Shown: positions 1 through 64,000 of the stretch, piece after piece
How positions within the stretch are numbered: position 1 is the first letter of the stretch
How the letters are laid out: the number at the start of each line of letters is the position of its first letter
Assembly: GCF_963921235.1 (NCBI RefSeq)
Contig: NC_086107.1
Location: forward strand, 108,936,001 to 109,000,000
From: Mobula hypostoma
Taxonomy: Eukaryota
Length of the DNA stretch: 64,000 nucleotides
Direction of reading: 5' to 3'
Position numbers and translations under genes: made by a program
The notes under the pieces: generated by a model
Seen by the model: the letters and a program-made list of their open reading frames with translations, nothing else
What the model was told of the DNA's origin: nothing
Database searches by the model: none

Positions 1-460
1 TGCAGAGGAGATTTACCAGGCTGCTGCCTGGATTGGAGAGCGTGTCTCATGAGGATAGGTTGAGTAAGTGAAGGTTTTTCTCTTTGGAGCGAAGGAGGAT
101 GAGCGATGACTTGATAGAGGTATACACGATGATAAGGGGCAGAGATCAAGTGGACAGCCAGAGACTTTTCCCCAGGGTGGAAACAGCAAGGGGTTATAAT
201 TTTCAGATAATTGAATGCAAGTATAGGGGTGATGTCAGAGGTACATTATTTTACACAGAGAGTGGTAGGCGCATGCCACACCCTGTCAGAGGTGGTGATA
301 GAGGAATATTTAAAATAAACTCTTAAGTTAATCACTTGGATGATAGAAAAATGGAGAGATATGTCGGAGGGAAAGGTTAGATTCATTTTAGAGTTGGTTA
401 TATGATAGCACAACATTGTGGGCCGAAGGGTTTGTACTGTGCTGCTTTCTATGTTCTATA
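1..460 (+). mobile_element. CR1-clade LINE 3' fragment (degraded)
   Basis: Encodes LERRRMSDDLIEVY...RLFPR, the C-terminus of CR1 ORF2; ends in TTCTATGTTCTAT tail. Confidence 0.85.
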
Positions 461-625
461 ATCTTGAATCATTAAGCCAAACTCAAGGATCTAGAGTGGG
501 ACTTGAATCTACAAACACATTGGCTCAGACCCAAGAGAGTATTCCCTGCTGACACTGGAATAGATTGAGAGCAGGTATGGTGATTTTTTTTCTTTGTTAT
601 TCTTCTCCATGTCTTGTAGCTTACC

Positions 626-782
626 TTGTCATTTCTTTAGCATTTGTCTGTCTTTTACGAGGCCGAGCTGCTAGCTCAATATTCAACCCAGCACGGATGG
701 AATGCGTGCAAGGAGCTGGCTGGATTCGAACCCGTAACCACTCGCCTCGAGGTTCGCCACTGATGCCACTACACGACCAGCC
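626..782 (-). mobile_element. tRNA-derived SINE
   Basis: Minus strand starts GGCTGGTCGTGTAGTGG (A-box-like) and has GGTTCGAATCC (B box). Confidence 0.6.
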
Positions 783-1623
783 AACAAACAATTGTGATAG
801 AGTGGTTAAAATACCAGTCCAGCAATTCAAAATGAGCATTCCCCACTGACACTGGAATAGACTGAGAGCAGCGATGGCGATGTAGTAGTTAAAATACCAG
901 ACCAGAGATTCAAAGACTTGAACTAACAATCCAAAGACACAAATTCAAATCCCACCTGACAGATGGCATCTGGAAGATGTTGTTTCAGTTAATTAGAAAG
1001 GACTAGTCCGTGCCTGTGAGACTACATCTGGTTCACCATGTCCGGAAGGGAATGTTCCCTTTACCTGCTCTAACTTATTAGTTGACTCCACACTCTCGGC
1101 TGAAATGACCAGAAGCCATTCAGTTCTACATTGTGCTTGTGCACCGCTTCTACGTCAGGATTTCAGTCTATTCATTTCTTCCCTGGAATCTGGTTGTCAC
1201 CTGGCAAGTTCAATGTGTATTATTTATCCCTGCTTGCCTTTGAGAAGGGAGTGGTGTTCTCGAACTGCAGAAGCTCCTCTGGTGAAGGATCCCCCTTGGT
1301 GCTGTGGAATGGGGGCATCCAGGATTTAGATCCAACAATGGTGAGGGACTGCTGATGTTCTTCCAATTCAGGATGGTGTGCAACTTAATGGGGAGAGCCT
1401 GTAGATGGTGGAGCTCCCACGAATTACACCAAGTGTCGATTTTAAAAAGGCTTCTTTTTTCAATACTCGGACTGTACTTTCTCTTTTTCTCGGAGTCCCC
1501 TCGTGCATATGCTTTGTTCCTTGGATTGTTTACCTTTTATGTCTAATTTGTTTGTCTTCATGCTAGCCCTGACTTTTCACTTTAAGTTGCAGGTGTCTCA
1601 TTTGGGATCATGGGGATTATTAA

Positions 1624-1992
1624 CGTTGAAAGGCATGGACAGAGTGGATGTGGCAAAGTTGTTTCCCATGACGGAGGAGTCTAGTACGAGAGGGCATGAC
1701 TTAAGGATTGAAGGGCGCCCATTCAGAACAGAAATGCGAAGAAATTTTTTTAGTCAGAGGGTGGTGAATCTATGGAATTTGTTGCCACGGGCGGCAGTGG
1801 AGGCCAAGTCATTGGGTGTGTTTAAGGCAGAGATTGATAGGTATCTGAGTAGCCAGGGCATCAAAGGTTATGGTGAGAAGGTGGGGGAGTGGGACTAAAT
1901 GGGAGAATGGATCAGCTCATGATAAAATGGCGGAGCAGACTCGATGGGCCGAATGGCCAACTTCTGCTCCTTTGTCTTATGGTCTTATGGTC
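1624..1992 (+). mobile_element. 5'-truncated CR1 LINE with 6-bp TSD
   Basis: ORF ...TRGHDLRIEGRPFRTEMRRNFFSQRVVNLWNLLP; (TTATGGTC)n tail; TSD TATTAA at 1618-1623 and 1993-1998. Confidence 0.92.
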
Positions 1993-2562
1993 TATTAAGC
2001 TCTTAACCTATTGATCACTTTTATGCAACTTGGGATCATTTAATTAGCACAAGATTTTTCAATGTCCGGAATTCCTACATGCTCCAGGGTGTTTTTTTTG
2101 GGGGGGGGTGTCAACCCCTCTTTGTTGGTTCGCTCTGGTTGCTTGTCGGGTGAAACGCAGACGGAGTTCTTCTATGTATCGTTTGTCAAGATTGTGTATT
2201 GTTTGCCTGAACTCTTGTTAGTATTTCCAGTCAACCTTTGTAATAACTCTTTAGTTTTGCTTTAATCGTCCAAGTCTTTATGATTCGTGCACTTGAGTTC
2301 TCTGGAAGACCCTCGCACCAAGTATCGGCGGCCTTTTTCCTTCTTGGTGGGAGAAGTTGCCCAACGACATTGGACATTACGATTATAGACTCACTTTGTG
2401 GCCTATTTTAGACCTTCACAGAGCACAGCAAGTAGAAACGTGGCCTCACGTCTCCAGTGACCTGGACTGAAACCTGACCTTTTCTGTGACCCACATGGAG
2501 TTTTCACATTCTCTTTGTGGCAGCATGGGTTTCCTCCAACAAAGATTGAGTGGTAATAGTTG

Positions 2563-3730
2563 GAGACTTTTTCCCAGGGCGGAAGTGGCTAATACGAGGT
2601 GGGGGAAGGATAATTTTAAGGTGACTGGAAAAAGTATGAGGGTGGGGGATGTCAGAGAGAAGTTGTACTTTATACAGAGAGTGGTGAGTGCATGGAACAC
2701 CCTGCCAAGGGTGGCTGGTAGAGGCAGATACTTTAAGACATTTATGAGACTCTTAGACAGGCATATGGATGATAGAAAAGTCAAAGTTCAAAGTTCAAAA
2801 TAAATTGATTATCAAAGTACATGAGATTCATTTTCTTGCGAGCATCCTCAATAAATCCATAATAGAATAATCACCATAATAGAATCAATGTAACACCTCA
2901 TCAACTTGGACTTACAACTAGTACATAAAAGATAACAAACTGCGCAAATACAAAATGAAAGAAATCATAATAATAAATAAATAAGCAATAGATATTTAGA
3001 ACATGAAGAGTCATAGAAAAGTACAGCACAGAAACAGGCCCTTTGGCCCATCTAGTCCATGCTGAGCTGTTTAAGCTGCCTACTCCCATTGATCTGCACC
3101 AGGACCATTGCCCTCCATACCCCTACCATCCATGTACCTATCCAAACTTCTCTTAAATGTTGAAATCGAGCTCACATGCACTACTTGTGCTGGTGGCTCA
3201 TTCCACACTCTCTCCGTCCTCTGAGTGAAGAGGTTTCGTCTCATGTTCCTCTTAAACCTTTCACCTTAACCCACGACTTCTGGTTGTAGTCCCACCCAAC
3301 CACAGTGGAAAAAGCCTGCTTGCATTTACCCTGTCTGTACCCCTCATAATTTTGTGCACCTCTATCAGATCTCCTCTCAATTTCGATGTTCTAAGGAATA
3401 AAGTCCTAGCCTATTCAATCTTTCCATATAACTCAGGTGCTCCAGACCCAGTCACATTCCGGTAAATTTTCTCTGTACTCTTTCAACCTCGTTAACATCC
3501 TTTCTGTACGTACATGACCAAAACTACGCACAGTACTCCAAATTAGGCCTCACCAATGTCTTATACAACTTCAACATAATATCCCATCTTCTGTCCTTAA
3601 AAGTGAGTCCATAGAAAGATGGAGGGTTTTGCAGGATCGAGGGGTTAGATTGATCTTAGAGTAAGTTAAAAGACTGACACAACATCATGAAACGAAGGGC
3701 CTGTTCTGTGCTGTAATGTTCTATGTTCTA
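2563..3730 (+). mobile_element. CR1 3' fragment split by nested insertions (pieces ~2563-2780 and ~3611-3730)
   Basis: RLFPRAEVANTR...QRVVSAWNTLP; the 3'UTR resumes after a duplicated ATAGAAA near 3611 and ends in TTCTATGTTCTAT. Confidence 0.75.
3009..3592 (-). mobile_element. CR1 LINE 3' fragment
   Basis: Reverse strand matches the CR1 C-terminal region (LYKTLVRPNLEY-type) and 3'UTR seen in other copies. Confidence 0.85.
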
Positions 3731-4327
3731 TCCAAAAGATGAGAGGGTTGGCAAACTAATTTGCTGCTGTAAGGTGTTACTAGCGTCTAGGTGAGTGGTA
3801 AGATATGAGAGGGGGGAGTTAATAGAATGTTGGCAGAATAACATGGTATTAGTGTAGGGTTAGCATGAATAGGTGTTTGATGGGCCAAAGGGTCATCCCT
3901 TGTATGACTCTGATTACAGTTCACCCCACTGCCTTTCTCCAGTTTAAGACTAATGTTGTTAACCATAATGTTCTCCAGAATACTTCCTATGGTTCTGTCA
4001 ATTCTCTACAATACTGTGACTACCCCCCACCCCCCAGTGGTTAAGTGCCCGGAGGTTACCAAGGGAGACACCCTCACTTCCATGAATCCACCTAAAGTCC
4101 TGCTGAAGAGGAAGGTTTGTTAATCGGCTTGTACCTTGAGGAATGGAGTCTGTCTGAGAAGGTGCATTCAAGAACTGACAGTCTGTAGCTGGTCTGAAAA
4201 TAGAATAATCGGAATGGTAAATGTGATAATTATTTTCAGAAGAAATGTAAATTTCCACAACCACCAGACATCCTTACATACCCATCACTTTTATTCTTTC
4301 ACAGGAGGTTACAGAGTCATTGAAAAG

Positions 4328-4955
4328 CACAGTGGCCACTTTATTAAGTACTTCCTGTAGCTACTAATTTCACCACTGTGTGTATATTTGTAGTCTTCTG
4401 CAGCTGTAGCCAATTCACTTCAAGATTCGATGTGTTGTGCATTCAGAGATACTGTTCTGCACACCACTGTTGTAATGTGCGGTTATTTGCATTACTGTCA
4501 GCTTAAACCAGTCTGGCCATTCTCCTCTGACCTCTCTCATTAAAAAGACATTTTTGCCCGCTGAACTGTCGCTGACTGGATTTTTTTTAATTTTTCAAAC
4601 TATTCTCAGAAAGCTCTAGAGACTTGTGCATGAAAATCCCAGGAGATCAGCAGTTTCTGAGATACTTAAACCACCCCATGTGGTACCAGCAATTATTCCA
4701 CGGACACGGATGCTGCCCAACCTGCTGAGTTCCTCCAGCATGTTGTGAGTGTTGCTTTGACCCCAGCATCTGCAGATTATTTTGTGTCTTCAGTCATATT
4801 ATCTTCCCCATTCTGATGTTTGGTCTGAACAACAACTGAACCTCTTAACCATGTCTGCGTGCTTTTATGCATTGAGTTGTTGCCACATCTCTGATGATTG
4901 GATACTTGCATTAACGAACAGGTGCACAGGTGTACCTAATAAAGTGGCCACTGTG
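4328..4955. mobile_element. Tc1/mariner-derived non-autonomous DNA transposon
   Basis: Terminal inverted repeats CACAGTGGCCACTTTATTAAGTAC ... GTACCTAATAAAGTGGCCACTGTG; interior matches the 42020-42555 copy; PLE tail fragment inserted at ~4703-4790. Confidence 0.8.
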
Positions 4956-5528
4956 GAAGTTTATTCAATACACCCACCACCCACTATGTGAAAACTTTGC
5001 TCCACCACAACCATTTCAACTCCTGTTTCATTGACATCATCTCTTGATGTTCTCCTCCAGATATTTTCCACCTAGTTCTTCCACAGTGGAAATTCCTTCC
5101 TCTACAGAAATCAGTTGGGAGAATATCGGAATGGAATTTACTAGAGGCACAACGAGATTCAACGTCTTCACGACAAATACTACTCCTCTGACACAGCAGT
5201 ACTGTGCCAGAATTGGGACAGATTCAAGTCAAATTCAAGTTTATTGTCATGTGCACCAGTGTACACATGTGCAGGTGCAACGGAAAATATCTTACTTGCA
5301 GCAGCTTCACGGGAATAGAGCATCAGGCTTGCAGGTGTACCTAATAAAGTGGCCACTGTGTGTTTATGATATGGTTGCATTTTGTGTTTCCTTGTAACTG
5401 TACCCATAACTATCATCCATTACATCTCCATCCCACTGTACCCTTAGCCTTCAAGTTCAGCAGGACCAGAATGGGAAGAGATACTAAACACAACAACAAG
5501 AGGGGCCTAAGAAGGAATATAAAAATTC

Positions 5529-5926
5529 ATTCGTTACGTGCCGTGTCGTATGACATGGGCGATTGTGGTCTTTCCATGGCCATGATTGTCCTTGGCAGTT
5601 TTTTTCTCCAGGAGTGGAAGTGGTTTGCCATCGCCTTCTTCGGGGCAATATCTTTACAAGACAGGTGACCCCCCCCCACCCCCCACCAGCCATTATCAAT
5701 CCTAGTCAGAGATTGTCTGCCTGGCGTCAGTGGTCGCATAACCCAGACCTGTGATATGCACCAGCTGCTCATACGACCATCTACCACCTGCTCCCTTGGC
5801 TTTAGGTGACCCTGATCAGGGGGACAGGGGGTGGTTAACCTTGCCCAATTGGTGACCCGCATGCTAGCAAAGGGAAGAAGCAACTTACGCCTCCTTTGGT
5901 AGAGACATATCTTCACCCTGCCACCC
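5529..5926 (-). mobile_element. RTE-related non-autonomous retroelement (copy 1 of 3)
   Basis: Repeated at ~25684-25985 and ~40190-40562; carries GAAGGCGATGGCAAACCACT, resembling the BovB/RTE-associated SINE motif. Confidence 0.6.
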
Positions 5927-6159
5927 ATAATATGAAAATATTAAGGTTATATAACAGTAAATCACGACAGATGAGATATGGGTGTGTCCATTGAGGGACA
6001 GACAGATCAAGGCCACACATATTAACAGGAAGAGGATGAAAATATTAAACATTGTTTAGCTTCAGTATCCAGCAAGACGATAAGATAGGTGGGTATGTCA
6101 ATGGTTGCAAGGATGATAAATGAAATGAGTGTAATTAAAAACTGAATATAAGATACACG

Positions 6160-6400
6160 AATCAAATGAGATAAAGCCCCAGGTCCAGATAAGCTGCCTC
6201 AGTATATTTTAAAAGAACCAAAGGAAGAGATATTCGAAGCATTACTGAGGATATTTAATAGTTTCTTAGCGACAGGTGTGGTGTCAGACCATTGTTAGAA
6301 AGTTAATGTAGTACCTGTAGTTATAAAAGGAGGGGGAAATAGAAGCTTACAGGGAATTATAGAGCAATCGGCTTAATAAGAGTGGTGGGAAAAGAGTGGG
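6160..6400 (+). mobile_element. Old CR1 RT N-terminal fragment
   Basis: GATAAAGCCCCAGGTCCAGAT (DKAPGPD) followed by degraded ...NV.P...KG...GNYR.I.L motif. Confidence 0.65.
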
Positions 6401-8759
6401 ATAACTACATGGGAGAGATTAGCAGCACAACCAAATAGAAATATAGCAATGAGAAGTCTGCACAGATTTCAAAAGTGAAAATGGCATTTACTTATCCAGA
6501 GGAGAGCAGGCTCTTCCAGCTCAACGAGCTGCACCACCCAGCAAACCATCTAACACTACCCTAATCACCGGTAAATTTACAATGATGTGTCATTGAAATA
6601 AGTTCATGGGTTTGGTGAGTGAGACAGAAGACACTAACTGCGAATAAGGATATTAATCAGTTACTTACAAAAGTAAACAATTTGACCAAACATTTAAGTC
6701 CACCCCCCCAAGTTACACAAACTACAGAACTAAATATTCAACAATAGATACTTAGCCAAAAAGTGTGCGTGCAGCATACTTTCCTGACAGTTCTCTGTAA
6801 CATGCCTCAGACAAAGGGGAGAGAGAGAATTGCTCACATGTGCTGTCCTTTATACCCTCGAGCTGTTTGAAACTGGGCACTGGATGCCACGGCACCCAAG
6901 ACAACCAATGGGAAGGGCAGCTACAGCTTTTAAACTGACCAATCATGATCAGCACAATGGAAGCAGCCTTCATCAGCAAATAAATCATGCCCTCCCTACA
7001 GGTCTTTGGAATGTGGGAGGAAATTGGGGCACCCGGAGGAAATCAACGCACTCACCTGATGAACATACAAACACTTTACGGACGGCATCAGAATCGAACT
7101 CCGAACTCTGGATACCCTCGAGCTGAGATGTCGCCGTGGTAACTGCCATGCTCCCATGGCTAGAAAATGTTGCTTGACTTACCTTAATGAAATTTTTGAG
7201 GAAGCATCAGAGAACAGCCAGATGTACTTCATCATGCCCTCAATAACGTACCTCAAGACAAACAAGTGAGCATCAGAGAATGTGGAAATACACCCCTTCA
7301 TCTCCACTCTAATCCTTCCAGCAGTTATAATTTCTGGTCCTCAGACTTCTTGCTGAAGGAAACATGCCTAACGACAACAACACAGACAAACACCTACGTC
7401 AGTCCCAATTAAGGGTCACGGCCCGAAATGTTGACTCTTTGTTCTTTTCCATAGAGGTTACCTTACCTGCTGAATTCCTGCAGCATTTTGTGTGTGTTAC
7501 TCTGGACTTCCAGCATCTGCCGAATCTCTTGTGCCTAACAGCATCAAGATTTTAAATGTCTTACCTTTCTCTATATCAGCGGAAACAATCCCACCTTAAG
7601 TAATCTCGTCGTTATCCATCTCCAGCCCTGGAAACACCTCCATACAGTTAACAAATAGCCAAGTTCCAAGTTCAGACTGAACTTATTATCTAAAGTACGT
7701 ATATGTCACCATACTCTACCCTGAGATTCATTTTCTTGCAGGCATTCACAGCAAAACAAAGAAATACAGTAGAACCAATGAAAGTGCATGCAAGGATGGA
7801 CAAACAGACAACCATGTTGACACACAACGATCCACCAAGCTCCCACATCCTCTGCTCACTGACGAGAATTGTGTATAGTGCAATGGCCCAACTGATCTTC
7901 AATGATATATCAATGTTAAATTTCAGAACTAAAAATTAATTGTTATTGAATGTACTTGAGCTTCCAGCATTGCTTTTTTATGCATAAAATATATTCTGAA
8001 ATGTTCTAGCCCAATCTCCCTGCTCTTATATTTTATGTCCTTGTTAATGATATCTGAAATGTTCTTCCACCAGTCTGGCAGATTAAAGGTTTTTTGAGCA
8101 GAAGGAATACAGGGGTCAGCCTAATCATATTCTGTCCCTGGGATCTGAACACACCAATTTCACTTGGTATCCAGAAGAGGCAGGGGCCTGCAGTCAATGA
8201 TGACACAGCACTAAATTGAACTAAACTGAATATTTCTAGACTGTGTCAATGACTCTGTGCTTTGATGTTTTATATTCTGTATGTTTTTCGCTCATTTTTG
8301 CTGTTGGAGCAATTTGTTCTTTTTTTTTTCTTTGCACTTTGGTTGTTTGATGTTTTCTTTGAACAGGTTCCATGGTTTTCTTTGTTTCGTGGCTGTCTGT
8401 GGTGAAGATGAATGTCAGGGTTGTATACTGCACACATACTTTGATAGTAAGTCTACTTTGAACTTTGAATTTGCCTTTGATATCTTCAATCCATCGGTAA
8501 TTTTGTATTGAATCAAAACCAGGGCCTAGGATTGTTGTGTTGAACACCTACTTATCAATCCACCTGCAGAACCAAGAGGGAGTTCTCCACTTGTGATACC
8601 AGACAAGAGATTAAAAAAAAGGCGGTTGATTGCAACATCAGAACTTTACTATCTCATAATCGGCCATTTGTGTCCTGGGACATGGTGGCATAATTGTGAA
8701 GTTATTGGACTTCAGGAGCCAGGAGAACATGAGGAATTTGAATTCCCCACGGCGTGCCA

Positions 8760-9035
8760 CGATAGTGTAGCTGGTACCGCGATGCTATTGCAGTTTGGGG
8801 CATCGGCGTTCAGCATTCTCTGCCCAGCGTCCTCTGTAAGGAGTCTCTGTATGTCCGCCCCGAAGAACGTGTCGGTTTTCTCCTGGTGCTCTGGTTTCCT
8901 CCCATGGTCCAAAGAGGTTAATTAGTCATTGTAAATTGCCCCTGTGATTAGCATAGGGTTAAATCGAAGTCATCAGGGATGCTGCTGCAGTGCAGCTCAG
9001 AGGGCTAGAAGGGCCTATTCCATGCTGTATCTCAG
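8760..9035 (+). mobile_element. V-SINE (HE1-like), degraded
   Basis: V-domain-like GTTTTCTCCTGGTGCTCTGGTTTCCTCCCA followed by CR1-like tail GAAGGGCCTATTCCATGCTGTATCTC. Confidence 0.7.
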
Positions 9036-9737
9036 TAATAGGTCCAGTTAACAATCAAGTCGTATGAACAATAGAAAAATATATTCAGCTGGCTTTTGAC
9101 TTTAGACCCTTAACTACCTGCTGAAACATTGTGGGACAATTAGAGTTGCCAGTGATATCCACATCTTGTGCATGCTCTGAATATCAACCCACAACATAGT
9201 CACACAGCATAGTAACAGGCCCTTTGGCCCATCAAGTTTGCGATGGTCTGCAAGCACCCATTTATACTGTAATCTTACTCCCACCTTGTTTGATACTCCC
9301 CACATTCCCATCAACCTCCCGCAGAGTTTGTCACTCGCCTGTGTACCAGGAGCAACTTAAAGCGCCATTCAGCCTACTGACCCGTGCGCTTGGGAGGAAA
9401 CCGGAGCATGCGGAGGAAACTCACACAGTCACGGAGAGTACATGAGGTCAGGAGTGAATCGCAGTTGCTGGATCTGTCAGACAATTATACTGTGCTGCAC
9501 TGTACAATGCAGCATTAGTATGAGACCACTCTTAGTTTCTGAATGTCATTCTTTACAATGGAAGCCACAAGGAGGCCATTTGGTCTGCTCATTTTATGCA
9601 AGCCCCTTAACTGAGCTATCCAATGATTCCCATTCTCTGTCAATCATAGTTACCCAATGACCTAAATTAGAACAGCACAGGCCTTTCGGCCCACAACACT
9701 GTGCTGACCCTTTAACCTACAGCAAGATCTATCTAAC

Positions 9738-10492
9738 CAAGGTAAATGGTAGGGCACTGAAGAGAGCAGTAGAAAAGAGGGATCTGGGAATACAGATACA
9801 AAATTCCCTAAAAGTGGCATCACAGGTAGATAGGGTCATAAAGAGAGCTTTTGGTACATTGGCCTTTATAAATCAAAGTATTGAGTATAAGAGCTGGAAT
9901 GTTATGGTGAGGTTGTATAAGGCATTGGTGAGGCTGAATTTGGAGTATTGTGTTCAGTTTTGGTCACCAAATTACAGGAAGGATATTAATAAGGTTGAAA
10001 GAGTGCAGAGAAGGTTTACAAGGATGTTGCTGGGACTTGAGAAACTCAGTTACAGAGAAAGGTTGAACAGGTTAGGACTTTATTCCCTGGAGCGTAGAAG
10101 AATGAGGGGAGATTTGATAGAGATATATAAAATTATGATGGGTATAGATAGAGTGAATGCAAGCAGGTTTTTTTCCACTGAGGCTAGGGGAGAAAAAAAA
10201 CAGAGGACATGGGTTAAGGGTGAAGGGGGAAAAGTTTAAAGGGAACATTGTGGGGGAGCTTCTTCACACAGAGAGTGGTGGGAGTGTGGAATGAGCTGCC
10301 AGATGAAGTGGTAAATGTGGGCTCACTTTTAACATTTAAGGAAAACTTGGACAGGTACATGGATGAGAGGTGTATGGAGGGATAGGGTCCTGGTGCAGGT
10401 CAGTGGGACTAGGCAGAAAAATGGTTCAGCACAGCCAAGAAGGGCCAAAAGGCCTGTTTCTGTGCTGTAATGTTCTGTGGTTGTATGGTTAT
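9738..10492 (+). mobile_element. 5'-truncated CR1 LINE
   Basis: ORF 9814-10239 ...LYKALVRLNLEYCVQFWSP...RGDLIEIYKIM; CR1 3'UTR. Confidence 0.92.
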
Positions 10493-10710
10493 GAGGTCTA
10501 TATAACCCTTCCTTCCCATATAACCCTGCATTTTTCTATCATCCATGTGCCTATCTTAAGCATCTTGACTCCATCAGCACCATTGGCAGTGCATTCCACG
10601 CATTGTAAAAAAACTTAGCTCTGATATCCCCGCCAATACTTTCCTTCAATCACCTTAAAATAAGGTCCTCCCATTATATGAAAAGTGAGTCCTGACTTGG
10701 TAACACTCTA

Positions 10711-10849
10711 GCAGACTCACAGCCAATCATGAACTTTGACCAATCAAATTGGATCATCTGCAGACTCACAACCAACCAAGAACCCTGACCAATTAAGTCA
10801 GTCTGTCTGCAGACGCACAGCCAGTTGTGAAACCTGACCAATCAAACCG
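10711..10849. repeat. 49-bp minisatellite, ~3 copies, CCAAT-rich
   Basis: Units begin GCAGAC at 10711, 10760 and 10809. Confidence 0.75.
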
Positions 10850-11061
10850 CTGAAAAAGAGAGAACCTGCCTGTCATTTTCGTCTGAAAGATTCTAATGCA
10901 GTGTAACAATGAGCCAATTAAATAGCTCAGGATGGCTTGGCTAGATTGGCATCAACAACCTTGCTCTCAACATCCATAAGACCAAAGAATTGAGTGTATG
11001 CCTTCAGGCTGCTGTACCTCCTTCCTGATGGTAGCAATGAGAACAGGGCATGACCTGGCTG

Positions 11062-11730
11062 ATTAGATTAGATTATGAGGACACTCAGTCCTCGTTTATT
11101 GTCATTTAGAAATGCATGCATTAAAAAATGATACAATGTTCCTCCAGAGAGAGATCACAGAAACACGGGACAAACCAAGACTAAAACTGACAAAACCACA
11201 TAATTATAACATATAGTTACAACAGTGCAAAGCAATACCGTAATTTGTTAAAGAGCAGACCATGGGCACGGTAAAAAAAAGCCTCAAGTCCTGATAGCCC
11301 CATCATCTCACGCAGACGGTAGAAGGGAGAAACTCTCCCTGCCATGAACTCCAAGCACCTCAAACTTGCCGATGCATTGGAAGCACCCGATCGCAGCCGA
11401 CTCTGAGTCTGTCTGAAAAATTCGAGCCTCCAACCAGCCCCTCCGACACCGAGCACCGAGCGCCATCTCTGCCAAGCGCTTCGACCCCACCCCGGCCGCC
11501 GAGCAACAAGCAAAGCCGAGGACTCAGGGCCTTCCCCTCCGGAGATTCTGGATCACGCAGTAGCAGCGGCAGCGAAACAGGCATTTCAGAAGTTTCACCA
11601 GATGTTCCTCCGTGCTCTCATGTCTGTCTCCATCAAATCAGGATTGTGCACGGCACCCTTCTTGACAGATAACAGACATCACCACCGGAGTGGCCGCTGC
11701 GAGCTGCGTCGCGCCGCCATCTTCTCCTCC
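11062..11730 (-). mobile_element. ~680-bp YY1-headed non-autonomous retroelement, copy A
   Basis: Near-identical to five other copies; head GGAGGAGAAGATGGCGGCG, tail hairpin GAGGAC-TGAGT-GTCCTC plus (AATCT)n; inserted in a Rex-type fragment. Confidence 0.9.
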
Positions 11731-12085
11731 TGAAGATGGGGGTCCTTAACGAAGGATGCGGCCTTTCTGAGGCATCGCTCCTTGAAGATGTCCGAGATGC
11801 TGGGGAGGATAGTGCCCATGATGGAGCAGACTAAGTTTATAAATTCCTGTGGTTTAATTTGATCCTGTGCAGTAGCCACTCCCCCCACCCCCCCCCCCAC
11901 ATAGTACATCTGTAGAAACTTGCTGAGTGTCTTTGGTGCATACAAAATCTCCCCAAACTTCTAATGAAATATAGCCTCTGCCGTGCCTTCTTTGTAGCTG
12001 CATCAGTACGTTGGGTCCAGGTTAGATCCTCAGAGATGCTGACACCCAGGGACTTTAATTAGCTCACTCTTTGCACTTCTGATCT
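11731..12085 (-). mobile_element. Rex1/Babar-type LINE 3' fragment
   Basis: DIFKERCLRKAASFVKDPH motif; continues at ~10990-11060 on the other side of copy A. Confidence 0.75.
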
Positions 12086-13106
12086 GATCTTATTCTACAG
12101 ATGTTGAATTGGGCAATAAAATTGATCAAAGTAGAGTACAAAGTTCGAAGTAAATTTATTTTTATCCAAGTGTCATCATATGCCACCTTGAAATTCATTT
12201 TTTGCAGGCATTCACAGTAAAATAAAAAAACAACAGGAACAGTGAAAAATTACACACAAAGACTGATAATAAAACAAAGTGCAAAAGAAGACAAACTGTG
12301 CAAATAAAAAAGAAAGAAAGAAGTAAACAAGTAATACTGAGAACATGTGTTTTAGTGAGTCCATAGGTTGTGGAATCGGTTTAGAGTTGAGGTGACTGAA
12401 CTGATCCACACTGGTTCAGGAGACCGGTCGTTCTACGGTAAGAACTGTTACTGAACTGGTGGTGTGAAACGTGAGGCTCCTGTACCTCCTGCCCAATGGC
12501 AGCAGCGAGGAGGGAGCATGGCCTGGATGGTGACGGTTCTTGATGAACTCACGTGATCATAAACAGGTGCTGTGGAATCACTGCATCTCCTGTGGAGTGA
12601 TGCCTCAAAATAGTGGCGTCCATCATTAAGGACCCCCATCACCCAGGTCATGCCCTCTCAAAGCTGCCATCAGGAAGGAGATACAGAAGCCTGAAGCCAC
12701 ACACTCAACGATTCAGGAACAGCTTCTTCCCCTCTGTCACCGGATTTCTGAATGGACATTGAACCCATGAACACTACCTCCCTACCTCACAGCATTTTTA
12801 TTTCTATTTTTGAACGACTTACTTAATTTACCTATTTAATATATTCAATTCAAGCTTAATTGTCATTTAATTATACATAAATACTCATGCATACAGCCAA
12901 ACGAGACAGCGTTACTATGGGGGTCGAGGTGTTAACTGTCACACACAAGATCACAATCACAGAATAAAAGAGACCATACCCCCACCAAGCCCACCAATAT
13001 CATCTGTCAACCCGACCCAGCACCACAGCTTTGAGGCCCAGTCTTGCTCCGACGCCCAACTCCCGCTAGGCAATATCGTGGCCCTGAGGGACTGTACAAG
13101 CACATA

Positions 13107-13785
13107 GGAAGGAGAAGATGGCAATGCGACGCAGCTCGCAGTGGCCACTCTGGTGGTGATGTCTGTTATTTGTCAAGTAGGGTGCCGTGCACAATCCTGA
13201 TTTGATGGAGCCGGACATGAGAGCACGGAGGAACATCCGGTGAAACTTCTGAAATGCCTGCTTCGCTGCTGCTGCTACTGTGTGGTCCGGAATCTCCGGA
13301 GGGGAAGGCCCCGAGTCCTCCGCTTTGCTTGTTGCTCGGCGGCCGGGGCGGGGTCGAAGCGCTCAGCAGAGGATGGTGCTCGGAGAGGCTGTGTCGAAGG
13401 GGCTGGTCAGAGGCTCAAAGTTTTCGGACAGATTCAGAGTCCACCGCAGTCGGGCTTCCAATGGTGCTGCATCGGCAAGTTTGCGGCGCTTGGGGGTTCA
13501 TGGCAGGGAGAGTTTCTCCCTTCTACCGTCTGCGTGAGATGATGAGGCTATCAGGACTTTGAGACTTTTTTTTACCGTGCCCATGGTCTGCTCTTTATCA
13601 AATTATGGTATTGCTTTGCACTGTTGTAACTATATGTTATAATTATGTGGTTTTGTCAGTTTTAGTCTTGGTTTGTCCTGTGTTTCTTGTGATATCATTC
13701 TGGAGGAACATTGTATCATTTTTTAAGGCATGCATTTCTAAATGACAATAAACGAGGACTGAGTGTCCTCATAATCTAATCTAAT
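13107..13785 (+). mobile_element. ~680-bp YY1-headed element, copy B
   Basis: GGAGAAGATGGC head; AATAAA, hairpin at 13754-13770 and AATCT repeats at the 3' end. Confidence 0.9.
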
Positions 13786-14729
13786 ATAGAATATTAGCTA
13801 AAACACAATCTCACAGATGCATATGTATATAGTCTGGACCCCTCAGTGCATATGAAATCTTCAGTCACCACAACTGCGTTACACCACCCCCGGTAGAGCA
13901 CGCTGGCTCAGACACACCTCTTCCCTCAGCGGCTGTACAATATATATATATTTACTGTAATTCACAATCTGTTCACTATATTGTGTATTGCATTGTACTG
14001 CTGCCACAAAGACAACAAATTTTACAACATAGTCAAAGATTCAAAGTACATTTATTAACAAAGAATGTACAAATTTTACACCTTGAGACTTATTTGCTTA
14101 CAGGCAGCCAGAAAGCAAGAAACCTGAATAACCCAATTTTTAAAAAAAGAAAGACCTGGGAAAGAGGAAAAAACACACACACACACCATGCAAACAATAG
14201 GAACAAACGACAGCATTCCGAACCAGACAGCCCTTAGATCCACTGCCCAGAGCAGCTGGAGTGGACCCAAGCCCCGACCTCAGTTCATCATATTGAACAT
14301 CATGCGAAACTCGCAGAAACAGCAGCTGCTGGAGCAGATCACAGCCCCGGCGCTGCAGAGAGAGGAATAAACATTGCAGGAGCACGAGCGAAATCGGTCT
14401 GGCCCTCGCCTCCGATCCTGACACTCAGGCTTTCCAGTCTACGTAGGCCGGCCTTTAAATCGTCCAAGCACCAGGTAGTGCCTTGCCCTAGAATCCGGAT
14501 CCCGTCGCAGCAACAGGCTTGGGTCACACAGCCCGAAGGCATTCTCAATCTCAGCAAATCTGCTCGGTGCTTGGAGCGATCTTACCCTGCACCCGGGTTT
14601 GGTGGCCGGGCAGCGAAATGCTTCCACATCGACTCCTCTCTGAATCACTCAGTCCACAGCGGTGACATTCTGATCAGAGGTAGTGGAAAGTGTGGAAAAC
14701 CTAAAGTTCCTTGGAGTTACGTTGTCAAA

Positions 14730-16130
14730 ACAGCTGACATGGACCACCAACACCTTGCTGCTTGTAAAAAAAGGCACAACAAAGACTCTTCTTCCTCAGA
14801 AAGCTGAAACAGGCCAAACTCCCACAAAAGCTGTTGCTTAACTTCCACAGAAGCACAATTGAAACCATCCTGACCAACAGCGCCCCAGTGTGATATGTCA
14901 GCTGCACAGCCGCTGAGCGACAAGACCTGCATCGCGTGGTGAAGGCGGCCCAGCGAATTGTCAGGATGGAGCTCCCAGGACTGGACACCACCTATTCCAG
15001 CAGACTCAGGAGGAAAGCAATCAGCATAACCAGAGACACCACACACCCCGGCCACTCCCTGTTTGACCCGCTGCCGTCCAGCAAAAGGTTCAGGACACTA
15101 AAAGCCAGAACAAATAATCTGAGGAACAGCTTCTAACCCAGAGCTGTGGCCTCCATCACACCACTCCCACAGAACAATGACTGAAACTGTGAGCACACAC
15201 ATCCACACACAGGGACTCAAATACTTGCACTAACGGCACTTTGTGCATTACTGTGATATTCTGGTGCTGCTGCAACTTATTTTCTGCTACTTATCTATTT
15301 AATACTGTTGTAGCCCCCCGGTCAACCTCAGGGTCGCTCGGCTCGCTGTCGTCTAGGGAAATAGCCCTCGGCCCCGCCAAGCTGGGTAATTAGTTTGTGT
15401 GGATGCTGTGTGATGTACCCCACCCCACCCAAATAACAGACAATACACCAGATACGATTAAATGATTTACAGTTTATAGATATTACTGGAACTATATAAT
15501 TAATAGAGAATAAAATATAAAAGGAAGATAAAAGGTGCCACACTTATCAAAGTTCAATCTCTTCGTGCACAAACAGTTGGAGCTCAGGACCCTTCTTCTT
15601 CACCCTGTGACCCCTCAGACCACGTCGACCGGCCGCCTGGGACCAACAACGGTGGTTGACCAGACGCTCCACACGAGTCCGTCTCCATCTCCTCGCCAAA
15701 CGCCCTCCTCGGGGTCCAACCCCGTTAGCGGACATCACAGCACCTGGTCCATCCTCTGTCTCTCTCTCCCGCCTTCTGCCCCAAAACCCTGTGCATACAA
15801 TATCTTACAGATACACCAAAAACATAACAACTATCGCAATTGGTTCATAACATCTTCTTATCAGTAACGTGATTCAACAAACTGCTAGCCGGAGGACTTT
15901 CTCAGCATTTAACATAACAGAGATGCATTCCCAAGTATAACATAACAAAGAAGCCATTTTAGTTAGCCTACGCAGTAACTTAAGAGACGAAACCCACTTA
16001 CACCGTTTTGCTATTACTGTCTTGTTTTTATCTACCGCTTTATTTAATTGCCTGAGAGGAAGCCAAACAGAGTTTCATTGTACCTATGTACAAGGACAAT
16101 AAAGATCATTCAGTTCAAAATTCAATTCAA
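14730..16130 (+). mobile_element. Rex1/Babar-type LINE 3' end interrupted by a solo LTR
   Basis: AQQRLFFLRKL...RVVKAAQRIV...HPGHSLFDPLPSSKRFRTLKARTNNLRNSF; 3'UTR resumes after 16002 and ends GACAATAAA...(TTCAA)n. Confidence 0.8.
15309..16002 (-). mobile_element. Solo LTR
   Basis: TGTA...TACA termini; 4-bp TSD CTGT (15305-15308) / CCGT (16003-16006); shares blocks with 52630-53207. Strand inferred from a polyA-signal-like ATAAAC on the minus strand. Confidence 0.75.
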
Positions 16131-16589
16131 TTGGAGTCCTCAGTTCCACGTCATTGAGGAGGTCACACACCCAATAGTGCATCCCTGCCTCGGTACTAGG
16201 AGCGGACTTGTGCGCTCAAATCACCGTGGATTCAACCACATTTGAGCAAGAGAAGAGAAGCCTAAATAAAACCATAAGCCATTTTTCACATTCTGATAAA
16301 AGTTAATTACCTGTCAAGAGCACAGTTGTATCAAACATTTATAAATTGTTTGTGCTTCATTACTTGCACTGGCATAGTTTTGTTAATTGTGTAAGATCTC
16401 CGCTTCCTCGCCACAGACTAAGCCCCTGCCAGCAAATTGTCTGAGGTAATTTTCTGATTGTTTGCAGACGAGGCGTCATGCTTGACCCCAGTGACATGCT
16501 CATTTATTTATCGGGATACAGTGCGGAAAGGCCCTTCTGGCCTTTTGAACTGCACTGCCCAGCAATCCCCTGGTTTAATCCTAGCTTAA

Positions 16590-17228
16590 TCACAATCACA
16601 ATCAGGCTTAATACCACCAGCAAATGTCGTGAAATCTGTTGTCTCTGCGGCAGCAGTACAATGCAATACATGGTAATATAGGAAAAACCTGTAAGTTACA
16701 GCAAATATTATATAGAATACATAAATTAGATAAATTAAATAAATAGTGCAAAAACAGAAATAAAAAATGTAGCAATGAGAACAGGGCATGTTCTGGGTGA
16801 TGGGGGTTCTTAATGAGGGATGCCGCCTTTTTGAGGCATCACTCCTTGAAGATGTCCTGGATACTACAGAGGCTGGTGCCCGTGGTGGAGCCAACTAAGT
16901 TTACAACTCTCTGCAGCTTACTTCGATCTTTTGCAGTAGCCACCTACCCCGCCGTAGCAGAGAGCGATGCAGTCAGTCCAAATGCTCTCTACAGTACATC
17001 TGCAGGAGTTTTTGAGTGTTTTAGGTGACAAACCAAATCTCCTCAAACTCCTAATGAAATATAGCTGCTGTCTTGCCTGATTTATAGCTGCATCAATATG
17101 TTAGGACCAGGTTAGGTCCTCAGAGATATTAACACCAAGGAGCTTGAAATTGCTCACTCTCTCCACTTCTGATCCCTCTATGATGACTGCTGTGTGTTTG
17201 CTCATCTTACCCTTTCTGAAGTCTACAG
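16590..17228 (-). mobile_element. Rex1/Babar-type LINE 3' end inside a V-SINE
   Basis: Reverse strand matches the QDIFKE.CLKKAASLIK region and the (TGATTG/C)n tail; V-SINE pieces lie on both sides. Confidence 0.75.
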
Positions 17229-17420
17229 TCACGGGACAATTTACAACGACCAATTAATCTACCAACTGGTACATCTTTTGGACTGTGGGAGGAAACCAGA
17301 GGAATCCCACGCGGTCACGGGGAGAACCTACACACTCCTTACAGGCAGTGGCAGGAATTGAACCCGGGTCACTGGTACTGTAAATCATTTTTCCAACTAC
17401 TATGCTGCCGTGCCGCCCCA
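17228..17420 (-). mobile_element. V-SINE (5' part)
   Basis: Reverse strand has GGGTTCAATTCC B box and V-domain GTTCTCCCCGTGACCGCGTGGG. Confidence 0.7.
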
Positions 17421-17821
17421 AAGCTGGAGACACAAGAGGCGCTAGATGCTGGAATTGCCTATCACCTGTTGCAATCTACGTTCTCCCTCCTCCATTTGCC
17501 TAACCCCATCTCACCAGGAGCCATCCATTGCTTGCCAGCTCTTGCTCCTTTCCCTTCCCCTCTCCTCTTTATACTGACTATCTATCAGTCCAGATGAAAG
17601 TTCTCAGTTTGAAACACCAACTACCTATTCTTCCCTCCACGGATGCTGCCTGATCCACTGAGTTTCTCAATGTCTAATCAACGCTGTCTTCTTCCTCCTC
17701 TCCCTGATGATCCATTCCCTCTACTCACCTGCTTTTCAAAGTAAACAGATTATCAAAATCTGTATATGTTACCATATATTATATTGAGATTCATTTTCTT
17801 GCAGTATTAACACATATTAAC

Positions 17822-18498
17822 AGATGGCAGCGCGACGCAGCTCGCAGTGGCCACTCTGGTGGTGATGTCTGTTATCTGTCAAGTAGTGTGCCATGCACAA
17901 TCCTGATTTGGTGGAGACGGACGTGAGAGCACGGAGGAACATCTGGTGAATCTTCTGGAATGCCTGCTTCGCTGCTGCTGCTACTGTGTGGTCCAGAATC
18001 TCCGGAGGGGAAGGCCCCGAGTCCTCGGCTTTGCTTGTTGCTCGGCGGCCGGGACGAGGTCGAAGCGCTCGGCAGAGGATGGTGCTCGGAGAGGCTGTGT
18101 CGGAGGGGCTGGTCGAAGGCTCGAAGCTTTCGGACGGACTCAGAGTCCGCTGCGGTTGGGTGCTTCCAATGGTGCTGCATCGGCAAGTTTGCGGTGCTTG
18201 GAGGTTCGTGGCAGGGAGAGCTTCTCCCTTCTACCGTCTGCGTGAGATGATGAGGCTATCGGGACTTTGAGACTTTTTTTTTACTGTGCCCATGGTCTGC
18301 TCGTTATCAAATCATGGTATTGCTTTGCACTGTTGTAACTATATGTTATAATTATGTGGTTTTGTCAGTTTTAGTCTTGGTTTGTCCTGTGTTTCTTGTG
18401 ATATCATTCTGGGGGAACATTGTATCATTTTTTAATGCATGCATTACTAAATGACAATAGACAAGGACTGAGTGTCCTCATAATCTAATCTAATCTAA
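17822..18498 (+). mobile_element. ~680-bp YY1-headed element, copy C
   Basis: Same body as copy B; tail ...GGACTGAGTGTCCTCATAATCTAATCTAATCTAA. Confidence 0.9.
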
Positions 18499-18799
18499 GA
18501 TAAAGAAATGCAATAGAATTTATGAGAAACTATACATAAACAAAGATTCAAACAACCAATGTGCAAAAGGAGATGCACTGTAAACAAAAATACAAAAGAT
18601 CAATAATAATGAGAACATGGGTTGTAGAGTCCTTGAAAGTGAGTCCGTAGGTTGTGGAACCAGTTCAGAGTTGTGGTGAGTGAAGTTATCCACACTGGTT
18701 CAGGAGCCTGGTGTTTGAAGGGTAATATCTGTTCCTGAACTTGGTGGTGTAGGACCCAAGGCGCCTGTAACTCCTGCTCGATGACGAGGCCGCACTCTG

Positions 18800-19325
18800 A
18801 GCAGGTTTGGGTGCCTTATGTTAGAAAGGATGTGCTGAACTGGGGAGGGTTCAAAGGGGGTACACAAAAATGATTCCAGGATTAAACAGCTTCTCACTTG
18901 AAGAGCGTCTGATGGCTCTGGGCCTGTATTCACTAGAATTCAGAAGAATGAGGGATGACCTCATTGAAACCTATTGAATGCTGAAACCTTGATAGAGTGG
19001 ATGTGGAGAGGATGTTTTCTATGATAAAAGAGTCTAAGACCAAAGGACACAGCCTCAGAATAGTGGGGAATCCTTTTAGAAAGGAGGTGAGGAATAAATT
19101 TCTTCATCCAGAGGGTGGTGAATCTGTGGAATTCTTTGCCAGAGGCAGAAGTGGAAGCCAAGTCTTTATTTATACTTAAGGCAGAGGTTGATAGATTCTT
19201 GATTGGCCAGGGGGAGAAGGCAGGAGATGGGACTGGGAGGAAAATTGGACCAGCCATAATGAAATGGCAGAGCAGACCCCATGGGGCAAATGGACAAATT
19301 CTGCTCCTATATCTTAGGGTCTTAT
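18800..19325 (+). mobile_element. CR1 LINE 3' fragment
   Basis: SKTKGHSLRI...VVNLWNSLP motifs and CR1 3'UTR. Confidence 0.85.
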
Positions 19326-19630
19326 AATAACTGTTTCTGAACCTGCTGGTGCAGGACCCAAGGCTCCTGTACCTCCTGCTCAACGGTAGTAGCAACACAA
19401 GAGCATGGCCCGGATGGTGCGGCCTTTTGAAAACCTCATTCAAGCCTTTGTTACTTCACCACCCTGACGTACTTTTGAATGAGTTCCCTACCTCCACATT
19501 CCATGTCCCAACTCACGGTGAGTCAGTTCACTGCCCCATCCTCACCCCCCACCTCCCCTGAAAGGTCTGTGTTACTGTTGCTATCTGTAAATGAGGGAGG
19601 TGGACCTGATTGCCCAGAGAAACTGAGCAT

Positions 19631-20658
19631 AATTTACAAGGAGATTTACAAGGATGTTGCCTGGATTGGAGAGCAGTAAGAGTGAGCCCCCATTTACCAC
19701 ATCAGATGGCAGCTCGTTCCACACTCCCACCACTCTCTGAGTGAAGAGGTTCCCCCTAATGTTCCCCCTAAACCTTTCCTCTTTCACCCTAAAGCCATGT
19801 CCTCTCGTATTTATCTCTCCTAATCTAAGTGGAAAGAGCCTACTCGCATTTACTCTGTCTATACCCTTATAATTTTGTAAACCTCATTCTTCTAAGCTCC
19901 AAGGAATAAAGTCCTAACCTGTTCAATCTTTCCCTGTAACTCAACTCCTGAAGACCTGGCAACATCCTAGTAAGTTTTCTCTGCACTTCTTCAATCTTAC
20001 TGATATCCTTCCTATAGTTAGGTGACCAGAACTGCACACAATACTCCAAATTTGGCCTCACCAATGTCTTATACAACCTCGCCATAACATCCGAACTCCT
20101 GTACTCAATGCTTTGATTTATGAATGCCAGGATGTCAAAAGCCTTCTTTACAACCCTGTCTACCTGTGACGCCACTTTCAGGGAATTATGTATCTGCTCC
20201 CAGATCCCTTTGTTCCTCCACACTCCTCAGTGCCCTAAGTTGAGTGAACTTGGCCTTTTCTCCTTGGAGCGACAGAGGATGAGAGGTGACCTCATAAAGG
20301 TGTATAAGATCATGAGAGGCATTGATCATGTGGATGGCCAGAGGCTTTTTCCCAGGGCTGAACTGGCTAACACGAGGGGACGTAGTTTTAAGGTGCTTGG
20401 AAATAGGTACAAGGGGAGTATCAGGGGTAAGTTTCTCACACAGAGGGTGGTGGGGGCGTGGAATGCACTGCCAGCGAAGGTGGTAGAGGTGGATACAACA
20501 AGGTCTTTTAAGAGACTCTTAAATAGATACATGGAGCTTAGAAAAATAGAGGGCTATGCGGTAGGGAAATTCTAGGCAGTTTCTAGAGTAGGTTACATGG
20601 TCGGCACAGTATTGTGGGCTGAAGGGCCTGTAATGTGCTGTAGATTTCGATGTTTCTA
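19631..20658. mobile_element. CR1 (+) interrupted by an inverted internal CR1 piece (-, ~19677-20237)
   Basis: ORFs 19867-20223 (-) and the second half of 20120-20575 (+) both encode the CR1 C-terminal region. Confidence 0.85.
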
Positions 20659-21376
20659 TGTGCAAAAGAGCAGCAAAATTATCATACTTGACAATAATTC
20701 TTCTTCAATTAATTGAAGTATTCACATTCATGGAGGAATCAAAACTTAAGTCATTTTCAAATCTCCAGACTTTTCATGATGAACAGAATCCAATTAATTC
20801 TGCTATCCGAGTATTGCGTAGGCCCCATCTAATGGCAATAGCAAGCAAAAATGCCCTCAAAAGATAAAGGGATTGCCCCATCGGAAAGCCACCTCTTGCA
20901 GAAGATGGGGGCGGTGCGATGTGAAAGGCCCGGATTTGGTGTTCAAGTCTCTGAGGTGCGACTTGGGCCAGTGATATCTATGTCAGGGAGTGACAGTGAG
21001 TCTAACTGGTTGTAATCATGAAGGCTCAGTCTGACCAGGTCCCTGAATGACTTTATTGCGGCTTTGTCCAACTTATACTCGATTGACGCGGCTGGTTTTA
21101 GATGTTCGATCACTTGACCTCTGTGTGGAAACGTGCTTATGGGCTCAGGGAGAAGAACAGTGTAATCCTGAACAACGTGTGACTACAGGACATTCAGCGA
21201 GGCAGAGCTTATATGAGACAACTGTATCTAGACAACTCAGATATGAAGAATTGTCCAGTCAAGAGGGCAGAACGAAACATAGAAACATAGAAACATAGAA
21301 AATAGGTGCAGGAGTAGGCCATTCGGCCCTTCGAGCCTGCACCGCCATTTATTATGATCATGGCTGATCATCCAAC

Positions 21377-24300
21377 TCAGAACCCCGCCCCAGCCTTCCC
21401 TCCATACCCCCTGACCCCCGTAGCCACAAGGGCCATATCTAACTCCCTCTTAAATATAGCCAATGAACTGGCCTCAACTGTTTCCTGTGGCAGAGAATTC
21501 CACAGATCCACCACTCTCTGTGTGAAGAAGTTTTTCCTAATCTCAGTCCTAAAAGGCTTCCCCTCTATCCTCAAACTGTGGTCCCTCGTTCTGGCCTTCC
21601 CCAACATCGGGAACAGTCTTCCTGCATCTAGCCTGTCCAATCCCTGTAGGATTTTATACGTTTCAATCAGATCCCCCCTCAATCTTCTAAATTCCAACGA
21701 GTACAAGCCCAGTTCATCCAGTCTTTCTTCATATGAAAGTCCTGCCATCCCAGGAATCAATCTGGTAAACCTTCTTTGTACTCCCTCTATGGCAAGGATG
21801 TCTTTCCTCAGATTAGGGGACCAAAACTGCACACAATACTCCAGGTGTGGTCTCACCAAGCCCTTGTACAACTGCAGTAGTACCTTCCTGCTCCTGTACT
21901 CGAATCCTCTCGCTATAAATGCCAGCATACCATTCACCTTTTTCACCGCCTGCTGTACCTGCATGCCCACTTTCAATGACTGGTGTATAATGACACCCAG
22001 GTCTCATTGCACCTCCCCTTTTCCTAATCGGCCACCATTCAGATAATAATCTGTTTTCCTATTTTTGCCACCAAAGTGGATAACTTCACATTTATCCACA
22101 TTAAATTGCATCTGCCATGAATTTGCCCACTCACCCAACCTATCCAAGTCACCCTGCATCCTCTTAGCATCCTCCTCACAGCTAACACTGCCACCCAGCT
22201 TCGTGTCATCCGCAAACTTGGAGATGCTGCATTTAATTCCCTCATCCAAGTCATTAATATATATTGTAAACAACTGGGGTCCCAGCACTGAGCCTTGCGG
22301 TACCCCACTAGTCACCGCCTGCCATTCTGAAAAGGTCCCGTTTATTCCCACTCTTTGCTTCCTGTCTGCTAACCAATTCTCCATCCACATCAATACCTTA
22401 CCCCCAATACCGTGTGCTTTAAGTTTGCACACTAATCTCCTGTGTGGGACCTTGTCAAAAGCCTTTTGAAAATCCAAATATACCACATCCACTGGTTCTC
22501 CCCTATCCACTCTACTAGTTACATCCTCAAAAAATTCTATGAGATTCGTCAGACATGATTTTCCTTTCACAAATCCATGCTGACTTTGTCCGATGATTTC
22601 ACCGCTTTCCAAATGTGCTGTTATCACATCTTTGATAACTGACTCCAGCAGTTTCCCCACCACCGACGTTAGGCTAACCGGTCTATAATTCCCTGGTTTC
22701 TCTCTCCCTCCTTTTTTAAAAAGTGGAGTTACATTAGCCACCCTCCAATCCTCAGGAACTAGTCCAGAATCTAACGAGTTTTGAAAAATTATCACTAATG
22801 CATCCACTATTTCTTGGGCTACTTCCTTAAGCACTCTAGGATGCAGACCATCTGGCCCGGGGGATTTATCTGCCTTCAATCCCTTCAATTTACCTAACAT
22901 CACTTCCCTACTAACATGTATTTTGCTCAGTTCCTCCATCTCACTGGACCCTCTGTCCCCTACTATTTCTGGAAGATTATTTATGTCCTCCTTAGTGAAG
23001 ACAGAACCAAAGTAATTATTCAATTAGTCTGCCATGTCCTTGCTCCCCATAATCAATTCACCTGTTTCTGTCTGCAGGGGACCTATATTTGTCTTTACCA
23101 GGCTTTTCCTTTTTACATATCTATAAAAGCTTTTACAGTCCGTTTTTATGTTCCCCGCCAGTTTTCTCTCATAATCTTTTTTCCCCTTCCTAATTAAGCC
23201 CTTTGTCCTCCTCTGCTGAACTCTGAATTTCTCCCAGTCCTCAGGTGAGCCACTTTCTCTGGCTAATTTGTATGCTTCTTCTTTGGAATTGATACTATCC
23301 CTAATTTCTCTTGTCAGCCACGGGTGCACTACCTTCCTTGATTTATTCTTTTGCCAAACTGGGATGAACAATTGTTGTAGTTCATCCATGCAACTTTTAA
23401 ATGCTTGCCATTGCATATCCACCGTCAATCCTTTAAGTGTCATTTGTCAGTCTATCTTAGCTAATTCACATCTCATACCTTCAAAGTTACCCCTCTTTAA
23501 GTTCAGAACCTTTGTTTCTGAATTAACTATGTCACTCTCCTTCTTAATGAAGAATTCCACCATATTATGGTCACTCTTACCCAAGGGGCCTCTCACGACA
23601 AGATTGCTAATTAACCCTTCCTCATTGCTCAAAACCCAGTCCAGAGTAGCCTGCTCTCTAGTTGGCTCCTCGACATGTTGGTTCAAAAAACCATCCCGCA
23701 TACATTCCAAGAAATCCTTTTCCTCAGCACCTTTACCAATTTGGTTCACCCAATCTACATGTAGATTGAAGTCACCCATTATAACTGCTGTTCCTTTATT
23801 GCACACATTTCTAATTTCCTGTTTAATACCATCTCCGACCTCACTACTACTGTTAGGTGGCCTGTACACAACTCCCACCAGCGTCTTCTCCCCCTTAGTG
23901 TTACGCAGCTCTACCCATATCGATTCCACATCTTCCCGGCTTATGTCCTTCCTTTCTATTGCGTTAATCTCTCCTTTAACCAGCAACGCCACCCCACCTC
24001 CCCTTCCTTCATGTCTATCCCTCCTGAATATTGAATATCCCTGAACGTTGAGCTCCCATCCCTGGTCACCCTGGAGCCATGTCTCTGTGATCCCAACTAT
24101 ATCATAATCATTAATAACAATCTGCACTTTCAATTCATCCACCTTATTACGAATGCTCCTTGCATTGACACACAAAGCCTTCAGGCGCTCTTTTACAACT
24201 CTCTGAGCCCTTATACAATTATGTTGAAAAGTGGCCCTTTTTAATGCTTGCCCTGGATTTGTCGGCCTGCCACTTTTACTTTTCTCCTTTGTACTTTTTG

Positions 24301-24424
24301 CTTCTACCCTCACTTTACACCCCTCTGTCTCTCTGCACTGGTTCCCATCCCTCTGTTGTGAACTAACCTCCTCTCGCCTAGCCTCTTTAATTTGATTCCC
24401 ACCCCCCAACCATTCTAGTTTAAA
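21377..24424 (-). pseudogene. CR1 ORF2: APE endonuclease plus reverse transcriptase, three in-frame stops
   Basis: Four tracked ORFs share one frame: NARS, GITETWL, MGDFN, LGKSDH (APE); KSPGPDG, YLDFQKAFD, GVPQGSVLGP, KFADD (RT). Stops at 23447-23449, 23024-23026 and 22004-22006. Confidence 0.95.
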
Positions 24425-24648
24425 GTCACCTCAGTAGCCCCTGCTAATCTCCCTGCCAGGATATTGGTCCCCCTAGGATTCAAGTGTAACCCGTCCTTTT
24501 TGTACAGGTCACGCCTGCGCCAAAAGAGGTCCCAATGATCCAAAAACTTGAATCCCTGCCCCCTGCTCCAATCCCTCAGCCACGCATTTATCCTCCACCT
24601 CATCGCATTCCTACTCTCACTGTCGCGTGGCACAGGCAGTAATCCCGA
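24415..24648 (-). pseudogene. CR1 ORF1 C-terminus (SGNH esterase-like domain), partial
   Basis: SGLLPVPR...INAWLRDW...DGLHLN (DxxH motif of SGNH hydrolases), ending TLN-stop. Confidence 0.88.
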
Positions 24649-24902
24649 CATATTGTTTGTGTTTATGCGACTAGCAGATGGATCGGGAGAAACACAAGCT
24701 GTGTTAGGTGGGCAGAGGCAGCGAGAGTCCGGACCATGAGAGAGGCAGAGGGAATCTTGTGCGGAGAGGGAGAGGGGCTAATGGAGAGAGGCACAGCTAG
24801 TGTGGGGCAGAGATACGCAGAGAGAAACAGACCATGAGTCAGAGAGAAATAGACAGCTAACATCAGACACAAGAACTGAAGTAGGCACAAGCATATTAAC
24901 AA

Positions 24903-25012
24903 ACACACACACACACACACACACACAAAGACAGAAATATATATATTATATCTATATATATGCACACAAGTTCACATGCACACAGAAACTTACACATATA
25001 CATGGACAGAGG

Positions 25013-25056
<44 letters not shown>
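24903..25056. repeat. (CA)n microsatellites
   Basis: CA runs at ~24903-24927 and ~25019-25056. Confidence 0.9.
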
Positions 25057-25060
<4 letters not shown>

Positions 25061-25353
25061 CATACACAAACTAACAAAGGAAACTCAATATACATGGGAC
25101 AGGCAGAGAGACTGATTTGCAGATAACAGTACAGATTGAAACACACTTACAGACACACATAGGTGGCAAGGAGACCTGGGATATGTGAGTCGGGGAGAGA
25201 CAGGTAAGTAGAACACAGGTGCGTGGGCTGAAACGTACACACCCACGCACGTATACACACATGCACATACAGACACATCATGATACAGTGGTAACACACA
25301 TCAAAGTTGCTGGTGAATGCAGCAGGCCAGGCAGCATCTCTAGGAAGAGGTAC

Positions 25354-25389
25354 AGTCGACGTTTCAGGCTGAGACCCTTCGTCAGGACT
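25354..25389 (-). ncRNA. Minimal type I hammerhead ribozyme motif
   Basis: AGTC-CTGACGA-AGGGTCTCAGCCT-GAAA-CG-TC-GACT on the minus strand. Confidence 0.75.
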
Positions 25390-25521
25390 AACTGAAGGAA
25401 GAGCTAGTAAGAGATTGTCCAGCTCTTGGCTCCATCCCTCCCCCTCCTGGCTTCTCCGATCATTTTGGATCTCCCCTTCCCCCTCCCACTTTCAAATCTC
25501 TTACTAGCTCTTCCTTCAGTT

Positions 25522-25557
25522 AGTCCTGATGAAGGGTCTCGGCCCGAAACGTCGACT
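25522..25557 (+). ncRNA. Minimal type I hammerhead ribozyme motif
   Basis: AGTC-CTGATGA-A-GGG-TCTCGG-CCC-GAAA-CG-TC-GACT: intact core, stem I AGTC/GACT, stem II GGG/CCC. Confidence 0.8.
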
Positions 25558-25683
25558 GTACCTCTTCCTAGAGATGCTGCCTGGCCTGCTGCGTTCACCA
25601 GCAACTTTGATGTGTGTTGCTTGAATTTCCAGCATCTGCAGAATTCCTGGTGTTTGCGATGATACAGTGGTGTTGCAGTTCAT

Positions 25684-25985
25684 AATCATCACCATCATTA
25701 CGTCCCGTGTCGTATGACGTGGCAATCATGATCTTTGACCATGATTATTCTTGACAAATCTTTCTACAGTAGTGGTTTGCCATCGCCTTCTTCTGGGCAG
25801 TGTCTTTACAAGATGGGTGACCCAGCCATTATCAATACTCTTCATAGATTGTCTGCCCGGCGTCAGTGGTCGCATAACCAGGGCTTGTGATATGCGCCAG
25901 CTGCTCATACGACCGTCCACCACCTGCTCCCATGGTTTCGCGTGACACTGATCAGGGCTAAGTATGTGCTACATCTTGCTAAGGA
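25684..25985 (-). mobile_element. RTE-related non-autonomous element (copy 2)
   Basis: Aligns with 5529-5860; (GAT)n-like tail. Confidence 0.6.
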
Positions 25986-25989
25986 TTGT

Positions 25990-26255
25990 AATAGCACAAT
26001 GCTATTAGAGCTCGGGGAGTCAAAGTTCAGAGTTCAAATCCAACGTTATCTGTAAGGAGTCTCTGTACGTCCTCCCTGTGCAATGTATGGGTTTTCTCCG
26101 GGTGCTCCAGATTCCTCCCATATTCCAACCACGTACTGGTTAGTAGGTTAATTGGTCATTGTGAATTGTCCTGTGATTAGACTAGGGTTAAATCGGAGGT
26201 TGTTGGGTAACCCCCAAAGTGCCAGAAGGGCCTGTACCGTGCTGTATCGCTAAAT
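25990..26255 (+). mobile_element. V-SINE
   Basis: GAGTTCAAATCC B box, V-domain GGTTTTCTCCGGGTGCTCC, CR1-like tail. Confidence 0.75.
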
Positions 26256-26599
26256 AAAATTTAAAAATTAAATACAAGCATGCTTACTTTCAGAGCCACA
26301 CACACACACACACACACACACAAACGCATATCTACATAGGGCGGACATGCAGAGATACTAAGAAGCCAAGAGTAAGATCTAGAGAGAAAAGCACATCGGT
26401 AGAAAGGCACAGGCAGGCGAGGCGCTGACCGAGAGACAGACCACTGGGCTATTGCTTTCTGCTTGCTGCATAGACATTTGATTTTGTTTTACAGACTGGA
26501 CCACATGGGCCTGACCATTCATCAGTGCTCAGCTGACTGAATCCAGATTTAAATCTGCATTTCAGTGAACTGCTGAGTTACGCAGTGGAATACTGAATG

Positions 26600-27430
26600 G
26601 GGAGGAATTTCTTTGCAGGGAAGGGAGGGATGAAGCTGCAAGAGCAGAGTGCGGAGGGTCAGAGCAAAGGACAGCAGTGGACAGAGAGAATGGAAAGAAT
26701 TAGAAGGGAAAAGGGGGGAAGATGATTGGGGGAGGGGAAGAACGAGAGAGGGAAAATGATAAAAAAGGGACTGTGGAATAGCAGGAAACAAGTATAGAAC
26801 CAGAGACAGTGAGAGATAGGGGGCGGGCAAGAGGGGGAACGGGAATAAGAAACAGGGAGATTCTAAACTGAGACAGAGGGAGACAGGCAGATGAACAAAG
26901 AAGTGAGAAAAGGGGTCTCAGATGCAGAGAGAGAGAGAGGAAGACAAAGACAGTGATGCAAAGAGAGAAATTAATCAGAGAGAGAGAGAGACAGATAGAG
27001 ATCGTGATGCAGGGAAAGAGAGACAGAGACAGAGATGCACAGATAGAGAGAGACATATAGAGACAGAATTAGACAGGCAGAGATAGACAGAGATGTATAA
27101 AGAGACAGACAGAGATGCAGAGAGAGATGTGAGAACAAGTGAGGAACAGAGACAGGTAGAAATAGAAATAGAGGAAAGAGGGAGAGAGACATATAGAGAC
27201 AGAGATAGAGATGCAGAGAGAAAGATGGGGTAGAGAGCAAAAGACATATAAAGAGATATAAAGAGACTGAGATGCAGAGAGAGACCTAGAGAGAAATAGA
27301 CAGAGATAACCAGATATAGAGATAGAGAGAGAGCAAGAGAGAGAGAGAGAGAGACATATAGAGAGATAGAGGGATAGATAGACAGAAGATAGATAGAGAT
27401 AGAGAAAGATATTTAGAATGAAGAATAAAG
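26600..27430. repeat. Purine-rich (GA/GATA/GACA) low-complexity tract
   Basis: About 800 bp dominated by G and A on the + strand. Confidence 0.9.
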
Positions 27431-27732
27431 AAAATGTGCCTTCAAGAGAAGCGAGGGAGAAATGGCGAGCATGAAAAACTAATTAATTGATTAACAAGGC
27501 AGAGGGCTGAATGACTCTCCGGAGCAACTCCACAATGAGCAAAAAGATTAGAAAATAGGAAGAGTTGCCAGGCTTTGGTGAGAACTTATTTGAAGTTCTA
27601 TGTGCTGCCAGCGGACAAGGAGGACAAGATACAGAGAGAGGGAAACATGTCCAAGCAAAAAGGGCGAAGAAGTGTACTGCATTTGTAAGGTGGAAACCTG
27701 TGCTATCAGAAGACTGAGGTTCAAATCTTTCA

Positions 27733-27870
27733 AATTCTTTGACCAGTCCAGTTTATTGTCAATTCGTATCCCCAGGTGTTTGTAATCCTCCACCATGTCC
27801 ACACTGACCCCCTGGATGGAAACAGGGGTCACCGGTACCTTAGCTCTCCTCAGGTCTACCACCAGCTCCT
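27733..27870 (-). mobile_element. Rex1/Babar RT C-terminal fragment
   Basis: KELVVDLRR...VEDYKHLGIRIDNKLDWSKN. Confidence 0.75.
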
Positions 27871-27945
27871 TAGAGATTCCTCTGGACAGAGAAGAGTTGT
27901 TCAAGTTGTTTAAGGCATTGGTGAGGCCTAATTTCACAGTTCAAA

Positions 27946-28400
27946 GGTTCAAAGGTGCAATTTGATGTCAGAGAAATGTATATAATATACATCCTGAAAT
28001 GCTTTTTCTTTGCAAACATCCACCAAAACAGAGAAGTGCCCCAAAGAATGAATGACAGTTAAACGTAAGAACCCCAAAGTCCCCTGCAACTCTCCTCCTT
28101 CCTGCGAGTAAGCGGCAGCAAGCGACAACCCCCCCCGCTCCCACCAGCAAAAAAAAGGCAAGCATCAGCGCCACAACCGAGCACTCAAGTGTGAGCAAAG
28201 CAACAGCAAAGACACAGACTTGCAGTTCCCCCAAAGACTTCGGGTTACAGCCGGCATTCGACATACAACAGATTCTCTCTCTCCCTAATAAGGGAGAAAA
28301 AGGTGTCTCCATTTTCCCAGCGAGCGGGGAAACATAACAAACAACTCACTGGTTTACGATGTTAAAAAGTCCGTTACGTCACTTTTTTTGAGCTCTGTGC
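27946..28400 (-). mobile_element. Non-coding retroelement with (CCTTTGAA)n tail, inserted in a CR1
   Basis: CR1 sequence ...GAGGCCTAATTT resumes as TTTTGGAGTATTG after 28400; tail resembles that of 62322-63104. Confidence 0.55.
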
Positions 28401-29292
28401 ATTTTGGAGTATTGCGTGCACTTTTGGGTCACCTACCTATAGGAAAGATGTAAATGAGATTGAAAGAGTACAAAGAAAATTTACAAGGATGTTACTGAGT
28501 CTGGAGGATCTGAGTTAGATGGAAAAATTGAATAGGTTGGGACTTCATTCCTTGAAATGTAAAAGATTGAGTGGAGATTTAGTAGAGGTATACAAAATTA
28601 TGAGGGGTACACATAAGGTAAATGCAGGCAGGCTTTTTCCACTGAGGTTGGGTGAGACTACAACTAGAGGTCATGGGTTAGGGGTGAAAGGTGAAAAGCT
28701 TAAGGGGAATATGAGGGGAATCTTCTTCACTCAGAGGGACACAAGAGCGTGGAATGATCTGCCAGCGCAGGTGGTGCATGTGGGCTCGATTTCAATGTTT
28801 AAGAGAAGTTTGGATAGGTACATCCAAACTTTGGTATATGGAACAAATTGCCTGAAGAAGTGGTAGAGGTGGGTAAATTTGCAAAATTTTAAAGACATTT
28901 GGCCAAGGACAGGAAAATCTAGCAAGCCATCATCCGAGAAGGAACAGCAATTTTCGAAGCCAACAGATGTGCAGAATTAGAAGAAAAGAGAAGAAAATGG
29001 AAAGAGAGGCAGCAACAACCAAAGCCCGATATGCCATCTGGAATTACCTGTCCTGAATGTGGAAGAACTTTCAAAGCCAAGATTGGACTCATAAGCCACT
29101 TGAGAGCCCATAAGTAGATCAGCAGAATGAAGACCATCACCCTCGACCTCGAGGGATAGCCACGACAACGACGACGGATAGGTACACGGACGGCTATGGT
29201 CCCGGTGTAGGTTGATGGAAATAGGCAGTTTAAATGGCTCGGCATGGACTAGTTAGGCCAATGGGCCTGATTCTGTGCTGTACTTCTCTATG
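28401..29292 (+). mobile_element. CR1 3' fragment hosting an RTE insertion
   Basis: ORF 28519-28866 is the CR1 C-terminus; 3'UTR resumes after 29176. Confidence 0.85.
28899..29175 (+). mobile_element. RTE-clade LINE 3' end with C2H2 zinc finger
   Basis: Translates AKDRKI*QAIIREGTAIFEANR...CPECGRTFKAKIGLISHLRAHK*; 3' hairpin CCCTCGA-CC-TCGAGGG; (ACG)n tail. Confidence 0.85.
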
Positions 29293-29317
29293 TCTTCATA
29301 ACTCCACAAACCTATGA

Positions 29318-29625
29318 CAGGGTGGGGTTGTTTTCCCTCAGCTGAGGAGGTTGAGGTTTATAAAATCATGAGAGGCTGGATTAGCTGAATGATCACAGTT
29401 CCTTTTTTCTCAGGGTGGGGGGAGTCTAAATCTAGAGGTGTAATTTAAGAATCGAAGGAAAAGATTTAAAGGGGAATTGAGAGGAAAGCTTTTTACACAG
29501 CGGGTGGTTGGTGTATGGAACAAATTGCCTGAAGAAGTGGTAGAGGCGGGTAAATTTACAATATTTAAAAGGCATTTGGACAGGTACGTGTGTATGAAAC
29601 ACTGTGTGGGGGATATGGGCCAAAT
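29318..29625 (+). mobile_element. CR1 3' fragment
   Basis: FTQRVVGVWNKLPEEVVEAG...FKRHLDRY. Confidence 0.8.
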
Positions 29626-29654
29626 TGGGAGTGATCAGGGCCGCACGATAATAG

Positions 29655-30025
29655 CATAGATAGATAGATAGATAGATATACTTTATTGATCCCAAGGGAA
29701 ATTGGGTTTCATTACAGCCGCACCAACCAAGAATAGAGCATAAATATAGCAATACAGAAACCACAAACAATCAAACAACAAAATGCAAACTATGCCAGAT
29801 GGAAAATAAGTCCAGGACCAGTCTATTAGCTCAGGGTATCTGACCCTCCACGGGAGGAGCTGCGCGTTCGATGACCACAGGCAGGAACGACTTCCCGTGC
29901 CGCCCAGTGTTGTATCTCGGTGGAATATGGCCGAAGTCCAACAGCAAAAAGTTCAATATCTGGTCTACAAACACGTTCCTCAACCGTAATATGACCCGGA
30001 TTGCACCATCTGTTGTTAACCAGAA
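29655..30025 (-). mobile_element. Rex1/Babar 3' end with (ATCT)n tail
   Basis: PPRYNTGRHGKSFLPVVI motif; AATAAAG followed by ATCT repeats on the minus strand. Confidence 0.7.
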
Positions 30026-30029
30026 CAAC

Positions 30030-30256
30030 ATAGCAGCATAGCAGTTAGTGTAATGTTATCACAACACCAGCAACCTGGGTCCATTTCCTGCTGCTGTCCG
30101 TAAGGAGTCTGTACTTTCTCCATGTGACCGCGTGGGTTTTCTCCGGGTTCTCTTTCCACTTCCAAAGAGGTAGAGGTGAGAATGTTAATGGTTCACAATA
30201 GGTTAATTGGCTCGTTGATTTGGAAGGGCATATTACCGTGTCGAATCTCTAAGTAA
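30030..30256 (+). mobile_element. V-SINE, degraded
   Basis: GTGACCGCGTGGGTTTTCTCCGGG V-domain. Confidence 0.65.
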
Positions 30257-30889
30257 AAACTAATACAATAGGTGCAGGGACATGGAACTAGCTCAAAGAT
30301 ATTTCTTGGTTGGCATAGATGTGTCGGGCCAAAGAGCCTTTTTCTGTGCTTTTAACTATAACTGTCACAGAACCAAACTAGTGAATTTACATCGCACTAG
30401 TCATAGGGCTACTCAGCACAGAATCAGGCCCGTCGACCCATTGAATTGGCATTGACCATCAAGCACCCAGAGATCCTATACCAATGCCATTCATTCTTTC
30501 CACATTCCTTATCTATCAGTGTGTCTCTCCTCATCTATTCCTCTCTTCACGTCTCCCCCTGTATTTTTGTGACTTCTTTTTTCAGAACTTGGTCATTTTT
30601 TTTTATTTGCAAGGCTAACATTTATTGGCCTTCTCTAGTCTTCCTTGGGACAGTGGCGATGACACTCAAATGGCTGGCTAGGCCTATTCAAAAGGAATTT
30701 CTTTAACACTCGAGTTTCAAAGCAAATTTATTATCAAAGTACATGTAAGTCTTCATATACAACCTTCAGATTGACTTTCTTGTGGGCATACACAGTAAAT
30801 TCAAGAAAGACAATAGAATCAATGAAAGACCATACCTAACAGGACGGACAAACAAGCAAAGTTCAAAAGACACATGTGCAAACTGTGCA

Positions 30890-31516
30890 AATTGACAATA
30901 AACTGGACCAGTCAAAGAACACTGAGGCTGTCTACAAGAAGGGTCAGAGCCGTCTCTATTTCCTGAGGAGACTGAGGTCTTTTAACATCTGCCGGACGAT
31001 GCTGAGGATGTTCTACGAGTCTGTGGTGGCCAGTGCTATCATGTTTGCTGTTGTGTGCTGGGGCAGCAGACTGAGGGTAGCAGACACCAACAGAATCAAC
31101 AAACTCATTCATAAGGCCAGTGATGTTGTGGGGATGGAACTGGACTCTCTCACGGTGGTGTCTGAAAAGAGGATGCTGTCCAAGTTGCATGCCATCTTAG
31201 ACAATGTCTCCCATCCACTACATAATGTACTGGTTGGGCACAGGAGTGCATTCAGCCAGAGACTCATTCCACCGAGATGCAACACCGAGCGTCATAGGAA
31301 GTCATTCCTGCCTGTGGCCATCAAACTTTACAACTCCTCCCTTGGAGGGTCGGACACCCTGAGCCAATAGGCTGGTCCTGGACTTATTTCATAATTTACT
31401 GGCATAATTTACATATTACTATTTAACTATTTATGGTTTTATTACTATTTATTATTTATGGTGCAACTGTAACGAAAACCAATTTCCCCCAGGATCAATA
31501 AAGTATGACTATGATT
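30890..31516 (+). mobile_element. Rex1/Babar-type LINE 3' end (young)
   Basis: Open frame KKGQSRLYFLRRLRSFN...FYESVVAS...VVCWG...RHRKSFLPVAIKLYN; (ATGACT)n tail; near-identical to 55772-56214. Confidence 0.9.
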
Positions 31517-31829
31517 ACTTCCGTTTTAGATATCAATTATAAAGATAAATACTTGTCACAAGTACATTGAAACATTGAAGTATACAGTGAGATGTGTCAT
31601 TTGCATCAAATCAAATTAGATCAGTAAGGATTGTGCTGGGGGCAGCCTGTAAATACTGCCGAGCTTGCAGTGCCAACATCGTCCACACACAACTCACTAA
31701 CCTTAATTGTACATCTTTGGAATGAGGGAGGAAACCCATGAAGACATAGCAAGAACGTGCAAACTCCTTACAGGCAATGACAGGAACTGAACGCGGGTCG
31801 CTGGCGCCATAGACCGATATACTAATCAC

Positions 31830-32000
31830 TCCAGATCCAGCAACATCTCTGTAAATTTTCTCTGCATCCTTCCGACCTTATTTACATCTTTCCTGTAGGT
31901 AGGTGACCAAAATTGCACACAATACTCCAAATTTGGCCTCACCAATATCTTATACAACTTCAACATAACATCCCATCTCCTGTACTCAATACTTTGATTT
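31830..32000 (-). mobile_element. CR1 internal fragment
   Basis: Reverse strand encodes the LYKILVRPNLEYCVQFWSP region. Confidence 0.75.
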
Positions 32001-32169
32001 ACGAAGTCTCTTCTTACAAATCAAGCCCGTGTTCCAGGGTTGAAGAGATTGTCACACGAGGATCCATTGTGTGGGATTCAAGATTCAAGATTGTGATACT
32101 TCACTACATGAGGGTAAAGGAGAACAAAATGATTGTTACCCTGGATGTAATGCCCATAAAAATCACAAT

Positions 32170-32498
32170 GCGCATAAAGAATACATTAATAAAGGCATCC
32201 GTTAGTCTTGCGAGACCATGGATCTGCGCCTGGAAAGTCTTCACTCTCCAGGGTGCAGGCCTGGGCAAGGTTGTTTGGAAGACCAGCAGTTGCCCATGCT
32301 GCAAGTCTCCCCTCTCCACGACACCGATGTTGTCCAAGGGAAGGGCAAGGGCCGATACAGCTTGGCACCAGTGTTGTCGCAGAGCAATGTGTGATTAAGT
32401 GCCTTGCTCAAGGACACAACACGCTGCCTCGGCTGGGGCTCGAACTCACGACCTTCAGATCACTAGTCCAATGCCTTAACCACTTGGCCACGTGCCCA
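32170..32498 (-). mobile_element. tRNA-derived CORE-type SINE
   Basis: Minus strand: GGGCACGTGGCCAAGTGG (A box), GAGTTCGAGCCC (B box), GTGTCCTTGAGCAAGGCACTTAA (CORE-like). Confidence 0.8.
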
Positions 32499-32799
32499 CA
32501 TTATAAAGAAATATAAAAGCAATCCTATAAAAGACAAGGTACAAGTAACTGTTACATACATAAAGTGACACTAGGTGGTGTGTGTGTAGTGGCGGGGTGG
32601 GTTAATGGGTGGAGGTGTTAATCAGCCTGACGGTAACTGTTTTTGAGTCTGGTGGTCCTGGCGTGCATGCTGTATCATCTCTTCTCTGATGGGAGTGGGA
32701 CAAACAGTCCTGAGCAGGGTAGGTGGGATCCTTCATGATATTGCCGGTGCCCCTCTGTGTATATGTCTTTGATGGCGGGTAGGCTGGTGCTACTAATGT

Positions 32800-33290
32800 G
32801 GGAGGGGAAGAAACGGTTCCTCAGTTGTTGAGTGTGTGCCTTCAGGCTTCTGTACCTCCTCCCTGATGGTAGCAATGAGAAGAGGGCTTGTCCTGGGGGA
32901 TGGGGGGGGGAGGGTCCTTAATGATGGATGCCGCCTTTTTTGGGCATCGCTCTTTGAAGATGTCCTGGCTGCTGGGGAGGCTGGTGCCCATGATGGAGCT
33001 GACTGAGTTCACAACTTTCTGCAGCTTATTTCGATCCTGTGCAGTAGTGCCCCCCCGGCACCCCGTCCCCACATACTAGTCGGTGAGGTGATGCAGCCAG
33101 TTAGAATGCGCTCCACGGTACATCTGTACTATTAGTCGTGAGTACAGGCGTGCAAAGGCCAGCTCTCTTCGGGCTCCTCAGAAAGTTGAGGTGCTGGCGA
33201 GCATTCTTGACTGCCAAGGGTGTGTGCTGGGGCCATGAGAGGCTGTGTGAGATACACACTCCCAGGAGTCTGAAACTGCTGGAAGGGGAC
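32800..33290 (-). mobile_element. Rex1/Babar fragment
   Basis: ARQHLNFLR...QDIFKERCPKKAASIIKDP...LPSGRRYRSLKAHT. Confidence 0.75.
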
Positions 33291-33507
33291 AGGTGCTCTG
33301 GAGTTCTGAAGAATGAGAAGTCATCCCACTGAGATTCACAGCGTGCTGACAGACACGAACACAATGGATGCCTTTTCCTCCGGCTGGAGACTCTCCGCCC
33401 AGAGAAGTTCAAAGTTCAAAATAAATTTTATTATCAAAGAACATGTATGCCACCATATACAACCCTGAGGTTCGTTTTCTTGTGAGCGTATTCAGCAAAT
33501 CCACAGA

Positions 33508-34462
33508 AGGTAGCGTAGTGGTTAGCGCAATGCTTTGCAGCGCCAGCCACCAGGGTTCAATTCCCGCCACTGCCTGTAGGAAGTTTGTACGTTCTCCCCG
33601 TGACCGCGTGGGTTTCCTCTGGGTGCTCCGCTTTCCTCCCGCAGATCAAAAGTACAATGTCAATTGGTCAATTAACAATACTAGATTATTAGATTATGAG
33701 GACACGCAGTCCTCTTTTATTGTCATCTAGTAAAGCATGCATTAAGAAATGGTACAATGTTCCTCCAGAATGATATCACAGAAACACAAGACAAACCAAG
33801 ACTGAAAAAACTGGCAAAACCACATAATTATATAGTGCATAGCAATACCGTAATTTGATAAAGAACAGACCATGGGCACGGTAAAAAAAAGTCTCAAAGT
33901 CTCTCAAAAGTCCCATCATCTCACGCAGGTGGTAGAAGGAAGAGAAACTCTTCCTGCCATGAACCTCCAGCACCGCAAACTTGCCGATGCAGCACCCTGG
34001 AAGCACCCGACCACAGCCGACTCTTGAGTCCGTCCAAAAACTTCGAGCCTCCGACCAGCCCTCCGACACCGAGCACCGAGCACCATCTCTGCCGAGCGCT
34101 TCGACCCCGGCCCCGGCAGCAGGCAATAGGCAAAGCCGAGGATTTGGGGCCTTCCCCTCCGGAGGTTCTTGATTGCACAGTAGCAGCGGCAGCGAAGCGG
34201 ACATTTCAGAAATTTCTCCAGATGTTCCTCCGTGCTTCTCACATCCGTCTCCATCAAATCAGGATTGTGCACGGCCCCCTAGTTAACAAATATGATATCA
34301 TTTCGGAGCGGCTGCGTCGCGCTGCGTCACGCCATCTTCTCCTCCCCTCCTCATTGTAAATTGTCCTGTGATCAGGCCAGGATTAAATCGGGGTGGGGGA
34401 GGGGTTGCTCAGCAGTGTAGTTCAAAGGGCCATAAGGCCTTATTCCACACTGTATCTCAATA
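33508..34462 (+). mobile_element. V-SINE split by copy D
   Basis: GGTAGCGTAGTGG A box, GGGTTCAATTCC B box, V-domain; tail resumes at ~34352. Confidence 0.8.
33682..34352 (-). mobile_element. ~680-bp YY1-headed element, copy D
   Basis: Head GGAGAAGATGGCG; tail hairpin GAGGAC-TGCGT-GTCCTC. Confidence 0.9.
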
Positions 34463-36264
34463 ATAAAAAAAAAGCAGGTAAAAGATCTTCAATAATAGTG
34501 AATGGTAGAACAGGAACAAGGGGCCGAATGGTCTATTTCTGACTCTGTTTCCTCCATTCTTAAGAAATGTATGAAGTAAGTAACTAAACAGCAGAGGAGA
34601 GAAATCAGCTATGAATAGAGATTGGGCAGCAAATTCAGCTGATAAAGACAGACAAACAATTCTGTTGTTCTTGCTATACTAATTACTGATATAATTAGCA
34701 CTCCACGTTTTTTTTTCTCAGGGAGATCCACGACGAAATGAAATTCAATTTGTTCTGCGAGCTTGTTCCATCGATTCGTTGCACCTTTGTCCTAAGATTA
34801 GCAAGATAACTACCTCCAGATCATTAAAGCCGCTCTGTTTAACAGCAACACTGGTCTGAAGGCAGAACGCTGACTGGAGCAACCACTTCACTGAAGTGTG
34901 CCCATAGTCAATATCGTGCTTGATGAGCCAGAGCTCCCTGTCTCTGCTGACTGTTGGCCATTCACTAATTACTTGTTGAGACTATTGGAACTGTAGAACA
35001 AATCGGTGCTCAAGGCAAAATTGAAGCCTTGAGTTAGAGAGAAAGAAAGTTAAAGGAGAAGTGAAGAATAATTGGACAAAATACAAGATGTCCAAGAAAA
35101 AAAATCTGTCCACCACATCTAGAGTGCAAGAGATTGAGGTGAGTTTTAAACAGAATCAGATAATACCAAGAAAAAGTCAGTTGAAGGGTTTTCTCTGAGA
35201 CAGAGTGAATTAATAGAAAAGATTTTCACTTCTCTAACTCCTTTTATGATTTTAGAGTCATACAGCACAGTAATGGGCCCTTCAGCCCATCTGGTCCATA
35301 CCAACCAAAGATTCCCATCTAAGCTGGTCCCACTTGCCCACATTGGAGTCATGTCCCTCTATCAATGTACTTGTCTAAGTGCCTTTTCAGTGCAGTCAGT
35401 CTTACCTTGTTGCTAAGCGCTTTGCCACAAGTTTATTTATCACGCATAGAGCGAAACATACAGTGAAATGTGTCGTTTGCGTTAACAAGCAACACGCCTG
35501 AGAACGTGCTGGGGGCATCCTGCAAGTGTCGCCGCATAGCATTCCCATGATGCTTGGCAGAACCACACAGAACGCTACAGGGTAACTAAATAATGACAGC
35601 AAAGCAAAGCCCTGTCCCTCCCTCCCACTCAAGCATGTTCCTCTAACCCCAGGACGGGCTTGCACCCAGGCCTGCAGAAACTGGGCTTTGACCTCCCCAG
35701 TGGACTCGCTGAGATTCGCAGACTCGACCTCCAGCCGGCGGGCCTCGACTCCCAGACTTCTGATTCGTCCTCGTGCCTCGACACTTGGCATCGATTCCAG
35801 GACACGCCGATCACTGAGCAGGCTTCAAAATCCGGAATCGCTGATGGCGGGAACCTGAGCACTAGGCCTCAAATTCTGGTCTCGCTGATCCGCAAACCGG
35901 GCGGTGGGGGGGGGGGGAGACATCAGAACAAATAATGCTCTTTTGAAGTGGGCTGACTGTAAGAAATGAAGCCAGCGGATTTGCATATAGCAAGATCCCA
36001 TTAGGAATGGTTGGTGGAAGGTTAAATGTGGGTCAGATCAACAGTGAACACCACCTATCCGGTAAACTATATCTTCCAAAAACTCCCTTCTAGAAAGCAC
36101 GATAGGGCAATTAAAACAACAACCTCACAGCACCTTAAAAGTTTTTATCGCCCCAGGCAGTTAATCTGATCTACCATTCCAGTTATACACCTCACACTCC
36201 TCTATCTATTACCTCAGTCACTGCACTCTACTGTGAACAGTTTAAACCACTTTTGATAATGTAA

Positions 36265-36765
36265 GTAAGGTTGAAGAAGGTACCAAGAAAATTTACAGGA
36301 ATGTTGCCGGGTCTGTAGGACCTGACTTCTAAGGAAAGATTGAATAGGTTAGGTCTTTATTTCTTGGAATGTAGAAGACTGAGGGAAGATTTGATAGAGG
36401 TACACAAAATTATGAGGGGTACAGATACAGTAAACTTAGGCAGGCTTTTTCCACTGAGGCCGGGTGAGGCGAGTTAGAGGTCATGGGTTAAGGGTGAAAG
36501 GTGAAAAGTTTAAGGGGAACATAAGAGGGAACTTGTTCACTAGGAGGGTCGTGAGAGTGTGGAATGAGCTGCCAGCAAAGTGACGCAAGCGAGCTCGATT
36601 CCAAGTTAGGGAAGTTTGGATAGGTACATCAAAGATTGGGGATTGGAGAGCTACGATCCCAGTGCGGGTTGATGGGGCGGGGAGGGGGGGGGACAGCAGT
36701 TTAAATGGTTCAACATCGACTAGATGGGCTGAAAGGCCTGTTTCTGTGCTGTACTTTTCTATGTC
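36265..36765 (+). mobile_element. CR1 3' fragment
   Basis: CR1 C-terminal coding remnant and GGCCTGTTTCTGTGCTGT tail. Confidence 0.8.
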
Positions 36766-37419
36766 TCTATAATGCTGTAAATACGTGCTGGTATTGATGT
36801 ACTTATGCACATTTTGTTCCATATCTGTACTTTAAGCTCTGACTTTGTATTTATATAATTCTTTATTCTTATAATGTTGAATGTTGTTTTTTGTTGAATG
36901 TCATGCCCTGACCAACACAGCACAGCAAATTCCTAAAAAAAACATGTAAATGCATATGACAAATAAAATTGATCCTTGATCCTTCATTTTCAAAGTAGCA
37001 GCCACAGATTCTTTTAGATATCTGCTAAAAGGAACCGGCTTCCTCAGCACAGTGCTGTGTCAGGAGATGTAGAGGAGGCTTGGCCCAGAAGTAGAACGGT
37101 GGAGACGGCTCAAAGGTGAGCGATAACTTTAATAATACAGTACACCACAAAATAATAAGCCATGAGGGGCCACGGAACAAGAGAGAACAGAAACTAAACA
37201 CAACAGGCAACAAGGTAAACTTTAAGCAGGGAGAGTGAAGGCTAGGAGCGACTGGCTGAGGCCAGCTGGTTCAAAGAGGGAACAAGGACTGTGGCTGAGA
37301 AGTGGGGTTAAATAGGCTGCCGGTGATGTGTCTGCAATGAGTGGCAAGTGAATCCTATTAGCTGGGTGGAGACTGGGAGGTGCTTACACGTGCAGGCTGG
37401 GAGGTCTCAGTGAATCCAG

Positions 37420-37790
37420 GCCTCTGCTTCCTTTGGAGTCTGTGGAGACTTGGCATGACATCTAAAACTTTGACAAACTTCTATAGATGTGTGGTGGAGA
37501 GTAGATTGACTGGCTGGTATGGAAACACCACTGCCCTTGAACAAAAAGTAGTTGATACAGTCCAGTTCATTGTGGGTAAAGCCCTCCCCACCATTCAGCA
37601 CATCTACACAAAACGTTGTCGCAGGAAAGCAGCATCCATCATCAAGGACCCCCACCACCCAGGCCATGCTCTCTTCTCGCTACTGCCATCAGGAAGAAGG
37701 TACAAGATATTCAGGACCCACATCACCAGATTCAGGAGCAGTTACTACCCCTCAACCATCAAGCTCTTGAACCAGAGGGGATGACTTCAC
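37420..37790 (+). mobile_element. Rex1/Babar fragment
   Basis: TLTNFYRCVVES...KAASIIKDPHHPGHALFSLLPSGRRY. Confidence 0.8.
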
Positions 37791-37972
37791 GCAATGGTGA
37801 GGGTGGAGTGCTGTAGGAGGAGTGTGGGACAGGTGGTGGAGAAGGAGTGCCAGGGGGCAGGGAGTGGTGTGGGTACAGACACGTCTAGCCCTGAGACAAC
37901 AGACAAAGCCACTTGATTCCAGACAATTGGTTCATTGATCTCTGGTGCTTCCTGCTCCCTCCTCTTTTCCCA

Positions 37973-38224
37973 ACCATGATTCCCCTCTCCCTGCCCCCTT
38001 CCCAATCTCATTCAACAATAGAGACCCATATCAGAATCATGATTCCCCTCTCCCTGCCCCCTTCCTAATCTCATTCAACAATAGAGACCCATATCAGAAC
38101 CATGATTCCCTTCTCCCTGCCCCCTTCCCACTCTCATTCAACAATAGAGACCCATATCAGAACCATGATTCCCCTCTCCCTGCCCCCTTCCCACTCTCAG
38201 TCCACTATAGAGACCCATATCAGA
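37973..38224. repeat. 63-bp tandem repeat, 4 copies
   Basis: Units start at 37973, 38036, 38099 and 38162 (ACCATGATTCCCCTCTCCCTGCCCCC...CCCATATCAGA). Confidence 0.95.
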
Positions 38225-38367
38225 AACAGGGTTATCATCTCTCACGTATGACATGAATGTTTTTTTGTGGCATCAGTACAGTGCAATACATAAAATTACT
38301 ACAGAACTGTGCAAAAGTCTTAGGCACCCGAGCTATAAATATGTGTTGAAGACTTCTGCACTATTAT

Positions 38368-39125
38368 TTGGAGATACAGCGTGGAATAGGCTCTTCTGGC
38401 CCACCAAACTGCGCGCCCAGCAACACTAACCTAATCACAGGGCAATTTGCAATGACCTATTCGGCTACTAACTGGTACGTCTTTGGACTGTGAGGGAAAC
38501 CCAGAGCGCCAAAGAAAACCCACTGGCTTCACGGGAAGGACACACAGACCTTCTTAGGTGTTGAACCCTGTACTCTGGCGGCCAGAGCTGTAGTAACTTG
38601 ACACTAACCGCTACACTACCGTGGTGCCCTGCCTCCAGGTTGATCACTTACCCTGGGACAAAAGCACTAAGCCTCCTTGACCCTGCTAACATTCCAGATG
38701 AGTGAGTAATGTTGATATTATTGTTACCTATTGACCATTCATATTGATTGGCGCTTGTTACTGAAGCTTATCATGACATGCCACAAAGCTGATTCAAGCC
38801 CATTATGTTTTTCCTGCATTCTACACTTCCATCAAACAACACCACTTGTCCTGCTCATAGCAAAAGATTAATCTATTTATTTTATTTAGGGAAACAGCAC
38901 AGTACCAGCCCCTTCCGGCCAAACGAGCCTGTGTTGCCCAGTGACACCCTTGTGACTAATTAGCTTTCTAACCTGTGCCTCGTTGGCCCGTGGGATGAAA
39001 CCGGAGCACCGCGGAGGAAATCCATGAGGCCACGGGGAAAACGTAGAAACTCCTTACAGGCAGTGGCGGGAATTCAACATGGGTTGCTGGTACTGTAAAG
39101 CCTCACGCTAACCATTCTCTACTGA
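38368..39125 (-). mobile_element. Two degraded V-SINE copies (~38368-38630 and ~38890-39125)
   Basis: GGAAACCCAGAGCGCC / GAAACCGGAGCACC are reverse V-domain blocks. Confidence 0.65.
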
Positions 39126-39126
39126 C

Positions 39127-39830
39127 ATGAATCACAATAGCTTGGTTTGCAGGTGCAGGAGACTATCGAGAAGACAGATGGAATGTTGGCCTTCATTGCT
39201 AGAGGGATTGAATTTAAGAGCAGGGAGGTTATGCTGCAACTGTACAGGGTACTGGCGAAGCCGCAGCTGGAGTACTGCGTGCAGTTCTGGATCTCCATAC
39301 TTGAGGAATGATATACTGGCTTTGTAGGCAGTGCAGAGGAGGTTCACCAGGTCGATTCCAGAGATGAAGGGGTTAGACTATGAGGAGGGATTGAGTCGCC
39401 TGGGACTGTACTCACTGGAATTCAGAAGAATGAGAGGAGATCTTACCGAAACATATAAAGTTATGGAAGGGATAAATAAGATAGAAGCAGGGAAGTTGTT
39501 TCCACTGATTGGTGAGACTAGAACTAGGGGGCATAGCCTCAAGATTTGGGGGAGTAGATTTAAGACAGAGATGAGGAGGAACTGCTTTTCCTAGAGGGCG
39601 GTGAATCTGGGAAATCCTCTGCCCAATGAAGCAGTGGAGGTTATCTCAGTAAATATATTTAAGTCAAGGTTGGATAGATTTTTGCACGGTAGGGGAATTA
39701 AGGGTTATGGCAAAAAGGCAGGTGGGTGGAGATGAGTCCATAGTCAGATCAGCCATGATCTTATTGAATGGTGGAGCAGGCTCGACGGGCCAGATGGCCG
39801 ATTCCTGCTCCCATTTCTTACGTTTTTATG
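39127..39830 (+). mobile_element. CR1 3' fragment
   Basis: QRRFTR.IP...RGDLTETYK...TRGHSLKI; CR1 3'UTR. Confidence 0.9.
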
Positions 39831-40189
39831 ACTTGAGATGCTGTAACAGTTAAAGGGAAGGGAACATCTGGCAAACATCAGTGAGAATAATGAGTGAATT
39901 AATTTCGGTCAGAAAACCAGAGAGTTCTCTGTTCTAAACATGAAATGGCTGAAAGAACTCAGCAGGCCAGGCAGCACCTGTGGAGGCAGAGTGATAGTCT
40001 GAGATGAGACTGACATCGGGACGATAAGTGAAATGAGCTGCCCGAGGAAGTGATTGAGTCAGGCACAATAACAATATTTAAAAGGGTCTAGGACAGGTAC
40101 ATGCTTAGGAAAGGTTTAGAGGGGTTTGGGTCAAGTGTGGACAAATGAAGCTTAGATGGGAATCCTGGGCCGAAGGTCATGTGTCCATG

Positions 40190-40562
40190 CTATCACCATC
40201 GTCATTATGTGCCGTGTCATATGACATAGGTGATCATGGTCTTTGGCCATGATGGTTCTTGGAAAACTTTCTACAGAAGTGACTTCTTTACAAGATGGGC
40301 AACTCCAGTCATTATCAATACTCTTCAGAGACTGTCTGCCTGGAGTCAGTGGTCGCACAACCAGGACTTGTACTATGCATCAACTGCTCATACGATCAAC
40401 CACCACCTATTCTCATGGCTTCATGTGACCCTGATCGGTGGTGGGGCGGGGGGAGGAGGGCTAACCAGGTGCCACACCTCGCCCAAGGGTGACCAGTAGG
40501 CTAGTGGAGGGAAGGAGCACCTTACACCTCCTTTGGTAGAGATGTATGTCCACCTCACCACT
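40190..40562 (-). mobile_element. RTE-related non-autonomous element (copy 3)
   Basis: Aligns with 5529-5926. Confidence 0.6.
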
Positions 40563-41116
40563 CAGTTCCATGCTATATTATCGTCAATTCTATTTGATGT
40601 CATGACCCCAGTATCATGAAACAGCATCTCAACCTGGAATGTCTGAAGTGAGAATTTTCACCCAGAGGGTAGTCAGTATGTATAACTCTGGGTCCCAAGC
40701 CCGGCTGCAGAAGGAGGAGGAGAGCTACAGAAACGCTAACAGAAGCTCCGAAGACCTCATCCCTGGGAAAGGAAGGATCTTGCTTTCAAAGGCCTATGCC
40801 CAATAGGGGCGATGGGCTTAAGTAATGGGCTAACGAGTCAGTACGTGGAACTAGCTTGCCAGAGAAAGTGTATGAGGTAGATACACGAACAAGATTTAAG
40901 TTGGACCTGGACGGGATCATGAATAGGAAGGATTTAGAGAGATTAGGTCAAAATGGGCAACTGGGACTAGCTTAGATGGGAACCTTAGCAAGTTGGGCAG
41001 AAGGGCCTTTCACCATGCTATAATAAAGTCAATTCTATTTGATGTTCTGATCCTGATATTCTGATGCGGGGTCTCAACCCGCAGTGTCAGAGGTCCAACA
41101 TTTTCACCCAAAGGAT

Positions 41117-41385
41117 AGTCAGTACGTACAGTAACTCTGTCATGGATGGTCCCTAAGCCTGAATCTGAAAGGAGGAGGGTTGGGCATGGGGCTAACAAAC
41201 CCAACCCATAAAAAAAATGAGGAAGTATAGAAACGCAGGAAGGATCTTCTACGATCTTCACCTAGAAGGCGTGAGATGGGCTAGACCTCAGAACAATTTG
41301 AAAGACTGACCCAGGACAGAGGACTCTAGTGAGTTGCTGTTGGTGGCCTTTGCCCTGGTAGGGGTGATGGGCTTATGAAAATAAG
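41117..41385 (+). mobile_element. Short RTE-like non-autonomous element (second copy at ~40670-40830)
   Basis: GGAGGAGGGTTGGGCATGGGGCTAAC head block and TGGCCTTTGCCC...GGGGTGATGGGCTTA tail, shared with the 40.7-kb copy. Confidence 0.45.
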
Positions 41386-41589
41386 AAATAACTAGTGTAT
41401 GGAATGAGCGGCTAGAAGAAGTGTTTGAGGCAGACACACAAGCAATATTTAGAAGGAACTTGGATAGGGACGTAGATATGAACCATCTAGAGCATGAGTT
41501 CCCAACCTGGAGTGAATGGGCCCCTCATTTAATAGTAGGGGCCCAAAGGTCCCATTTCTGGGCAGGATGATTCTATCACTCTATAAGTG

Positions 41590-41960
41590 GCCCTTCTCCA
41601 AGGATCATCACCTTCTTTATGGTGGAGAGGCTTGTGAGTCCAGAGATCCTGAGAGTGATGCCAGCTGGAGTTTGATGCCTATCTCCTGCTAGGGTCACCA
41701 TGGCAATAAGGTCAAGGGGGAAGTTCCAGACAAAATGCGATCCAACCAAGACCTTCAATGGAAGTGAAGGTAGAGAAAAACTGCAGCAGTGAAGGGTCCC
41801 CAGATCCTGACCCTGGTCTCTCAAGGACTGTCTGGTAGCTGTCCGTGCATCAGCCTCCTCACAAAGTTACACACAGGCATCCTCCGTTAAGGGACTCCAT
41901 CTTAACATCAAGGATTGAATATGTGGATCCCAGAAAGGCCTCTACAGCGACCTGAGGACC
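41590..41960 (+). mobile_element. Rex3/Expander-like RTE 5'UTR remnant
   Basis: CACCTT...TGGTGGAGAGGCTTGTG...TAGGGTCACCATGGCAA...CCAGACAAA resembles fish RTE 5'UTRs from memory. Confidence 0.4.
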
Positions 41961-42019
41961 CACCAATAGATAACTCTTAGGAGAATATCCTACTCAACTC
42001 GAGTGATTACACTGCTAAC

Positions 42020-42555
42020 TCTCAGTGGCGGCCACCAAGTGTACACTCACGGTTTTCTGCTGCTGAAGCCCATTCACTTCGAGGTTCAATGTTGTGCATT
42101 TGGAGATGCTCTTCTACACAACGCTGTTGTAACACATAGTTATATGAGTTGCTGTCGCCTTCCTGTCAGCTTGAACCAGTCTGGCCATTCTCCTCTGACC
42201 ACTCTCATTAACAAGGCGGTTTCACCCACAGAACTGCCACACACTGGATTTTTTTTGTTTCCTCTTTGCACCATTCTCCGTAAACTCTGGAGATGGTTCT
42301 GCATGAAAATCCCAGAAAATCAGCGGTTTCTGAGATACTCAAACCTCCCCGTCTGGCACCAACAATCATTCCACAGTCAAAGTCACTTAGTTCACATTTA
42401 TTCCCCAATCTGATGTTTGGTCTGAACAACAACTGAACCTCTTGACCATGTCTGCATGTTTTAATGCATTGAATTGCTGCCACATGATTGGCTGATTAGA
42501 CATTTGCATTAATGAGCAGGTGTACAGCTGTACCTAATAAAATGGACACTAAGCA
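42020..42555 (-). mobile_element. Tc1-derived element with transposase N-terminal remnant
   Basis: ORF 42208-42483: ELSDFDCGMIVGARRGGLSISETADFLGFSCRTISRVYGEW (paired-like HTH); TIR-like GTACCTAATAAAATGGACACT. Confidence 0.8.
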
Positions 42556-43345
42556 TAGAACTGGCCTGGTTCACATTTTCAACTGGATCGACTCTGCTCA
42601 CCTGATTCTCACACTTGTCAGTCATCCGACCCCTTTCCAGTGGCTACAGACAGGGCAAGGAATCTACAACAATCTTCAACTCAAGCTTCACAGATTTCCA
42701 GCAGCTTCAGTTGTGCATGAGGATGGAGAGTTTTCAATAAATGTAGAGCCAAGTATTCTTCTCCTTCACATGGGATTATGTGTCTTTTCAGGTGAACACT
42801 ATTTCACATAAGATTAATTTCACCACATCATTTTCTGCTCTTGCCTGTCAAGGATTATATTTGCTCGTTAAATCATTTATATTTCCCATGAACGATGGAA
42901 TTCCCAGTAACACTAGCACAATAATATTGTATTTTGTGTTAAGTGCTTGTCAAATCATTCCATAATTTCTCTTGCGTATCTACTACTACCTGGTCCATGC
43001 CAACTTCTTGCAGCTATTGATAGGGTGTATTCAGTCAGAGGGTCATGAGAGTGTGGAACAAGCTGCCAGCACAAGTGGTGCATGCGAGCTCAATTTCCAT
43101 GTCTAAGAGAAGTTTGAATAGGTACATGGATGGTAAGTGTAGGGAGGGTTATGGTCCCAGTACAGGTCAATGGGAGTAGGTAGTTTAAATGGTTTGGCAC
43201 AGTCCAGATGTGCCAAAGGGGCTGTTTCTGTGCTGTGCTATGGAATATAGTAGATTTTAAATTCAATCTACAATCCACATTCAGATCTGAAGACCAGTTG
43301 CTGTTGAAGTTAATATTTGCTGTGTTCTATATCTCCAGAATACAA

Positions 43346-43838
43346 TGTTGTGACTGAGAATGAAGTAACCGGAAAGACACTGAAGCTGGTTATATAGAAG
43401 TCTTTATTCAGCACAACAAAGCAGTCATCATTCTTGGAGACACTCTCGGTAGAGACTTCCTGACCCATCATTACAGTACGTTTTTATATGCTAATGATCA
43501 AAGGTAACAACAGGACAATTCTCTAGTTGCAATGCATTCATACTGCCTCCTTTGTGTAGCATATAATTTTTAGACACCTAGATCTTCACTCGAACAGTCA
43601 AGACACCGTAAGTGAATGTTAATCACCACTGTCTCTAAGTTGCACTCATGCATATCCAGACATCTCAGGTCAATGGGGTGCTTCTTGGTTTACAATCAAT
43701 CCCAAAATGCAGCTCTAGGAAGACCATTGTTCTGAGCTGCATTTTAAATTTAATCTACAGTCCATATTCAGATCTGAAGACTGGTTGCTGTGAAATTGAT
43801 ATTTGCTGTGTTCCATATCTCTGGAATACTCCCTAATA
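43346..43838. mobile_element. Possible solo LTR-like repeat
   Basis: Starts TGTTG; its last ~90 bp recur at 43252-43343 and, diverged, at ~54455-54530 plus 55191-55219 (ending CCCTAACA). No TSD seen. Confidence 0.4.
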
Positions 43839-43997
43839 GTTACTGTCAGGCATGAGGTACAGGAGCCTAAAGTCCCACATCACCAGGTTCAAGAACAGCT
43901 ACTTCAACCATTCGCTTCTTGAACTAACTGCCACAACCGTAATCTCTACAGTTTACCAACGCTATACAAGACAATCCACAGATACTAGAATTTCAAT

Positions 43998-44152
43998 GCA
44001 AGACACGCAAAATGCTGGAAGAATTCGGCAGGCCAGGCAGCATCTATGGAGAGCCCTGTTGAAGGCTCTCAGCCCGAAACGTCGACTGTTTACTCTTTTC
44101 CATTGCTGCTGCATGGCCTGCTGAGTTCCTCCAGCATTCTGTGTGAGTTGCT
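43998..44152. mobile_element. Fold-back PLE-derived short element
   Basis: Inverted arms AATGCTGGA...GCAGCATC / ...CTGCTGAGTTCCTCCAGCATT around a decayed hammerhead (CTGTTGA...GAAACGTC). Confidence 0.7.
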
Positions 44153-45317
44153 TAGCAACACGACAGCCACGTTGCACTCAAATCAACTTTTTTGTTCTAA
44201 TTGTGTTCTTCCTTGTAAAAAATTATATTTAACTTATGTTTATCTTATGAATCTTGCTTATAGGATGCTATGAGTGACACAGCAGTGTATCGCTGTAATG
44301 CTCTACAGCACCAGTGATCGACAACCTGCATACAATCCCCACTGCTATGGGAAGGGTTTTGTACGTTCTTCAACCAAGCAGGAGGAGGTACAGGTCACTG
44401 AAGACCTACGCTCAACATCTTAGGACAGCCCCATCCCCTCTGCCATCAGATTTCTGAGTGGTCCATGAACCCGTGAGTGCTACCTCACTACTTTCCTTCC
44501 ATTTTGCTCTATTTATTTAATTTTTTAAATAAATTTCTTGTAATCTTTTATGCAAAGCACTGCTCTGCTGCCACAAAACAACAAATTTCACCGCATACGT
44601 CAGTGATAATAAACCTGATTTTAATTACGGAGAGACAAGAGCTGATTGCGGTACTTTCGATGCAGTCTAACAAGAGTTTTATAAAGCTGTTACATGACTT
44701 CCTAACCCTTGAACTCAATGCCTCATCTAAGTACATGAATCCTGTTATATTCACTCAGCATTCCCACCAACGCCTCTCAGATTCTACCATACACCTCCAC
44801 ACTAGGAGTAATTTTCAGTGGCCATTTAACCTGCCAACCCACACATCTTTGGGATACAGAAGGAGACTAGACCACCCAAAAGAAAGCCATGGGATCACAG
44901 AGACAACACCCAAACCTCACACCAATAGCAATGGCGGTCAGGATCAAATTTTGGTCAATGTATCAATTACATCTGATGCAATAAAATACCTCCTAGAATA
45001 GATTGAACCCCATTAAAACAATCCAACCCCATCTAATCTTGGCCTATCAGATCTCAATCTGCCCATTGCCAATTTGACCTCAGGCAATCCAAGCCCAACC
45101 CAGTCATGGCCATTTGAAGCTAACCCCCACGGTTACTCCAAACCTAGCCCAACTACAGCCTAACCAATCACCCAACCACAGCCAAGCAAATCTCAACCCA
45201 ACCAGGGCCAAGCAAACAATAACAACAGGAATTCTGCAGATGCTGGAAATTCAAGCAACATACATAAAAGTTGCTGGTGAACGCAGCAGGCCAGGCAGCA
45301 TCTCTAGGAAGAGGTGC

Positions 45318-45353
45318 AGTCGACGTTTCAGGCCGAAACCCTTTGTCAGGACT
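45318..45353 (-). ncRNA. Hammerhead motif with mutated core (likely inactive)
   Basis: AGTC-CTGACAA-AGGGTTTCGGCCT-GAAA-CG-TC-GACT; CTGANGA is changed to CTGACAA. Confidence 0.6.
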
Positions 45354-45650
45354 AACTGAAGGAAGAGTGAGTATGGGATTTGAAAGTTGAAGGGGGAGGG
45401 GGAGATCCAAAATGATAGGAGAAGACAGGAGGGGGAGGGATGGAGCCAAGAGCTGGACAAGTGATAGGCAAAAGGGATATGAGAGGATCATGAGACAGGA
45501 GGTCCGGGAAGAAAGACAAGGAGGCGGGGGGGGACCCAGAGGATGGGCAAGGGGTATATTCAGAGGGACAGAGGGGGAAAAAGGAGAGTGAGAGAAAGAA
45601 TGTGTGTATAAAAATAAGTAACAGATGGGGTATGAGGGGGAGGTGGGGCA

Positions 45651-46968
45651 TTAGCGGAAGTTAGAGAAGTCGATGTTCATGCCATCAGGTTGGAGGCTAC
45701 CCAGACGGAATATAAGGTGTTGTTCCTCCAACCTGAGTGTGGCTTCATCTTTACAGTAGAGGAGGCCGTGGATAGACATGTCAGAATGGGAATGGGATGT
45801 GGAATTAAAATGTGTGGCCACTGGGAGATCCTGCTTTCTCTGGTGGACAGAGCGTAGATGTTCAGCAAAGCGGTCTCCCAGTCTGCGTCGGGTCTCGCCA
45901 ATATATAAAAGGCCACGTCGGGAGCACCGGACACAGTATATCACCCCAGCCGACTCACAGGTGAAGTGTTGCCTCACCTGGAAGGACTGTTTGGGGCCCT
46001 GAATGGTGGTAAGGGAGGAAGTGTAAGGGCATGTGTAGCACTTGTTCCGCTTACACGGATAAGTGCCAGGAGGGAGATCAGTGGGGAGGGATGGGGGGCA
46101 CGAATGGACAAGGGAGTTGTGTAGGGAGCGATCCCTGCGGAATGCAGAGAGGGAGGGGAGGGGAAGACGTGCTTAGTGGTGGGATCCCGTTGGAGGTGGC
46201 GGAAGTTACGGAGAATAATATGTTGGACCCGGAGGCTGGTGGGGTGGTAGGTGAGGACCAGGGGAACCCTATTCCTAGTGGGGTGGCGGGAGGATGGAGT
46301 GAGAGCAGATGTACGTGAAATGGGGGAGATGCGTTTAAGAGCAGAGTTGATAGTGGAGGAAGGGAAGCCCCTTTCTTTAGAAAAGGAAGACATCTCCCTC
46401 GTCCTAGAATGAAAAGCCTCATCCTGAGAGCAGATGCGGCGGAGACGGAGGAATTGCGAGAAGGGGATGGCGTTTTTGCAAGAGACAGGGTGAGAAGAGG
46501 AATAGTCCAGATAGCTGTGAGAGTCAGTAGGCTTATAGTAGACATCAGTGGATAAGCTGTCTCCAGAGACAGAGACAGAAAGATCTAGAAAGGGGAGGGA
46601 GGTGTCAGAAATGGACCAGGTAAACTTGAGGGCAGGGTGAAAGTTGGAGGCAAAGTTAATAAAGTCAACGAGTTCTGCATGCGTGCAGGAAGCAGCGCAA
46701 ATGCAGTCGTCGATGTAGCGAAGGAAAAGTGGGGGGACAGATACCAGAATAGGCACGGAACATAGATTGTTCCACAAACCCAACAAAAAGGCAGGCATAG
46801 CTAGGACCCATACAGGTGCCCATAGCTACACCTTTAGTTTGGAGGAAGTGGGAGGAGCCAAAGGAGAAATTATTAAGAGTAAGGACTAATTCCGCTAGAC
46901 GGAGCAGAGTGGTGGTAGAGGGGAACTGATTAGGTTTGGAATCCAAAAAGAAGCGTAGAGCTTTGAGA
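45651..46968 (-). pseudogene. PLE reverse transcriptase plus GIY-YIG endonuclease (partial, frameshifted)
   Basis: QTKGVAMGT, FLRYIDD, LPFLD, YYKPTD; GVIYCVRC...LYIGETRRRLGDRFAEH; spread over three frames. Confidence 0.93.
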
Positions 46969-48077
46969 CCAAGCAAACAATGGCCAGTCCAATCCCAGTT
47001 TAAACACAAGTAATCTGAACTTGTCCCACCATGGCCAAACCAATCCTGACTTGTCCATGGTCAGTCTGAACCCAAGCCAAACATGGTCAACCAACCCAAA
47101 TCTGACCTGCCCAACCTGTTCTTGCCCTAAATTGGCCAATCCCATCACAATTCCACCTCGGCCAATCCACGCCCCATCCAACACTAACAAACTCAATTCC
47201 AACTCCGGCTCAAGGAAAATTCTGACCAGACCTGACATTCAAAATCCTGTCCCAGCCATTGGTAAGCATCTGGTCAACCCCACATTGCAGGTCGCCAACA
47301 CAATCAAAGCTAATTTATATTTTTCTATCAGGTTCTACCATCTGAGCACATTTATTCACAAAGATCCGGCCCATCTCAAACTAGCACAAGCCTAATTAAT
47401 TTCGAAGCCAACCCTATGAACAGTTGGGTCCTGCTGGGCACAGGCCAAGTAGCTGAGGCTTAGAATAGTGGAGGGCTATAGGAAGGGGTATGCACAGTGC
47501 CAGTTATGTGAGAAGTCACCAGCAAAGTAAAGAGGGTGAGGGGAGACAGGCATGTCACAAATCCAAAGGATGTGGTTAATTTCTTTTCATGAGCTGTTTT
47601 GGTTCCATTGAAGGAGCGAAGGAGGGCTCTGGGAAGGATGAATTCAGGAACTCACTACTTCGGGAAGAAGAGAGAGATTGGAGACAGGATGGTAGTTTAC
47701 AAAGAGGAAGGATCAAAACTCAGTTATTCTGGAAGAGAGTATGTGAACGGGGCTTGTTTGAAGGGAAGAAGAACTCAAAATCCTGGCAAGGGCAGCACTG
47801 TTAAATAGTGGTTAGTGCAATCACTTTACAACAACAGTAATCTCCAATTCCCTTCGATTCTCGCTGCCGTCAGTAAGGAATTTGTACATTCTCCCTTACT
47901 GTTTAATATTTAAGCATTATCTCTTATGACATCCAGAGTGGTTAGCAGTAACAGAAGACGGGGTAATGAAGCAGAAGGCGGATCTCCTACATGGGGGGGG
48001 GGTCAAAAGGAAAAGGGAGGTGATAACCACAAGGTAAAGTGCAGTCACTTAAAACTGAGGTGGGCAGGATTAGATAT

Positions 48078-49160
48078 TTCAGTTCCTAGGTGTCAGCATC
48101 TCTGAGGATCTAACCTGGACCCAACATATTGATGCAGTCACAAAGAAGACATGATAGCAGCTATATTTCATTAGGGGTTTGAGGAGATTTGGGATGTCCC
48201 CAAAGTCACTCTGCAAATTTCTACAGATGTACCGTGGAGAGCGTTTTAACTGGCTGTATCACCGTCTGGTACGGCAGGGGCAGTGCAGGGGGGTGGCTAC
48301 TTCACAGGATCAAAATAAGCTGCAGAAAGTTGAGAACTCAGTCATTTTCATCCTGGGCACTAGCCTCACCAACATCCAGGACCTCTTCAAGGAGCGATGC
48401 CTCTAAAAGGCAGCATCCATCAGTAAGGAAGCCCACCACTCAAGTCATGCCTTGTTCTCATTGCTACCATCGGGGAGGAGGTACAGGAGCCTGAAGGCAC
48501 ACACTCAATGATTCAGGAACAGCTTCTTCCCCTCTGCCATCAGATTTCTGAATGAACATTGAACCCATGAGCACCACCTCACTGCTTTTTAGCATTACCC
48601 ATTTAACTTAACTATTTTATTTTATATATATAGTTGTGGCTTACTGTAACTCACAGCTTTTATATCATGTATTGCATTGAATTTAGAAGATTGAGGGGGG
48701 ATCTTATTGAAAGGTATAAAATCCTAAAGGGATTGGACAGGCTAGATGCAGGAAGATTGTTCCCAATGTTGAGGAAGTCCAGAACGAGGGGTCACAGTTT
48801 GAGGATAGAGGGGAAGCCTTTTAGGACCGAGATGAGGAGAAACTTCTTCACACAGAGAGTGGTGAATCTGTGGAATTCTCTGCCACAGGAAACAGTTGAG
48901 GCCAGTTCATTGGCTATATTTAAGAGGGAGTTAGATATGGCCCTTGTGACTAAAGGGATCAGGGGGTATGGAGAGAAGGCAGGTACAGGGTTCTGAGCTG
49001 GATGATCAGCCATGATCATACTGAATGGTGGTGCAGGTTCGAAGGGCCGAATGGCCTACTCCTGCACCTATTTTCTATGTTTCTATGTTTCTATTGTACT
49101 GCTGTCACAAAAACAACAAATTTCACGACATATGCCAGTGATATTAAACCTGAAGCCGAT
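48078..49160 (+). mobile_element. Rex1/Babar 3' end split by a CR1
   Basis: FYRCTVESVLTGCITVWYG...; 3'UTR TGTATTGCATTG|TACTGCTG is interrupted at 48680-49092. Confidence 0.8.
48680..49092 (+). mobile_element. Young 5'-truncated CR1, same subfamily as 21275-24648
   Basis: Near-identical to the 3' 400 bp of the long copy; ATTG duplicated at 48676-48679 and 49093-49096. Confidence 0.92.
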
Positions 49161-50109
49161 CCTAATGAACAAGTGTTAGAGGTGTACCTAATAAAGTGGC
49201 CACTGAGTGTACATTGTAGGCTAAACAAAAAATTGGACCGCTGAGAAAGAGGTAATGTTATTCACTTTGAAGAAGGGGGCTTCATGCATTGCAAAGTCAC
49301 AAAGAGCTCTCAGAAGCTTAATCTAGCCACTGGCGTACTCCACCAGTTCCGATCGTGTGAGACAAACATTAAACATGAGGGAGATGAAAGGAAGATCTTG
49401 CATTTACGGAGTGATAATCAGAAACATTTCAATGTGATTCATGTATAATGAACCGCTTTGAAGTGCAGCCTCAGCAGGTACACAAGAGAGTTTGGTGGTA
49501 ATATTGAGAAGGAAGAAGGAATTACAGGGATATGCAAACTACCATCCTGTCTCCAATCTGTCTCTCCTGCCCAGAGTCACCTTCCAGAGTTCTCCCTCGT
49601 TCATTCAATTATGCCAAAACAGATCATGAAAAGAGAATACCCACATCCCTTGTGGTTGTGACACCCCTGTCTCTCCTCACCCCTCTCACCTTGCTGGTGA
49701 CCTCTCACGTAACTGACTTGTGTATCTCTTCCTTAGAGGGGTCCACGGAGATTCAGAATGACATCTAAAACTTTGACAAACTTCTACAGATCATTACAGC
49801 CATTTCTAGGAATGTACATAGCATTTGATTTGATGCACAACATATATTTTTCAAAGTTTTGATGTATACGTGGCAAATAAAGCAAGTTGTTCATCTTTTT
49901 TTAACTCTAACAGCCAATGATATATATTGAAAGTTCAGTCACTGTTCCAACATTTTATATATGCACATCCCCAGAAACATCAACGAGATACAGACAATGG
50001 TCTCTTCGGGCATGTTGGTCAGCAGGGACCAGATGGGCCGAAGGGTCTGCTTCATGATGTATCATTCTCTGACTCCAGAAAGAGTGAACCTCCTGAAAAT
50101 AGTGACAGT

Positions 50110-51290
50110 AACTATTTTATTAGGTACACCTGCACACTTGTTCATTAATTCAAATATCCAGTCAGCCAATCATGTGGCAGCAACTCAATAAAAGCATGCA
50201 GACATGGTCAAGAGATTTATCATTGTTCAGACCAAACATCAGAATGGCGTAGAAATGTGATTTAGTAACTTTGATTGTGGAATGATTGTTGGTGCCAGAT
50301 GGAGTATTTCCTGGGATTTTCATTCACAACAGTCTCCAGTGTTTACAGAGAACCATGCGTAAAACAAACAGAGACACTCAATGAGCAGCAGTTAATGAGA
50401 AATGTCAGAGGAGAATGGACAGACTAGCTCAAGCTGATAGGAAGGTGACAGTAACTCAAATAATCATGAGTTACCACAGTGTGTGCAGAAGAGCATCTAT
50501 GAACACACAACATTTCGAACACATTGAACGAAAAATACTTTAAGTGTAATTATGAAGAAAGCACAACGATACCTCTACTTCCTTAGGAGTTTGCAGAGAT
50601 TCAACATAACATCTAAAACTTTGATAAACTTCTATAGATGTGTTGTGGAGAGTGTATTGACTGGGTGCATCACAGCCTTTGAATGGGAATTCCTTCCAAA
50701 GGTAGTGGATTTGGTCAGTACACCACAGGTAAAACCCTCCCAACCACTGAGCACATCTACATGAAACATTGTCAGAGGAAAGCAGCATCCATCATCAAAG
50801 ATCCCCACCGCCCAGGTCACACCCTTTTCTCGCTGCTGCCATCAGGTAGAAGATACAAGAGCCTCAGGACCCGTACAACCAGGTTCAAGAACAGTTACTA
50901 CCCCATAACCATCAGGCTCTTGAACAAAAGGGGATAACTTCACTCACTTTCCCATCCATTGAGATGTTCCTACAACCAATGATCTCACTTTAAGGACTCT
51001 TTATCTCATTATCTCATGTTCTCATTATTTATTGCTATTTATTTATATTTGCATTTGCACAGTTTGCTGTCTTCAGCACTCTGGATGATCTTTCATTGAT
51101 TCTGTTATAGCTACTATTCTATAGATCCATTGAGTATGCCCACAAGGAAATTTCAGGGTTGTATACAGTGACATATATGTACTTTGATAATGAAATTTAC
51201 TTTGAACTCTTTGAACCTTGAAATAGATGGGCTACAGCAGCAGAAGATTACATTGGTTCTACTCCTGTACCTAATAAAATGGCACCTGAA
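50110..51290 (+). mobile_element. Tc1-derived element interrupted by a Rex-type LINE
   Basis: TTTATTAGGTACACCTG ... GTACCTAATAAAATGGC TIR-like ends; interior is the reverse complement of the 42-kb copy. Confidence 0.7.
50540..51220 (+). mobile_element. Rex1/Babar 3' end
   Basis: KKAQRYLYFLRSL...RTTRFKNSYYP; (TTTGAAC)n tail. Confidence 0.82.
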
Positions 51291-51884
51291 TGTCGGTGAT
51301 TATTTAAAAATACAGTACAAGCAAGCACGGTAAAATTTAAGCTATGAGAAAAATATTAATTTTTTTGCACTCTAATCCAACACTCCAGAAGAGGTATCAG
51401 ACAACCTCACCAGAAAAACTTGGAGAGTGAGGAAGACCAGATTTGCAAACTGTCCTTGGGACGAGGACCCCTAATTGCTTCCAACAAGAAAGATAGTCAG
51501 GAAGATCAGACAGCAATGTTGAGGGTTGGAAACCCTGTTCATCTAAATGAATAATTTCTTGGAAATAAATGGGTAATCACGAGGCTTAGCAAATTGACAC
51601 CTCTTCTGTGTGAGATTACTTCCTGAAAGACAATGCCTCTGATTGAACTATAATTGAGTTCGTTGGTGTCATTAGATTACTGTCTACCCACTTCTTTCAT
51701 TATTAATTTTGAACCATTTCTCTTAAAAGGGCAATATTGTTGCTGTGAGTTTTTTTATACATAGCTACAAGATATCTGTTGGATTGGAAGGAGACTTGGT
51801 ATTTTTCCTGCTATGATCAGTCAGCTCACATCCTCTGCCTCTTGTCTCTGGAAAGTGTGAGAAATTTCAAGTTCCTGCATGCCA

Positions 51885-52499
51885 GTCTCTCTGAGGATCA
51901 ATCCTGGCCCTAATGTATTGATGCAGCTACAAAGAAAGCACGGCGGTAGCTGTATTTCATTCGGAGATATGGTACATCACCAAAAACATTCTCAAATTTC
52001 TACAGATGTGCCATGGAGAGCATTCTAACTGGCTCCATCACCCACTGGTATGGGGGTGGGGGGTAGTTACTGCACAGGATTGAAAGAAGCTGCAGAGAGT
52101 TGTAAACTTAGTCAGCTCCATCATGGGCACGAGCCTCCGTTGTATCTAGGACATCTTCAAGGAGCGATGCCTCAGGAAGGCGGCGTCCATCATTAAGGAC
52201 CCCCATCACCCAAGACATGCCCTCTTCTCATTGCTACTGTCAGGGAGGAGGTACAGAAGCCTGAAGGCACACACTCAACAATTCAGGTACAGCTTCTTCC
52301 CCTCCGCCACCCAATTTCTGAACGGACATTGTACTTTTTTATTTCTATTTTTGCACTACCTATTTAATTTAACTATCATTTATATATACCTACTGTAATT
52401 CATGTTTTTTTCTATTATTGTGTTGCATTGAACTGCTGCCACAAAGACAACGAACTTCACGACATATGCCGGTGATATGAAACCTGATTCTGATTCTGA
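51885..52499 (+). mobile_element. Rex1/Babar 3' end
   Basis: Same family as the 48078 and 63185 copies; (CTGATT)n tail. Confidence 0.82.
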
Positions 52500-52629
52500 A
52501 ACAGGAGGTTGTGGTGGCAACCCTCGCTCTGTGTAGCAGGAGCACAAAGTTCTAGGCTACCGTGGAAGTGTTGCATGGTGAGAGGGCTGGAGTGGGGTCG
52601 CTCAGCTGAGATAGTAAGCATAAACTACG

Positions 52630-53207
52630 TGTAACTCTCACTTCGGCTAGCGGGTTAATCTAGGGGAAGACAGTCCCCCGGCCCGGCCAAACATAAGAAA
52701 TGTCGTTTGGGTGGATACTGCGCAATGTGTCCCCTGTTACAAATCAGTACCACGAAATAACAAACAGTACACAATATGCGATTAAACGATTGAGGTTTAC
52801 AATTCATATTTGACTATATGGCTAGTAAAGAAAACTAAAAAAGAAAATGGGCCCATTCTCATTAAACAGTTTATTGCGCAAAGGTGGAGCTCACTGATAA
52901 AGCCGTTCGTCCACTATCGACCTCCTCCAATCGTCGCTGACCTTCAGATCCTCGTTCCGTCCACTACGTCGGCGGTCTCCCAGCTCTCTCCATTCGCGTC
53001 TTCTCCCCCCATCTCTTCCCAGCAAAAGACCGCGAATTCCTGACTCCCAGACACACAAGAAAGAACAACATCCTGCTCATTGGCTAGCATGCCCCGTTAT
53101 CTCTAGTCATAGCCCAAACATTGCTGCTACACCGAAACCATTACCTCAACAGTGGAACATTACAGAGAAGCCATTACATTAGCAATGAACTCTTACAGCA
53201 TGTTACA
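52630..53207 (-). mobile_element. Solo LTR
   Basis: TGTAAC...GTTACA termini; 4-bp TSD TACG (52626-52629) / TATG (53208-53211); related to 15309-16002. Confidence 0.8.
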
Positions 53208-54139
53208 TATGACTATGTACTCAGATATATCAGGAAGACCTAATTTTCTTTTACCTTATTTTATTTAGAGATACAGAATGGTAACAGGCCATCCAGCCCA
53301 TCTAGCCTACCATGCCCAATTACACCCATGTGTCCACGTGCATCTTAGTTGAGTCGGTAAATACATATTCTTTCTGTTCCTCTCTGATTATTATTACTAA
53401 GGGCTAGAACCTTATAACAAAATGGCTGTGTTCTCCAAGTTCCATGCATCATTCTTGACTTCTGAAGTTAGAAAAATCACCAGGATCCAACAGGTATAAC
53501 TCCCACTCCATTTTGATGTCATGTTACCTCACCCACCCCCCCCCCGCCTTTAATTACACAGGGCTTATTTGCAGTCTCTCTGAGAGAATGCAACTAATTC
53601 CCCCTGTTGGATTCTGATATTTTTTAATCCAAGATTCTTTCGGAAGTCAGGAAAGAAGCACAAAACTTCTTGCTTCACGATCATTTATTAAGATTAGTAG
53701 TACAAGGGCAATCGAAAAACAGTGTTAAAAGTAATTGAAGAAAGAAAGAAAGAAGCAAAAAGACGGTGAAGGCTCGTGGCCAGCTCTTTTTTATTTTCAT
53801 AGATAAGGAACATTCTATTTAAATTCGCAGATAAGAGTCAACTAATGAGATAGCCCCTATTCAAGTAATGCAACACAGTGCTAAATTGAACTGAACTGAG
53901 CTGAAGTGAATATGCCTGGAGTGTTTCAATGATCTGTGGTTTGGTGTTTTATAATCTGTGTTTTTCACTCATTTGTTTTTTTTTACCACTTGCTAATTTG
54001 TTCTTTTTTTGTGCATTGGGGGTTTGATGTTTTTCTTTGAATGGGGTCCATGGTTTTCTTTCTTTGTTTTATGGCTGTCAGTGGGAAGACAAATCTCATT
54101 TGATGGTAAATGTACTTTTGAAGCTTCTGGAATTAAATA

Positions 54140-54256
54140 ACTGTAACCATAGGGGACACACTAAAACAATTGCATATACATACTGTGACCATTAGGGGAC
54201 ATACTAAATAATTACATATACATATTGTAACCACTAGGAAATATACTAAACAGTTA
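54140..54256. repeat. 42-bp tandem repeat, ~2.8 copies
   Basis: Units ACTGTAACCA...CATATACAT at 54140, 54182 and 54224. Confidence 0.75.
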
Positions 54257-54531
54257 CTAAGTAGTTATAAAATGCTATCTATTATAGAATTCTATAGGTA
54301 CAATGTATCTACAATGCTTCCTTTGAATTACATATAATTTTCACACCCCCTTCTTTGCACCCAGACTCCAGACACACAAAGTGAATGTTAATCAGCATTG
54401 TCTGGTTTTCAATTAACTGCTGTCTACAGCTCAAGGAAACTATTGTCCAGACCTGCATCTTAAGTTTAATCTGCAATCCATGTTCAGGTCTAAAGATTGG
54501 TTGCTGAAGTTGATATTTTGCTATATAACCT

Positions 54532-55190
54532 GGCGCGGCCTCTCCGGTGATGAATATCTGTTATCTGTCAAGTAGGATGCCGTGCACAATTCTGATTTGA
54601 TGGAGGCAGACGTGACAGCACGAAGGAACATCTGGTGAAACTTCTGAAATGCCTGTTTCGCTGCCGCTGTTACTGTGCGATCTAGAATCTCCGGAGGGGA
54701 AGGCGCCAAAGCCTCGGTTTTACCTGTTGCTTGGCGGCTGGGGCCGGGGTTGAAGCGCTCGGCAGGGATGGTGCCGGTGCTCGGTGTCGGAGGGCTGGTC
54801 GAAGGCTCGAAGTTTTCGGACGGACTCAGAGTCGGACTGTGGATGGGCGCTTCCAGGATGCTGCATCGGCAAGTTTGCGCCGCTGGAAGCTCATGGCAGG
54901 GAGAGTTTCTCCCTTCTACTGTCTGCGTGAGAAGTTGGGGCTATCGGGACTTTGAGACTTTCTGTTACCGTGCCCATGGTCTGCTCTTATCAAATTACAG
55001 TACTGCTTTGCACTGTTGTAACTATATGTTATAATTATGTGGTTTTTGTCAGTTTTAGTCTTGGTCTGTCTTGTGTTTCTGTGATATCATACTGGAGGAA
55101 CATTGTATCATTTTTTAATGCATGCATTTCTAAATGACAATTATCGAGGACTGAGTGTCCTCATAATCTAAAAATCTAAAATCTAAAATG
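54532..55190 (+). mobile_element. ~680-bp YY1-headed element, copy E (head slightly truncated)
   Basis: Same body and hairpin; TAACCT duplicated at 54526-54531 and 55191-55196. Confidence 0.88.
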
Positions 55191-55554
55191 TAACCTAACT
55201 CCACAGTACTCCCTAACAATAGTATTGGATTAAATTGGTTTACTATTCTCACAGATACAGTGCAGGACATTGCTCTGTGTGGCATCCATACAGATCATTT
55301 CAAAATTTCACTATATAAAGATAGCACGAAGGGAAAGGCAGTAACAGAATACAGAATATCATGTTACAGTTACAAAGAAAACACAGCACAGGTAGATAAT
55401 AAAGTTCCAGAGCCCCAATGAGATAGGTTATGAGGTAAGAAGTTCATCTTCATCATACAAAACAACCATTCAAGAAGTCTTATAGCAGTGGGATAAAAAT
55501 TATCCTTGAGGCTGCTAGTGTGTGTTTTTAAGCTTTTGTATCATCTAAACATGA

Positions 55555-55745
55555 GCAAGTCTGCTGATGCAGGAAATCTAAAGCAACACACACAAAATAC
55601 TGGAGGAACTCAGCAAGTCAGGCAGCATTTATGGAAATGAATAAACTGTCAACATTTTGGGCCACGGCCGTTCTTCAGGATTGGAAAGGAAGGGGAAGAT
55701 GCCAGAATAAAAAGCTGAAGGGAGGGGAAGGAGGATAACAAAAAG
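55555..55745 (-). mobile_element. Degraded PLE 3' repeat (continues at ~56296-56540)
   Basis: Matches the PLE terminal repeat at 45221-45720; decayed hammerhead. Confidence 0.65.
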
Positions 55746-55771
55746 GTATCCAAATGCCCTATTTGGATACC

Positions 55772-56214
55772 TACACCAACAGAATCAACAAACTCATTCG
55801 TAAGGCCAGCGATGTTGTGGGGATGGAACTGGACTCTCTGACGGTGGTGTCTGAAAAGAGGATGTTGTCCAAGTTGCATGCCATCTTGGACAATGTCTCC
55901 CATCCACTACATAATGTACTGGTTGGGCACAGGAGTACATTCAGCCAGAGACTCATTCCACCGAGATGCAACACCGAGCGTCATAGGAAGTCATTCCTGC
56001 CTGTGGCCATCAAATTTTACAACTCCTCCCTTGGAGGGTCAGACACTCTGAGCCAACAGGCAGGTCCTGGACTTATTTCCTGGCATAATTTACATATTAC
56101 TATTTAACTATTTATGGTTTTATTACTATTTAATTATTTATGGTGCAACTGTAACGAAAACCATTTTCCCCCGGGATCAATAAAGTATGACTATGACTGT
56201 GACTACTATGACTA
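55772..56214 (+). mobile_element. Rex1/Babar 3' end (young)
   Basis: Near-identical to 31085-31516; (ATGACT)n tail. Confidence 0.9.
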
Positions 56215-57499
56215 TTAGTCGAAGATCTGTTTGTATTTCACTTCTGAAGTCCAGAACTGTCCACAGAATTGGTATTTATTACCCAGTCTGCTCTCTTAGT
56301 GAAGCCAGGTAGGTTGGAAAGGTAAAGGATTGGAGAAGAAGGAATCTGATAGGAGAGGAGAGTGGACCACGGGAGAAAGGAAAGAAAGAGGGGACCCAGA
56401 GGAAGGTGGTAGGCTGGTGAGAAGAGGTAAGGGGCCAGAGTGGGGACTAGAAGTAGAGGAGAGGGGGAGGGAATTTTTCATACTGGAAGGAGAAATCAAT
56501 ATTCATTCCATCAGATTGGAGGCTACACAGACAGAATATAATTTTCTGCCTGATAGAAGTGGAGTAGAACAGAGAATACCCAGAGTGGAGGGGTACTTGA
56601 TTACGTTGGCTGCTTCACTGAGGCAGGAGGAAGTATAGACAGAGTATACTGATGGAACACTGTTTTCCGTGATGAGCTGAGGTGTGCCGAATTTCCTTAG
56701 CCTTCCAAAAAAGTTAAGGCACTGGTGTTCTTTCTTGGCCATTGTGTCTGGATATGGTTGAACCAGGCTAAGCTAGTGGTGAGTTCTAGCCAATACTAAT
56801 ACATTCATTATAACGAGTGCGAGAGTGGCCTCTATCCAACATTAGTACACTCATCGGAATAAAGGAACGAGTGTCTCTCCTTCCCCTAAATCTCCTCTTG
56901 GTTGCAAGCAAAAAAAAAAATTAGAAGAAATCTTAAGTAAAGAAATAGATCCCCCAAGACTTTCATCAGATCAGGCAGCATCAGGGCAATAAAAGGGCAT
57001 CAGGGATGTTCACTCTATTCCTCTCTCCACAGATGCTGCTTGAACTGTCTTGATGAAAGGTCTCAGCCTGAAATGTCAACTGTTTACTCTTTTCCATAGA
57101 TGCTGCCTGGCCTGCTGAGTTCCTCCAACACTTTGTGTGTGTTACTTTGGATTTTCCAGTGTCTACAGATCTTCTTGAGTTTGTTGAGCTGATATTACTG
57201 GCATTGGTATTGGTTTATTATTGTCACGTGTACCAAGATACAGTGAAAGGCTTGTCTTGCATACTGTTCATACAGATCAGATCACACAGTGCATTGAGGA
57301 AGAGCAAGGTAAGACAATAACAGTGCAGAATAAAGTGTAAAATCTACAGAAAAAGTGCAGTGCAGGTAAATGATAAAGTACAAGATCATAAGGAAATAGA
57401 TTGTGAGGTCAGGAGTCCATGTTGTGAAACAACTTTCATGACGTACAGCATGTCAGTGACAATAAATCTAATTCCAATTCTGATTCTGATCTCATCATG

Positions 57500-57692
57500 C
57501 CAGGAGATTGTGAGATCAAATCTCCATCTTACTTTACCAGGAGACTGTGAGATCAAATCTCCATCTTATTTTACCAGGAGATTGTGAGATTAAGAGACCA
57601 GCTTATTTTACCAGAAGATTGTGAAATCAAACGTCCATCTTATTTTACCAGGAGGTTGTGAAATTAAGAGTCCGTCTTTTCATACCAGGAGA
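57500..57692. repeat. 37-bp minisatellite, ~5 copies
   Basis: Units CCAGGAGATTGTGAGATCAAATCTCCATCTTATTTTA at 57500, 57537, 57574, 57611 and 57648. Confidence 0.9.
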
Positions 57693-58714
57693 TTTGTAAG
57701 ACATGAGATTTTTTGGATGTTTATTGCCTTATTTCAGATTTCTATTTCTTCAGTTTTTTCTGCTGGTGACCAAGGGAAGATTGGAGGGAGGGAGAATGCA
57801 CTGAGAGAGAAGAATGGGCAATAAATACCAATTCTATGGACTCTTCTGGGCTTCAGAAGTGAACTACAAAGAGATCCTCAACTAATGGGGCATTTGGACT
57901 AATTTCTAATTTGAAAGATATTGGTTGAGGTACCTTGAGATTAAATTCTCAATTCCTGGAGACTCCCAGATTGTTAGGGAATGCTGGCAATGCCAATTTT
58001 CCCTCACTCCACGGGCAACCCTTTTGGAAGAGACGTAGGGGAGCTGAGGTTTATTCTTCACTCAATGCCGTCAAAGGATATTTTGCTTTTTTTGTGGGAT
58101 CTTGCTGTGCTACGTTTTGTGGGATCTTGCTGTGCCTATATATAAAGAGCTTTTGACTGGCTGTGGAGCTCTTTGGAACATTTTGAAAAGGATGCAAATA
58201 TTCTACAGAAATATAGGACTTTCTCTTTTATAGGCCGCCGATACTTCACGCTTCCAGAATGTTCCTTTTGTCCAGTATTCCGGCTGTCACAGTGGACACT
58301 CGCAGAGGTGACTCTGTTGAAGATACACATAAGGCAGACTGTGGAGACGGAGAGACCGGACAGGAGGGAAGCTGCTGATGAGAAACTGTCTCACATCATT
58401 GCATGATGCTTGGACCAGGGTGCCTAGCAACCGTGTGTCATTTGCGATTTGACTCAAAGTCCTGCCAGACTGCGGGAGTGAGATGAGATGAGGGGAAAAA
58501 AAAATAATCATTTCGAAGCTGAATTTTGCTTCCTGAGTATAGGCTGCGTTAACAGTGACATTGTCTACACTTCTCTCTGCCTTTTCCCAGGACACCAGCT
58601 CCTGAGGCTTCAAAGTCTTCCTGTGGACCAACTAGCCAATTCTTATCATGTGTCTATCCTGTACTCAGGGAGTGGACAGGACAGTATAATGGGAGCATTA
58701 CTCTGTACCAAATT

Positions 58715-59082
58715 CAAGCTCGTCAGCTGTAGTTAGCAGCTCATCTAGGAAAAGGAAAACTCAAATCTCAAACCTCCGCTGCCTTGCAGCCATACACACT
58801 CATGGGGAAGACTTTGAGAGTAAACTCCAAGGAAAAATCTGGAGCTGGAGTCCCTAAGGCAGTCCCATGTTGAGTTCAACGCTGACTGGCAACTCCTGCA
58901 ACACCACTGGTACCAAACTGTATTGGTCTCTGCAGCTCCTTTGGACTCATCGGCTGTGTGGAAAGGGGGAGCGTGCTACATGGGCAACAGCTTGCTCTCC
59001 AAATCATATGCCCTGGATTGTATGTCATGTAGACAGCTGGAATGAAGCATTCATGGTTGACCCCGACCAATGCAGAGCCTCA
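58715..59082 (+). mobile_element. RTE-like non-autonomous element sharing its 3' half with the CORE-SINE at 32170
   Basis: CTGGTACCAAACTGTATTGG...CATGGGCAAC aligns with the reverse complement of ~32288-32372. Confidence 0.5.
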
Positions 59083-59290
59083 ATCCAGTTCCAGTTTGCT
59101 TTCCTTTCAGCCTTCCCCCTATAATAATGGAAGTCAAGATCGTGCAGATGTTGAAAATCAGAGATAAAAACAAATTGTTGACATTTAAACCAAATGAAAC
59201 GCAGCACGCCACAAACCAGACTAGACAACGACTTTGCCCATAATTATTAATTAACAGCTCAGAGATAAACCACATCATATTAAACTAATA

Positions 59291-59510
59291 CAGACAAAAT
59301 GCTGGAGGAACTCAGCAGGTCTAGCAGCATCTCTGGACAGGAAAAATCTGACAACATTTCAGGCCGAGACCCTTCAACAGTCTTGCTGAAGGGTCTCAGC
59401 CTGAAACATCGACTGTTTATTCCTCCCTATTGATGCTGCCTGGCCTGCTGAGTTCCTGTGGCATTTTGTGCAAGTTATTCTGGATTTTCAGTATCAACAG
59501 AATCTCTCGT
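59291..59510. mobile_element. Fold-back PLE-derived short element
   Basis: Palindrome centred near 59378: TTTCAGGCCGAGACCCTTCA / TGAAGGGTCTCAGCCTGAAA. Confidence 0.75.
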
Positions 59511-59922
59511 ATCAAGCTAATTTCATTAACTCTTTGGCTATTCTTTCAGCAGGTTCATAACCTCCAGAACTGATTAAGACTATTCAGATACTACCTGCTC
59601 TGAATGAACCTGGCCAAGGTTCGATGAGGTGAGATCCTCCCTGAGTTGGAGACTGCCGATCTTATGTTATAGGTATCAGATCAGAAGATGATGGTGCCAG
59701 GGAACACCGTGACCAAGAGTGACATCCTCCAGACGGTTCACGAAACTACTTCTTTCACTTCTTTTACATCTTCCTTCCCTTTCAAATGTGGTACTGGTTC
59801 TGTCGGAGCCTGTGGTCTACATGTTGGCGGTGCGTTTTTGGGCCGATTGAGCAACCCATGACTTTGCTGTCTCCAAGGGTGTTCTATGAGGCATGCGGCC
59901 TCAAGGCCAAGAAGCCTGGAAG

Positions 59923-60608
59923 GTTATTAGATTATGAGGACACTCAGTCCTCGTTTATTGTCATTTAGAAATGCATGCATTAAAAAATGATGCAACGTTC
60001 CTCCAGAATGATATCACAAGAAACACAGGACAAACCAAGACTAAAACTGACAAAACCACATAATTATAACATATAGTTACAACAGTGCAAAGCAATACCA
60101 TAATTTGATAAAGAGCAGACCATGGGCACGGTAAAAAAAAGTCTCAAAGTCCCGATAGACTCATCATCTCACACAGGCGGCAGAATGGAAGAACTCTCCC
60201 TGCCATGAACCTCCAAGCGCCGCCAACTCGCCAATGCAGCACCATTGGAAGCTCCCGACTGCAGCGGACTCTGAGCTCATCCGAAAACTTCGAGCCTCCA
60301 ACCAGCCCCTCCGATACAGCCTCTCCGAGCACCATCCTCTGCCGAGCTCTTCAACCCTGTCCCGGCCACCGAGGAACAAACAAAGCCGAGGACTCGGGGC
60401 ATTCCCCTCCGGAGATTCCGGACCACACAGTAGCAGCAGCAGTGAAGCAGGCATTTCAGAAGTTTCACCAGATGTTCCTCCGTGCTCTCACGTCCGTCTC
60501 CATCAAATCAGGATTGTGCACGGCACACTACTTGACAAATAACAGGCATCACCACCGGAGTGGCTGCTGCGAACTGCGTCACGCCGCCATTTTCTCCTCC
60601 TCCTCCTC
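59923..60608 (-). mobile_element. ~680-bp YY1-headed element, copy F
   Basis: (GGA)n GAAAATGGCGGCG head; tail hairpin; TSD CCTGGAAG at 59915-59922 and 60609-60616. Confidence 0.92.
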
Positions 60609-61754
60609 CCTGGAAGTGGATGGTGATCCCATAATCAACTCCATTTCTCGCCGACTAAAGCACCAAGGAAGTGAAATCATCCAGGTGGGAGTGGAAGGCA
60701 TGCGGGTGTTCAGAGCTGTCTATCAGCCTCTCACTCTCTGCTGTTTGGGGGAAGCTGCACGTGATGCGCTCTCTCTCTCTCTCTCACTGCTCCTGAAGGA
60801 AGACCCCTGCGTTTGAATAGTCTCCTTCTCCCTCGATGCTGTTGGAGGATGATGCTGGAGTTCTGGGTCTGCGGTTTGTGGTTTGGACTCTGTCGTTCAC
60901 GTTATCATGTGTTCTAGTTTCTGGTCACTCCTTTTTTTTTGTTGCTGTTTTGAGTGACTTTGAATCGGGGGCAACCTGCAGATAACAAATTCTGAGCTGA
61001 AGTGAATATGCCTGGACCCTTTTGATTTTGTGTTTTATACTCTGTGTTTCTTTTTGCTTGTTTTTTTTTGTTGCCATTTGCACGATTTGTTTTTTGTTTG
61101 TGCGTGGGCGGGGTTGATGTTTTCTTTGTTTCGTGGCTGTCTCTGAGGTAGATGAATCACAGGGCTGTATACTGCGTAAATACTTTGATAATAAATGTAC
61201 TTTGAATCTTTAAATCATACAGCTCTACAGCACAGAAGCAGCCAATACTCTGTAATTGTTGGTCTCCAGAGTTGGAGTCCGATTCAGATTTATTTATCGT
61301 GTACATCAAGACAGACAGTGAAATGCACTGTTTGTGTTAACAACCAACACACCCAAGGACGTGCTGGGGGCAGCCCACAAGTGCTGCCACACATTCTGGC
61401 ACCAACATCACATGCACACAATGCCCAGCAGAGCAACACAGAACACAACAAAACAGAAACCAATTTAATGCAACCAAATTCTCAAGAGGACACTTTTCAT
61501 ACACTTCTTTGTAAACTGTGCAGGCATTGCTTTGAGTTTATAGCCTATTATAGGGATAAAGGCAATTCCTTTTCTGTGTATGTATCTGTTGTTTCAAACT
61601 GTTGCTGGTTTTCATAACCACCTTAGCCACCTGGTCTGCAGTTAACAGAGTTTTGCCTGTACAGTACTGGCCCTGGCAAGATGGTTATCATGACTCCTCA
61701 TGTGTTGTCCTCTAAGAGATCCAGAGATTCCTATTCCTATTAGGAACAGTTAAT

Positions 61755-62113
61755 ATAAGACCATTAGATCTAGGAGCAGAATTAGGCCATTTGACCCACC
61801 GAGTCTGCTCTGCCATTTCACCATGGCTGATCCACCTTCCCTTTCAGCCCCAATCTCCTGCCGTGTCCCCGTATCCCTTCATGCCATGACCAATCAAGAA
61901 TCTGTCAACCTCTACCTTAAAGACATGGCCTCCACAGCCACCTGTGGCAATGAATTCCACAGATCCACCATCATCCAGCTAAAGAATTTCCTCCTCATCT
62001 CCATTCTAACTGGACATCCCTCTATTTTGAAGTTGTGTCATCTGGCCTTAGACTCCCCCACCATAGGAACCATCCTCTCCACACTGAGGTCTTTCAACAT
62101 TCGATAGGTTTCA
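61755..62113 (-). mobile_element. CR1 3' fragment
   Basis: Reverse complement of the CR1 C-terminus and 3'UTR. Confidence 0.8.
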
Positions 62114-62321
62114 TTTGATATGGGGAAGGAAGGGTTACCTGGAGCCTACCGTATCTTTACCTTATCTCTACCCACATAACTTCATATACCTCAATCATGT
62201 CCTCTCAAAAACTCCTCCGCTTCAGGGAAAACTGGCCCAACCTCTCCAGTCACTCCTCATAACTAAACTGTCCATCGCAAGCATGGTGAATCCTGGTGAA
62301 TCTCCTCCGCACCCCGTGTTG

Positions 62322-63104
62322 AACTTCTAGTCAAGATGGCGCCTGAGTACAATGCTCCTGCAGTTGCCATCTTCTGGATAGATCATGAAACCATCTTTTT
62401 CACTTCTCTTATGTCTTTTACATTTGTTTTTCTTCTTAAATGTGATTCTGGAACTGCTGGAGCCTGTGATTTGCAGCTTGGAGATTGTTTGGGTGTTTCA
62501 GCACTCTGCAGTCTCTTAGGGGATTCTGAAAGACAGAGGTAACATGTGGGAACCTCGTGGCAATAAGACTGCGAGCTGATGTTCAACTCCATTTCACCGA
62601 CTAAAGCTTCCATTGTTTGCCAATTAAAGCAAATGAGGGAGATTGAAATGCTGGCTCCCTGCTGTTCTATTGCTGGTGAGATCACTCTGCTGCCAATGTG
62701 GGGAAACTTCCCTTTTATTGCTGGGGGGTTCACTCTGCTCCTGGAGAGGGGAGACTGCACTTTTATTGCTGGTGAGACCGCTCTGCTACGGAAAGGGAGA
62801 ATGTCGTCCAGGTTTTCTGCATTTTGGATGTGGACTTGGACTGTAGACTTTTATTCAGTCTTATGGTATTTTTTAACATTTTGTATTTTTCACTCGACCT
62901 TTCTTGTTTTTTTATGTGCAGAGCAAGGGGATTTGTGGGTCGATGTGTGTGTTCTGTTTTTGTTTGTTTTTTGTATCGGGAGGAAGTGCTTGGGAGTTGA
63001 CGGTCGTGCTGTCGTTCTTTTATCTATTTTATTCTTGTGGCTATCTGGAGAAGAAGAATTTCAGAGTTGTACACTTTGATAATAAATGAACCTTTGAACC
63101 TTTG
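62322..63104 (+). mobile_element. Second YY1-headed non-coding retroelement family
   Basis: Head ACTTCTAGTCAAGATGGCGCC; tail ACTTTGATAATAAATGAACCTTTGAACCTTTG; related older copy at ~59685-61212. Confidence 0.6.
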
Positions 63105-63184
63105 TACCCTCTCCAACACCTTTATAGTGTGGTGACATAGAGATCCCACTCGAGGTGAACTCCTTGTGGTCGGAGCCAGAGGCA

Positions 63185-63861
63185 CATATCAATGTAGTCA
63201 TAAAGAAGGCAAGACAGCGGCTATACTTCATTAGGAGTTTGAAGAGATTTGGCACGTCAACAAATACACTCAAAAACTTCTATTGATGTACCGTGGAGAG
63301 TATTCTGACAGGCTGCATCACTGTCTGGTATGGTGGGGGGGGGGTGGTGGTGTGGTGCTACTGCACAGGACTGAAAGAAGCTGCAGAGGGTTGTAAGTTT
63401 AGTCAGCTCCATCTTAGGTACTAGCCTATAAAGTACCCAGGACATCTTCAGGGAGCGGTGTCTCAGAAAGGCAGCGTCCATTATTAAGGACCCTCCAGCA
63501 TCAAGGGCATGCCCTTTTTTCACTGTTGCCATCAGGAAGGAGGTACAGAAGCCTGAAGGCACACACTCAGCGATTCAGGAACAGCTTCTTCCCCTCTGCC
63601 ATATGATTTCTGAATGGGCATTGAACCCATGAACACTACCTCACTTTTTTTAAATTTACAGTATTTTTGATTTTTGCATGTTTTTAATCTATTCAATATA
63701 CATATACTGTAATTGATTTACTTATTTATTTATTTATTATTATTATTTTTTTTTATTTTATTTCTTTTTTTTCTGTTCTAAGCTATGTATTGCATTGAAC
63801 TGCTGCTGCTAAGTTAACAAATTTCATGTCACATGCCGGTGATAGTAAACCTGATTCTGAT
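63185..63861 (+). mobile_element. Rex1/Babar 3' end
   Basis: KKARQRLYFIRSLKRFG...KAASIIKDP...; CTGATTCTGAT tail. Confidence 0.85.
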
Positions 63862-64000
63862 CATTTAAAAGAAGATCAGCTGGAATAACATCACCTTTAT
63901 TTGCCACATGTACATTGAAACATCGAAACACACAGTGACATGTGTCATTTGTGTCAAAAGCCGACACCGTCTGAGAGTTTTTTATTTAAAGGTACAGGGC

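Follow-up and report, generated by a model that had tools for sequence, protein, structure and literature searches.

A truncated CR1 copy in the window

The window, that is, the whole stretch of 64,000 nucleotides analyzed here, carries on its minus strand, between ~24648 and 21274, a single ray-type, 5′-truncated copy of a CR1-type LINE, which retains 77 codons from the end of an esterase ORF1 and continues through the ORF1–ORF2 junction and an APE-RT ORF2 to an octamer tail (all features of the element given below lie on the minus strand). The ORF1 piece (24418..24648) encodes the C-terminal part of an SGNH/GDSL esterase and ends T-L-N; its match to Pfam family PF13472 (E 2.7e-7) was just under the curated cut-off, and the full homolog P0001, a ray ORF1, matched the same family with E 4.7e-16. 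P0001, which stems from the ray Mobula hypostoma, is also the closest named ORF1 protein (97% identical to the window piece), and all named matches to the piece came from rays, skates, or sharks. Homology to the relatives ended at ~24648, where contig depth collapsed and loose ends appeared, which indicates the 5′ truncation.

Downstream of the junction, a linker of ~80 codons (24178..24417), open in the −1 frame and free of AUG in the window copy, leads from the heptamer to the APE endonuclease, which together with the region following it extends to the first in-frame stop of the copy (23450..24177; PF03372, E 1.6e-12, and PF14529). The remaining ORF2, comprising RT and the C-terminal region, continues in the same frame and is broken by stops (21377..23449; PF00078, E 1.9e-34). 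Pfam placed Exo_endo_phos over 24430-23450 and RVT_1 further on; a protease domain was not found in ORF2 by Pfam. With its 5′ end missing and three in-frame stops in ORF2 (~23449, 23026, and 22006), the window copy is dead, so that the claim of frameshifting made below concerns the CR1 family and not this copy.

The short 3′ UTR (21274..21376) closes with an 8-bp repeat, present four times in tandem at 21274-21305; its unit, which reads TTTCTATG on the element strand, is one base off the octamer unit of amniote CR1. The CR1 octamer has been described as ATTCTRTG (PMC2612034) and, read against it, TTTCTATG is a variant of this unit. The ORF2 of the window is 44-45% identical to those of L006 and L016, two loci from the metagenome scan described below, both of which have CR1 octamer tails (ATTCTATG repeats). 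The window element thus combines an esterase at the C-terminus of ORF1, APE and RT in ORF2, and a tandem octamer of the ATTCTRTG type, and CR1 LINEs with a type IV esterase ORF1 are described with the same esterase ORF1, APE-RT ORF2, and 3′ octamer tail (PMC4120745, PMC13343379). Judged by its domains and octamer tail rather than by RT phylogeny, it is an esterase-ORF1 CR1 LINE.

A second copy of the junction was not present in the 64-kb window. Further 3′-end fragments, 67-94% identical and belonging to this CR1 subfamily or to older ones, were located at 48679-49094, 39178-39830, 1636-1989, 18918-19193, 9852-10133, and other positions, none of which extends to the junction. An inverted pair of 124-nt copies (25293-25416 and 25495-25618), 97% complementary and 78 nt apart, is situated ~650 nt 5′ of the truncated element; we take the copies to resemble a SINE or LINE 3′ end of cartilaginous fish.

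The ORF1–ORF2 junction

ORF1 ends ACT TTA AAC TAG on the minus strand. Direct reading agreed with the original prediction that the heptamer T_TTA_AAC (U_UUA_AAC in the RNA; 24424-24418) lies there in the ORF1 frame as a slippery site; the ORF1 stop TAG (24417-24415) follows it immediately. That the −1 frame is the frame of ORF2 was likewise borne out: it is closed by a TGA two codons 5′ of the heptamer (24433-24431), reads G-D-F-K-L-E-W-L-G-G-G onward into ORF2, and has its first ATG deep in APE, at 23779 (VIMGDFN), codon 214 after the heptamer. Ribosomes scanning on from the ORF1 stop in the window would first meet ATGs that are out of frame (24413 and 24348). The G-rich block said to begin 4 nt after the heptamer had to be moved, as TGGTTGGGGGG begins at 24412, 5 nt after it; the conserved portion of this region is a run of six G (24407-24402) that starts 10 nt past the heptamer and is a candidate frameshift stimulator.

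The identification of UUUAAAC as the coronavirus −1 heptamer is correct, U_UUA_AAC being the site in coronavirus ORF1a/1b (PMC5009743). By itself, a slippery heptamer is not unusual: the two strands of the window contain 496 canonical X_XXY_YYZ heptamers, 12 of them TTTAAAC, and TTTAAACTAG with at most one mismatch occurred at chance level (three times, 4.4 expected). Since slippery heptamers are common by chance, it is the placement of the heptamer and its conservation, both far in excess of random expectation, that carry the case.

Conservation of the junction across CR1 lineages

Metagenomes were scanned with the motif [CV]CLPGA[RKG][IV]xD, which lies ~140 codons upstream of the junction; the underlying alignment was built from chosen proteins ending in N, and the motif is also present in proteins ending otherwise. 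Among the 36 loci obtained, 13 had no match to the ORF1 tail, nine ended before the junction, and 14 reached it. All 14 carried the heptamer, as TTTAAAC in 13 and GTTAAAC in one, and in 13 of the 15 junctions (window included) a stop codon followed directly (11 TAG, one TAA, and one TGA). The 15 junctions formed 11 clusters at 75% identity, with pairwise identities of 32-81% upstream; the related loci share descent, and many stem from one data set, which counts against the case. ORF2 identity was ~40-45% among the window, L003, and L006/L016, and reached 69% within the octamer-tailed group. Heptamer and −1 phase have thus both been kept across CR1 lineages with ORF2s ~40-45% identical between groups, which is the conservation to be looked for if the original prediction was right. 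Some loci were called bird- or reptile-type from CR1 motifs that we take to be typical, besides their ATTCTATG tails. For loci with such tails, the label rests on the description of the octamer (PMC2612034).

The most distant locus, L003 (680-700), has G_TTA_AAC, a doubled stop (TAG TAG), a G run 3 nt closer than in the rest, and an intact ORF2 of 971 codons; heptamer and spacer may vary together, judging from this locus.

Contigs from four public runs were aligned to 24100-24700 at 80% likeness (19002, 17651, 3, and 323 contigs, respectively); runs X19-X22, with a small share or none, were left out. Among the best 40 of 73 rows for the four runs, no variant of at least 8% fell into the heptamer and stop (24415-24424) or the G run (24402-24407), and many fell into their flanks. 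Scans of viral contigs found no relative, and a scan of genome contigs gave two loci, which were uninformative. One 506-bp contig of a Providencia alcalifaciens assembly matched CR1 ORF1 weakly (L001, 56-313; 34%, E 4e-7), possibly through vertebrate contamination or by chance.

Constraint on nucleotides rather than residues

The heptamer could have been inherited simply because ORF1p requires a C-terminal Leu-Asn, with the remainder of the junction carried along. To separate codons from residues, an alignment was made of those loci in which ORF1 was open for 70 codons or more (10 of 15). The last Leu was encoded by TTA and the last Asn by AAC in 10 of 10, despite background use in these ORFs of 20/155 for TTA among Leu codons and 18/52 for AAC among Asn codons; at none of 25 other conserved control columns was a single codon kept (mean modal share 0.61), and conservation did not exceed 0.9 at any of 135 third positions. 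The base preceding TTA was T in 14 of the 15 junctions, though the amino acid that it helps to encode varies. On this codon comparison, the heptamer is conserved at the nucleotide level beyond coding need. Dual coding of F-K-L could likewise fix its bases, only with the −1 frame translated through them; upstream of the heptamer this frame contained an ATG in none of the 15 junctions and was closed within 1-5 codons in 11.

Protein ends gave a wider view. When 1.84 billion cluster representatives were searched with a profile, the best 150 matches were taken, and complete ORF1 tails were compared for 86 representatives (50% clusters): 42 ended L-N, eight G-N, five with another residue plus N, and 31 otherwise. 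The prevalence of L-N before the stop (42/86) is what a requirement for these residues would produce. The residue preceding it, on the other hand, was Y, A, S, G, T, H, N, F, C, V, or E, and one whose codons cannot end in T was found in 1 of 42, compared with 14.5% expected nearby (p=0.011). A protein requirement is largely refuted by the fixed codons at L-N, set against 0/25 control columns; nor does it account for the third-position T upstream and the G run downstream, which are kept while the amino acids vary, or for a group ending G-N, and we regard it as very improbable. The 31 tails not ending in N, among the 86 of these more distant representatives, mean either that some esterase ORF1s do without the signal or that these are decayed copies.

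The G-N endings belong to a distant esterase-ORF1 group terminating in Q-G-N-stop (P0074, P0075, P0079, P0081, P0084, P0086, P0092, P0130, P0139, and 16 of P0171-P0188). Among all proteins fetched, 23 ended G-N, mostly from one clade, preceded by Q (21), K (1), or A (1), all of whose codons can end in G. Going by the protein ends alone, the group is compatible with an alternative slippery site, G_GGA_AAC. Its DNA was not found in viral contigs or plasmids, where G_GGA_AAC was thus not seen, and long fused forms of the group, when looked for, did not turn up (weak evidence).

Phase, linkers, and start codons

APE began in the −1 frame in 11 of the 12 loci long enough to tell; the exception, L032, is decayed and has lost the ORF1 stop as well, and the true APE start of L025 is also in the −1 frame. 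The linkers between heptamer and APE comprised 32-88 codons, could not be aligned between groups, and were open in the −1 frame. The joint chance of this was ~1e-16 for nine loci treated as independent, and is overstated by that treatment. From the heptamer onward, ORFs containing APE and RT extended over 971 (L003), 1004 (L006), and 951 codons (L016). Frame 0 closed within 0-34 codons.

Bicistronic LINE RNAs can also be translated by termination at the ORF1 stop and restart nearby, as in L1 and SART1 (PMC2881922, PMC3708506). At the CR1 junction, this would mean post-ORF1 restart at a nearby AUG or non-AUG codon and a free ORF2p, with heptamer and G run serving termination or restart. In-frame AUGs upstream of the APE core, which according to the original prediction would count against frameshifting, were indeed observed in part, namely, in 8 of the 12 related loci: at codon 3 after the heptamer in L006, L010, L012, and L016, at codon 2 in L030, and further into the linker in three more. 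The CR1 family of the window has such a variant, too, as the linker GTG at 24313 was ATG in 18% (best-matching organism), 96% (a second organism), 0%, and 12% of the summed contig depth of the four runs, where depth is not copy number. However, AUG position was not conserved. The AUG at codon 2 or 3 was absent from the bird/reptile-type relatives L007, L009, L011, and L014, the window, L005, and L025 had no such in-frame AUG, and the nearest ATG after the ORF1 stop was out of frame in 9 of 14. Met makes up 1.4-1.9% of ORF2 codons, so that AUGs in linkers of 32-88 codons are to be expected by chance. Moreover, restart could do without a slippery heptamer whose first base is fixed as T, and without a linker that stays open all the way up to it. 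As the sole route to ORF2, reinitiation is therefore unlikely; with linker AUGs not conserved in position, it may serve as a second route in some bird/reptile-type subfamilies, and the AUGs leave the junction signal unexplained. The original prediction of a retrovirus-style −1 shift unlike L1 reinitiation is supported with regard to the frameshift, by the conserved signal, and less firmly with regard to reinitiation.

The G run and downstream RNA

A run of at least five G followed the heptamer in 13 of 13 loci with enough 3′ sequence (background 1.2% per locus). It started at offset 11, corresponding to a 10-nt spacer, in 11 of the 13, at offset 10 in one, and at offset 8 in L003. The codon before GGG ended in G irrespective of whether it encoded Leu, Lys, Gln, Ser, Arg, or Ala, so that conservation of the G run is at the nucleotide level, too. 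This run of five or more G at a fixed 10-nt spacer, without a conserved RNA fold, is newly observed here.

Folds downstream of the heptamer were no better than those of shuffled sequences in the window (z 0.03 to 0.62), and a shared fold was not found among the 13 loci (z −2.0 to +1.2). Pseudoknots were probed by a duplex search within 400 nt. Of the 13 loci, only the window had a segment able to pair with the G run at p<0.05 (12 bp with the linker ~180 nt downstream, p=0.03), and this pairing was treated as chance. Four weak Rfam matches were likewise attributed to chance. The small hairpin that recurs in some bird-type linkers ~24-50 nt past the heptamer (L009, L012, and L014; clear in L012), which is absent from the ray-type copy, was rejected as a classic stimulator, being too far downstream. 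G4Hunter scores were at least 1.2 in 10 of the 13 loci and 1.08-1.12 in the other three, and a quadruplex at the G run is accordingly predicted as possible in 10 of 13, though not universal. The stable stem-loop or pseudoknot that stands soon after the heptamer at structure-stimulated sites of the coronavirus or retrovirus type was thus not found; a short conserved motif at a fixed spacer of ~10 nt, characteristic of the arterivirus type, was. Accordingly, of the G-rich stimulator originally proposed, the run at a fixed position has held up, and a conserved stem or pseudoknot has not. Lacking a stable or conserved structure, the site may have a low frameshift efficiency; a LINE probably needs little ORF2p.

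The sequence around the stop bears on two further explanations. If TAG served as 3′ splice acceptor, a spliced RNA could join an upstream AUG exon to ORF2 and thereby fix the phase, and TAG is indeed the stop in 11 of 15 junctions. But versions with TAA and TGA exist, direct reading revealed no polypyrimidine tract, and no joint at 24415 occurred among the best 15 of 19 joints or in the one run presumed to be RNA. This is weak evidence, as it comes from contigs alone and a donor site would fall beyond the aligned region. Splicing would also leave the slippery pattern unexplained, and the chance that it accounts for the junction is very small. Ribosomes might, alternatively, be carried into ORF2 by transcriptional slippage, for which a homopolymer of five to six G is available, or by readthrough of the stop. 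The heptamer itself contains no long homopolymer, and the G run lies past the ORF1 stop, so that an indel there cannot bypass it; readthrough would continue in frame 0, which closes within 0-34 codons, and not in the −1 phase of ORF2. The likelihood of either is next to negligible.

Proposed mechanism and relation to known systems

An X_XXY_YYZ heptamer in the upstream frame, a downstream −1 ORF open from that site and devoid of an upstream start, and conservation at the nucleotide level were all found at the junction, which, as far as comparison of sequences can establish, is a real and deeply conserved recoding-type signal. We consider it likely (probability roughly 0.8) that esterase-ORF1 CR1 LINEs make ORF2 by programmed −1 frameshifting, as an ORF1-ORF2 fusion. 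Most ribosomes would end at the ORF1 stop, yielding ORF1p with its coiled coil/zinc finger and esterase. A smaller fraction, with the Leu and Asn tRNAs on UUA AAC, would slip back to UUU AAA and translate the variable linker, APE, and RT, giving a low ratio of a Gag-Pol-like ORF1p-ORF2p fusion. The stimulator would probably be the adjacent stop codon together with the G run fixed 10 nt downstream, and not a pseudoknot; the G run would work either via a protein that binds it or as a weak G-quadruplex. That ribosomes slip, how efficiently they do so, that a fusion is made, and what the G run contributes we infer from these sequences.

Coronavirus and retroviral sites have a pseudoknot or stem spaced 5-9 nt from the heptamer. 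CR1 differs in that no pseudoknot or stem stands at 5-9 nt, the stop codon directly follows the heptamer, and a G run is placed at 10 nt; like coronavirus ORF1a/1b and retroviral gag-pol, it would join a structural ORF to a polymerase ORF in the −1 register (PMC5009743). For pea enation mosaic virus, a stop codon in the vicinity of the shift site has been reported as important (PMC5009743). Similar in layout is the −2/−1 site in nsp2 of PRRSV, an arterivirus, which is stimulated by nsp1beta and poly(C)-binding protein and has unstructured downstream RNA, a C-rich protein-binding motif, and a wild-type spacer of 10 nt with a working range of 9-11 nt (PMC4937337). In CR1, too, the RNA past the slip site is unstructured and contains a short homopolymer-rich motif at a set distance; CR1 differs in being G-rich instead of C-rich and in its slip site. 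This parallel is the basis for a more specific and tentative reading, that a protein bound to the G run 10 nt downstream, and not RNA structure, stimulates the CR1 −1 frameshift to the esterase-ORF1 fusion from rays to amniotes and in more distant relatives. CR1 would then possess a genome-resident, G-rich counterpart of the arterivirus poly(C)-protein mechanism that predates the shark–bird split, which is conceivable on analogy but doubtful.

Among non-LTR elements as a class, −1 frameshifting is not new, as Dictyostelium TRE5-A and TRE3-A require it for ORF2 according to a review legend (PMC5911963). These are APE-type non-LTR elements like CR1, but of another clade and host, and without an esterase ORF1. 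L1, with its unconventional reinitiation, and SART1, with UAAUG coupling, resemble CR1 in having a bicistronic LINE RNA and an ORF2 dependent on ORF1 translation (PMC2881922, PMC3708506). They make free ORF2p from a start codon, whereas the CR1 ORFs overlap on a slippery site and have no conserved start codon. For CR1, a 1997 paper on the chicken element reportedly describes two closely spaced ORFs, and a 1997 paper on the turtle element, as well as Repbase entries, may mention an ORF overlap.

A literature search found no proposal of CR1 frameshifting in the main-text portions covered; annotations of the junction might be present in supplements (PMC3708506, PMC4120745, PMC13343379). PMC13343379, PMC4120745, PMC2612034, PMC11303007, and PMC3905857 give no route to CR1 ORF2 and do not contain the word frameshift, and the portion covered of a 2016 review of frameshifting does not mention CR1 (PMC5009743).

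Implications for CR1 elements

CR1 elements are common in the genomes of rays, sharks, birds, and reptiles. The route by which LINE ORF2 is translated has been stated to be an open question (PMC3708506), and CR1 has been called the dominant retrotransposon group in most vertebrates (PMC13343379). If frameshifting is the route, ORF2 of CR1 has been mis-delimited, and the working enzyme would be a fusion of the Gag-Pol kind, attached to an ORF1p that self-associates and binds lipids. Such attachment would provide a means for the enzyme to be assembled jointly with ORF1p particles. ZfL2-1 ORF1p, also of the esterase type, dimerizes via its coiled coil and binds lipids (PMC3905857), so that the fusion could co-assemble with ORF1p in the manner of Gag-Pol. 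If a protein on the G run is indeed the stimulator, the host, or ORF1p itself, would have a switch over ORF2 output. A G-run or G-quadruplex stimulator was described in 2016 as anticipated but unknown (PMC5009743), and the CR1 junction may be a natural one. Heptamer, stop, 10-nt spacer, and G run together form a short cassette that can be tested.

Two proteins, P0011 and P0022, read through into F-K-L. They were rejected as functional fusions, as they look like single copies with an indel upstream and show −1-frame residues only. P0022, a stingray NCBI model named hydroxyacid oxidase 2 isoform X1, is a CR1 esterase read into APE (PF13472 and PF03372/PF14529) and thus a misannotation.
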